A stretch of 64,000 nucleotides of DNA from an uncultured Planctomycetaceae bacterium. Its GTDB lineage: Bacteria; Planctomycetota; Planctomycetia; Planctomycetales; Planctomycetaceae. The stretch covers positions 1 to 64,000 of the forward strand of contig CAWFGE010000017.1 of assembly GCA_963815195.1 (NCBI GenBank). The letters are read 5' to 3'. The notes under the pieces are model-generated. The model saw only the letters and a program-made list of their open reading frames with translations. It was not told where the DNA came from and made no database searches. Both the position numbers and the translations under genes were made by a program. This document shows positions 1-64,000 of the stretch, in pieces; position 1 is the stretch's first letter; every line of letters starts with the position of its first letter.

Positions 1-12178: not shown

Positions 12179-12360
12179 TCGCAGCGGGATTGTTCCGCGT
12201 TCGCGCCCAATGCTTTTAGCCGGGCGGTGCTTGCCGATTCCCGTGGTCTCCGCACGCTTTCGATGATGCGGGGAACCTCGGCGGGCCGATTTGACGAAAG
12301 AGCGGATTCCCTTCGCCGTCTCGGACAGGATGCCGATTGGTTTTTATCAAGAGGTTCATC

Positions 12361-13239
12361 ATGCATCGAGACAAAAAGATCGGGTTTGCGTTGGGGATTT
12401 TGCTGTTGGGGATCGTGGCGGCGTTTTTCTTTCGGAACGAACCGGACCCGTTTGCCGATCTTCCGCCCTTGGACGATCCCGCCGCTCTTGATAAAGAGAT
12501 CGCGGAAAAGCCGATTGCTCCCTATACCCAGGACCTGAAGTCGTCGCCCGATCCGGCAACATCCACGAAAATCCCAAACCAATGGGATCTGCCGGAACTC
12601 TATCGTCCGCCGAATGCGAACGTCACCGGCAACGAATTGCCCGCGGCTCCGGCGGCCCCCGCACCGATTAATCTTTCCGATCCGATTCCATCTCTCCCGG
12701 ACCCCGCGCGGACGCTGATCGAAGTCGGCAGCCCGTTTGGGCGATCTCGTCCGAGCATTCCCGAACCCAAGGTGGAGAAACCGCTGCCCGGCAACGAAGC
12801 CTGGACCAGCATTCCGGCGACGCCGTCAAAACCCAAGGAAAAGCCGGCGGCCGAACCTCCCAGGCAACCGGCCCCCGAAGTCGCCAAGACGACCAGCCCG
12901 CCCGCGCAGCCGCCCGCCGCCCCCGTTTCGATGTATAAGATCCGTCACGGGGACACGCTTTCCGAGCTGGCCGAAAAGCATTTGGGAACCAGCCGGCGGT
13001 ATATGGAGATTTACGAGGCCAATCGCGATCGGTTGAGGAATCCGAACGACATTAGAATCGGGATGATGATTCGCATTCCGCCGCGCGTGAAGTTCTCGGA
13101 CGGCTATTCCGCCCCGCAACCGCCGGAGTCCGATCCGCGCTCCTCGGCGAAGGAGCCGCCCCCGTTGCCCGAACCGCAAGACGAGGCGCCCTTGTTCACG
13201 CCGTTCTCGAGATTGCCGCTGACTCCCGGCCGGCGGTAA
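12361..13239 (+). CDS. LysM-domain membrane-anchored protein
   Basis: N-terminal TM, Pro-rich linker, YKIRHGDTLSELAEKHLG...IYEAN...IRIGMMIRIP. Confidence 0.9.
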   Translation: MHRDKKIGFALGILLLGIVAAFFFRNEPDPFADLPPLDDPAALDKEIAEKPIAPYTQDLKSSPDPATSTKIPNQWDLPELYRPPNANVTGNELPAAPAAPAPINLSDPIPSLPDPARTLIEVGSPFGRSRPSIPEPKVEKPLPGNEAWTSIPATPSKPKEKPAAEPPRQPAPEVAKTTSPPAQPPAAPVSMYKIRHGDTLSELAEKHLGTSRRYMEIYEANRDRLRNPNDIRIGMMIRIPPRVKFSDGYSAPQPPESDPRSSAKEPPPLPEPQDEAPLFTPFSRLPLTPGRR

Positions 13240-13256
13240 TGCACGCTTCGGTCGCA

Positions 13257-13309
13257 TTCACAGAATCATGGTTCACAAACTCATAAGTCTGTGAACCATG
13301 ATTTTGTAA
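13257..13309. repeat. Inverted repeat (hairpin) downstream of the LysM gene
   Basis: ACAGAATCATGGTTCACA / TGTGAACCATGATTTTGT. Confidence 0.6.
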
Positions 13310-13446
13310 TTCGCCATCGTCGAGATGCTTGGGGGACCGCTCCGTTAAGGAACGGGACGCGGTTCGCCGTCCCATTGTTCGCCCTCGACGGCGTGATGCG
13401 CCACGGTTATGATCGACGGATCACGAACAAGAACAAAGGGCAAAAC

Positions 13447-14384
13447 ATGGCATTGAATCGGCGGGAATGGTTGGCCTCGGCGGGGGTCTTGAGCGGGGCG
13501 GGGTTATTGGCGTCCAATGGGTTTGCCGCGGAGAAGGAAAAGACGCCCCCCTCGTTTCGTTATTGCCTCAACACGAGCACGATTCGCGGGCAGAAATTGG
13601 GGATCGTGCGGGAAGTCGAAATCGCCGCCCAAGCCGGCTACGACGCCATCGAGCCTTGGGTGCGGGATGTGGACGTTTATGTGGAGCAAGGCGGGTCGCT
13701 GCGGGATTTGCGGAACCGCATCCGCGATGCCGGGCTGACGGTGGAAAGCGCCATCGCATTTGCCCCGTGGATCGTGGACGATCCCGAAAAACGCAAACAG
13801 GGCCTCGAGCAAGCCACGCGGGACATGGACCGGCTCAAACAGATCGGCGGTCTTCGCATCGCGGCCCCGCCTACGGGTGCGACCAATCAAGCCAATCTCG
13901 ATCTGATGGAAGCCGCCCGGCGGTATCGCGCCTGTTGGAAGCGGGCGACAAAGTCGGCGTGGTGCCGCAGGTCGAGGTGTGGGGCTTCTCGAAGTCGCTG
14001 TCGCGGCTGGGGGAGTCGGCGTTTGTCGCGATCGAAAGCGGCCACCCGAAAGCCTGTTTGCTTCCGGACGTGTATCACATCTACAAGGGCGGATCGGATT
14101 TCGCGGGACTCATGTTGTTCGGCCCGCAGGGGATTCAGGTGTTTCATATCAACGATTACCCCGCCGACCCGCCCCGCGAGACGATTAGCGACAAACATCG
14201 CGTCTATCCGGGCGATGGCGTGGCTCCGCTCGACGAGATTTTCCAAGGGCTCGCGAAAATCGGATTCGCCGGCGTGCTTTCGTTGGAGTTGTTCAATCCG
14301 GTATACTGGAAGGAAGACGCCTTGAGCGTTGCGAAAACGGGCCTCGACAAGATGCGGGCGGCCGTGGCGAAAGCCTTCGCATAG
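13447..14384 (+). CDS. Tat-exported sugar phosphate isomerase/epimerase (xylose-isomerase-like TIM barrel), frameshift near 13932
   Basis: NRREWL Tat motif, [36 protein letters not shown] split over two frames. Confidence 0.85.
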
Positions 14385-14414
14385 ATTTGCATCCATTGTT
14401 TCAGGAAAGACAAT

Positions 14415-14550
14415 TTCGGTAGTTCCAAAAAGGCCTGAGCCGCGCACGACGTAAGCGGTTTTGCGTTGTCTGAGTCCCTGAAAGCCGCTTACTTCGTGCG
14501 CGGCTCTTGAAAACCAAACCAATTTCCTGAGCTTTTTTGGAAGTACTGAA
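14415..14550. repeat. Long palindromic intergenic element, family A copy 2
   Basis: GTAGTTCCAAAA..GAGCCGCGCACGACGTAAGCGG / CCGCTTACTTCGTGCGCGGCTC..TTTTGGAAGTAC. Confidence 0.85.
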
Positions 14551-14689
14551 TTTGCCATCAGGCGGGTGAATCGGGAAATGCGGCGGTAATGGGGAACTTT
14601 TGACCCCATTTTGCGTCTTACCAAACGAACTCCGGGCCGCGTACAATTTGGTGACGCCGCCCGGACGGATTTCCACAATAGGTTCCTTG

Positions 14690-16985
14690 ATGTCTGATCG
14701 CTCCGAAACGCACACCCCTTCGCCGGACGCCGCCCTGCGCAGCGCGGAGACGCCTGCCCCTCCTGGCGGAGAGGATCTGGACGCCCTTCCGGTGACGAAG
14801 ACGCAGGCGACCGCACCCGACAAAGCCGCTGTGCCGAATCGCCGGCCCGTTCAAAGACTGCCCACCCGTTTTGGGCGGTATCGACTGGTTCGGGAACTGG
14901 GCCGGGGCGGAATGGGGACGGTGGTGCTGGCGGTGGATACGCAGTTGGGCCGTCAGGTCGCGCTGAAGATTCCGTTTCTCAAGAAAAAGTCGGACACCCG
15001 GACGCTCAAACGCTTCGAGCGGGAAGCCAAGGCCGCCGCCGCGCTGTCGCACCCCAACATTTGCCCGGTTTATGATTTCGGCACGTTTCAGAACCTGCAC
15101 TTTCTTTCGATGGCCTATCTCGAAGGGCAGCCGCTGCAGGCGTTCTTGGACAGCGGCCATCGGATTCCGCAGCGCACGGCAGCGGCGATCATCCGCAAAA
15201 TCGCCGGGGCGCTTCGAGCACGCCCACGAGCGCGGGGTGATTCACCGGGATTTGAAGCCTTCAAACATCATGATGGAGCCCAACCTCGGCCCGGTCGTCA
15301 CGGATTTCGGGCTGGCCCGCTGCCTGGATGATGAGGGGGACGTGCAGTTGACGCAGGACGGCGTGGCCATCGGCACGCCGTCGTACATGTCGCCCGAACA
15401 ACTCGACGGCGAATCCGAACTGGGGCCGGCCAGCGACATTTTTTCCCTCGGGCTGATCTTTTTCGAGATGCTCACCGGCCGCCGGCGGTTTCAAGGCAAG
15501 GTGACCGGCATCATCGGCCAGATCCTGACGAAAGACCCCGCCCCGCTCCGCGAAATCCGCGAGGATGTGGACCCGTTGCTCGACGGGATCTGTCAAAAGA
15601 TGATGGCCCGGAAAGCCGCGGACCGCTACGGTTCGATGGCCGAGGTCGCGGATGTCATGCGGGCCTATCTCAAAGGGCAATTGGCCGAACCGAGCCGAGA
15701 GAACGTTCGGCCGGAGATGTCGTCCGACCCGGAAGTGTTTTTCGCCGAGTTATCAACGCGCGAGCAAAACCATTCGCCCGCCCTTTCGACACAGGGCGGC
15801 GCGGCGCTCGAAAACACCGAGGATGAATTCATTCCGTCCATCGTGATTTCCGACGAAGACTCGCAATCTTCGCACATCCTGCAAAAACACGCCCGCCCTC
15901 CGCTTTCCCGGAAGATGATCTTGTGGGGCGGATTGGGTTTGTTGTCTGCGGCGGGACTCGCGGGCTATTTCATCTCCGACGCGATTAACACAGACCTCCC
16001 CGCACAGGTCGCCGCGGAGCGGAAGCCGCCGTCGGAATCGCCTCAACGCCCCACGAAGAAAACGGCTTCGCAGAACTCCAACACCGTTTGGAACGCCGCT
16101 CCGAAAACGGCCCCCGATGCGATTACTTCGATCGAGAACCCGGAGACGGTGGTTTGGGAGTTCAGCCACGACCGGCCCGCGCCGCAAACTCCCGCGCGGC
16201 CGCCGAAAACCCCGGCCCCCGAATCCACGCCCTCCCCCAAGCCGCAGGCATCCCCGGCTTCCGCGCCGAAAGCCGCCTCGCCGCCGCCCGTCGAGATCAA
16301 GCCGGCCGAAGGGAAAATGGAATTTCACGCGCTCGTGGAGAAGACGATCAACGGCTTCCCGACGAAAAAGGACTTCAAAACGCCCCGGTTGGCTTTGACG
16401 GAAATCGTCAAACTCGACCGGCGGGAGCAGGACCGCGATAAAGCGCTCGAACAGGTGCGGGCGGTGATTGGACTCAATGGCAATGCGTTCGAGTTTTCGA
16501 ATGCCAGGCTCGCCCACGAAGCCGTGCTGGCACTCGAGGAGGGAATCCGTCAGAACATCCCGGTTGAGGATGTCCTGGCAAAATGGAAGTCTTTGAATGT
16601 TCCCAAAACTCCGCCCAAGATCACGCTGCCTCGCGAAGAAGTCGCGCGGATCGAAAAGGCGATCGGCGACCTGATTGCCACCAAGGTGCAGCCGTTCGTC
16701 AACGGGCTGAACCAGGGGTTGGGCATCAAGTCGCAGCGGGACGTTGACCTGGCCCAAGCCTACTTCGAGCAGGAATGCCGCAAACTGCCGGGCATTCCGG
16801 CGGAGTTTCCGCTGCCCAAACTCCGCGTCACGCTCACGCCGGCCGGATCGACCGACCCGGCCGCGGGCCAAACATTGGTCGGCGACAGCCAGCGCCTCCA
16901 AGATCAAACGCCGCGCGGCCGGCTCGTTAAACGGATCGCCGAGGCCTTAACCGCCGGCACACTCATCGCCGCCCCGAACGAGTAA
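14690..16985 (+). CDS. Hanks-type Ser/Thr protein kinase with TM and Pro-rich C-terminal region, frameshift near 15213
   Basis: LGRGGMG, VALK and HPNI in the first frame; HRDLKPSN, DFGLA, GTPSYMSPEQ and SDIFSLG in the second. Confidence 0.9.
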
Positions 16986-17081
16986 TCGCATCCATCAGCC
17001 GCCGGGCGCTGCGCCGGATCATTGGGAGAACCGGACGCCAGCCCTCTTCGGCTGATAATCGGACAGGTTTCTCGTGCAGTG

Positions 17082-18518
17082 CTAATGCGCCGGTGGCGGG
17101 CTGTTTTGGAAGGCCCGGCCGCGGTAGAGGAAGTCGATGATGTTGCCTTCGTGCGGCTGCAGCCAGTTGAGCTGGATCGTTTTCACCTCGCCGATGTTGA
17201 GGCGGTCGATGTTGGTGGCGTCCAAGAGCTGCCGGGAGAACGCCGGGTCTTCGGTGATCCCGCTGCACACCAGCGTGTAGCCGCATTTCTTGAGGAACTG
17301 ATCCTGCGGGCAATCGACGACCGACGCGAAGGGGAACATGAACTCGGTGTTCGCCATCGGATCGCCGGGATCGGTGACGTGCAGAATCGTGGGCCTTAGA
17401 TAATCGCAGCGCTCGTGCTGCACCAGGCGATCACCGCCGCGGTATTTCGCGGTGACTTCGGTGACGGCCGCGGATTTCACGCCGTCTTCGATCATGTTGT
17501 TCATGGCTTCCGCGGCACCGGGCAGCGTGAACGCCGCGAGGCCCGATTCCGGATCGGTCATCGGCTTCGGTTGGATGGGACCCAAGCGTTTCGCCAAGGC
17601 GTCGGCGATTTCCGCACCGTGCCGGGGCACCCAAATCCCGGAGCAGCTAATGCAGCTTCGGCCGCTGTTGACGTACACGCTGTCGGCCATCAGGTCGAGA
17701 TATTTTTCCCAGTCATCGACCTTGTCTTCACCCAAAACGACCTTGGAGAAGCCGGGGCCGTGGGCCTGGACTTTGGGGTTGCCGTGGTAGCGTTCCACGG
17801 TCGCGGTGCCGCCGAAGATCATCGCCCGGTCGCAGGATTCCAAAACGGCCGCCCCGACCTCGGCTTCGCCGGGATAGATCGACATGACTTCGCGCGGGAC
17901 GCCGGCTTGGGCGAAGGCTTCGTACATGCGGTAGGGAGTCCAGGGTTCCTGCGGGCCGGGCTTTAACACCAGACCGATTTGCAGCGGGATCACGGGCATC
18001 CACAGGGTATGCACGCCGGGCGAGTTGGAAGGCAGCACCCAGCCGCACACCGGGGCGTTGGCCTGATAGCTGACCATCACCCCGCGGTCTTCCACGCCGT
18101 AGCCGTTGCTCAAAATGTCCAAAGGCAGCCCGCGGGTGAGGGCATCGAGAATCTCGCCCATGTGGCTCAAGACGAAAGCGTTTTTGGACATGTTAAACCG
18201 GCACATATGCTCGGGCAGGCCGGTGGTGGCGGATTGCATGTTGCAGAACTCGTCGGGGCTCTGCGTGCCGTCGCCCAGAGGCAGCGTGCCGTGCTGATAA
18301 AGCTCGGCCGCCTTTTTGCACATTTCGATCAGGTCGCTGATCTTAAATTCGCGGAGGATATCGCGGGCTTTCTGGCCTTTCCGCATATCCATCTTCACGA
18401 TGCCGCCGTTGGCCTGATGCACGGTGGCCAAGGTCTCGCCCGTCTCAAAATGGACGACGTCCTTTTTCTCCATACTCTCATAGGGCTTGCCCCAACGAAT
18501 GGCGGGGATTTCTAACAT
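17082..18518 (-). CDS. Aldehyde dehydrogenase-superfamily protein (GriD/LuxC-like, probably acyl-reducing)
   Basis: LPSNSP, LKPG, IFGG, catalytic NSGRSC, EFMFP; HGPG in place of ELGG. Confidence 0.8.
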   Translation of the reverse strand: MLEIPAIRWGKPYESMEKKDVVHFETGETLATVHQANGGIVKMDMRKGQKARDILREFKISDLIEMCKKAAELYQHGTLPLGDGTQSPDEFCNMQSATTGLPEHMCRFNMSKNAFVLSHMGEILDALTRGLPLDILSNGYGVEDRGVMVSYQANAPVCGWVLPSNSPGVHTLWMPVIPLQIGLVLKPGPQEPWTPYRMYEAFAQAGVPREVMSIYPGEAEVGAAVLESCDRAMIFGGTATVERYHGNPKVQAHGPGFSKVVLGEDKVDDWEKYLDLMADSVYVNSGRSCISCSGIWVPRHGAEIADALAKRLGPIQPKPMTDPESGLAAFTLPGAAEAMNNMIEDGVKSAAVTEVTAKYRGGDRLVQHERCDYLRPTILHVTDPGDPMANTEFMFPFASVVDCPQDQFLKKCGYTLVCSGITEDPAFSRQLLDATNIDRLNIGEVKTIQLNWLQPHEGNIIDFLYRGRAFQNSPPPAH

Positions 18519-18547
18519 TGTAAGGGTTTCCTTTCAACTGTGACAGA

Positions 18548-18760
18548 TTTTAACGCAAAGGCGCAACAGGTTTTGATTTGAAAATGCATTTTAACGCAAA
18601 GGCGCAGAGAGAAGACGAAAAGAACGCAAAGAAAAAAACCAATTCAAATCATGTTGTTCAATTCACTCGTCATTTAATAGAGCATGGTATGCAATGGAAT
18701 TTCGCCGTTCAAAATCTTTGCGATCTTTTGCGTCTTCTCTTTGCACTCTTTGCGTTAAAA
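18548..18760. repeat. TTAA-terminated palindromic repeat unit (family B), left of the GxxExxY gene
   Basis: TTTTAACGCAAAGGCGCA arms at 18548 and 18589; inverted arm ending TTTGCGTTAAAA at 18760. Confidence 0.8.
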
Positions 18761-18776
18761 TCTGAAAGTGTAAAGT

Positions 18777-19169
18777 TCAAGGCAAATCGCTTATTCCATT
18801 GGCCACTCGGTGGATTCCGTCTCGGACGTATTTCTCTCCAAAGTTGATGACGAGGCCCAACTTTTTGTTGGTCGTGCGGAGTTGTGTTAAACATTGTGCG
18901 AGATAAATGGGACTGAATTGTTCGACCGCTTTGACCTCGACAACGACCAACGCCGCGACGAGCAAATCCAACCGGAACATCTTCTTCAATTGCCGGCCCT
19001 TGTAGAAGACTGGCACTTTGATTTGCCGTTCGTATGGAATGTTTCGGAGCGTCAATTCCGCACACAAGGCTTCCTCATAAATACTTTCGAGCAACCCCGG
19101 CCCGCCCAACTCCTTATGAACTTCGATCGCCGCTCCGATGATCTCGTGGCTGAGTTCGTTTTCGGTCAT
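18777..19169 (-). CDS. GxxExxY family protein (PD-(D/E)XK-like)
   Basis: IIGAAIEVHKELGGPGLLESIYEEAL, RLDLLV..VVEVKAV, YLAQ, GLVINFG. Confidence 0.92.
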   Translation of the reverse strand: MTENELSHEIIGAAIEVHKELGGPGLLESIYEEALCAELTLRNIPYERQIKVPVFYKGRQLKKMFRLDLLVAALVVVEVKAVEQFSPIYLAQCLTQLRTTNKKLGLVINFGEKYVRDGIHRVANGISDLP

Positions 19170-19197
19170 TGTCCGGATCCAATGAAGAGGAAACGCA

Positions 19198-19579
19198 TTT
19201 AACACAAAGAGTGCAACGAGAAGACCCAAAGGAACTAAGAGTGAACTGCCCATCCATCGATTTATATGCTACCTCCATTGATGAATTTGATGTTTAGCTC
19301 CACTCGTCGACCGCAGTATAGGTAAAGACGGCATGACACTTCCCACACTGCCATTGAGAAGGCAAAGGACGGCATGCGTTTGCTACCTGATCCCTTTGTC
19401 GCATCCGGCCGCCAGAGCCGGCTCGGCACCGGTATCCAATTATCCGGCCAAAAATCCACGCGCCGGAATGGGTCCCCCATAGAATTGGAATGATTGCCAA
19501 TTCCCACCAAGACATGGTGGCACCGCAACTGAAAATCCTTTGCGCTCTTTGCGCTTCTCTTCGCGCCTTTGCGTTAAAA
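19198..19579. repeat. Family B repeat unit right of GxxExxY, enclosing about 300 bp of unrelated sequence
   Basis: Arm TTTAACACAAAGAGTGCAACGAGAAGAC at 19198; inverted arm CTTTGCGC..CTTTGCGTTAAAA at 19538-19579. Confidence 0.75.
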
Positions 19580-19592
19580 CCTTCGCACCAAA

Positions 19593-20690
19593 TTAATACA
19601 CCCCCACAGTCGTCGTTTTGGCGAATTCGTGGAAGGGGCGGACGCCGCTGACGCCGTCCCAGGGGAATTTTTCGTGGGGCTTTTCGCGTTCGCCTTCGTC
19701 GCGTTCCAAAAAGCCGGGGATGAACAGTTCCTGGGTCAACGTGTAGAGCTTCACCCGGCCGGTTTCGCCGTAATCGACGACTTGGGTTTGGTCGTCGAAA
19801 CTGACGACTTCAATCGCCGCCCGCGGTTGGGGGGCGTAGTAGGTGATCTTGTAGTTGTCCGCCGGGTCGAACGGCTTGCCGCAGGCGAGGCCCATCAGCG
19901 TGTTGCCGTACGTCGGGGTGATGTACACGTTCGGCCCCAAGAGTTCCTCCCTCGCGAAGCGATACCACTGAGGCGTGAACTCGGTGCCGCCGCAGAAGAT
20001 GCCTTTGATCCCGGCTTCCTCGATGCTCGAGCCGTTGTCGATCAGCCGCATGGCGAGAGCTTCGAGCAGCTTGGGCGTCGTGAACATGCACTGGATATTG
20101 TGGCCCGCGGAGAGGACCGTCATCGCCTGGTCGATCACGTGGTCGCTGTATTCCTTGACCTCGGCGATTTTGCCTTTCTTAAGCAATTTCACCACCCAGC
20201 GGGGATCGAGGTCGACGCAGAAGGAAATCCCGCCGCGGTATTGGGCCAGGTGCTCGACAGCGAGCCGGAGCCGGCGCGGACCCGAGGGGCCGAGCATCAG
20301 CCAGTCGCTGCCTTTGGGGAAGGATTCTTCGGGCAGGGTGTCCGAGAACATCTCGTAATCGATGCGAAAATCGTCGGCCACGAGGCGGGACTTGGGGATC
20401 CCCGTCGTGCCGCCGGTCTCGAAGACGTAAAGCCCTTTGCCTTCGAGTCCCTTGGGCAGCCACCGCCTGACCGGGCCGCCTCTGAGCCATTCATCCTCGA
20501 ACAGCGGGAACTTTTTGAGGTCGTCGAAGCAGTTCACGTCTTCGAGTGGATTGAAATCGTAGGTCTTGGCTTTTTCCAGCCAGAACGGGCAGCCGGTTTC
20601 CGGGCTGAAATGCCACTTCACCATGTCCCGCGTATGGGCGTCGAGTTTTTTCTTGGCGGCCCGGGCGAGTGCGTCGATGTTGTCTGTCAC
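19593..20690 (-). CDS. EhpF/GriC-like adenylating (ANL-superfamily) protein
   Basis: WHFSPETGCPFWL, FETGGTTG.PK P-loop, DLDPRWV, TTP, GGTE, YGNT, ERD and terminal GVY; GTG start with GGAG RBS. Confidence 0.75.
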   Translation of the reverse strand: MTDNIDALARAAKKKLDAHTRDMVKWHFSPETGCPFWLEKAKTYDFNPLEDVNCFDDLKKFPLFEDEWLRGGPVRRWLPKGLEGKGLYVFETGGTTGIPKSRLVADDFRIDYEMFSDTLPEESFPKGSDWLMLGPSGPRRLRLAVEHLAQYRGGISFCVDLDPRWVVKLLKKGKIAEVKEYSDHVIDQAMTVLSAGHNIQCMFTTPKLLEALAMRLIDNGSSIEEAGIKGIFCGGTEFTPQWYRFAREELLGPNVYITPTYGNTLMGLACGKPFDPADNYKITYYAPQPRAAIEVVSFDDQTQVVDYGETGRVKLYTLTQELFIPGFLERDEGEREKPHEKFPWDGVSGVRPFHEFAKTTTVGVY

Positions 20691-20942
20691 GTTTCGCTCC
20701 ACTGGATTGCAAAGCACTAGGGAAAGGGTGTCCGCCTGTTGAGGCGAAGAATTCTTCGAGGAAGGAACACTGCCGCCCCAGTCCCGGGGGAAAGGGCGGA
20801 AGTCGGGTTGGATCGTTGGGGCGGGAACCGGACGGGGCTTCGGGGGATCAACCGTTTCTTCACCACGCATCAAAAATTTCCCGCTTCATCTTAGACAATC
20901 GCCCCGGCTTTTCAATCCAGCGGGAATTTTGGAAGCCCATTC

Positions 20943-21000
20943 GTGGCGGCGGCTTCCAGCCGCCCACGTCGAATTTCGGCGGCAAGATGCCGCCGCTACG
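20943..21000. repeat. REP-like palindrome downstream of the oxidoreductase gene
   Basis: CGTGGCGGCGGCTTCCAGCCGCC / GGCGGCAAGATGCCGCCGCTACG. Confidence 0.6.
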
Positions 21001-21090
21001 GAGGGGGCTTGGAGTCGCCAAAACAAGGCGGCACAGACCAGCATGTCTGTGCCACCTTTTATTCGTATCTGTCAGACGGATTCGGGTCTG

Positions 21091-22428
21091 TCAGACCTTG
21101 ACGATTTCGTAGCCTTTGCGGCGCTGGCGGGAGAAGAACGACGCGGCCAGTTCGTCGCCGACGATTTGCTCGGACTTCGGATCCCATTTGATGACTCGGC
21201 CCAGGCGGGCGGCGATGGCGGAGAGATGGCAGGTGGCCATCGTCTGCACGTGGGAAAACGCGTCCGAAACCGGCAGACCGCCTTCGGCGATGCAGCGGTA
21301 GAAGTTGTTCTTATGGCCTTCAAAGGGCTTGCCTTTGTAGAGCCTCACCACGTCTTGGTCGGTGAACTCGTCTTTGTCCCAGTTCTCTTCGATGGGCGTG
21401 CCGGTGATTTTGCCGCGGTTGACGAAGATGCGGCCCTTGCTGCCGTCAAAGGTGATCCCGTTGTCGCCCCGGCTGGTGACATCCATGACGATGCCGTTTT
21501 CATACCGGCACTTCACGGAGAAGTCGTGGGACGTGTTGTAACAGTCATCGACGACAGCATAGCCATCTTTGTACTCGACGGGATGATGGGCGTCGGTGCC
21601 GTCGATTTCCACCGGCCCCTGGCCTTCGCCGAGCTGGTCGATCGCCCAGGAGGCGATGTCCACGTGATGGGCGCCCCAGTCGGTGAACTTGCCGCCGGAG
21701 TATTCGTACCACCAGCGGAATTCGTAATGGCAGCGTTTTTTGCGGTAATCGACTTTGGGGGCCTGGCCGAGCCACATTTCCCAATTGAGATATTCGGGCA
21801 CCGGCTCGACGGGGAACGGCCCGCCCTTGGGGCCGCCGTTGATGCCCACGGTGATCGTCTTAATGTCGCCCAGAAGTCCCTTTTGCACCATATTAACGGC
21901 CCGCAAGAACTTGTCGCGGGTGCTTCTCTGCTGGGTGCCGACGAAGAACACCTGGTCCTTGTGCTTTTTGCAGGCATTGCGGATCAGCTGATTTTCTTCG
22001 AGCGTCAAGGTCAAGGGTTTTTGACAGAAGACATGCTTGCCGGCTTCAAGGGCTTCGATGGCGATCTTGACGTGCCAATGGTCCGGGGTGACGACGCTGA
22101 CGACGTCGATGTCGTTCCGGTCGAGCACCTTGCGGTAATCGCCGTAGGCGTCGGCTTTGCCTTTGCCGATCCGCGGATGCTGCTTGGCCCGCTCCGCATG
22201 ATGCTCGTCCACGTCGCAGACGGCGAGAACGTCACCGAACCCCGCGTGCTGCTGGGCGTCGCCCGTGCCCATGCTGCCCACGCCGATGCACCCAATCCGC
22301 GGCCGATCGTTCGGGGCCAAATTCGCAAAGGCCTTTTGGCTCCAGGGGAAATAAGGCAGCGAGCCCGCGGCGGCGGCGAGCGTCGTCGTTTTGAGAAAAT
22401 CGCGTCGGGTGGTCGTGGGTTTCGACAT
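21091..22428 (-). CDS. Tat-exported Gfo/Idh/MocA oxidoreductase
   Basis: TRRDFLK, IGVGSMG, TPDHWH, CQKP, GTQQRS, DWGAHHVD. Confidence 0.93.
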   Translation of the reverse strand: MSKPTTTRRDFLKTTTLAAAAGSLPYFPWSQKAFANLAPNDRPRIGCIGVGSMGTGDAQQHAGFGDVLAVCDVDEHHAERAKQHPRIGKGKADAYGDYRKVLDRNDIDVVSVVTPDHWHVKIAIEALEAGKHVFCQKPLTLTLEENQLIRNACKKHKDQVFFVGTQQRSTRDKFLRAVNMVQKGLLGDIKTITVGINGGPKGGPFPVEPVPEYLNWEMWLGQAPKVDYRKKRCHYEFRWWYEYSGGKFTDWGAHHVDIASWAIDQLGEGQGPVEIDGTDAHHPVEYKDGYAVVDDCYNTSHDFSVKCRYENGIVMDVTSRGDNGITFDGSKGRIFVNRGKITGTPIEENWDKDEFTDQDVVRLYKGKPFEGHKNNFYRCIAEGGLPVSDAFSHVQTMATCHLSAIAARLGRVIKWDPKSEQIVGDELAASFFSRQRRKGYEIVKV

Positions 22429-22565
22429 GGCGGTTCTTTCCTGGAAAGGAGACTGCGATTCATTCACCGGAAGCGAATCAATCGGGGACACAAAGAGTCG
22501 GGGAAATTTCCTGGTAAGAAAGAAATGATAGGCCCAATCCCGAGAACATTCCAGTTCGCGGCGAG

Positions 22566-24263
22566 CTACGCGTGCGTGGCGGATTCGTCGGCGCGGTGTT
22601 CCTCGTCGATTCTCGGCCAGGCGAGGACGAACTGGCAGCCTTCGCCGGGCTTGCTTTCGACGGAAATCTCGCCGCCGTGCTCACGGAGGATTTTTTGGCT
22701 CACGGACAATCCCAAGCCCGTGCCCCGCGCCCCTTTCGTGGACTCGAAGATGTTGAAAATCTTCTCGATTTGCTCCTCGGGAATGCCCGGGCCGTTGTCG
22801 GTGACGACCACGAGCGCGTTGTCTCCCTTGGGATCGTATCCGGTTTGCACGCGGACGGCCGCGTGATCCGAGCCTTCCACCGCGTCGAGGGCGTTGATGA
22901 GCACATTCAACACCGCCCGGTGGATGCCCTCCGGATCGAACATCGTCTCGGGCAAGTCCGTCGCAAGTCCGACTTCCAGGCGGATGTGCGATTCCTCCGC
23001 GCGGGCCTGCATCAGTTCGCAGACATCGCCCACCGTCCCGTTCAAGTCGGAGAATTGGAGGTCCGGCTGGCGCTCTTTGCTGTAAGTCAGCATGTCCATC
23101 ACCAGGTGGTAGATGCGGTTCTGGTTTTTCTCGACGATGCCCCAGCCCCGGCGGACCACGTCTTCCTTGTGGTCCTTGAGTCCCATGTCGATCAGATAGC
23201 TGCCGCCACGGACGCCCTGGAGGATGTTTTTGATGTGATGGCTGAGCATCGCGATCGTCTGGCCCATCGCACCGAGCCGCTCGGCTTTTAAGAGGGCCTG
23301 CTGATAATGCTGGTTTTCCACCGCGAGAGCCGACTGCCGGCCCACGGCGACCAACAGCCGCAGTTGGTCTTCGGTGAACTGCTCGGTTTCTGGGCCGGTG
23401 AGGAATTTCTCGCTGGGGGTCGTGATGTCGACGTAGATCACGCCGATCATGTCGAACCGCCCCTGCATGGGCACGCACATCGCCTCGCGGATGCCCGCCT
23501 GGACGATGCTTTCCCCGCGCTCGAATCGGCGGTCCCGGCGGGCGTCGGACGTCCGCACGCCCTGGCCGCGCCGGAGGACATAATCCACAATCGTCCGCGA
23601 CACGGGCATTTTGCCCGACTTGTCGGCCTGGTGCCGATAGCACAGCGCCCGCGGCACGAGCTTCTGGCCGCCTTCGGGATCGCTCAACAAAATGCAGCCC
23701 CGGTCGGCTCCCACCGCATCGATGGTGAGCTCCAGAATCCGCTTGAGCAGCTGGTCGAGCGAGGCCGTCGGGCTGACGGCTTCCTCGGAAATCCGGTACA
23801 ACGCCTTCAGATTCGCGAGGCTGCGGCCCAGATCCTCCGCATCCGTGTTCGGGGTCTCCTGCAGGAGCGCATCGCCGTCGTGGGAAATCTCGGCGACGAT
23901 GCTCGACTGATCGTCGGGATGCTGCTGCTGGAGTTCGATTTGCTCCGCGACATAGCGGGACTCGTCCAGGAACTGCTGCGAAAACAGAAGCAGGCTGCGG
24001 CCGATCTGGATTTGGTCGCCGTTTTCCAGGACGCGCCGGCGAACTTGCTTGCCGTTGACGAACGTGCCGTTCGAGCTGTTGGTGTCTACGAGGACGTAGG
24101 CCCCGTTTTCGGGGAGGATCTGCGCGTGCTGCCGGGAGACTTCGGTGTCGAGAATGCGGATCTCGTTCCGCACGCCCCGGCCCAGACTTTGCGGTGCGTC
24201 GCCGACTTCAAAGCGGGAACCCTGGTCAACGCCTTGGACGACCAGCAACGTCGCCTTGTCCAC
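22566..24263 (-). CDS. FHA-GAF sensor histidine kinase
   Basis: FHA (LGR..VSRQHA..SSNGTFVN), GAF, H-box SHHIKN, N-box, DNGPG, GTGLGL. Confidence 0.93.
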   Translation of the reverse strand: MDKATLLVVQGVDQGSRFEVGDAPQSLGRGVRNEIRILDTEVSRQHAQILPENGAYVLVDTNSSNGTFVNGKQVRRRVLENGDQIQIGRSLLLFSQQFLDESRYVAEQIELQQQHPDDQSSIVAEISHDGDALLQETPNTDAEDLGRSLANLKALYRISEEAVSPTASLDQLLKRILELTIDAVGADRGCILLSDPEGGQKLVPRALCYRHQADKSGKMPVSRTIVDYVLRRGQGVRTSDARRDRRFERGESIVQAGIREAMCVPMQGRFDMIGVIYVDITTPSEKFLTGPETEQFTEDQLRLLVAVGRQSALAVENQHYQQALLKAERLGAMGQTIAMLSHHIKNILQGVRGGSYLIDMGLKDHKEDVVRRGWGIVEKNQNRIYHLVMDMLTYSKERQPDLQFSDLNGTVGDVCELMQARAEESHIRLEVGLATDLPETMFDPEGIHRAVLNVLINALDAVEGSDHAAVRVQTGYDPKGDNALVVVTDNGPGIPEEQIEKIFNIFESTKGARGTGLGLSVSQKILREHGGEISVESKPGEGCQFVLAWPRIDEEHRADESATHA

Positions 24264-24565
24264 GATCCTGATGGCTCCTGAAAAACGAGGATGAGGCGAT
24301 AGGAGAAACCGCCGAGAATGGAATGGTTTGCGTTCCGATCATCATACCACGCGAATTCCCCCCGGTCAGCCGCCGGGCGGAAAAATCACCAAGACGGGAT
24401 CGATACCTGGTAAAGACTTTTCAACGAACGAACCACGGATTTTACCTCCCCAAGGGGAAGTGAAAGAGCGCGGGCAAGAAATCCTTTAACACCGTCGCCG
24501 TTCCTCCTGATGATCCGGAAGAACCTGTTCTTCTACTCTTTTCTTCTTCTCGTTGCGTCTTGGCG

Positions 24566-25159
24566 TTAACTGCCTTTCTCTTCCGGGACTTTCCGCGCGA
24601 GGTGAATTGTCATGCTGGAAACATCCATCGCGGTTTCGATGGTCCAAGCCGGCGGCAAAGTGAATTCCGCGCGTTGCGGCGTGCGGAACACCAACAGACA
24701 ATCCGGCGCGGCGATGTCCTCCCGGCTCAACCGCTCGAGGGCCTTGTAAAGCGAATCGCCGGGCTGGAGGTAGGGGACCATCCGGAAAGGCGGATCGAAG
24801 AACACGACATCGTATGGCAGAAAATCTGGGACGCCTTTGGGACGGAACGAGCACCGCATCACATCCGCCCGCCAGCAGAGGGTTTCCTCCTGGACGCCCA
24901 GCTTCGCGACGTTTTCCGCGAGGAACTCGTGAGCCCGGCGGTCGCTTTCGACAAACACGACGCTCTTCGCGCCCCGGCTCAGTGCTTCCAAACCCAAGGT
25001 GCCGGTGCCGGCGAAGACATCGGCCACGCGGGCGTCCTCGAACTCGCCCGTGAGCCGTTCAAAGAGGATTTCCTTGACGCGGTCGGTGATCGGCCGGGTG
25101 ACAAGGCCGGGATTGGTCGCGAGCTTTCGATGGCGAAAACGCCCTGCCACGATCCGCAC
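24566..25159 (-). CDS. rsmD: RsmD-family 16S rRNA m2G966 methyltransferase
   Basis: MRIVAG..TRP..DRVKE, DVFAGTGTLGLEALSRGA, DPPF. Confidence 0.9.
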   Translation of the reverse strand: MRIVAGRFRHRKLATNPGLVTRPITDRVKEILFERLTGEFEDARVADVFAGTGTLGLEALSRGAKSVVFVESDRRAHEFLAENVAKLGVQEETLCWRADVMRCSFRPKGVPDFLPYDVVFFDPPFRMVPYLQPGDSLYKALERLSREDIAAPDCLLVFRTPQRAEFTLPPAWTIETAMDVSSMTIHLARKVPEEKGS

Positions 25160-25162
25160 AGG

Positions 25163-25747
25163 CTATCCTTTTCCATGCTGCTTATGCCAGCGGCTGATGA
25201 TCGCCCGGGCCTCATCGCGAATCGACTGCATGTGCTTGTCTTCCACGGGGGGTTCCGGGGGCTTTTGTTGTTGGGAGGGGGTTTGCCCGGCCGAGGGGAT
25301 GACGACCGTGGTGTCCTGCCCCGACTTCTCCGCGTCGCCGCCCTCGGACAGCCAGGCGGCGATCAGGTCGTCATCGGCGGGATGCTCCGAACCCGAGGCG
25401 GCACCGGCGGGTGCGGAGGTTTCCGCGGAAGCCGCGCGAGCCGACGCCGCCGCGGTCTTTCCTTCGGAAATCATAAACGCCATCGGCCCCACCCGCAACG
25501 TGTCGCCCGCTTTGAGCACCACATCCTCGGCAATCCGCACTTCATTGACAAAGGTCCCATTTCGGCTGCCCAAATCCTTGAGATGAATTTGTCCGTCGAT
25601 GTGTTTCAACCGGCAGTGCTGTTTGCTGACGTCTTCGGAGGCAATCCGGATTTTGCAGCTTTCGTGCCGGCCGATGAGGCAATCTTTGCCCGCCAGATCA
25701 ATTCGCTTGCCCTGGTGTTTGCCGGTTTGAATGATGAGTTCTGTCAT
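25163..25747 (-). CDS. FHA domain protein
   Basis: IGR..VSKQHC..DLGSRNGTFVN. Confidence 0.9.
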   Translation of the reverse strand: MTELIIQTGKHQGKRIDLAGKDCLIGRHESCKIRIASEDVSKQHCRLKHIDGQIHLKDLGSRNGTFVNEVRIAEDVVLKAGDTLRVGPMAFMISEGKTAAASARAASAETSAPAGAASGSEHPADDDLIAAWLSEGGDAEKSGQDTTVVIPSAGQTPSQQQKPPEPPVEDKHMQSIRDEARAIISRWHKQHGKG

Positions 25748-25883
25748 CGGTCGAATTCCCACGTGTGAGGAAAACGGCAAAGGGAATTCCCGGTGCCAAC
25801 GAGATGGTCGCCGGAATCAGTGTTTTCACCAAGGGGTGTTGGGGTTTCCCCTTATCTTGCCAATTTTCGGCGTCCAGGGCAAC

Positions 25884-26447
25884 TCAGTCGTGCCGGGGCA
25901 CGACGAGGGGTTCGCCGCAATTGGGGCAGGTCATGGATTTGCCCCGGTGGGCGGCACTGACTTTGAGCCGCTTTCCGCATCGGCATTGAAAGCGAACCCG
26001 CCCCGGTTCTTGGGGCGTTTGTATGTGGGTTTGCTCCCAGACTTTCTGGTTCACGATCGCGATGCGTTTGACGAGATAGTCCACGTCGCAGGGGCTGATG
26101 AGATAGTCGTCGGCCCCCACCCGCTCGGCCAGCGAACGCGCCTCCGGCAGATCGACCTCGGTGACGATCATCACCGGAATCCCCGGCTCGGTGCGTTTCA
26201 TCCGCTCGCAGACTTCAAACCCGCTTTCCTCCGGCAGCAAAACATCCAACAACACCAGGTCCGGCTTGTGCATGGCGAACGAGGAATGCGCTTGGCCGCC
26301 GTCTTTGGCGAGCGTGACGTGAAAGCCTTGGGCTTCCAAATCCCGGCGAAGCTGGGATTGGGCCTCCCCCGGATGCCCGACGATGAGCAATTGATGGGGC
26401 AACGGACCCGCCTTGACGGACGAATCGGAAAAGCTGGCCTGCATCAT
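25884..26447 (-). CDS. Response regulator receiver domain with C-terminal Zn ribbon
   Basis: PDLVLLDVLLP..SGFEVC, GADDYL; C-terminal CRCGK...CPNC. Confidence 0.85.
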   Translation of the reverse strand: MMQASFSDSSVKAGPLPHQLLIVGHPGEAQSQLRRDLEAQGFHVTLAKDGGQAHSSFAMHKPDLVLLDVLLPEESGFEVCERMKRTEPGIPVMIVTEVDLPEARSLAERVGADDYLISPCDVDYLVKRIAIVNQKVWEQTHIQTPQEPGRVRFQCRCGKRLKVSAAHRGKSMTCPNCGEPLVVPRHD

Positions 26448-26722
26448 ACCCGCACCTCAGAACAGAGGATGGATGCACAGAATGTTGGAAGTGTCGCCGC
26501 CTTCGCTTCCATCATAATTCAAACCACCCCGAAATGTCGAGGACGAAAGGCCAAGAGCCAAGAGCGGGGGCGCCCACAGAGCCTGGCGATCCGCGCTTCC
26601 ACCTGCTTGCAGCCGATCCGATTGCAACGCCGATCCGGGTACGGTAATTTGAGAGACATCTCGATTTCTACCGCATTGGCAACATTGACTGCTCAAAATC
26701 CCCTCGTGGAGGGACAGGGTTT

Positions 26723-28666
26723 ATGGTGACATTATTGATCGCCGCCGGGGCGTTTGTGGGATACATCGTGGCTTACCACACCTACGGGCGGTGGCTGTCT
26801 AAGAAGATTTTCCAGCTTGACCCCGACGCCCTGGTTCCCAGCGTCGAACTCAACGATGACCGCGATTACGTCCCCACGTCCAAAGGAATTGTGTTCGGGC
26901 ATCACTTCACGAGCATCGCGGGCACCGGGCCGATCGTGGGGCCTGCGATTGCGATCATGTGGGGTTGGGTGCCGGCTTTGCTGTGGGTTGTGTTCGGGGC
27001 GATCTTCATCGGAGCGGTGCACGATTTCGGAGCCCTGGTCGTCAGCCTGCGAAATCGCGGCCAAACCATTGGCGACGTGGCCGGGCGGCTGCTCAATCCC
27101 CGCGTGCGGTTTTTGTTTCTGGGCATCCTCTTGTTCGGGCTGTGGGTCGTGCTGGCGATTTTCGGCTGGGTCATCGCCAACGTGTTTCGGCAATTCCCCG
27201 AATCGATTCTGCCCGTGTTTTTGCAGATCCCGATTGCGGTGTGGATCGGCGCTTACGTGCACCGCAAGGGCAAGAACCTGTTCTGGGCCTCGGCGATCGC
27301 TTTGACGCTGATGTACCTCACCGTCTGGTTCGGAGCGGCGTGCCCCGGCCTGGAATGGTCGGGAGGTGCGATCGGGACGGCGATTCAGCACCTCAACAGC
27401 TCGCTCGCCGCGTGGCCGGTGTGGGTCTGGGTCGCGGTGCTCTTGGCGTATTGTTACGCGGCCAGTGTGATGCCGGTCTGGATTCTGCTCCAGCCCCGCG
27501 ATTACATCAATAGCCTGCAGCTCATCAGCAGCCTGGCTCTGATCATCGGCGGCCTGGCCGTGGCGGGCGTGATGGGTTCCAATGGCCAGACATTGGAAAT
27601 CGTCGCCCCCGCGGTGCAATGGCATCCGAAGAACGCCCCGGCCTTTGTGCCGTTCCTATTTATCACGATCGCCTGCGGCGCGATCAGCGGGTTTCACTGC
27701 CTCGTCAGCAGCGGCACCTCGAGCAAACAACTCAAATGCGAAACCGACGCCCAGTTCGTGGGCTACGGTTCGATGCTCACCGAGAGCCTCCTCGCCGTTT
27801 TGGTGATCCTCGCGGTCGGGGCGGGGATCGGTTTTGGCTGGCAGGAAAAGTTCGGCGACGCCCTCACCGGCACGGCTTTGTGGAATACGCTCTATGCCGA
27901 CTGGGACACCTTGAGCAAAACCGCGGTCGGTGCATTCGTGGTCGGGAGTGCGAATTTTGTGGAATCGATGGGCATCGACAAAACGATGGCCAAAGCGCTG
28001 ATGGGCGTGTTGGTCGCGAGCTTCGCCGGGACGACGCTCGACACCGCGACCCGTTTGCAGCGCTATGTCGTGCAGGAACTTGCTTCCACCTTCGCCCCGC
28101 ATGTTTCCCCGACCGCCGAGGCCGCGGAAGGTTACGACGAAGAGTTTCAGCACGGCCGCACCGAGAAATCGATCTCGTTCAACCCGCTCGTCTGGCTGAC
28201 GAACAAACACGGGGCGACGCTGTTTGCGGTCTCGACGGCATTCGTGCTGGCGCTCTTTCCGCAACCGGGCAAGGAATGGGCCTGGGACACCATCGGCACC
28301 GGCGGATTGACGCTTTGGCCTTTGTTCGGTGCGACCAACCAACTCCTGGGCGGCTTGGCATTTTTGGTGATTTCGTTCTGGCTCTGGCGGCGGAACAAGC
28401 CGGTGTGGTTCGTGGTCCTGCCGACGGTTTTCATGCTGATTATGCCGGCCTGGGCAATGGTGCTCGATATTCAGAAGTATTGGGCCAAATCCAGTTACTT
28501 GTTAGTGTTCGTGGCGGTTGTGACGTTGGTTCTAGAAGCCTGGATGATTATCGAAGCCGTGCTTATGTGGCCGCGGGCGAAAGGCATTTTGGAGCAAGCC
28601 CTGCCGCCGCTCAAACGCGAATCCGCCGCGACGCCCAAAACCCCCGTCGGCGCCGGCCACGAGTGA
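26723..28666 (+). CDS. cstA: Carbon starvation protein A (CstA) family transporter
   Basis: FGHHFTSIAGTGPIVGP, LLQPRDY, TIACGAISGFH, LWPLFGATNQLL. Confidence 0.95.
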   Translation: MVTLLIAAGAFVGYIVAYHTYGRWLSKKIFQLDPDALVPSVELNDDRDYVPTSKGIVFGHHFTSIAGTGPIVGPAIAIMWGWVPALLWVVFGAIFIGAVHDFGALVVSLRNRGQTIGDVAGRLLNPRVRFLFLGILLFGLWVVLAIFGWVIANVFRQFPESILPVFLQIPIAVWIGAYVHRKGKNLFWASAIALTLMYLTVWFGAACPGLEWSGGAIGTAIQHLNSSLAAWPVWVWVAVLLAYCYAASVMPVWILLQPRDYINSLQLISSLALIIGGLAVAGVMGSNGQTLEIVAPAVQWHPKNAPAFVPFLFITIACGAISGFHCLVSSGTSSKQLKCETDAQFVGYGSMLTESLLAVLVILAVGAGIGFGWQEKFGDALTGTALWNTLYADWDTLSKTAVGAFVVGSANFVESMGIDKTMAKALMGVLVASFAGTTLDTATRLQRYVVQELASTFAPHVSPTAEAAEGYDEEFQHGRTEKSISFNPLVWLTNKHGATLFAVSTAFVLALFPQPGKEWAWDTIGTGGLTLWPLFGATNQLLGGLAFLVISFWLWRRNKPVWFVVLPTVFMLIMPAWAMVLDIQKYWAKSSYLLVFVAVVTLVLEAWMIIEAVLMWPRAKGILEQALPPLKRESAATPKTPVGAGHE

Positions 28667-28760
28667 AACGCGGAATCGCCAACGTCGAAATCCCGCAACG
28701 AAAACAGGCCGCCTCGACCGGATTTCTCCAATTCGGGGTTGACACGAATGCCGGGCCGGG

Positions 28761-28781
28761 TTACTTTGCTTTACAAAGTAA
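28761..28781. promoter_or_regulatory. Palindromic operator 1
   Basis: TTACTTTG-CTTTA-CAAAGTAA with perfect 8-bp arms, upstream of the membrane protein/HTH operon. Confidence 0.65.
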
Positions 28782-28832
28782 TTCGTGTTGCCGATGTCTT
28801 TAATGGGCTGGCCTTGCCGGAGAATTGGGACG

Positions 28833-29457
28833 ATGCAACTGCACGATGCCCTCTTGCAGATCACCGAAATCCGCTCGCAGATCGCCCGGACGGAGACGTT
28901 TCGCGGCTATCGCTCGGTGACGGTCGGGTTTTCCGGAGTGCTGGGAATCGCGGCGGCGATTTTTCAGGCGGTTCAAATCCCCGAACCCCGGCAGCAGGTT
29001 TCCGTGTATCTGACGCTGTGGATTTCCGCCGCGGCATTGAGCGTTCTGGTCGTCGGTTGGGAATTGGCGTTTCGCTGCTACCATGCGGTCTCGCCGCGGA
29101 CCACGCGGTTGACGCTGCTCGCGGTCGAGCAGTTCGTGCCCTCGATCGTGGCCGGGGCGCTGCGTGACGGCGGTGTTGATGTCGGCGGGCGAGGCGCAGT
29201 GCGCGGAGCGGTTGTGGTTGCTCCCCGGGTTGTGGGCGGTCCTGTTTAGCCTGGGCGTGTTCGCCTCGTGCCGGCTCTTGCCCAAGCCCACGTTTTGGGT
29301 CGGCGTGTTTTATCTGCTCGCGGGCTGCGTGGGCCTGATTTTTGGGCCCGGCGACCTCGCGCTGTCGCCTTGGTTGATGGGCGGCACGTTCGGCACGGGG
29401 CAGCTTTTGACCGCTTGCATTTTGTATTGGACTTTGGAGAGGCCCTATGACTGCTGA
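28833..29457 (+). CDS. Hypothetical multi-TM membrane protein, frameshift near 29164
   Basis: MQLHDALLQITEIRSQI..FRGYR then hydrophobic helices over two frames; overlaps the downstream HTH gene. Confidence 0.75.
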
Positions 29458-29842
29458 CCGACAACCCGGGGCCGGCCGCTTCGCCTTTGAAGGGTTGGAG
29501 CGGGTGCTTCACGAAAAAGCCCGGCTGGGGATTTTAAGCTCGTTGGTGGCGAATCCTGAAGGGCTGGTGTTTTCCGAACTCAAGGAACTCTGCAAACTGA
29601 CCGATGGAAACCTGAGCCGGCATATTCAGGCGCTACAGAACGCGGGGTTGATTGAAGTCTGGAAAGGGCATCGCGGCCGCCGGCCTCAAACATTGGTCCG
29701 CTTGACGGCCGAGGGCCGGGAGCGGTTCTTGGAATACATCAACCTGCTGGAACAGATCGTCTCCCAAACGCTCGAAGCCGCCGACCTGGACGAAGGCAAG
29801 AAGGCCCGCGCGCAGCGGGACGCCGGCTGGTCCCCGGCCTGA
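29447..29842 (+). CDS. Winged-helix transcriptional regulator (ArsR/MarR-like)
   Basis: LHEKARLGILSSL..FSELKELCKLTDGNLSRH..GRRPQT..LT.EGRERF. Confidence 0.9.
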   Translation: MTADRQPGAGRFAFEGLERVLHEKARLGILSSLVANPEGLVFSELKELCKLTDGNLSRHIQALQNAGLIEVWKGHRGRRPQTLVRLTAEGRERFLEYINLLEQIVSQTLEAADLDEGKKARAQRDAGWSPA

Positions 29843-29869
29843 AGATACCCCCCGATATTTTTTGCCCTT

Positions 29870-29890
29870 TTACTTTGCAATACAAAGCTA
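29870..29890. promoter_or_regulatory. Palindromic operator 2
   Basis: TTACTTTG-CAATA-CAAAGCTA, same arms and 5-bp spacer as operator 1, upstream of ispH. Confidence 0.6.
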
Positions 29891-29959
29891 TTTCAGCCAT
29901 TGGCCGCACGGCGGCTAGCCCGCGCTAGCCCCGGTTGGTTTTTTTGAGGAAATTAAACA

Positions 29960-30804
29960 ATGCGAGTCATTCGAGCCGAGGCCATGGGGCTTTGTTTTGG
30001 CGTGCGGGACGCGCTCGAGCGGACGGGAACCGTTCCGCGGCCCGATCTCGTCACGATTCACGGCGAGTTGGTGCATAATGAAACCGTGCACGGGCAACTC
30101 GAGCGCGGGGCTTTCAGATGACGCCCGAAGCGGATCGGCGCGCGATTCCGGAAACGCCCGAAGTGCTCATCACGGCCCACGGGATCAGCCGGCGCGAGCG
30201 GCGTCGACTGGAGGATGCGGGCAAACGCCTGATCGACACGACCTGTCCGCTCGTGGAACTCGTGCACGAATCGGCCCAGCGGTTGGCGGCGGCGGGTTTT
30301 CATGTGATCGTCATCGGCCGCCCGGGGCATGTGGAGGTGCAAGGCGTGATCGAAGATCTCGACGAATATGAAATCGTGTCCCAAGTCGTCGACGTCAAAA
30401 CCTGGCCGCACGACCGTTTGGGGATCGTGTGCCAGACGACGGTCCCGCCCTGGCTGGTCGAGCAGATCCGCGATGCGATTCGAGCGCAAAACCCGCACGC
30501 GGAGATTCGCTTTCAAAATACCATCTGCCAGCCCACGCGGGATCGGCAGCGGGCGGTGGAGCGATTGTGCCGGCTGGTGGATGCAGTGGTCGTGGTCGGC
30601 GGAGCGAACTCGAACAACACGCAGCAGCTCGTAGCACTCTGCCGACGGCAGGGCACGCCGGCGTTTCATGTGCAATCGGCGGATGATCTGATCGCATCCT
30701 GGTTTGAGGATTGCGAGACCGTCGGGCTGACGGCGGGCACGTCGACGCTGGATGTGACGATCGAAGCCGTCCACGAGCGGCTGCGGAATTTGCCGCCCAA
30801 GTGA
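29960..30804 (+). CDS. ispH: 4-hydroxy-3-methylbut-2-enyl diphosphate reductase, frameshift near 30108
   Basis: GLCFGV, GELVHN, TAHG, DTTCPLV, HVEV, QTT, TIC, SNN and TAGTST motifs. Confidence 0.9.
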
Positions 30805-30910
30805 GCGGCAAGGCGCTAGCCGCCGGTCTTCGTGCGGAGTTTTCCCTTCATCGAAAACCCTGCGGCTAATGTTCGTTTCGCCCCCCCCCTCACTCGAACC
30901 AAGGGAGAAG

Positions 30911-32422
30911 ATGATGTTCGGCTTTGTGCCCAGGGAAATGCGGGAACCGCCGTCGCTTTCGGCTCACGCAAACGTCGGCCCGGTGACGCCGCGGTTGGCG
31001 CTGCTGTTGAATCCCTTCTATCCGAAGGACCCGCACGCGAGTTTCGGGAAGCACGTGCTGACGCCGAGTTTGGCTCTGACCAGCATCGCCGGCAGCACGC
31101 CGGCGGATTGGGAGGTGCGGTATTGGGACGAGAATCTTCTCCACGGGCCGCCGCCCTTTGAGCCGTTTCCCGAGGTCGTGGGGATCACGGTGCATCTGAC
31201 GTTTGCCGCGCGGGCTTACGAACTTGCGGCGTGGTATCGCCGGCGGGGGGCGAAAGTCATCCTGGGCGGTTTGCATGTCATTTCCTGCCCGGAGGAAGTC
31301 GCCCCGCACGCGGATGCGCTGGTGATGGGCGAAGGCGTGCAGGTCTGGCCGCAGGTGTTGCGGGATGTGGAAAACGACTGTTTGCAGAAGGTCTACGCGG
31401 GCAGTTACCGCCGGCCTTATCGAGACGATCCGCCGCCGCGCCGCGACCTTTTGCCGCGGGACGGCTTTTTGACGACGACCAGTTTGATCGCGACGCGAGG
31501 CTGCCACAATCGCTGCGGGTTCTGTTATCTCGCGACCGAGGGGCTGCAGATGCCGTATCTCACGCGGGACGTGGAGCAGATCGTCGACGAGTTCCAAGCC
31601 GACGGCCAGCCTTATGCGGTCTTCGTCGACAACAACCTGGGATCGAAGCCCGAATATCTTCGCCAACTCTGCCGGGCGCTTCGGCCGATTGAAAAGATCT
31701 GGAGCGCGGCCGTGTCCATTGATGTCACCGACGATCCCAGCCTGGTGCGGGAAATGGCGTTGGCCGGCTGCACGGGGGTGTTTGTGGGGTTTGAATCGCT
31801 GCAGAACGAGAACATCACGGAGGCCGGCAAGAAAAGTCCGCGCCCGGAAGACTACGCCGAGCGCGTGCGGATCCTGCACGACTACGGCATTCAGGTGAAT
31901 GGCAGTTTTGTGTTGGGTTTCGATCACGACCGCCCGGAGGTTTTCGAGCAGACGGTGGAATGGATCGAGGACAATCGCCTGGAGTGCGCGACGTTTCATA
32001 TTCTCACGCCCTATCCGGGAACGCCCTTATTTCGGCAGATGGAAAAGGAAGGACGATTGCTCCACAAGGACTGGAGCCGGTACGACACGGCCCACGTTGT
32101 GTTTCGGCCCCGGCACATGACGCCCGAGGAGTTGGAAGCGGGCTATGCGTGGTGCTATCGGCGGCTGTTTTCGCACCGGTCCATCTGGCGGAGGCGGCCG
32201 CCTGATAACAAAGCCGTCGTGCCTTATTTGGCGATGTCCTATCTCTACAAGCGGTCGAACTTTCTGTGGCATTTGCTGATTCGGCACCGGCTGACGGGCA
32301 GGGTCTGGCGGCCGCTGGTCGAGTGGACCCGCCGCCGGCATTTGCGGTATCGTCATCAACTGGAAAACCACCCCGAGGCGTCCCGGGACCCCGTGGGCGC
32401 GGTCATTTCCCCAGGAGTTTGA
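30911..32422 (+). CDS. B12-binding (class B) radical SAM protein
   Basis: ILGGLH B12-binding region, TRGCHNRCGFC, FVDNN, GFES, TPYPGTPL. Confidence 0.92.
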   Translation: MMFGFVPREMREPPSLSAHANVGPVTPRLALLLNPFYPKDPHASFGKHVLTPSLALTSIAGSTPADWEVRYWDENLLHGPPPFEPFPEVVGITVHLTFAARAYELAAWYRRRGAKVILGGLHVISCPEEVAPHADALVMGEGVQVWPQVLRDVENDCLQKVYAGSYRRPYRDDPPPRRDLLPRDGFLTTTSLIATRGCHNRCGFCYLATEGLQMPYLTRDVEQIVDEFQADGQPYAVFVDNNLGSKPEYLRQLCRALRPIEKIWSAAVSIDVTDDPSLVREMALAGCTGVFVGFESLQNENITEAGKKSPRPEDYAERVRILHDYGIQVNGSFVLGFDHDRPEVFEQTVEWIEDNRLECATFHILTPYPGTPLFRQMEKEGRLLHKDWSRYDTAHVVFRPRHMTPEELEAGYAWCYRRLFSHRSIWRRRPPDNKAVVPYLAMSYLYKRSNFLWHLLIRHRLTGRVWRPLVEWTRRRHLRYRHQLENHPEASRDPVGAVISPGV

Positions 32423-32526
32423 GGGCGAGTCTGGACGATAAGAGAAGGACGTGTCCTGACTTTCCCCGGCGGAAGGACGGGCGAAATCCGTTTGGTTGCC
32501 AAATGGAGGTTTTGCCGTAAGCCGTT

Positions 32527-33552
32527 ATGGAAACACCCTTTCCGCAATTTCTCGTTCGCCGGGAATTTGAGCCGCACCGCCTGCTTCGGGGCGGCCATGC
32601 GCAGACGCTCGCGGGAAATTGCCTGCCCGGCGCGAGCTATCCGTCCTCGTCGGCGATCCATCACGTCGAATTTCCCGATGGGGATGCGGTCGCGTTACAT
32701 GATGATCGCCCGGCTGGTTGGAAGGACACGGACCTCACCGCGTTTCTGGTGCACGGCTTGGCCGGGACCTCGCAAAGCGGCTATATGCAACGGGTTGCGG
32801 GGAAGTTGGCCAGCCAGGGCGTGCGGGTGTTCCGGATGGATCTCCGCGGCTGCGGAGCCGGGGCCGGCCTCGCGAAAATGCCCTATCATCCCGGCCGGTC
32901 CCGCGATGGGCTATGGGCTTTGCAGTATGTGGCCGACCGCTGTCCGCGGTCGCCGTTGGCCTTTGTCGGGTTTTCGCTGGGGGCGAACCTGGGACTGAAA
33001 ATGTTGGGCGAGTTTCACGGCGAGTTGCCGGCGAATCTCCGGCGGGCGATCGCGATCAATCCACCCATCGACCTGGAGCAGGCTGCGTACGCTCTCGAAG
33101 GGGTTTTCGCGCGGATTTACAACGCGCATTTCGTGAAGTGCCTGCTCAAGCAGATCGCCAAGTCTCCGCGATTGATCCGCCGGAAGGCGATGCTCACCCA
33201 CGGCAAACGGCTGCGGAAGATCCGCGACTTCGACGACTACTACACCCGCGCGGTGTGGGGCTATGCTTCGGTTTCCGATTATTACACCGACGGCAGTGCC
33301 GGGCCGTGGCTCGAGCACATCGGCGTGCCCACGCTGATTCTCACGTCCAAAGACGACCCCATCGTGCCGCACACCGTCTTCGCCGACGCGCCGCGTTCCC
33401 CATTCGTGCAAGTGCTGTTCATGGAAACCGGCGGCCACATGGGTTACATCAGCCGGCGGGGTCTCGAAGGCGACTGCCGGTGGATGGAATGGAGAATCGT
33501 GGACTGGGTCACGGCCGAAGAACCGCGAGCGGCCCTCTCAATCGCCGCCTGA
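32527..33552 (+). CDS. YheT-family alpha/beta hydrolase
   Basis: GGHAQT, HGLAG, RGCG, GFSLG nucleophile, DDPIV, GGHMG. Confidence 0.88.
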   Translation: METPFPQFLVRREFEPHRLLRGGHAQTLAGNCLPGASYPSSSAIHHVEFPDGDAVALHDDRPAGWKDTDLTAFLVHGLAGTSQSGYMQRVAGKLASQGVRVFRMDLRGCGAGAGLAKMPYHPGRSRDGLWALQYVADRCPRSPLAFVGFSLGANLGLKMLGEFHGELPANLRRAIAINPPIDLEQAAYALEGVFARIYNAHFVKCLLKQIAKSPRLIRRKAMLTHGKRLRKIRDFDDYYTRAVWGYASVSDYYTDGSAGPWLEHIGVPTLILTSKDDPIVPHTVFADAPRSPFVQVLFMETGGHMGYISRRGLEGDCRWMEWRIVDWVTAEEPRAALSIAA

Positions 33553-33702
33553 TTCGGATTCCCTCGTTTCGAGGGGCCGTCAACTCGGCGGTTGATTTCT
33601 GCCGGCGATGTGCGTAACTCATGAAACTCCGTGGAGAATTTGCCATAATGGAGCGGCTGTTGATGTGAAGGGATTTCTCCTTCTTCTTTGGGAGGCTTGG
33701 CC

Positions 33703-35019
33703 ATGCACGCGACCGATCGACGCACGTTTTTGAAGGAAGCCGGGGCCGGTGCCGCGGCGGTGAGTTTGGGGGCGGCCCAATTGTATGCCGCGGGCAGCGA
33801 TCGCACGAAGATCGCGGTGATCGGTCCCGGCGGCATGGGATCGAATCACACCCGCCTGCTCGCCAACCGCAAGGATGTGGAACTCGTCTATGTCTGCGAC
33901 GTGGATCGGCACCGCTTGGAACGGGCCGTGGAACTCGTCAAGTCGGGCGCGGGGACGACGCCCAAAGCCGTGACCGACATGCGGGAGATCCTCAAAGACA
34001 AGGATGTGGAAGCGGTGTTCCTCGCCACGCCCGACCATTGGCACGCCCCGGCGGCGATCCTGGCTTTGGAGCACGGCAAGCACGTTTATGTCGAAAAGCC
34101 GATGTGCCACAACATCCGCGAAGGCCGCATGACCGTCGATGCGGTCGCCCGCAGCGGCAAAACGGTGCAAGTCGGCACGCAAAGCCGCAGCACGGGGTTC
34201 GATCGGGAAGCAATCGAACGCCTCCAAAATGGAGAGATCGGCGAAGTGCTTGTCGCCAAGGCCTGGAACAGTCAACTGCGGCGGTCCATCGGCAAAACCC
34301 AACCCGGCGAACCGCCCGCTTATCTCGACTTTGATCTCTGGCTCGGTCCCGCGAAGAAAGTGCCCTATCGGTCGAACCTGCTGCCCGGCATTTGGCGGTG
34401 GTGGTATGACTTCGGCTGCGGCGACATCGGCAACGACGGCGTCCACGATCTCGACATGGCTCTGTGGGGCCTCGGCGTGACGACGCACCCGTCCAAGGCG
34501 ATGTGCCTCGGCGGGAAATCCTTTTTCGATGACGACCAGCAATTTCCCGACACGCAGTACGCCGTGTTCGAATACCCCGCGGAAAACGGCGGCCGGCCCA
34601 AGCAACTGATCTTCGAGCAGCGGATCTGGTCGCCGTACAAGCAGGAAGGCTACGAGAACGGGGCCGCGTTCTACGGCACGAAGGGCGTGTTGATTCTGGG
34701 GCATTCCGTCGGCTGGCGGCTGTATGGGCCACGGAATAAACTGATCGCCGAGAAAACCGGCAGCGTGGACCTCGCCGCCCATCACCAGAACTTCTTCGAC
34801 AGCTTTCGCGGCAGCGATCACACGCCGAACGCCGACGTCCACGCGGGGCACCGGGCGGCGACGATCGTGCACCTGGCGAACATCTCCGCCCGCGTCGGCC
34901 GCTCGCTGGCGTTCGATCCGGTCCGCGAGACGATCCTTAATGATCAAGAGGCCTCGTCGCTGTTGGGCCGAACCTACCGCGACAACCACTGGGCCGACCC
35001 CCGGCAGTTCGCGAGTTAG
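33703..35019 (+). CDS. Tat-exported Gfo/Idh/MocA oxidoreductase
   Basis: DRRTFLK, IGPGGMG, TPDHWH, VEKP, NDGVHDLD. Confidence 0.93.
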   Translation: MHATDRRTFLKEAGAGAAAVSLGAAQLYAAGSDRTKIAVIGPGGMGSNHTRLLANRKDVELVYVCDVDRHRLERAVELVKSGAGTTPKAVTDMREILKDKDVEAVFLATPDHWHAPAAILALEHGKHVYVEKPMCHNIREGRMTVDAVARSGKTVQVGTQSRSTGFDREAIERLQNGEIGEVLVAKAWNSQLRRSIGKTQPGEPPAYLDFDLWLGPAKKVPYRSNLLPGIWRWWYDFGCGDIGNDGVHDLDMALWGLGVTTHPSKAMCLGGKSFFDDDQQFPDTQYAVFEYPAENGGRPKQLIFEQRIWSPYKQEGYENGAAFYGTKGVLILGHSVGWRLYGPRNKLIAEKTGSVDLAAHHQNFFDSFRGSDHTPNADVHAGHRAATIVHLANISARVGRSLAFDPVRETILNDQEASSLLGRTYRDNHWADPRQFAS

Positions 35020-35063
35020 TGTCTGTCCCGACGACGATTAGGCAGTTGCCAGGCAACCGCCCA

Positions 35064-35999
35064 TCACCATTTTTTCATCAGACGGTTGAGCGTGCCCGGG
35101 TCCACGGGGCCTTCGTGAATGACGAGGCGGTATTTGAGGACCACAGGCTCGGTTTCGGACAGGGCGACCGGCTCGCGGCCGGGGTAGGCGGGGTTTTGCA
35201 TGCTCCGCTCGGAACGGAGGATCCAAGGCTGCGGGGAGCCGGGGTTTTCGGGATGATCCAATATCGCCACGCCGCCCGCGGGCGTCGCCACATCCACCCA
35301 AGGCCCGGCTTTGACGGCGGCGGTTTGCGGGTGCACCGGGCCGTTCGGATCGCGAAAGGTCGTGTCGGGCGAGAGTTTGATGCGGGCCGAGAACCCGCCG
35401 TAGCCTTTGACATCTTCCGAGCCGCCGATTTTGACGCCGGACTTTAAGGCCAAGAGCCGGATTTCAAAATCGACGAGCCGCAGGCTGTCTTTGTTGGCGT
35501 GAACGGTAATCGTGGTGTTCTCGTCGACCACGGGAACGGGACGCTTCCGGTCATCCGTCAAGAGGCTCGATGTCCAAAGCACATGGGCATGAATCGCGAT
35601 CGCGGCGGGGTCTTGGTCCTCGATTTTGACGGATTGGACTTTCGCCAAAAAATCCTTCGTGGTCCAGGCGTCGCCGAGCTTTTGCTCGCCGACCCAAAGC
35701 TGATGCCAGGCCCAAAGAATCCCGCGATGATGCCGATGGTCGGCGGGAAAGTCCTCGGTGAGCACCTTGCCCGTGAGGTCGTAAAGCGGATGCACATAGT
35801 TCGCCCGCTTGTAGCCGTTCTGCGACTTGGGCTGTTTTTGATAGAACAGCACCTTCTGCCCGGACTCTTTCACCAGGACGCCGGCGTCCGCCGTTTCCAC
35901 GCTGAAGCCGGCGGGTTCTTTCGCGAACGCCGCGGAGGAAAGGCCCGCTCCGAAGAGCAGCGCAAACAAAGCCGACCGAAGAGCGATGCGCAGAAGCAT
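35064..35999 (-). CDS. Secreted PmoA-like (DUF6807-type) protein
   Basis: Signal peptide, YVHPLY, TEDFPADHRHHRG, KGYGGF, DHPEN. Confidence 0.75.
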   Translation of the reverse strand: MLLRIALRSALFALLFGAGLSSAAFAKEPAGFSVETADAGVLVKESGQKVLFYQKQPKSQNGYKRANYVHPLYDLTGKVLTEDFPADHRHHRGILWAWHQLWVGEQKLGDAWTTKDFLAKVQSVKIEDQDPAAIAIHAHVLWTSSLLTDDRKRPVPVVDENTTITVHANKDSLRLVDFEIRLLALKSGVKIGGSEDVKGYGGFSARIKLSPDTTFRDPNGPVHPQTAAVKAGPWVDVATPAGGVAILDHPENPGSPQPWILRSERSMQNPAYPGREPVALSETEPVVLKYRLVIHEGPVDPGTLNRLMKKW

Positions 36000-36101
36000 G
36001 AGCGAAGCCTCACGAAACGGGAACGATGTCGAGACGCGATGTGGATATTCTCGGCGGATCGCGGCCAAAGTGCAATCAAGGGCCGGACCGCTGACTTCGT
36101 G

Positions 36102-36273
36102 CTATCCCAGCGTGAAATCCGGCAATTTGACGAGTGCGCCGCCTTTCGTCGCGGATTCGTGGGCGCAACGTGCGGCTCGTTTTCGATCAATGCCCACTCG
36201 AAACTCTTCTTCGTGTCGTAAATGTCGAAGCTCTCGCGATACTTCCGGGCCACATCGTAAAGGAACCGCCAAA
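36102..36273 (-). pseudogene. Internally deleted duplicate of the 3' end of the oxidoreductase at 38357-39474
   Basis: Encodes WRFLYDVARKYRESFDIYDTKKSFEWALIENEPH joined to CAHESATKGGALVKLPDFTLG*, matching 38688-38789 and 38357-38423. Confidence 0.85.
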
Positions 36274-36277
36274 GGAT

Positions 36278-36904
36278 TTATTGAACGGCATTCTCAGCGA
36301 GCGATAGCATTTCCTCTAGCATCGTTTTGAGATAAGGGCATTTGCTCACAGCAATTTTCGGATCAAGATCGGAGAACAACGTTTTCCCATACGTCGTCTT
36401 TTTGTAATTCTGCCCGAGCTTTTGCTTATAAATTCGATCCAGGAGTTTCGCAGGGGGTTCGGTGAAATTCACCTTTTCAGGTCGCCGGATTTTCTTGGGG
36501 AATGCATTCCTCACTTCGCTCGGAAAGATTTCGGGCTGGCTGAGCAACCAGGCTTCCGTTTCATGGACGGCAAAGAACATGCGAAATCGCTCATTCTCCA
36601 CCGCCTTTTCATAATGCGATTTTCCCCAATCGTATTTTTGTTTGACGGTCGCGGCATGGGAGGGGAAAAAGTTGGGACCGTAGAGATCCAATAATCCGAT
36701 CGCCGCGATGATCTCGGATTGCTTCGGTCCGTTCAGATGCATTTGAGCCTTGGTGACGGCGTTTTTGTCGAAATCGGAATAGCCATTAAACTTGACGATT
36801 TGAATTTTGACCGACTTGGGAAGCTGTGGATCGAGCCAGCGTTTGAAAAAATCTGGAAGCGCAACGCTCTCCGTTTTTCCTTCAACCAGAAGCAAGAATT
36901 TCAC
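36278..36904 (-). CDS. DUF4276-like (TOPRIM-like) protein
   Basis: LLVEGKTE, LLDLYG, VHETEAWLLS, PEKVN..PAK, YKKT, KCP; GTGA overlap with the ATPase gene. Confidence 0.8.
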   Translation of the reverse strand: MKFLLLVEGKTESVALPDFFKRWLDPQLPKSVKIQIVKFNGYSDFDKNAVTKAQMHLNGPKQSEIIAAIGLLDLYGPNFFPSHAATVKQKYDWGKSHYEKAVENERFRMFFAVHETEAWLLSQPEIFPSEVRNAFPKKIRRPEKVNFTEPPAKLLDRIYKQKLGQNYKKTTYGKTLFSDLDPKIAVSKCPYLKTMLEEMLSLAENAVQ

Positions 36905-38166
36905 GGCATGGCCTCAAGTTCTTGGCTTCGATAAAGCTCCCCCAATGTATACTGCTTGAGCCAATAGCCTAACTCTTCCCCAGAGATGGTGCGCAGGTTC
37001 GTCTCTCCGTTATGCCATTCCACGACGGTTGTTGTGGGAATGGTCTCGTCAAATGCATCGAGAAATTCCGGCGAATGCGTTGTCAGAATAACCTGCGCCC
37101 GCGACGCAGCGTGGCAGGCATACTCGGCGACAATCGGAAACATGGACGGATGCAGGCCCGTTTCAGGTTCATCGATCGCGATAAGAGGCGGTGGTAATGG
37201 ATTGGCCAGAACGGCAATCAGAAACAAAAAACGGAGCGTCCCATCTGATAGATCCGCAGTGGATTGCTCGCGCTTGAGGTTCTTCCACCGGATTCTCATT
37301 TGAATCCGCTGATCCGCTGCCGGGGGAAAAACCAACTCCTCAAACTCATTGTTGAAAGCAGCCCGCATCGCGGAGTCGATTTCTTTCTTGAACTCGCGTT
37401 TGCTCGTGTAAAGGCTATGAAGCACCGAAATGAGGTTCGATCCCTCGGAATCGACTTGCGTCTCCCGGCGGGTGAGTTGGGCTTCCCGAACGGGAGCTTT
37501 CCGATGCGTTTGAAATCCCTGGTAGATTTTCCACTGGGCAAGTTCCTGCTGAAATCCCGCCACAAACCGATTGGCCGCAAACGGGCCCGTTGCAAACGAG
37601 AGCAATGTTTCTTCTTCAGGCAGTGAATCCTCCACGGCTTGAATCGGCTGCTCTTCGGTGGGATAGGGAATCGTTGTCGTCGTCGTTTGATCCGAAGCGG
37701 GGACCTTTTCGAACTGTTGGGAATCTATGGAGAAGACCACGGCTTGATGGGGAGATCGTACCAACAATTTGAACGGATCCTGCATCTCTCCTGTCTCGAC
37801 TCTGCAGTAATTCCCCAAGACTTCATGATTGATGCGATAGCTGCTGGAAGAACCAATCCGTCCCATTTCCAATTTGTATGTGAACGCGTCGGTCGTGGGA
37901 TCGGAATAGGGAGGTAGGGGCGTCATCTTTGTGCGGATTGCGATTTTGTCCGCCTGACCGTCCCAGACAAGCGGTTCCATTCCACCTTGTTGTTGGACAT
38001 AGGATCCCAGGCGGCCGTTGGCGGCGGCGGAGAGAAGTTCCAAAACACTCAGAAGGTTGGACTTTCCGCTTCGGTTGGGGCCGATCAACACATTTAATTC
38101 GCCAGGATGCCATGTTTGGCTTTTGAAGGAGCGAAATCCTTCGACCTGCAATTCGAGAATCTTCAT
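36901..38166 (-). CDS. ABC/AAA_21-type ATPase (OLD/RecF-like)
   Basis: VEGFRSF, Walker A GPNRSGKS, LSDGT signature, Walker B IDEPE.GLHP, TTHS. Confidence 0.92.
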   Translation of the reverse strand: MKILELQVEGFRSFKSQTWHPGELNVLIGPNRSGKSNLLSVLELLSAAANGRLGSYVQQQGGMEPLVWDGQADKIAIRTKMTPLPPYSDPTTDAFTYKLEMGRIGSSSSYRINHEVLGNYCRVETGEMQDPFKLLVRSPHQAVVFSIDSQQFEKVPASDQTTTTTIPYPTEEQPIQAVEDSLPEEETLLSFATGPFAANRFVAGFQQELAQWKIYQGFQTHRKAPVREAQLTRRETQVDSEGSNLISVLHSLYTSKREFKKEIDSAMRAAFNNEFEELVFPPAADQRIQMRIRWKNLKREQSTADLSDGTLRFLFLIAVLANPLPPPLIAIDEPETGLHPSMFPIVAEYACHAASRAQVILTTHSPEFLDAFDETIPTTTVVEWHNGETNLRTISGEELGYWLKQYTLGELYRSQELEAMP

Positions 38167-38356
38167 GTTGCTGGACCAACCTCCGATATGCTTGCTCTTA
38201 GCACCTCTCAAAAATGAGATGCCCTCATTACGATGTCGTGAACATCATGTCTGCCAATCTTCCCGCTTGATTCATAATACACAAAATACCGAAGCGCGAT
38301 GCGACTTCGGTATCCGTGTGCGTTGAAATTTGGGAAACCGATTCCGGCACGGAACC

Positions 38357-39474
38357 TTATCCCAATGTAAAGTCCGGCAGCTTGACGATCTCGCCGCCTT
38401 TGGCGGCGGATTCGTGGGCGCAAATGCCGACGCAGGTCCAATTGGCGCTGGTGACGGCATTGGGGCGGGGGTCGCGGTCTTCGATCAGGGCGCGATGAAT
38501 TCATTGGCCAAATGCGGATGCGACCCGCCGTGCCCGCCGCCTTGGATGAACGACAGATGCTCGGTGTCGTGAATCTCCTGCGGCAGCGTAAACTTGCGGA
38601 TGGACTCGGGCAGCAGATGGGCGTAATCCGGAACTTCCACCCGCTCGGGGATTTCCGGTTCGGGCTTCTTCGCGGTGTGGAGGACGTGCGGCTCGTTTTC
38701 AATGAGGGCCCATTCGAAACTTTTCTTCGTGCCGTAAACGTCGAAGCTCTCGCGATACTGCCGGGCCACATCGTAAAGGAACCGCCAAATGTGCGCGGTG
38801 AGGTCCTGGTCTTTGACTTTGATGTGGCAGGTCTCGACGGCGAAGCGGTTGCCGGACTTCTGGGCGATGTCGTCCCGCACGGTGCCGGAACCGAAGCAGC
38901 TCACATACTCCGCGAGCCCATCGACCAGGCCCAAACACGGGCTGACGACGTGCGTGGCATAGTGCATGGGGATCATTCGCTGCCAATACTCCGGCCAGCC
39001 GTCCATGTCCTGCGGATGCGACGCCGCGAGATATTGAATCTTCCCCAACTCGCCTTTCTCGTAAAGCTCCTTGATAAACAGAAACTCCCGGCTGTAAACC
39101 ACAGTCTCGGCCATCATATATTTGAGGCCCGTCTGTTTGACCTTCTCCACGATCTGCCGGCATTCGTCGATCGTCGTCGCCATCGGCACGGTGCACATCA
39201 CATGCTTGCCGGCGTCCAAGGCTTTGAGCGACATCCACGCGTGGTCGTTGATCGGGCTGTTGATGTGCACGAAATCCACATCCGGATCCGCGAGCACTTG
39301 ATCGTAACTCGTGTAGCGCTTCTCGATGCCGAACTGGTCGCCCGCCTTGTTCAATTGGGTTTGATCCCGGCGGCAGATGGCGTGCACGTTCGCGTTGGGG
39401 TGGGCTTGATAAATCGGAATGAACTCGGCCCCGAACCCCAGCCCAATCATCGCCACGTTCACGGTTTTGCTCAT
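38357..39474 (-). CDS. Gfo/Idh/MocA oxidoreductase, frameshift near 38490
   Basis: IGLGFG, CTVP, MMAET, MHYATH, GGGHGGSHPH; C-terminus continues in another frame to ...PDFTLG*. Confidence 0.88.
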
Positions 39475-39716
39475 GGTGTTCCCTTTCGATTCGCAGGTGG
39501 ATTTCAATGGTGGTGCCAGCAGCAAGTCGGCGAGTTGGCCGTCCATTATGGGGCGTTCCCGATCCAATTTCCACACCGCTCGCCAACGGTCCTTGAACGC
39601 GAGCCGAGCAGTCGATTATTCCGGATGGGGTGGCACGTCCCGGAGTGCGGCGAAGGGCGTGGCAATCGCGAAAACCAAGCCCCAATGCACTCCTTGGGCT
39701 AGCGCCGAGCGGCCGA

Positions 39717-40931
39717 TTATTCGGGCGGGCGGATCAGGACGGCGTCGCACCAGTCGGCGTAGTCGCGGACATCGCCGAACTGCCCGAACTCCACGCGCAG
39801 CGTCAACCGCTTCGCCCCGGCGACGGAAATCGGCGGCAACATAAGGGCGGACTGCCCGGCGGTTTGGGGACCTTTTTGAAATATCTGTTTCCCGTCCACG
39901 TCCACCTTGAACACAACGCTCCCGCCGGCTTGGGCGGCATCGTCCACGCCGGCGGTCGCGCGAAACGTTTGAAACTTGCCGTCCAAGTCGTAGCTCACCG
40001 CCGACCGGCTATGCATGCCCAGGCCTTTGGGATATTCGCGTCCGTCCAGGCGGAGCGGCTCGCCGAGCACGTTGCGGTCCGGCTTGAGGTCCCAATGCCC
40101 GGCGAGATAGGGCTGCTGCTCGTAGCGGGCGGGCTCGAGATCGCTCAAATACACCGCCCGCCCGCCCAGGCAGCGGATGGAGACAACCGCCGAGATCGGC
40201 AAATCGAGCGGAGCCCCGAACGCGGCTTTCGCGGCCAGCCGATCTTCCCCCGCGCGCTTTAGATCGGTGACGGTGATTTGCGAGCCGTCGGTGAGCGAAA
40301 GCAGCATCGAGGGGCCCGTCACCTTGGGAAAGCTGACCAGTTCCCGATTCATCGTCACCAGGCGAATGCTGTCGCGTTCGATCGCGGTTTCGCCCACGGC
40401 ACTTTCCAGGCGGAGGACTTTCTCGTCGAGTCCCACAAATTCGCCGCTGGCCTGGTCGCCGTTTTTGAGGTCCACCAGGTCGGCCTTTTGCCGGCGGTCC
40501 ATTACCGTGCGGAGCGCCTCGGCCCGCGCGGCCTTGATGTCGGGAACTTCCAAAATGAAGCCCGCAATCGTTTCCAAAGGCACCGTCGCGGGCTTCCAAC
40601 CGGGAAACAGCGTCCATTGGGCCTGGGCCGCGGTGTCGTCGATCGTTTTCGGCCGGGCCGCCAGGCGGTCGCCGTTGGCGAGAAAAATCACCGCCCCGGA
40701 CAAGTGATCTTTCAGCCGTTTGTGCGGAAACTCGATCCTCAGCACATCCCGCGCTGCGAAGGTGCGGGTCCGTTTGTCGATCGACAACGCAACCGACCGC
40801 TGCGTGAGATCTTCCAACGTCCCCGCATGCGATTCGCCGTCGACATCCACCACCGTCATCGTGATCGAGCCCGCTTCGGCGAACGCCGCCCGCCCCGCCA
40901 ACGTCCCCGGAAACACCAAACCGAGCAGCAA
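39717..40931 (-). CDS. NPCBM/NEW2 domain secreted protein
   Basis: YLSDL, KGLGMHSRS, GVDD, GSVVF, DYADWCDA; start uncertain. Confidence 0.85.
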   Translation of the reverse strand: MLLGLVFPGTLAGRAAFAEAGSITMTVVDVDGESHAGTLEDLTQRSVALSIDKRTRTFAARDVLRIEFPHKRLKDHLSGAVIFLANGDRLAARPKTIDDTAAQAQWTLFPGWKPATVPLETIAGFILEVPDIKAARAEALRTVMDRRQKADLVDLKNGDQASGEFVGLDEKVLRLESAVGETAIERDSIRLVTMNRELVSFPKVTGPSMLLSLTDGSQITVTDLKRAGEDRLAAKAAFGAPLDLPISAVVSIRCLGGRAVYLSDLEPARYEQQPYLAGHWDLKPDRNVLGEPLRLDGREYPKGLGMHSRSAVSYDLDGKFQTFRATAGVDDAAQAGGSVVFKVDVDGKQIFQKGPQTAGQSALMLPPISVAGAKRLTLRVEFGQFGDVRDYADWCDAVLIRPPE

Positions 40932-41173
40932 GGCCCAACGAAATACCCAGGAGCGATTCGCGGGGATGACGAGGATTTGAACCGCGAAGCGGCGGCAGCA
41001 GATAGCTGCGGCGCCAGCCTGAAGATCAATGAGCGTCCGAATCGATCAAGCCGCGAAGCAGCGACAGCCGCTCCGGTCTTCAATTCACGGCATGTTCCGC
41101 GGTGTGCCATGGATCCCCTTTACGGATTTAAAATTCGCTGCCGTGTGGCGGTTCAGATCAAAAGGTCTCGCTG

Positions 41174-42248
41174 TCACCGTTGGAAAATGGGCAAATAATT
41201 GTTGGGCAGTTGCAGGATGAGCAGGGCCATCGCGGTGCCGTATTCGTTGCACACCGACGTATCCACCCAGGCCCCATCGCCGATTTGCCGGTCAAGCAGT
41301 TCGTCGCGAATCGCGGGATACCACTCTTCCCAAGACCGTCCGCCCGCGTGCCACATGGCTTGCACGGCGTAATAATGCGCGTAGAAATAGTGGCTTTCGT
41401 AGCGGAAGATTTGCCCGCGGGGCAGGAACCGCATGAGGTAATCGAGGCCGCGTTCGATTTCCGGACCTTCAAACAGTCCGGCGTTATACAGTGCCACCAC
41501 GCCCGCCGCCGACCGCGGAAAAACGCTGTCCGGCCGGCCCACGAGTTGGTAGCGAAATCCGCCGTCGGCGTTTTGGCAGCGTTTCACGTATTCCACGCAG
41601 CGGTCCACGGTGGATTTGGGAACGAAAATTCCCGCGTTTCGAGCCGCGCAGAGCGCCATCATCTGGCAGACCGTTACCGAGATGTCCGCCTGGTACGGCT
41701 TGGGAAAATACCGCCAGCCGCCTTCGTCGTTTTGGCAATCCACGATCAGCTTGACCGCCTTTTGCAGGGTCTCTTGCAGTTCTGCGTTGGGCGACATCCC
41801 ATAAACTTCGGCGAGAAACAGCGTCGCGAATCCGTGGCCGTACATCGGTCCGTACGTCTGATACGCCCCGCCGACCATGTGCACGATAAAACCATTGGGC
41901 CGGGCCTGGCTGATCAGGTACTCGGCCGCTTTTTCCACGTGCTGGCCGTATCGGCCGCGGCCCGGCGTGTGCCCCGCGGAGAGAAACGCCATCCCGCACA
42001 GCGCGGTGACGGCCACGTTGCCTTGGTACATCGCCCCAGATCCGAAGGAGCCGTTGCGCGCTGCCGGCCGGCGAGCCATTGCAGGCCGCGGTCGATCGAG
42101 GCTTGCGCGGGCGGGGTGACGAGTTTCATCCCGCTGAGCTCGACCGAGACGTCGGCGCGCGGTTCGGCCGGCCCGCAGGATCCGCGAAGAGCGCCGCCAC
42201 GGCGATGAGGGCGCCGGCACTCGCCACCAAAATCAGAATGCGGTTCAT
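41174..42248 (-). CDS. Prenyltransferase/squalene-oxidase repeat protein (frameshifts near 42170 and 42060)
   Basis: QNDEGGWRY, DISVT, QNADGGFRY, QIGDGAW, YGTAMA; signal peptide in an upstream frame. Confidence 0.82.
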
Positions 42249-42310
42249 CGGCAGGCCTCCCTGGAATGTCGGTCCGCCAGCGATGACGGCCCTCGGGAGG
42301 CGACCCGAAA

Positions 42311-42634
42311 TCACGGACGAACGGTATCAGGATAATTGAAGGAATTGGGCGGGGAAGGCGGCGGATCGAGCCCCAACAACGCCCGGCTTTCCAGGATTTT
42401 TCGCGGCTCGTCCCGCGGCCGGCTAAACGCCCGCGGCCGGGTGAACGTCTTCGGTCCGATGTCATCGTCGGGGAAGGGATCGTGAATGCTGTACGACCGC
42501 TGTTCCACGGCGGGCGGAGGCGTGCCGATCGTCGGCAGCTGGGTATTCATGGGATTGATGCACCCGCCGCAAACCGCCGCGCACCCCAACGCCCAGCTTC
42601 CCCAAACTCCGCGAACAAACATTCGAGACCTCAT
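42311..42634 (-). CDS. Small secreted/lipoprotein-like protein
   Basis: Hydrophobic N-terminus with GGC; HDPFPDDDIGP..RPR motif. Confidence 0.6.
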   Translation of the reverse strand: MRSRMFVRGVWGSWALGCAAVCGGCINPMNTQLPTIGTPPPAVEQRSYSIHDPFPDDDIGPKTFTRPRAFSRPRDEPRKILESRALLGLDPPPSPPNSFNYPDTVRP

Positions 42635-43056
42635 GTCTCATCCCCATACGAATTTCAATGGGACCACGGGCTTTCACCGCGAGGCTTTCCTTCGACAAGT
42701 ATATCGCATGAGCCGCGGTCTGGAAATCCCAATGAAATCCAAGGCGAGAGTCACTGCTCGGCATTGGGAAAACGGGGCCACGGCCCTCGAACGAGCCGGG
42801 GTCACAAGGTGCTTTTTTGAAGATTGCGAAGTGTGAACTGCCTCACAGAAACTTTTGCGGGCGGAGATCATCCTAGGTGCTTGGTGATTGACGAACCGAT
42901 TTCTTTCGCCGTATGATAACCAGCCACCGAGATTCTCCCACCCGCAAACTCGCCCGACTTCCTCGAATCGGCTTGCCGGTGACTTGTCCCAAACCCGACC
43001 GAAATGCGTTTCCGCCGTGCGTTGGTTTGTTCCATTCGATTCCCAAAGGAGCCTTC

Positions 43057-43623
43057 ATGAAACAGTTCACGATTCTGACCGCATTGGCCGTTCTGGCTTT
43101 GACCGTAAAGGTCCAAGCGGAAGAAATCAAAAGCGGCCTGCAGCCCGGCAAATTGATCGGTGCTTTCAATGTGACGAAATGTGCCGGTGCCGATGAAGAC
43201 GGCGTGAAAGTCGGCCAGGAACTCTGCTACCGCTGCCGCAACGGCGGCCGGCCCCAAGTGCTCATCTTCACCCGCTCCCCCAAAGACAAGAACGTGGTGA
43301 AATTCATCCAGGAACTCGACAAAGCCATCGGCGAGAACAGTGACAAGCAGCTTCGCGGATTCGTCAGCGTGTTGGCCGAGGACAAAGAAGAAGCCTCCGC
43401 GACCGCCAAAGAAGTCGCCAAGTCCAGCAAAACCAAAAACGTGCCCTTCGTGGTGCCCAACGAGTTCGAAAACGGCCCCGCCGACTACGGCCTCAATTCC
43501 AAAGCCGAAGTGACGATCATCCTGGCCAACGGCGGCAAAGTCCAATCCAACCACGCCGTCGCCACCGCCAAGGATCTCAAAGTGGACGACGTGATCGCCG
43601 ACGTTCAAAAACTCGTCAAATAA
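43057..43623 (+). CDS. Secreted protein, possibly thioredoxin-like fold
   Basis: AAGGAG RBS, signal peptide, SGLQPG, LCYRC..RP, GP.DY. Confidence 0.75.
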   Translation: MKQFTILTALAVLALTVKVQAEEIKSGLQPGKLIGAFNVTKCAGADEDGVKVGQELCYRCRNGGRPQVLIFTRSPKDKNVVKFIQELDKAIGENSDKQLRGFVSVLAEDKEEASATAKEVAKSSKTKNVPFVVPNEFENGPADYGLNSKAEVTIILANGGKVQSNHAVATAKDLKVDDVIADVQKLVK

Positions 43624-44236
43624 CGCCCTTTCCAGTGATGGTTCGGCATGCAACAACCTCAAGTTTAATTCGCCAACGCACGACTGGCCGAAGAAGCTGC
43701 CTCGCCCTATTTTCCCCCAGGCGCGGCGGCTTCTTCTTTTTTTGGGAGCAGAGGGTTTCCCAAAACCAAAAATGCAAAAGTGACAAAGGCGGCGGGATTT
43801 GCGAAAATGAATAGGAGACAGAAATCTCTTTTGGACGCTTCCAACGAGGCCCTTGGAAGAAACATACATGGCCGCCTGGAACGATGTGCCGGCCCAGTTT
43901 CAAGACGTGCTCGCCGCTCCTTGAGGTTTTATCTCCGGGATGTGCAGAACTTTTCCCGCGGCGCCGGGTTTATTAGGAATTCTTGAACCCATTTCCGATC
44001 GGCATTTGTCCAAAACCTCCGCGCGACGCCCTTGGAAAGCCACTTGGAATTGAGGCTTTCAGGGGATTTAACTCGTTGGCCAACTTTGATATAATGGGTT
44101 TGGCGGATTGAGTTCCCCACCGCGGATCGGACCCTGGCAGAACCCACGCCAGTTCGACCCGCCGACTTCACACCCCAGAAAAACCCTGTTGCCTCAATCG
44201 GCGGCAGCGGATTGAAGACGATCCCAAGGCGGATTT

Positions 44237-46936
44237 ATGTTGATTCCGATCGAATGCTGGTCCTGTGGCTTGCGGTTCCACGTGGATGCGCGGTACGCGG
44301 GGAAGGTGGGCACCTGCCCCCATCCCGATTGCGGCCGGAAGTATCTCGTGCCCAGCCCCGAACCGCACCAGCCTCTTCAGAAATCCGCCCAACCGAAGCG
44401 GCGAAAAAAAACGCCCAAACCGCCCGTGGCCAGGCAACCGCAAGTCCCGCCGCTTCCGCAGGCCGCGCCCGCGCGGAAAACCTACGCCCGTTCGCGTGCT
44501 CAAGTCCGCCGGCGAAGCGCGGCGTGGTGGAAGAAGGGGAACACCTGGATTGCCTTCGGTCTGGTCGTCGCGTGTCTCTTGCTGGGGGTGGTGACGTTCT
44601 TCCAGCAAACACGCCCTGATCAAACCGCGGAATCCAAACCGCCCGCCTTGGCCGCGGAGCAGTTGCAACTCGTCGCCCACAAACCCCACCCGGCAAGCGC
44701 GGACAAGTTTGCCAAACACGTCGGCCCCTTCTTGCAGAAGTATTGCTTCGACTGTCACGCGGGCGGTGCCGAGGAAGGCGGGTTGACGTTGGATGAATTC
44801 GCCAAACCCGAAGCCTTCGCCAAAAACCGCAAGACCGCGGAACTGGTCTTCAAGATGTTGAACGCCGGCGTCATGCCGCCCGAAGAAGGCGCGCAACCGA
44901 AAATGGAAGAACGCCAGGCCGCGGTGGATTGGATCGATGCGAAACTCAACTACGTGGACTGCGATCTGCCGCCCGATCCCGGCCGGGTGACGATCCGCCG
45001 GCTGAACCGGGCCGAGTACAACAACACGATCCGCGATCTCGTGGGCATCGATTTCGAGCCCGCGGCAGACTTCCCGTCCGACGAAGTGGGCAACGGGTTC
45101 GACAACATCGGCGACGTGCTTTCGTTGCCGCCTTTGCTCTTGGAAAAATACCTCGAAGCCGCCGAGACCATCGCCAAGAAATCGATCGTGGCCCATCCCG
45201 ACCGGTACGGCATCCAGCGGTTTGCGGGGAAGGATCTCGAAGGGACAGGTTCCGCCGGCGGTCCGGGCGACGATGGATTTATCACGATGGCCTCCACGGG
45301 ATCAGTAATCGCCAAGGTCCGCATTCCCGCCAAGTCGGAATACGTCGTGCGGACGGAAGCCAGGGCGGATCAGGCGGGCGATGAACCCGCCCGCATGGAG
45401 CTTCGGCTCGACGGCAAGAAGATCGAAGTCTTCGACATCAAAGGCCGACGCAAGCCGGACGCGTATGAAGCCAAATTTCAAATCGACGCGGGCGAGCACA
45501 AACTCGAGGCGGCGTTCATCAACGATTTTTACAACCCCAAAGCCAAGAATCCCAAGGAGCGCGACCGGAACCTCCACGTCCGCAAAATCGAAGTCGTGCC
45601 CACAAACGTCTCGCTCGATCAACTCCCCGAAAGCCATCGGCGGATCGTATTCGTCACGCCCGACAAAAACACCTCCGACAAAACCGCCGCCGAGAGAATC
45701 TTGGACCGGTTTATCACCCAAGCCTTCCGCAGGCCCGCAACCGATGAGGAAGTCGAAAAGTTCAGAGACCTCGCGATGTTCGCCATCTCGCGCGGCGAGA
45801 CGTTCGAAGAGGGCATTCAGATCGCGGTGACGGCGGTGCTTGTCTCGCCGCATTTCCTGTTTCGCGTGGAAGACCATTCGCTGTCCGAGAAGCCCGCCGT
45901 CAAGCCGGTCCGCGATTACGAATTGGCGTCCCGGCTATCGTATTTCCTCTGGAGCAGCATGCCGGATGAAGAACTCTTTCAGCTGGCCGAGAAGAAAAAA
46001 CTGCGTCAACCCGCCATCTTGGAAAAGCAGGTCCGGCGGATGCTCCAGGATCCCAAGTCCAAGGCCCTCGTCGATAACTTCGCCAGCCAATGGCTCAACC
46101 TGCGGAACCTCGAGGAAGTCTCGCCCGATCCGAAAATGTTTCCCAGTTTCAATGATGACCTTCGCCGGGACATGCGGAAGGAAACCGAGGAATTCTTCGC
46201 GGCGATCATGCGGGATGACCTGAGCGTGATGGATTTTTTGGATGCGAATTTTACGTTCGTCAACGAACGTCTCGCGGAACATTACGGCATTGCGGGCGTG
46301 AGGGGCGAGGAATTTCAAAAAGTCTCGCTCTCGGGCATGCCGCGAGCGGGAGTGTTGACGCAAGCGAGCATTCTGACGCTGACGTCCAATCCCACCCGCA
46401 CCTCGCCCGTGAAGCGCGGCAAGTGGATTCTGGAGAACCTCTTGAACGAGCCGCCGCCCCCGCCCCCGCCCAACGTTCCGGAGCTGGAAGAGACCGCGAA
46501 GGAAAAGCCGGGCTTGTCGCTGCGGAAGCAGTTGGAGCTGCATCGCCAATCGCCCAGTTGCGCGGCCTGTCACAAAACCATGGACCCGTTGGGGCTCGGT
46601 TTTGAGAATTTTGACGCCGTCGGCAAATGGCGGGACCGCGACGGCAAACTGCCCGTGGACGCCTCCGGCGAATTGCCCGGCGGGAAAAAATTCCAAGGCC
46701 CCATCGAACTCATCAAACTGTTAAAGCAGAGAAAAATCGATTTCCGCCGCTGCCTGGTCGAAAAAATGCTCACCTACGCCCTGGGTCGGGGTTTGGAGTA
46801 TTATGACCGTTGTGCGGTCGACACGATTACGCAAAACATGGACAAGGACGGGAACCGATTCTCAAGAATGGTGCTGGAGATCGTTCAAAGCCAACCGTTC
46901 CTCTACCTTTGCGCCGAAACCAAGACGGGGAGATAG
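44237..46936 (+). CDS. DUF1592/DUF1588-type planctomycete cytochrome c-like protein with N-terminal Zn ribbon and TM
   Basis: CFDCH and CAACH heme motifs, RRLNRAEY.NTIRDL, ELASRLSYFLWSSMPD, TSPVKRGKW, YALGR. Confidence 0.9.
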   Translation: MLIPIECWSCGLRFHVDARYAGKVGTCPHPDCGRKYLVPSPEPHQPLQKSAQPKRRKKTPKPPVARQPQVPPLPQAAPARKTYARSRAQVRRRSAAWWKKGNTWIAFGLVVACLLLGVVTFFQQTRPDQTAESKPPALAAEQLQLVAHKPHPASADKFAKHVGPFLQKYCFDCHAGGAEEGGLTLDEFAKPEAFAKNRKTAELVFKMLNAGVMPPEEGAQPKMEERQAAVDWIDAKLNYVDCDLPPDPGRVTIRRLNRAEYNNTIRDLVGIDFEPAADFPSDEVGNGFDNIGDVLSLPPLLLEKYLEAAETIAKKSIVAHPDRYGIQRFAGKDLEGTGSAGGPGDDGFITMASTGSVIAKVRIPAKSEYVVRTEARADQAGDEPARMELRLDGKKIEVFDIKGRRKPDAYEAKFQIDAGEHKLEAAFINDFYNPKAKNPKERDRNLHVRKIEVVPTNVSLDQLPESHRRIVFVTPDKNTSDKTAAERILDRFITQAFRRPATDEEVEKFRDLAMFAISRGETFEEGIQIAVTAVLVSPHFLFRVEDHSLSEKPAVKPVRDYELASRLSYFLWSSMPDEELFQLAEKKKLRQPAILEKQVRRMLQDPKSKALVDNFASQWLNLRNLEEVSPDPKMFPSFNDDLRRDMRKETEEFFAAIMRDDLSVMDFLDANFTFVNERLAEHYGIAGVRGEEFQKVSLSGMPRAGVLTQASILTLTSNPTRTSPVKRGKWILENLLNEPPPPPPPNVPELEETAKEKPGLSLRKQLELHRQSPSCAACHKTMDPLGLGFENFDAVGKWRDRDGKLPVDASGELPGGKKFQGPIELIKLLKQRKIDFRRCLVEKMLTYALGRGLEYYDRCAVDTITQNMDKDGNRFSRMVLEIVQSQPFLYLCAETKTGR

Positions 46937-46979
46937 GGAGACGGGGAGAAATCAAAAAACAACTGACGAATGAACGGCA

Positions 46980-47140
46980 TTTAACGCAAAGGCGCAAAGG
47001 GAAGACGCAAAGCGGCGCAAAGAACAAAAATTCAAAATCTGAAACAAGGCGATTGTGAGTCCAAAAGCCGTTCCCGCTTTTTTCTTTTTGTCTTTTCTTT
47101 GCGGCCCTTTGCGTCTTTACTTTGCAGTCTTTGCGTTGAA
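46980..47140. repeat. Family B TTAA-terminated palindromic repeat
   Basis: TTTAACGCAAAGGCGCAAAG...CTTTGCAGTCTTTGCGTTGAA. Confidence 0.8.
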
Positions 47141-47181
47141 TAAAACTAAAAACTGAAAAACCAACCAGAAGGGAGCCTGCT

Positions 47182-48527
47182 ATGAGTCGCACACATCTAT
47201 CCCGCCGCACGATCTTGAAAGGTCTGGGGACCACGATGGCGTTGCCTTTGCTCGAGGCGATGCTGCCCGGCCAAGGCTTGATGTCCTCGGCGAGCGCGGC
47301 GGAATCGGCCGGGCGCCGGTGCGGACGGCCTTTGTCTTCTTTCCCAACGGGGCGATCATGGACGCCTGGAAATGCGAAGGCGAAGGGAAAGATTTTAAGC
47401 TCTCGAAAACGCTCGAACCGCTCGCCGAGTTCAAGAACGACATCACCGTGTTCAGCGGCCTCACGCAGAACCACGGCCGGGCCAACGGCGACGGCGGCGG
47501 CGACCATGCCCGGAACGCCGGCGTGTTTTTGACCGGCTGCCAGCCGCGAAAGACCTCCGGTGCGAACATCGAAGTCGGCCAGTCCGTGGATCAGGCCATC
47601 GCTTCGGCCGCCGGCAGCCAGACGAAATTGCCTTCCCTGGAAGTGGGCGTCGATCGCAGCCGAAACGCCGGCAGCTGCGATTCGGGCTACAGCTGCGCCT
47701 ATTCCTCCAACATTTCCTGGAAAACCCCCAACGCGCCGATGGCCAAGGAAATCAACCCCCGGCTCGCCTTCGAGCGGCTGTTCGGCACCGGCGAAGATTT
47801 CAAATCCCGTGCCAAACGCGACCTCTATCGCCAGAGCATTCTCGATCTGGTCTCCGAAGATGCCGCCAAGCTCAAAAATCGGCTCGGCCAGACCGACCGC
47901 CGGAAGATCGATGAATATTTTTCGAGCGTCCGCGAACTCGAGCTTCGGCTGCAAAAGTCCGCCGTCACTCCTGCGGAAGTGCCCGAATACGACCTGCCGG
48001 AAGGCATTCCCAAGGAAACGCAAGAGCACATCCGCCTGATGTACGACGTCATGGCGCTCGCGTTCCAGACCAACACCACCCGGGTCGCGACCTTCATGCT
48101 CGCCAACGCAGGCAGCAACCGCACCTATCCGAATGTCGGCGTCACCGACGGGCATCATAACCTGTCCCACCATCGGCTCGACAAAGAGAAAATGGAAAAG
48201 ATCACCAAGATCGACAAGTTCCTCGCCGGCGAGTTTGCGTACTTTTTGGGCAAGCTCAAATCCATTAAGGAAGGCAGCGGAAACCTGCTCGACAACAGCA
48301 TGATCCTCTACGGCAGCGCAATCTCCGACGGCAACCGCCATCAGCACCACGACCTGCCGATCCTCCTCGCCGGCCGCGGCGGAGGCAGCATCCAAGCCGG
48401 CCGCCATCTGGCCTATCCCAACGAAACCCCGCTCAACAACCTGTTCCTCGCGATGATGCACCGCATGGGGGCGGACCTCAAAGAATTCGGCGACAGCAAA
48501 GGCCCGCTCAAACACCTGGAAGGCTAA
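47182..48527 (+). CDS. DUF1552 (HxxSHH) family protein, frameshift near 47313
   Basis: SRRTILKG..LPLLEAM, PNG, CDSGYSCAY, HHNLSHH, DGNRH. Confidence 0.9.
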
Positions 48528-48556
48528 ATCATTGCGCGATTTTGCGCGATCGGATT

Positions 48557-48794
48557 TAGGGCCGAAGGCCCGGCTTTATGTCAGCCCAGGGCGAAGCCCT
48601 GGGAAACCGCAACGAACAAAATGCAAAAGCCCCAACGGGGCGCTCCTAAACCGGAGATACGCTGGTGGCCACGTGGGATTATACGTGTGACGGATAGGGC
48701 CACCCCGTTGGGGCTTGCGTTTGATTCATCATCAATAACCCAGGGCGGCGCTGCGCTTGCCCTGGGCTGACATAGAGCCGGGCCTTCGGCCCTA
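48557..48794. repeat. REPIN-like multi-hairpin element, family C copy 1
   Basis: TAGGGCCGAAGGCCCGGCT..CAGCCCAGGG / CCCTGGGCTGACAT..GGGCCTTCGGCCCTA; second copy at 50405. Confidence 0.85.
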
Positions 48795-48889
48795 TTTCCG
48801 CGAAAAATGCGGCGCCGGCATGGGTGCAAGCGGCGAACGAATTGTGTTACATTGGTTTATCATTTTCTCTAACAACGTGTCGGAAAATC

Positions 48890-48970
48890 TGAGCGGTAGG
48901 CGCTAGCCTCCGGTTTCGATCAAAGGATCGTCATAAAATCAAAACCGGCGGCTAGCGCCTCGCCGCTCAC
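48890..48970. repeat. Palindromic repeat, family D
   Basis: TGAGCGG..GCGCTAGCC.CCGG / CCGG.GGCTAGCGC..CCGCTCA; related copies at 29901, 30801, 56196, 58223 and 60912. Confidence 0.8.
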
Positions 48971-49003
48971 GCTCATTCGCCTCCGTTCAAAAAGGTTCTG
49001 CCC

Positions 49004-50372
<1,369 letters not shown>

Positions 50373-50404
50373 CCGTCTGACCGAGTTGTCCCAAATTACG
50401 GAAA

Positions 50405-50611
50405 TAGGACCGAAGGTCCGGCTCTATGTCAGCCCAGGGGCATCGCCCTGGGGAAACGGGAATGAACAAAGTGCAAAAGCCCCAGCGGGGCGGTCCTAAA
50501 CCGTATGCCAAATAGGGCCGCCCCGTTGGGGCTTGCGTTTCATACATCACGCGCAACCCAGGGCGGCGCTGCGCTTGCCCTGGGCTGACATAAAGCCGGA
50601 CCCTCGGTCCT
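50405..50611. repeat. REPIN-like multi-hairpin element, family C copy 2
   Basis: TAGGACCGAAGGTCCGGCT..CAGCCCAGGG / CCCTGGGCTGACAT..GGACCCTCGGTCC. Confidence 0.85.
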
Positions 50612-50649
50612 TTTCACCCGTCTCCGTCGTCTTCTCCGTATCTCGGTGG

Positions 50650-51697
50650 TTACCCCTTTTTTTGTTGTTCGCTTTGATCCGGCTCTTTTTTCTTTGGCTG
50701 TTGTTTCTTGTCTTCCTTCGGGATCGGCTCTGGGTCGCCTTCCGCGCGGAAGCGGCCGGTCTTCAGGAACTCGCGAGTGTAGGTGATCGTGTCGGCGTTG
50801 TTCATGAGGAAGGAATGCAGGCACTCGACGGTCGCGAAGTCACAGGCTCCGGGCAGGCGGGTGCTTTCCACGCTGACGGTGCCGTCGTCGTCGCCGGGGA
50901 CGAGCGGGTTGTAGCCGGTGTCCTTGCCGCGGGCGCCGGCAATCACGCCGAAGTCAAACTCCGGCGTGGGCAGCGAATCGATGTAGCCCCCGTTGATGCC
51001 CAACTGCCCCCCGGCCGGGCCGAAGATCATCTTGAACAGGAGGATGTTCTTAAAGATGTCGGCCATGTTCGCCCCGCGGTTGGGGACGCCGAGCATGACC
51101 ATCCGCTCGATGCGGTCGTCGTTGTGCTTCTCTAAATAACAGCGCACCAACAGCCCGCCCATGCTGTGGACGACGAAGGAAATCTTCTCGACGCCTTCGA
51201 GCGATTCGATCAGCTGGTTCAAGTATTCTGCCGACTGCGAAATCTCCACCTGCGTGCTGGGGTAATCGAAGCCGATGACGGTGTAGCCGTCTTTTTTAAG
51301 GGCCTCGGCCAGTTTGCTGAAGGACTTGGACGAGCGCACGATGCCGTGAATCAAAATCACCGCGTGCCCGGACATCCTCGGCAGCTTTTTCTCCTTCTTG
51401 ATTTCCTCCAGCTTCTTCTGGCAGCCTTCGAGCGTGCCCGAAGCGTGGCGGTGGTTTTGGGGATCGAGCAGGCGGTATTGCTTGAAGAACACGTTGTGCT
51501 GAAATTCGCCAGCCGTGAAAGTAGGCCACGTCCCCCCAAAACTGCATCCCGCCCAAAGTTTTCATCGCGAAATCCTGCTTGAGTTCCAACTTGGGAAGCC
51601 AGTCAAAATCCTCAGCCGCCGCGGGCGAAATCGCCACTCCCCCAAAAAGCACGAAGAGCCAGAGTTTCCAGGATGCCGCTTTGAAAAACTTCCACAT
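50650..51697 (-). CDS. Secreted alpha/beta hydrolase (lipase-like), frameshift near 51500
   Basis: TLGGMQFW in the upstream frame; LIHG, VHSMGG, LGVPN.G, DDGTV and CLH downstream. Confidence 0.85.
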
Positions 51698-51835
51698 CAC
51701 GCTACCTCCGTATGCGTGTTTGGGAGACATTAAGAAAAAACCGCACCCATCTTACCTCAATCGAGGCGGGAAGGATGCGGGAATATCACGCGGTTTTTCC
51801 ATTTTCGGCGATCGGAATCGGATCGCCCCGTCTCC

Positions 51836-54302
51836 CTATCTCCCCGTCTCCCTATCTCCGCGCGGAGCGGGCTTCTCCGCTTCCGCCGGGACAGGCCGGG
51901 CGACGGGCTTCAACGTCTTCACGGTCACCAGGCCCTCGGCGGGCGGGGTTTGGTCCAACAATCGGGCCGCTTCTTGGAGCACGAAATCCGGATTCATGAA
52001 CGGCTCGTAGCTGATGTCGTGCCAACGAACCCGGCCCTCGGCGTCGATCAAATACGTCCCGTGCAGCGGCTGGTTCTCGAAATCATCGAACGCCCGGTAC
52101 GCCTTGAACACCTTGTATTCCGGGTCGGCCACCAGCGGGAACGCGTACGTGTGCTCTTTGTTGTAATTCTTGAGGGCGATCTCCAAAGCCTCTCGGCTTT
52201 CGGTGCTGATGGCGATCAACGACAGGCCCTGTTTCTCAAATTCCTCGGCCTTGGGGGCGAAGGCTTTGAGCTGCTCGACGCAGTGCAGACAGCCGAAGCC
52301 CAGATAGAAAATCACCACCACCGGCTTGCCGCGATAATCGGCGAGGGAGTGCATCTTCCCGTCCTTGTCCTGCAGCGTCCAGGGTTCGGCTTCCGAGGGA
52401 TGCCAGCGGAACGGCCCCAACGTGTCGAGGTCGGGGCGATTGCCGACATCGCCGACTTTCGCGAGCGGCTGCCGCCAGTCCGCGGGCAGGCCCAGTTCTT
52501 TCGCCAAGGGCGCGAGCCGGGCAAAGATCGGTGTGTCGAGATCGATCGGCCCCGAGAATTTTCGCAGCTCGTCAAATGTGGCTTTGGCCGCGTCCGTCTG
52601 GCCGGCTTTCCATTGGATATAAGCCGCCTGCGCCCGCGGGATGGTTTCGTTTTTGTGCCGGGGCAAGTTCGTGCTCGCCAAACGCGCAGGCTTCTTCTTC
52701 ATCGCCGGCCCAGAGTTTCACGAGCGCCAGAAACAGCGGGTCCTGATCGCCCGCCTTCCGCAAGAGATCGTAGGCTTCCTGATGATTCCCCGCCGCGAGG
52801 GCTTCCTGTCCCTGGAACTCTTCGAGGGCTTTGTCGAGCGAGCGAAGCGAAGTCGCAAACGGCCGGGCCGCGGTGTCATGGGCTCTTTTGATGTCCTTGA
52901 CCGATTGCCGAACGATGTTGCGGTTGTAATCTTCGTCGGATTGCTCCGGTTCTTGTTTGATGCGTTTCTTGGCGTCGGCGAGGACTTTTTCTTCCGCCTT
53001 GATCTGGGCGGCCTTTTGCTGCTTTTCCACCTCGGCCTTGCGGCCGGCGACTTGCGTCACGACTTGCCGGGCGGCTTCGAGGTCGCCGCTGCGGAAGTAC
53101 GCCCGGCCGAGATACCGCAGGCGTTTGATCTGCTCGGCTTCCACGCCGGTCGGTTCCAGGTACGGCGAATTGCAGAGGCGGATCATCTCCGGCCACATTT
53201 CGTTTTGATTGAGAGCCGCAAAGAGCCGCAGCCGGCCGTAAGAGGCGCTGCTGCCGCGCCGGCTCACGGTGTTGTACCGCGGGTGCCGGGGCAGTTCGGT
53301 CATGTTCTTGGCGAGATCGACCGCATCGCGGACCCGGCCGGTGTAAAGCAGGTTGCGGATCAGCCATTCGTTGTTGTGGGCGAAGTTGTGGATCTGATCG
53401 GGCAGCACGCGGTCGCGGATCATCTGGGCATGGTCCACGCGGGCGGAGGCTTCCTGCTGCCAGACGGCGTCGTTATAGCGTTTGAGCCGGGAATAAATAT
53501 GCCCCGGCATATGCCACATGTGGGCGATGGAGGGAGCCGACTGCCCGCACAGCGACGCCGACTTGAGCGCCAACTCCGGCTTCTTCAAATCCCAGAGATG
53601 GATCACGTAATGATGCACCGGGTGCATCGGGTTTTTGGCGAGGATTTCGTGAAGGAGCGCATCGGTGCCCAGGTAGCTTTGAATCGGCTGCACCGAGCGG
53701 TTGAGCCAAATCTGCAAGCACAAAAACGCCTTGGCTTCCAAATCGTCCGGAGAGTCGAGGGCGATTTTTTCAAGCGCGAGGAGATAGGCTTCCTTCCGCT
53801 GCTTGTCTTTGTTGGCGGGCGTGGTGAGGTAGGCACTCAAGGCGTCGATGTATTGCTGCTCGCGATCGCTGGCTTTCGATTTCCGCTGGACGGCTTCTTT
53901 GATGAAGTCTTGGGCCCGCTTGGAATTGTTCGTGTTGGCCATCGCCATGCCCCAATAGGCAATGGCGCAGTCGGGATCGATCGCCGCCGCCTGCCGGAAC
54001 GAGCGCTCGGCTTCAAAGTACCAAAACCCGTGCAGTTGCCCCACGCCTTGGTTGATGAACTTCTGGGCGAGTTCGCTTTTGGTGGTCGCGGGGAAGGTCA
54101 CATTCCCGGTGCCTTCCATCAGGTAGGCTTTTTGGCGGGGGCCTTCGTTGAAGGCTTCGCCGTGGAAGGAATGCCCCGCCTCGGGCCCGGCGTCTTTCTC
54201 GGCGGATTCCTGCCCGCACGTTAAACCCGATCCGACCGTCAAAAGTCCGAAAACACAACACAGGTTGACGATGATGGCGTTCGTTCGGTTGGGGCGAATC
54301 AT
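51836..54302 (-). CDS. Secreted TPR-like helical protein fused to an AhpC/TSA redoxin domain, frameshift near 52705
   Basis: GHSFHGEAFNEGPRQ, HHYVIH, HMPGHIY; C-terminal FYLGFGCLHCVEQL...LHGTYLID. Confidence 0.82.
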
Positions 54303-54664
54303 ACGAGGGCGTCCTTGTGAGGCGGGAAGAACGGAGGGAAACACAGGCCGGGACCTAACGGGCAATTCCACACTCTATTCTGACGCCTGGACGCCGGAAT
54401 TCCAACGGACCGCCGCCCAAACGCGGCAAATCCGCCAAAGAACCGCCGAAATCGAAGGTGTGGGCAAAGTGCGCGGGAAGCGTGTTGCTTCGTGGGGGCG
54501 GCTCCAATGCGCCTCGGCTAACTCAACGACTTATCTCCTTTCGGGCGTTTCTCATTTGATGCACAAATCGTAAAAATAACCAAGCGACGAACTGACTGTA
54601 GATGAACAAAAAAAACCTGGCTCGACAAGAAAATCAGCCCAACCAAGACGCAAAGGTCTCTCTG

Positions 54665-56067
54665 TCACATGCGCCAGCTTTGCCGGTATTTCCACCAAAC
54701 CAGAATCCACGCCGGCACGATGAACAGGACGAGAACGGCCAGAAACCCCGCGGTGGTGCCGAGCATCGCGGACTCGCGTTGGGCCCCCCACCACACGGCG
54801 GCGATCAGCGCGAGATTGGAAATGACGACCAGCCACACATAGGGCTCCCGCTTGTGTGCGCGGGCGTACAAATTGAGCGACAGCGGAACGTGGTTCAAAA
54901 TCACGCAGAGAATGAGGAGTGCCAAAGGCCCCAGCGGGAGCAGGCGATCCGCCAGCGGAAGTTCCCACCAGTTCAACACCGCAACCACGCCGAAGGCGGA
55001 GAGGCCCCCCAAGGCGAGCAGGCCCAGCGACACGCGAAAGACGCGGCCGAACATGCGGTCCAAGGCCGCGTAATCCCCTTGGGAAATGAACATCCCAAAC
55101 TTGGGAGCCCGCGTGTAAACCCAGGCGAGCGCGCCCCACTGCAGGGATTTGAGGGCCGACCAGGTCATGCCCATTCGACCGGCGACGGATTCGCCTTGAT
55201 ACTCGAACAACAGCAGTGTCAAGGACGACATCGCCAGGGCCGTGGTCCCGGTTTGTAGGGCCAATCGCCATTGGAGCGGCAGAATCTCCTCCCGCCAGGA
55301 AACGGCCGGTCCCTCCGGCTTTTCAAAAAACGCGCGGAAAAACCGGCGGTACGGTCCCAGGAGCGGATAAAGGTCGCCCGCGAGCTTCGTGCCGGCAATG
55401 GCGGCCGTCGTCCAGAGCCCGGCTCCCAGCGGAATGCACATCCACACAAATACATTTCCAAGAATGCTTTGCAGCACGCGGAAGCGGTTCGTGGCGATCA
55501 CCTGATTGCAGCCGTCCAACAGGGCGTAGATTGGCATCAGCCACAGCGAAAGCACGGTCGAAGCCGTGACGACAATCCAAGGCCCCAGCCACGAAACCTT
55601 TGCCGCGGGATCGTTCGAGGCCATCCAAAACCCGCCGCCGACGCCGATCGCGAGCAGATACAAAATCGCAACGCCCAGATACCACTTCGCGAAAAACCGG
55701 CCCAGGCTCACGAGCCGGGATCTCGCGTGGGGATCGCCCGTGATCGAGCCGTCCTCCGCCTGCTCCAGCCGGCTCCATTCGTGGCTGGCGACGTTGATAA
55801 TGATCTGGTTGAGGCTCATCTCCACCAGGGATTGCAGCGAAAGCATTTCCGCGAAGACGTAAAACCAGCCTTGGACTTCCGGCGGGAAAAACAGGCTGAT
55901 GAGCACCAGCGTGATCGGCCCGGCGACGACCTGCCAGGCGCGGGTCAACAGCGCATAAAACGTCGCCCGGTCGATTTCCAACCGATTGATGAATCGGCGG
56001 GGCCAACTTCTGGCCCGCGGATTGGGGGCGGGGCGGCGGATTCCTCAAACCTTGGCAATAGAGTCAT
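54665..56067 (-). CDS. Polysaccharide-flippase-like multi-TM membrane protein (N-terminal frameshift near 56010)
   Basis: About 12 hydrophobic helices, PEVQG.FY.F, SWREEILPLQWR, AGRMGMT, RAHKREP; start uncertain. Confidence 0.7.
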
Positions 56068-56068
56068 G

Positions 56069-56334
56069 AGCCCGAAGCGCATGCGAGGGAATTGATTTGA
56101 AATCCCTCGCTTGCGCTTTGGGCTAATTGAGACAGAAATCCCTCGCTTGCGCTTTTTGAAGATGCGCATTCTCTAAATCGCGAGCGATCGTGCATTGTGA
56201 GCGGTTCGGCGCTAGCCGCCGGCCTTGTCATATCCAAATTTCCGTTGAAAAGGCCGGGGGCTAGCGCCCTTCCGCTCACATTTTGCGGTTTCGTGCAACT
56301 TCAAAACTGGCGCTTCGGGCTAATTGAGACAGAG
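56069..56334. repeat. Composite repeat cluster: family E arms with a nested family D element
   Basis: AGCCCGAAGCGCATGCGAGGGA / TCCCTCGCTTGCGCTTTGGGCT, repeated GGGCTAATTGAGACAGA; family D element at 56196-56280. Confidence 0.75.
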
Positions 56335-56430
56335 TTTTTTGCGATGAATTGGCAAAAATGCCGGGTTAGCGCTCGATTTCGAACCGCTCATCGACCTTCG
56401 GTCCACATTCTCCCCCAACGACTCCGCGGT

Positions 56431-58138
56431 TTACTTCGCCTGGAACAAGGCTTCTGAAAGGTCGTCTCGTTCTTTATAGGGGCGATATTTGTAGTACCAT
56501 TCGCCCCACTTCTCTTTCGAGCTGCTTCCGCCACTGGGCGACTGCGGCGTCTTTGGCTTTCTGGTCCGCCGAGGCGGGAACCTTCTCGAACGGGGTTTCG
56601 GGAAGATGAAAACCCAACGGTTTGCGGCTGAGCGTGCACAGGGCGTTGCGGGCTTCGACCATCACGTCCACGTTGTTGTCGTCCAAGGCCTCGATGAGCA
56701 ACTTGGCCATTCCCAGATCCTCCGTGCGGCCGAGCGCCCAAATGGCGGTCCGCCGGACTTCCACATTCGGATGCTTCGCGAGCTTGACCAACCGGTCCTT
56801 CTGTTTGATCAACTCCTCGCGGTCCCCCAGTTGCACCTGCTCGACGATGGCCTCCTGCGCGGCGGCGACATCCACCGTTTCCACTTTTTCCAACTCTTGG
56901 AGCAACTCGTCGATCGGGCCCAAATCTTTCTTGCTCTCGACTTTGCCGTCCTTGAGGATCGCCTGGCTGAGGTCGTCGGGCAGTCCGCGTCCGCCAGCGA
57001 GTAGCCCGTTGCCCAACGGATCAAACGGAACGTCGCGGTGCAGGATCTTGGCGGTGGCTTTGGTCAGAAACAGAATCCCGAACGCGGTGGAGGCGATTTC
57101 CCCGGTGGTGGAATTCCACGATCCGTTCTTGGCCTGGCTCGTGACGAGGTACGTCGCCCCTTCGCGGTACCAGTCGTGGTTGGCGATCGTTTGGACGTTC
57201 ATCAAGGCCGCCATCCGCTCGAACGTGTAAAGGTAATACATGTTCCAGCGGCCGGCGGTGATGGTGTACCGGCGGGCGATCCAACCCGCGGCGCGGTTCG
57301 CCGCCGCCGTTAAATTCCCGCTTGTCACGGTGGGGTGATAGTCGTTCGGGTCTTTGACCTTGGTGCCGTCGGGTTTTTCCACGGTGTCCAGATCGACGGA
57401 TTCCAGCACGCCGAATTTCGTGGTGGCGGGTTTTTTGGGTTTCTCGGCAGTTGGGTCCTCGGCGTTGGGATAGAGATGCATTCTCGCCATCAACAGCGAC
57501 CCCACGCCCGCGGCTGTCATCGTGTGGGAGACCGCGGTGTCATCGCCTTGACTTCCAAAGGGGTGATAGGAGTAGCCCCCGTCGCCCGACTGCGTCTTGA
57601 TAAACCAGGCCGCGCCGCGGTCCCAGACCTCGGGCGGGACCTTGATGCCCGACCGCTCGGCCGCCCAGAAGCCGAGCATCGCGTATTGGCATTGGCTCGT
57701 GTCCCCGCCGCGAAACCCGTCCACATAGTCCCAAGACCCGCTGGAGTGCTGGTGCTTGATCAGATACGCCACGATCGCTTCCATTTCCTTGCGGTATTTT
57801 TGCGGGTTGGCGGCTTCGAGGAGCATCATCTCCACGCCCGCGCCGTAAATCCCGTCGGAGCCGGGCTTGTAATTTCCGCCGCCCGCCCGCTTGACAACGT
57901 TGTTCAACACGCCTTGCACCGCGGGGCTGTTCGGCGGATCGCCCGCCTTCAAGAGGGCATACGCCGCCAAACCGCCGTAGCTCGATTCGCTTTCTTGCGC
58001 GACTCGCTGCCGGAGATAGGCCGCGGCGTCCGCCACGGATTTTTTGATCTGGGCACCCGTGACCTGGGCCGACGCCGCTTGGGGAAGGACGCAAACGATG
58101 GCCAATGTGCTCAGAATGAGAAAACGGAAGGTAACCAT
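56431..58138 (-). CDS. Secreted prenyltransferase/squalene-oxidase-repeat + HEAT-repeat protein (frameshift near 56515)
   Basis: QHSSGSWDY, DTSQCQYA, QSGDGGYSY, YYLY.FER, QAKNGSW; HEAT VRRTAIWALG; last residues in another frame to TAA at 56431. Confidence 0.8.
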
Positions 58139-58339
58139 GGTGATCGATCGCTTTGAGAGGAGAAAACACTGTCAAAAAGCTGGATCAGCCGGAACGCGCT
58201 CGCGTCCGATTCGCCCCGCAATAAACCGGGGCTAGCCGCCCTGCGGCTAATTTTTCCAACCTCGTTTTTGTTTTGGCGGAGTATTAGGACGATTTCCAAC
58301 TTCAGTTTATCTCAATCCCAGCCGCCTCGTCAAAGTCGC

Positions 58340-58864
58340 CTACCCGAAGAACGCGTCGGTCAGCCAGTTGATCAACAGCAAGGCGATCAAACAATTCCCG
58401 AACCAGACAGGCCAGCGGGCTTCGGAAATGCCGGTTTTGAGCTCGCGGAGCCGGTAGATGCGATAGGGGATTTGCAGCACGATCGCCAAAGCGAGGATCC
58501 AGCCGATGCGGTGGTAACTGAGCGAAGCTTCCCAATCGCCGCGGGCCAGCGAGAGGATGCTGCGGGTCAATCCGCAGCCGGGGCATTCGACGTTGAACAT
58601 AGCCCGGCTGCCGCACAATTCGGGCAGCGGATAATCTTCCAGCCCCCGAAACGCGACTCGCGTCCCGTCTTGGACCTGCATCAAAAACGCCAGCGCGACC
58701 ACGCTCGCGGAAATCCAGAGCATCGACCCGTGCCGTTTTCGCTGCCAGCGGCGAGTCCGCGCAACGTCGTCCGCATCGTCCAGGATTTCCAGGACTTCCA
58801 GCTCCGCCTCCGCGAGGTGTTCTTCCGCTGGAATGGACGTGGCGATCGAATCGGACATGGTCAT
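58340..58864 (-). CDS. DUF2752-like membrane protein
   Basis: LC..R....ECPGCGLTRS..S...GD...S..YH motif with 3 TM helices; ATGA overlap with the E2 gene. Confidence 0.85.
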   Translation of the reverse strand: MTMSDSIATSIPAEEHLAEAELEVLEILDDADDVARTRRWQRKRHGSMLWISASVVALAFLMQVQDGTRVAFRGLEDYPLPELCGSRAMFNVECPGCGLTRSILSLARGDWEASLSYHRIGWILALAIVLQIPYRIYRLRELKTGISEARWPVWFGNCLIALLLINWLTDAFFG

Positions 58865-59583
58865 CGGATTTCAAATACCCTCATGCACTTCTTGCAGCGA
58901 ACCCGGCGGCCGCGGACCTCGACTTTGACCGCGTAAACGGCACCGCAACCGGGGCAGGCCGTCTGAATGGTCTCGGGAGCCGGCTGCAACACGATGGGGG
59001 CTTCGTCCTCGAAGGTCGAACTCGCGGCGGGAGCCGGGGATCTTCGGGCCGTCGCCCGCGCGCTCGATGCGGCGGCGGGCGGGCGGCTTACCGCGGCCGA
59101 TTCGCCGGCGCCGGCTTTCTCCTCGTCCACCAGAAGGCTCACGCGGTCGAGCGGCAGTTGATCGCGGTTCTCATCGACCCAGCGGGCGGCTTCCCCGTTG
59201 AGCGGGCTTTTCACGTTGTAGCTTTGATAGGCGAGCATCTCGCCGATGCGGGTCACGATCGACTGCAGCGATTCCCCCGCGCTCCAGTGGTCCCCCACGC
59301 AAATCGCGTGCGGGGCGATGTTCGGATGGAACACCGGCGTCAGCATCCGGCACTGCGGCGGCGTGCGCGGATAATTCCGCGGCAACAGAATCTCCACCGT
59401 GTGATCTTTGATCGGCTCCAATTCCCCGTTGACCGACCGCAAGCTGCGAATGCGATATTGCAACTGATACCGCTCGGGCGGATCGCCTTCCGCCTGCAGC
59501 AACGTGATCCGCGGATGCAGCCGGGCGTATTCCTTCAACTTCTGATAATCGGCATTCAGCCGACGCAATCGCACATTGCTCAT
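58861..59583 (-). CDS. Ubiquitin-conjugating enzyme (E2/UBC)-fold protein with C-terminal Zn ribbon
   Basis: RLRRL..DY, LPRNYPRTPP, TPVFHPNI....IC (Cys codon 59299-59301), W, SPLNGEAA; CPGC...CKKC. Confidence 0.9.
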   Translation of the reverse strand: MSNVRLRRLNADYQKLKEYARLHPRITLLQAEGDPPERYQLQYRIRSLRSVNGELEPIKDHTVEILLPRNYPRTPPQCRMLTPVFHPNIAPHAICVGDHWSAGESLQSIVTRIGEMLAYQSYNVKSPLNGEAARWVDENRDQLPLDRVSLLVDEEKAGAGESAAVSRPPAAASSARATARRSPAPAASSTFEDEAPIVLQPAPETIQTACPGCGAVYAVKVEVRGRRVRCKKCMRVFEIR

Positions 59584-60845
59584 TTCTTGGGCGTCTCGAT
59601 TTGTTTCTGAGGCAGGGAAAGATTCCGCGGAAGCAATTCCAAGAGCGTGGGCAGGGAAATGGAAAAGCCCAGGCCCTCCGCCACGCGCTTGTCTCCGGTC
59701 AAGGTGTTGATGCCGATCAGTCGGCCTTGTTTATCGTAAAGTCCGCCGCCGCTGTTGCCGGGATTGAGCGCGGCCGTGCTTTGGAGAATCTTATACACGA
59801 ACCGCCCGCGCTGCCGGCGCCGGATTTGCGAAAGCTGCCCGGCCGAATGCGTCCAGCCCAACCCGTGGGGGTTTCCGATGGCGAACACGTCGTCGCCGAT
59901 GTGCGGATGCTGCTCGGCGTCCCAGTGGGCGACGGCGATGTCCTCGGGATCGAGGTGCGTGGAAAGAATCGCCAAATCGACCCCGTGCGGAGCGACCCAT
60001 TCAATTCTCGCGGGCACCGCCATTTGGGTGACGGTTTGAATCGAAATGTCGGACAGCTCCGACAAATTCGCGGCGGCGGTTTTGGTGTCCTCGGAATAAT
60101 CGTGATCGACGACGTGGCGGTTGGTGACGATCCACGCCACGCCGTCCTTGAGCTTCAAAATCACGCCCGAGCCCATGCCCTGCCTGGCGAATCCCGCGTC
60201 GGAGATCACGATCACGTTTGCCCGCATCGACCGGCCGAGATGCTCGGGCAACTCCTCGATCGAGGCCAGGTCCGGGGCGGCAAATTCCTGGAGCGAAACA
60301 AACCCGTGGTTTTGGCCCATGAAGTGATACATTCCAAAGGCCCAGCCGGCCACGTCCGCCATGCCAATCAGAATGGCGAGCACCCCCATCCACAGCCCGC
60401 GGCGGTTGCTGGTCTGGACGACCAGGGCAATGCAGCCGACGACGATGGCGACCATCCCCGTCACCAGCCCGAACAGCGGAATCCCCAAGAGCGCGATCAC
60501 AAACGCCCAGATCGCCGTGCGGTTCCAGCGTTTGTCCGGGGTCCGCAGGTCGCCCGCATCGAATTCGCTGAACGACCGCGGCGGCGGCAGCGGCTCGGCG
60601 GCGGCGAGTTCGTTGCGGGAAATCGTCAATGTCGAACCGGCGGGGGCCTGCGAACTCTTGCCCGTGGAGCATTCGTAAGAACCGCAGCCGCCTTGCAGAT
60701 TCCAGCAGGACTCGTGGTGGATCGTCCCGCATTTCCGGCAGATGGAGGTGGACTCGCCCAACTCCAACTCGCGCCCGCAGGCTCGGCAGTCCGCACCTGC
60801 TTCCCGGTCACCGGCCGCGACAATTATGGGATTCAAATTTTGCAC
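59580..60845 (-). CDS. Prokaryotic RING + DUF4190-like TM pair + trypsin-like serine protease fusion
   Basis: CRAC-x12-CRKC-x3-HH-x2-CW-x5-C-x4-C; TM helices; triad TNRHVV / DLA / NPGNSGG; start moved downstream of a repeat. Confidence 0.85.
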   Translation of the reverse strand: MQNLNPIIVAAGDREAGADCRACGRELELGESTSICRKCGTIHHESCWNLQGGCGSYECSTGKSSQAPAGSTLTISRNELAAAEPLPPPRSFSEFDAGDLRTPDKRWNRTAIWAFVIALLGIPLFGLVTGMVAIVVGCIALVVQTSNRRGLWMGVLAILIGMADVAGWAFGMYHFMGQNHGFVSLQEFAAPDLASIEELPEHLGRSMRANVIVISDAGFARQGMGSGVILKLKDGVAWIVTNRHVVDHDYSEDTKTAAANLSELSDISIQTVTQMAVPARIEWVAPHGVDLAILSTHLDPEDIAVAHWDAEQHPHIGDDVFAIGNPHGLGWTHSAGQLSQIRRRQRGRFVYKILQSTAALNPGNSGGGLYDKQGRLIGINTLTGDKRVAEGLGFSISLPTLLELLPRNLSLPQKQIETPKK

Positions 60846-60911
60846 GACATTCCTCAAGGGAAAAGTTTCCGTTGGGGCCTCGATCCTTGGAACGTGTTTT
60901 AAATTGCCATT

Positions 60912-60993
60912 GTGAGCGGCTAGCCGCTCGCCGCCGGTCTTGATTTTGTACGTATCCTTCATCGAAACCGGAGGCTAGCGGCTTGCCGCTCAC
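60912..60993. repeat. Family D palindromic repeat between the two RING genes
   Basis: GTGAGCGGCTAGCCGCT / GCTAGCGGCTTGCCGCTCAC; includes the stop codon of 60990-61694. Confidence 0.8.
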
Positions 60994-61694
60994 TTCCCAA
61001 ATACGATGAAAAACACCATGAGTGCGCTGTAGATTCCCGACAGCCCGATCGACACCCATGCCATGATAGCGTAAAGCGGGCTGCATTTGGCTAGTATTTT
61101 TCGGCGGGGCAGGACGTAAATCAAGCCGATCAGGAGAATCAACGGAGCCGCGCAACCGATGAGAGACGCCACAAATAGCGCCGTCACCGACTGTTGCGTC
61201 TTTTCGACGTCCGTTTTGGACTTGGCCTGTTTTCGGAGATCCTTCGTGGTCATCGGATCGACCGACTCGAATTCCTCGTCGCAATACCGGCATTTGAGGG
61301 CGATCGCTTTGATCTCTTCCCCGCACGCCGGGCAGCGTTTGGTGTCGCCCCAGGCCGCGAGCGGCGTTTGGTGGGAGTCTTCGGACTTCTCGACCGCCGG
61401 GGCCTGCTCGCAGCCGTACGTCCCGCAGCCGCCGATCTCTGACCAGCATTCCCGGTGGTGCACCTGATCGCAGCTCGGGCAGGTCACGCAGGCTTCGTCG
61501 GGCGAGATTTCGCTTTGGCAAATGGGGCACGCGGTTTGATGGCCGGCGGAGACCGGCGTGAGCGAGAGCACGCGGGCATCCACCGTCAGCGCCAAACCCG
61601 TCTTGCACCGCGGGCAGCGGAACGTGCGGTTGGTGCGGTCGGCCGGAACCCGAACTTTGGCTCCGCAGTCACAGCTAATGATTTGGGTCGACAT
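60990..61694 (-). CDS. Zn-ribbon + prokaryotic RING + Zn-ribbon protein with two C-terminal TM helices
   Basis: CDC..CPRC; CPIC-x12-CPSC-x3-HH-x2-CW-x5-C-x4-C; CPACGEEI....KCRYC; TM helices. Confidence 0.85.
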   Translation of the reverse strand: MSTQIISCDCGAKVRVPADRTNRTFRCPRCKTGLALTVDARVLSLTPVSAGHQTACPICQSEISPDEACVTCPSCDQVHHRECWSEIGGCGTYGCEQAPAVEKSEDSHQTPLAAWGDTKRCPACGEEIKAIALKCRYCDEEFESVDPMTTKDLRKQAKSKTDVEKTQQSVTALFVASLIGCAAPLILLIGLIYVLPRRKILAKCSPLYAIMAWVSIGLSGIYSALMVFFIVFGK

Positions 61695-61854
61695 GGAGGT
61701 GTTTCAAGGACTTCGCTTCGTTGGTCAATGGCGGTTTTGTCGAGCGGGTGAAGCACAACAGACCCCAATCGCAAAAGGGGGCGGCGCTTCTCCGCCGACG
61801 GAATGTCAAATACAAATCCTACTCTTTTCGATCGCAGGTTTCTTCCCACCCGCA

Positions 61855-62394
61855 TTAGTGCCGGCCCGCCGACTCGATAATGACGCGGATGACTCCCCCC
61901 AGGATGCTGAATAGGAGCGACACGCCGAACATTTTGGCCCCCTTGGGTTTGCCTTGGACCATCCACACGATCCCCAAGATGCAGCCGATCCCGGAGCAGA
62001 GAATCGCCACGACCCAATCGCCGCCGGTCATATCCGCGTCTTCGTCGGCATGGCGGGACCCCGACCGCGACTTCTTGGACCGGCGTTTTAACCCCGGATC
62101 GAAAATCTCCCCGCAATACCGGCACTTGGCGGCTTTGCGCATGATCATTTCGCCGCACGCCGGGCAGGGCTTGCGGTCGCCCTCCTCCGCCGCCGATCCC
62201 GCATTGGGGTCCAGCCCGCCAAAATCGAAATCCCCCCCGCCGCCGACTTCCTCGGCCTCGAAGACATCGTCGGCCGCGGCGGCGGGGATCTGCACCCGCT
62301 CTCCGCAATGGGGGCACTTGGCCATCTTTCCCGCCATCGAGTCTTTCGTTCGCAAGACCGCGCCGCAGGATTCGCAGTTGACAGTAATCGACAC
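61855..62394 (-). CDS. Double Zn-ribbon membrane protein (paralog 1)
   Basis: CESC..CPHC, CPACGEMI....KCRYC, two TM helices; GGAG-like RBS region upstream. Confidence 0.8.
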   Translation of the reverse strand: MSITVNCESCGAVLRTKDSMAGKMAKCPHCGERVQIPAAAADDVFEAEEVGGGGDFDFGGLDPNAGSAAEEGDRKPCPACGEMIMRKAAKCRYCGEIFDPGLKRRSKKSRSGSRHADEDADMTGGDWVVAILCSGIGCILGIVWMVQGKPKGAKMFGVSLLFSILGGVIRVIIESAGRH

Positions 62395-62456
62395 AGGAGG
62401 CCTTTCTCTGACAAGCGGAAATTCAGTTTCTCATGGTCATAAAAACTTCGAGCGGC

Positions 62457-63014
62457 TTAACCTGCTCCTTCGAGGATGGCTCCAATGACGAACCCGATGG
62501 CCCGCCAAATGATTCCCGAAAGAATCGAGAACCCAATCATTTTCGAGCCTTTGGGTTTGCCTTGAATCACATAGACCAGCCCGACGATGCACGCGATCCC
62601 CCCGCAAAAAATCACCAGCAGCCATTCCAATGTGTCCAGATCCTCATCTTCATCTCCGTAACGGGAGCGCGAGCGTTTTCGCGAACTTTTCTTGCGGCGT
62701 TTGAGGGCGGGGTCGAAAATCTCCCCGCAGTACCGGCACTTGGCGGCTTTCCGCATGATCATTTCGCCGCACGCCCGGCAGGGCTTGCGCTCGTCCCGCG
62801 GGACGGTGGCGCCGGCATTGGGGTCGAATCCGCCGAAGTCGAAATCCTCGGCTCCGTCCATCTCTTCCGCTTCGTAAACCTCCTCTTTTTTCGGTTTGGG
62901 AACCGGAATCCGCACGCGCTCCCCGCAGTGAGGGCACTTCGCCGTTTTGCCCGCCATCGACGTCTTCGTTCGCAGAACCGCCTGGCAGGATTTGCACCTT
63001 ACCCGAATAGACAC
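62457..63014 (-). CDS. Double Zn-ribbon membrane protein (paralog 2)
   Basis: CKSC..CPHC, CRACGEMI....KCRYC, two TM helices; GAGAGGAAGG RBS. Confidence 0.8.
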   Translation of the reverse strand: MSIRVRCKSCQAVLRTKTSMAGKTAKCPHCGERVRIPVPKPKKEEVYEAEEMDGAEDFDFGGFDPNAGATVPRDERKPCRACGEMIMRKAAKCRYCGEIFDPALKRRKKSSRKRSRSRYGDEDEDLDTLEWLLVIFCGGIACIVGLVYVIQGKPKGSKMIGFSILSGIIWRAIGFVIGAILEGAG

Positions 63015-63094
63015 ACTCAACCTTCCTCTCGCACGTTGATCGGCGGGATAATCCACCTCTTCAAAAGGATTTCAGGATGATGAGTTTTAGGGGA

Positions 63095-63249
63095 AAATTC
63101 GAAATCCGAATCTCGAAATCCGAAACAAATTCCAATCACCGAAATTCCCATCTCCAAACCCTGAACCGGTTGTGTTTTATGACCCAACGTTGTTTGCAAC
63201 ATTTGGATTTTGAATTTGTTTCGGATTTCGGATTTCGCGCTTCGGATTT
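63095..63249. repeat. Heptamer-based (CGAAATC/GATTTCG) palindromic intergenic element, family F
   Basis: TCGAAATCCGAATCTCGAAATCCGAAACAAATTC / GAATTTGTTTCGGATTTCGGATTTCG. Confidence 0.75.
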
Positions 63250-63256
63250 CCCCCTT

Positions 63257-64000
63257 TTAGGACGTGGTTTCTTTGACGGAGAATTCCAAAACCGTTTTGC
63301 CCAGCACCACCTGGTCGCCGGGCTGGAGTATGTGCCGGGTGATGGGAATCCCGTTGACGTAGGTCCCGTCGGGGGTGTTGCAGTCTTCGATTTCGAAGCG
63401 GCCGCCGCGGTTGGTGACGATCGCGTGCCGGGGTTCGATGGCATCATCTTTGAACAGATACACGTCGGCCTTGGGCGAACTGCCCAGGACGGTGGTGTCT
63501 TTGAACAAGATGAACTGCTTGCCCGCCAGGGGGCCTTTCCGCATGAGCAGCCAGGCGGTCTTGGTCCAGCCTTCGACGAGGCCCACGAACAACCCGACGA
63601 AACAGCCGATCGTCGCAAACCCGACGCCCCGGCTGTAAGTCGCCTGCCCATCGGCGGTGACGAGGACCATGCTGATCGGGTCGAACAGAAACCCGCCCAA
63701 GAGTCCGCCCAACACCGCTCCGACGAGCCCGTTGATAATGACCTTCTTCTCGCGGAGGGCGATGCCCTGGCCGATTCCCGAGGGAATCGATGCCACGCTC
63801 CACGCGGCCGCCCGGCCCATCATCATGATCAACAGCGCGAGTCCCGTGGGCATGGCGTTCGGCTGCGGATTCTTCCAGAAACTCACCGCCAATGTGATCA
63901 TCAAACTGAAGATGATCCCGGTGGGGATGAGCGCGATCAGTCCGCCGAGGAAGCCCACGGCCAAACCGACCATGCCGGATTTGACTGCCCGGAGCGGATT
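63257..64000 (-). CDS. Multi-TM protein with C-terminal FHA-like domain (5' partial)
   Basis: Gly-rich TM helices, then AWL..KGPLAGKQF.L..LGS....D....D..I...HA...GTYVNG..L.PGD; frame is open to the window edge. Confidence 0.85.
   Translation of the reverse strand, partial: NPLRAVKSGMVGLAVGFLGGLIALIPTGIIFSLMITLAVSFWKNPQPNAMPTGLALLIMMMGRAAAWSVASIPSGIGQGIALREKKVIINGLVGAVLGGLLGGFLFDPISMVLVTADGQATYSRGVGFATIGCFVGLFVGLVEGWTKTAWLLMRKGPLAGKQFILFKDTTVLGSSPKADVYLFKDDAIEPRHAIVTNRGGRFEIEDCNTPDGTYVNGIPITRHILQPGDQVVLGKTVLEFSVKETTS

Follow-up and report, generated by a model that had tools for sequence, protein, structure and literature searches.

Operons that encode a ubiquitin-like protein (Ubl) together with E1, E2, RING and JAB proteins, the tri-ligase class, were predicted from the genomes of Planctomycetes, Actinobacteria and Acidobacteria by Burroughs, Iyer and Aravind in 2011 (PMC5938088), as cited in PMC4197634, PMC7159879 and PMC3417536. 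Our literature search found no bench test of this bacterial class. For the ubiquitin/E1/E2/small-RING/Rpn11 operon of Caldiarchaeum subterraneum, in vitro function is reported, with Rpn11 trimming pro-ubiquitin (PMC5654768). Among bacteria, conjugation has been shown for Bil (BilABCD), type II CBASS Cap2/Cap3 and Bub, which share a bacterial Ubl, E1, E2 and JAB; the gene sets described in those reports list neither a RING E3 nor membrane partners (PMC11601603, PMC11601596).

The window analysed here is a stretch of 64,000 nucleotides from an uncultured Planctomycetaceae bacterium, positions 1 to 64,000 of its contig (C17). An earlier note, made from the letters of the window, had described seven co-oriented genes at its end as a candidate membrane-associated ubiquitination-like operon, and all seven minus-strand open reading frames were found where it had placed them. 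The note had seen no Ubl, E1 or JAB gene in the window and proposed reading on along the contig. There are indeed none inside, and all three lie directly past base 64000 on the same strand, in the same operon. The operon has ten genes, in the order Ubl–E1–JAB–FHA–ZnR–ZnR–RING–RING/protease–E2–DUF2752:

C17 66847-67116, minus strand: YukD-like Ubl (YukD E=3.4e-12), outside the window.
C17 65583-66782, minus strand: E1 (ThiF E=5.6e-38), outside the window.
C17 64367-65586, minus strand: membrane-anchored JAB (JAB E=4e-13), outside the window, upstream of the FHA gene.
63257..64000, minus strand: the FHA protein, which crosses the membrane several times and carries its FHA domain at the C-terminus; the end of the window truncates the gene, whose start lies near C17 64321-64354.
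62457..63014, minus strand: ZnR-TM 2, a tandem paralogue of ZnR-TM 1, 61% identical.
61855..62394, minus strand: ZnR-TM 1, with two Zn ribbons, a basic linker, and a hairpin plus one membrane helix.
60990..61694, minus strand: RING-a, with a Zn ribbon, a C4HC3 prokaryotic RING, a second Zn ribbon and a membrane anchor.
59580..60962, minus strand: RING-b/protease, with a RING, a DUF4190-like membrane segment and an HtrA/DegS-like trypsin protease; translation may instead begin at the GTG at 60845.
58861..59583, minus strand: E2, with a UBC fold, a low-complexity linker and a C-terminal MJ0042-type Zn ribbon.
58340..58864, minus strand: DUF2752 membrane protein with a conserved CPGCG motif.

The 4-bp overlaps that had been noted between RING/protease and E2 and between E2 and DUF2752 are present, and hydropathy bears out the proposed membrane segments. 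The assembly carries two frameshifts in E1 and one in JAB. Both E1 frameshifts are gone in one short-read contig from a public run (558 bp, otherwise identical), and a contig from a second study carries one of the two corrections. JAB ORFs of 330-530 aa were observed in 34/40 relatives.

This operon falls in the E1/E2/RING/JAB class that Burroughs et al. predicted, as that class is represented in the papers citing it, sharing the five core components in one neighbourhood, the phylum and the RING family (PF14446). Ubl, E1, E2, RING and JAB occur together in one conserved neighbourhood, Prok-RING_1 scores above its cut-off, and the E2 is of the classical kind. Our literature search turned up no account of either fusion (RING–DUF4190–protease and Ubl–ZnR–DUF4190), of the DUF2752 component or of the degenerate FHA; the 2011 paper or its supplements may show them. 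The Caldiarchaeum operon, as reported, likewise has separate Ubl, E1, E2, RING and JAMM genes, but its ubiquitin ends in Gly-Gly, whereas the planctomycete Ubl is YukD-like and ends in Ala-Gly; here, moreover, both RINGs and the JAB carry membrane anchors, one RING is fused to a protease, and a search for a 20S proteasome found none. The layout is also distinct from Bil, type II CBASS and Bub, as the earlier note had proposed for the first two. CBASS has an E2-E1 fusion, while here E1 and E2 are separate proteins of the Cys type, accompanied by two RINGs; Bub, as described, uses Tyr/Ser oxyesters and DUF6527 and tends to sit in mobile or defence loci, whereas here the catalytic residues are cysteines and the neighbours mostly metabolic.

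To this locus we compared 48 related loci with enough upstream DNA. All seven core genes were found in the same order in 35/48, with DUF2752 also present in 28/48, and gene order is maintained among same-strand matches. The synteny check suggested earlier upheld the linkage of E2 with the RING genes, the first RING lying near E2 in 44/48 loci. Where E2 loci lacked the Ubl/E1 half, both genes were found elsewhere in 5/5 such genomes, and the cultured strain Aeoliella straminimaris ICT_H6.2 carries both operon halves. Across 301 Planctomycetota genomes, Ubl occurs patchily, in 29. Prok-RING was found in 28/29 genomes with Ubl and in 9/272 without it, counts in which kin are not independent, and five genomes have 18-21 or more RING matches per one Ubl match. 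The system was not found in a same-genus genome that is 94% complete (G001). A single-contig genome (G008) yielded no Ubl, no RING and no E1 of this type, and its E2 has Tyr in place of Cys. A scattered distribution of this kind is seen more in conflict systems than in housekeeping ones.

The E2 had been recognized by its HPN motif and catalytic Cys, and both hold: UQ_con matches at E=9e-13 (48.4 bits against a cut-off of 27), and H86, P87, N88 and C95 (HPN 86-88, catalytic Cys95) are present in 53/53 aligned homologues. It is a classical UBC, with UBE2B/UBE2A as its best solved relatives (UBE2B E=3.6e-10 in a PDB sequence search). For E1, the catalytic Cys, following the Zn-binding CxxC, was observed in 31/31 sequences. 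A PDB sequence search with it ranks UBA7/UBA3/UBA2 highest (E about 1e-22 to 1e-23) and ThiF after them (4e-16). The C-terminal domain had no significant sequence match in the PDB; a model of a relative's E1 aligns structurally with UBA3 and UBA1 as far as their C-termini, and so has a UBA3-like C-terminal domain of the E2-binding ubiquitin-fold type. The JAB motif is present in 35/35 sequences. Each of the 39 loci from which a Ubl was extracted shows its end motif (Gly89): in 5 loci the protein is already mature, as is the copy in the source genome, in 31 it has tails of 1-41 aa, and in 3 it is fused to a ZnR-DUF4190 membrane protein. Because the end motif is fixed and the tails are variable, trimming by JAB is suggested, although part of the tails may be long-read errors. 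The three fusions form one clade in a quick tree (SH-aLRT 98) and so represent one event; they hint at Zn-ribbon–DUF4190 membrane proteins as substrates. B. subtilis YukD, which gives its name to the Pfam family of this Ubl, has been reported as not conjugated (PMC1779556).

Both proteins read earlier as carrying a prokaryotic RING score above the Pfam cut-off for Prok-RING_1 (34.3 and 39.0 bits against 29.1; RING-a E=7.6e-10). In RING-a, all 8 ligands are present in 49/49 sequences and Trp84 in 48/49, compared with 45-50/53 for the less conserved ligands of RING-b, and RING-a is the main E3 candidate. Its AlphaFold model (pLDDT 88.3) had no Foldseek match at E<=0.001, and its weak matches do not rank RING (RNF12, rmsd 1.9 over 41) apart from PHD (Pygo, rmsd 2.5 over 38) or from C1; RNF13/RMR1 are also among them. 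A complex model of E2 with RING-a scored 0.47 against 0.01 for the best control, a weak result in which the predictor may be echoing E2-RING complexes already solved. Among benchmark pairs, 116/157 solved and 2/215 mismatched ones attained the mark, but at scores <=0.60 only 18 solved pairs did so, along with both mismatches. The runs share >=70% of contacts, with a partner pLDDT of 66-68.

The protease fused to RING-b matches Trypsin_2 (E=3e-22), is present in 43/48 loci and has its triad H283/D329/S404 in 52/53, 53/53 and 53/53 sequences. No PDZ match was found in Pfam, and every NCBIfam HtrA model fell far under its cut-off. In RING-b, the mean K+R count is 3.1 ahead of the hydrophobic hairpin and 3.0 within the loop, and it falls to 0.75 past the last helix; from these charge counts, taken in place of a dedicated topology predictor, the protease domain is predicted to be periplasmic. 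In eukaryotic membrane RING ligases (PA-TM-RING proteins such as RNF13/RNF43; ERAD, MARCH), an extracytoplasmic domain is joined to a cytoplasmic RING, and membrane proteins are tagged. The likeness to RING-b is an analogy of architecture only; the outer domain of RING-b is an intact trypsin-type protease.

The remaining membrane proteins also proved to carry the domains assigned to them. The FHA domain is found by Pfam at E=3.5e-13 and, in a second search, at E=6e-13. Phosphothreonine-binding FHA loops have conserved Arg, Ser and Asn, which here are replaced (Arg to Ser in 37/38, Ser to Glu/Asp in 38/38, Asn to Asp in 30/38), so this FHA probably reads no kinase signals, judging by its residues. 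Zn_ribbon_3 matches both small membrane proteins, one above and one below the cut-off. The second ribbon of ZnR-TM 1 resembles that of RING-a (HHalign 99.2%), and ZnR-TM 1 is a candidate substrate or adaptor; the copy number and membrane domain of the ZnR-TM proteins differ among loci. The hairpin-plus-helix anchors had no CD225 match and resemble CD225/dispanin in topology by charge counts only. The DUF2752 protein (PF10825 E=1e-15) is an accessory subunit: it is present in 37/48 loci, and a family that reaches 184/301 Planctomycetota genomes is not confined to this system.

Several other functions could be assigned to such a locus. A membrane-triggered defence against phages or competitors, in which membrane proteins sense attack and Ubl tags invader proteins or activates a protease effector as in Bil or CBASS, would fit the patchy distribution, the variable ZnR-TM genes, the reported anti-phage action of Bil and type II CBASS conjugation (PMC11601603) and the related tri-ligase set mentioned among predicted conflict systems (PMC7159879). 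The neighbouring genes, however, lend no support to this option, which the earlier note had raised. They are mostly metabolic, one group of loci shares a position beside G6PD, and only 7/101 flanking ORFs from 32 loci, chosen by a heuristic with no control set, match PADLOC at E<=1e-10; of these, six are Ser/Thr kinases of a generic sort and the seventh is a ClpB-type AAA domain. E2, Ubl, FHA and the DUF2752 protein matched no PADLOC model, and E1 (through ThiF), JAB and the protease did so only via shared domains; we regard defence as unlikely. The patchiness would also suit a selfish module resembling restriction-modification, whose tag would be harmful to the host if JAB did not take it off, as proposed in general for prokaryotic E1/E2/JAB operons (PMC3417536). 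Against it, genomes in which the operon is broken into pieces at different chromosomal sites still retain both halves, and the sampled flanks contained no recurring mobile-element genes, which makes this very improbable.

Conjugation might also proceed straight from E2, as in Bil, with the C4HC3 domains serving as PHD/C1-like docking or lipid-binding modules instead of E3s. The fold search does not separate these possibilities, and the Bil and Bub operons, as presented in PMC11601603, list no E3. The near-constant company of RING and Ubl, the genomes with many RINGs, the invariant ligands and nearly invariant Trp84 of RING-a and, with weak support, the complex model all argue the other way, and we consider E3-free conjugation improbable. 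A ThiS/MoaD-like sulfur-transfer or small-molecule pathway in place of protein tagging is scarcely credible given an active-type E2, the RINGs, an E1 with a UBA3-like C-terminal domain and no rhodanese match, and an operon without sulfur-pathway genes.

We therefore favour protein conjugation, and the earlier interpretation is supported; nothing it had named as speaking against it was found. That the system is a conjugation cascade is highly likely, that the RINGs are its E3s is likely, and that the targets are membrane proteins is reasonably probable; an envelope quality control or signalling role is somewhat short of an even bet. Taken whole, a membrane-face conjugation cascade with its own JAB protease and an envelope role is slightly favoured. 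In this proposal, a complete E1–E2–RING-E3 cascade would work with its JAB at the cytoplasmic face of the inner membrane. JAB would cut the Ubl precursor after Gly89; E1 would adenylate Ubl, bind it through its Cys in a thioester and recruit E2 by its C-terminal domain. Ubl would then pass to Cys95 of E2, whose Zn-ribbon tail may keep it near the membrane, and the two anchored RINGs would move it onto lysines of membrane proteins. As substrates, one would look first to the RING proteins and to the variable membrane proteins of Zn-ribbon/DUF4190 type. Through its HtrA-like protease, predicted to face the periplasm, RING-b could couple envelope damage or cleavage to cytoplasmic tagging; the membrane-anchored JAB could undo the tagging, while scaffolding might fall to the FHA and DUF2752 proteins. 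The purpose of the tag would then lie in regulation, in sorting or in turnover by proteases other than a 20S proteasome.

More speculatively, the periplasmic protease–DUF4190–RING protein may form a receptor-ligase system in which envelope proteolysis controls reversible tagging of a varying group of Zn-ribbon membrane proteins, with Ubl–ZnR–DUF4190 as a pre-tagged substrate and a RING set of ~20 per Ubl in some planctomycetes. If true, bacteria would have their own equivalent of membrane-protein ubiquitination, one that works without a proteasome, with an expansion of RINGs as in eukaryotes.

The tested bacterial Ubl pathways that we found in the literature (type II CBASS, Bil and Bub) all operate without an E3, and the sole prokaryotic E1/E2/RING cascade found reconstituted is archaeal. 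The operon described here offers a predicted bacterial cascade that includes RINGs, is well conserved and uses cysteine throughout; both of its halves are present in a cultured strain, and substrate candidates can be named. Two questions are thereby made testable: whether bacterial RINGs act as E3 ligases, and what a Ubl tag does to membrane proteins without a proteasome.

All seven minus-strand ORFs that the earlier note had read as a ubiquitination-like operon, in the first 64 kb of contig CAWFGE010000017.1 (C17) of an 8.87-Mb genome (G000), were present as described, down to the 4-bp gene overlaps. The Pfam searches it proposed gave matches over cut-off to DUF2752, UQ_con, Prok-RING_1 (twice), Trypsin_2 and FHA, and Zn ribbons were also recognised by Pfam in operon ORFs. 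Past base 64000, where that note had suggested looking for a Ubl, an E1 and a JAB gene, the same strand carries all three:

C17 64367-65586, minus (operon) strand: JAB peptidase with membrane anchor
C17 65583-66782, minus (operon) strand: ThiF-family E1
C17 66847-67116, minus (operon) strand: YukD-like Ubl, 89 aa, C-terminal Ala-Gly

Together with the seven window ORFs, these genes give a ten-gene operon at C17 58340-67116, in the order Ubl–E1–JAB–FHA–ZnR–ZnR–RING-a–RING-b/protease–E2–DUF2752. In the G000 assembly, E1 is interrupted by two frameshifts and JAB by one. Both E1 shifts are gone in a 558-bp contig with zero substitutions from a public short-read run (X1), which may be the source sample and so serves as an error check but not as independent support; one of the two corrections was also seen in a second study's contig. 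We read both E1 shifts as assembly errors and infer the same for JAB, whose ORF is full-length in 34 of 40 relatives. Apparently split genes at window 50650-51730, 52572-54371 and 56474-58138 and at C17 83063-85428 are consistent with an indel-prone assembly, and one short-read contig has a gap near C17 56400-56860. The gene at 56474-58138, downstream of the operon on the same strand, encodes a prenyltransferase/squalene-cyclase-like repeat and HEAT protein that was not seen beside E2 in 11 relatives examined. Intergenic interspersed repeats lie at window 63086-63255 and 58191-58260 (125 and 73 BLAST segments genome-wide). Upstream of the operon, C17 71264-74041 and 78160-79581 hold what we take to be TadE/TadG-like genes and a VirD4/TraG-like coupling protein.

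The E2 alignment returned at least 587 relatives among at least 601 candidate stretches and placed the relatives of this genome among the planctomycetes. By title, the best 80, which were used, comprised 74 planctomycetes, the rest being Myxococcota, Acidobacteriota, one 'Proteobacteria' and one unnamed. Counts were taken over the 48 loci with at least 9 kb upstream, excluding the remaining 32. Near E2 we found RING-a in 44, the protease in 43, JAB and FHA in 38 each, and Ubl, E1 and the accessory DUF2752 in 37 each; all seven core genes occurred in 35/48, with DUF2752 in addition in 28/48. Same-strand matches keep the gene order. The E2–RING linkage, whose absence the earlier note had named as refuting, is conserved. 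In all five checked genomes whose E2 locus lacks the Ubl/E1 half, Ubl and E1 were found elsewhere. In G017 the system is divided among three places. Among 301 Planctomycetota genomes, with kin not independent, Ubl was found in 29, Prok-RING in 37 and both in 28. The distribution is patchy: the system was not found in G001 (same genus, 94% complete). In the single-contig genome G008, Ubl, operon-type E1 and RING were not found, and the orphan E2 (L026, G008:C1:2983873-2984538) has Tyr in place of the catalytic Cys. A second planctomycete subtype (L027-L032, L127, L128), ordered Ubl-E2-E1 or E1-Ubl-E2-JAB, has an E2 of a different clade (about 35% identity) and, in L031, an additional E2 without Cys; some genomes hold both subtypes.

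The Ubl end motif falls at Gly89 in 39/39 loci with an extracted Ubl. It is followed by a stop in 5, by 1-41 unconserved residues in 31 and by a Zn-ribbon–DUF4190 membrane protein in 3. By analogy, a fixed motif with variable tails is the pattern of a JAB-trimmed precursor. Such trimming by a JAB-family protease was shown for Caldiarchaeum pro-ubiquitin (PMC5654768). The three in-frame fusions are:

L076:2860-3558, Ubl–Zn-ribbon–DUF4190
L077:2067-2750, Ubl–Zn-ribbon–DUF4190
L100:1079-1738, Ubl–Zn-ribbon–DUF4190

All belong to one clade and thus count as one event; in L097 the gene is frameshifted. The ZnR–DUF4190 gene lies unfused directly behind Ubl in four other loci (L034, L042, L047, L061), and its ribbon, CxxC-x10-CxxC, has the pattern of the second ribbon in RING-a and in the paralogous Zn-ribbon membrane proteins (ZnR-TM). 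ZnR-TM genes differ between loci in copy number and membrane domain, RDD among them, and in our view their products are the most likely substrates or adaptors. The C-terminal membrane anchor of the ZnR-TM proteins recurs in an unlinked protein (L123:3064-4857, G000:C8; about 560-600 aa), which has no Pfam match at E<=1e-8 and is a possible distant substrate or adaptor.

Foldseek matched nothing at E<=0.001 to the model (pLDDT 88.3) of the membrane-anchored RING-a; its weak hits scored about equally for RING, PHD and C1 domains. The E2 (1-152) and RING-a (46-150) complex, modelled as the earlier note had suggested, scored 0.47 against 0.01 for the best control, with at least 70% contact agreement between runs and partner pLDDT of 66-68. 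The mark for a complex was reached by 116/157 solved and 2/215 mismatched pairs, but just 18 of these solved pairs, along with the two mismatched ones, had scores of 0.60 or below. Since solved E2–RING complexes exist, the score may also reflect memory of them. The genomic argument from co-occurrence, co-loss and RING expansion is stronger than the models. Five genomes (G077, G102, G121 and G138, of one family, and G262) have 18-21 or more Prok-RING_1 matches each, with 21 as the scoring cap; these are dispersed over many contigs and stand against one Ubl match, as in a eukaryote-like expansion of putative E3s; in G262:C146, four consecutive RING genes precede E1. We consider it probable that the RINGs are E3s, and conjugation without an E3 improbable.

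In RING-b (a RING–DUF4190-like–HtrA/DegS-like protease fusion), RING-a and the ZnR proteins, charge counts show positive residues ahead of the hydrophobic hairpin and in the loop next to it, with few beyond the final helix. From this distribution, RINGs and ribbons are predicted to face the cytoplasm and the protease domain is probably periplasmic. JAB would mature Ubl, E1 would activate it and E2 carry it; membrane RINGs would place it onto lysines of inner-membrane proteins, membrane JAB would remove the tag, and the periplasmic protease would link tagging to envelope proteolysis. The analysis shows the genes, their order, residues and folds; we infer the chemistry, substrates and role. That the operon is a conjugation cascade is very likely, membrane proteins are its reasonably likely targets, and a role in envelope quality control or signalling is a tentative proposal. 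The single proteasome-family match in G000 we read as HslV, so a 20S proteasome would not be the reader of the tag.

A role in defence appears unlikely. Among 101 heuristically picked flanking ORFs from 32 loci, with no control set, seven had PADLOC matches, in each case owing to a generic kinase or AAA domain, and annotated neighbours were largely metabolic, which weakens that reading. Ser/Thr kinases were among the nearest neighbours in 6/32 loci (L044, L094, L095, L103, L107, L112), possibly by chance, given how widespread these kinases are in the phyla concerned. That the conserved but patchily distributed operon is a selfish module is very improbable, and sulfur transfer is the least probable reading of all.

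PMC4197634 attributes kindred operons of Actinobacteria, Planctomycetes and Acidobacteria to Burroughs et al. 2011; that paper or its supplements may already hold the fusions seen here. Excerpts of other sources describe a tri-ligase set including a prokaryotic RING (PMC7159879), bacterial RINGs of C4HC3 type (PMC11354881) and an unconjugated B. subtilis YukD (PMC1779556). The experimentally tested CBASS II, Bil and Bub systems have no RING among the genes listed in the parts consulted (PMC11601603, PMC11601596), whereas this operon has two. The literature searched, which lay mostly outside subscription journals, yielded no bench experiment on a RING cascade from bacteria. The operon is real and well conserved; its kind was predicted earlier and is apparently experimentally untried so far, and it gives a specific, testable substrate and receptor hypothesis.
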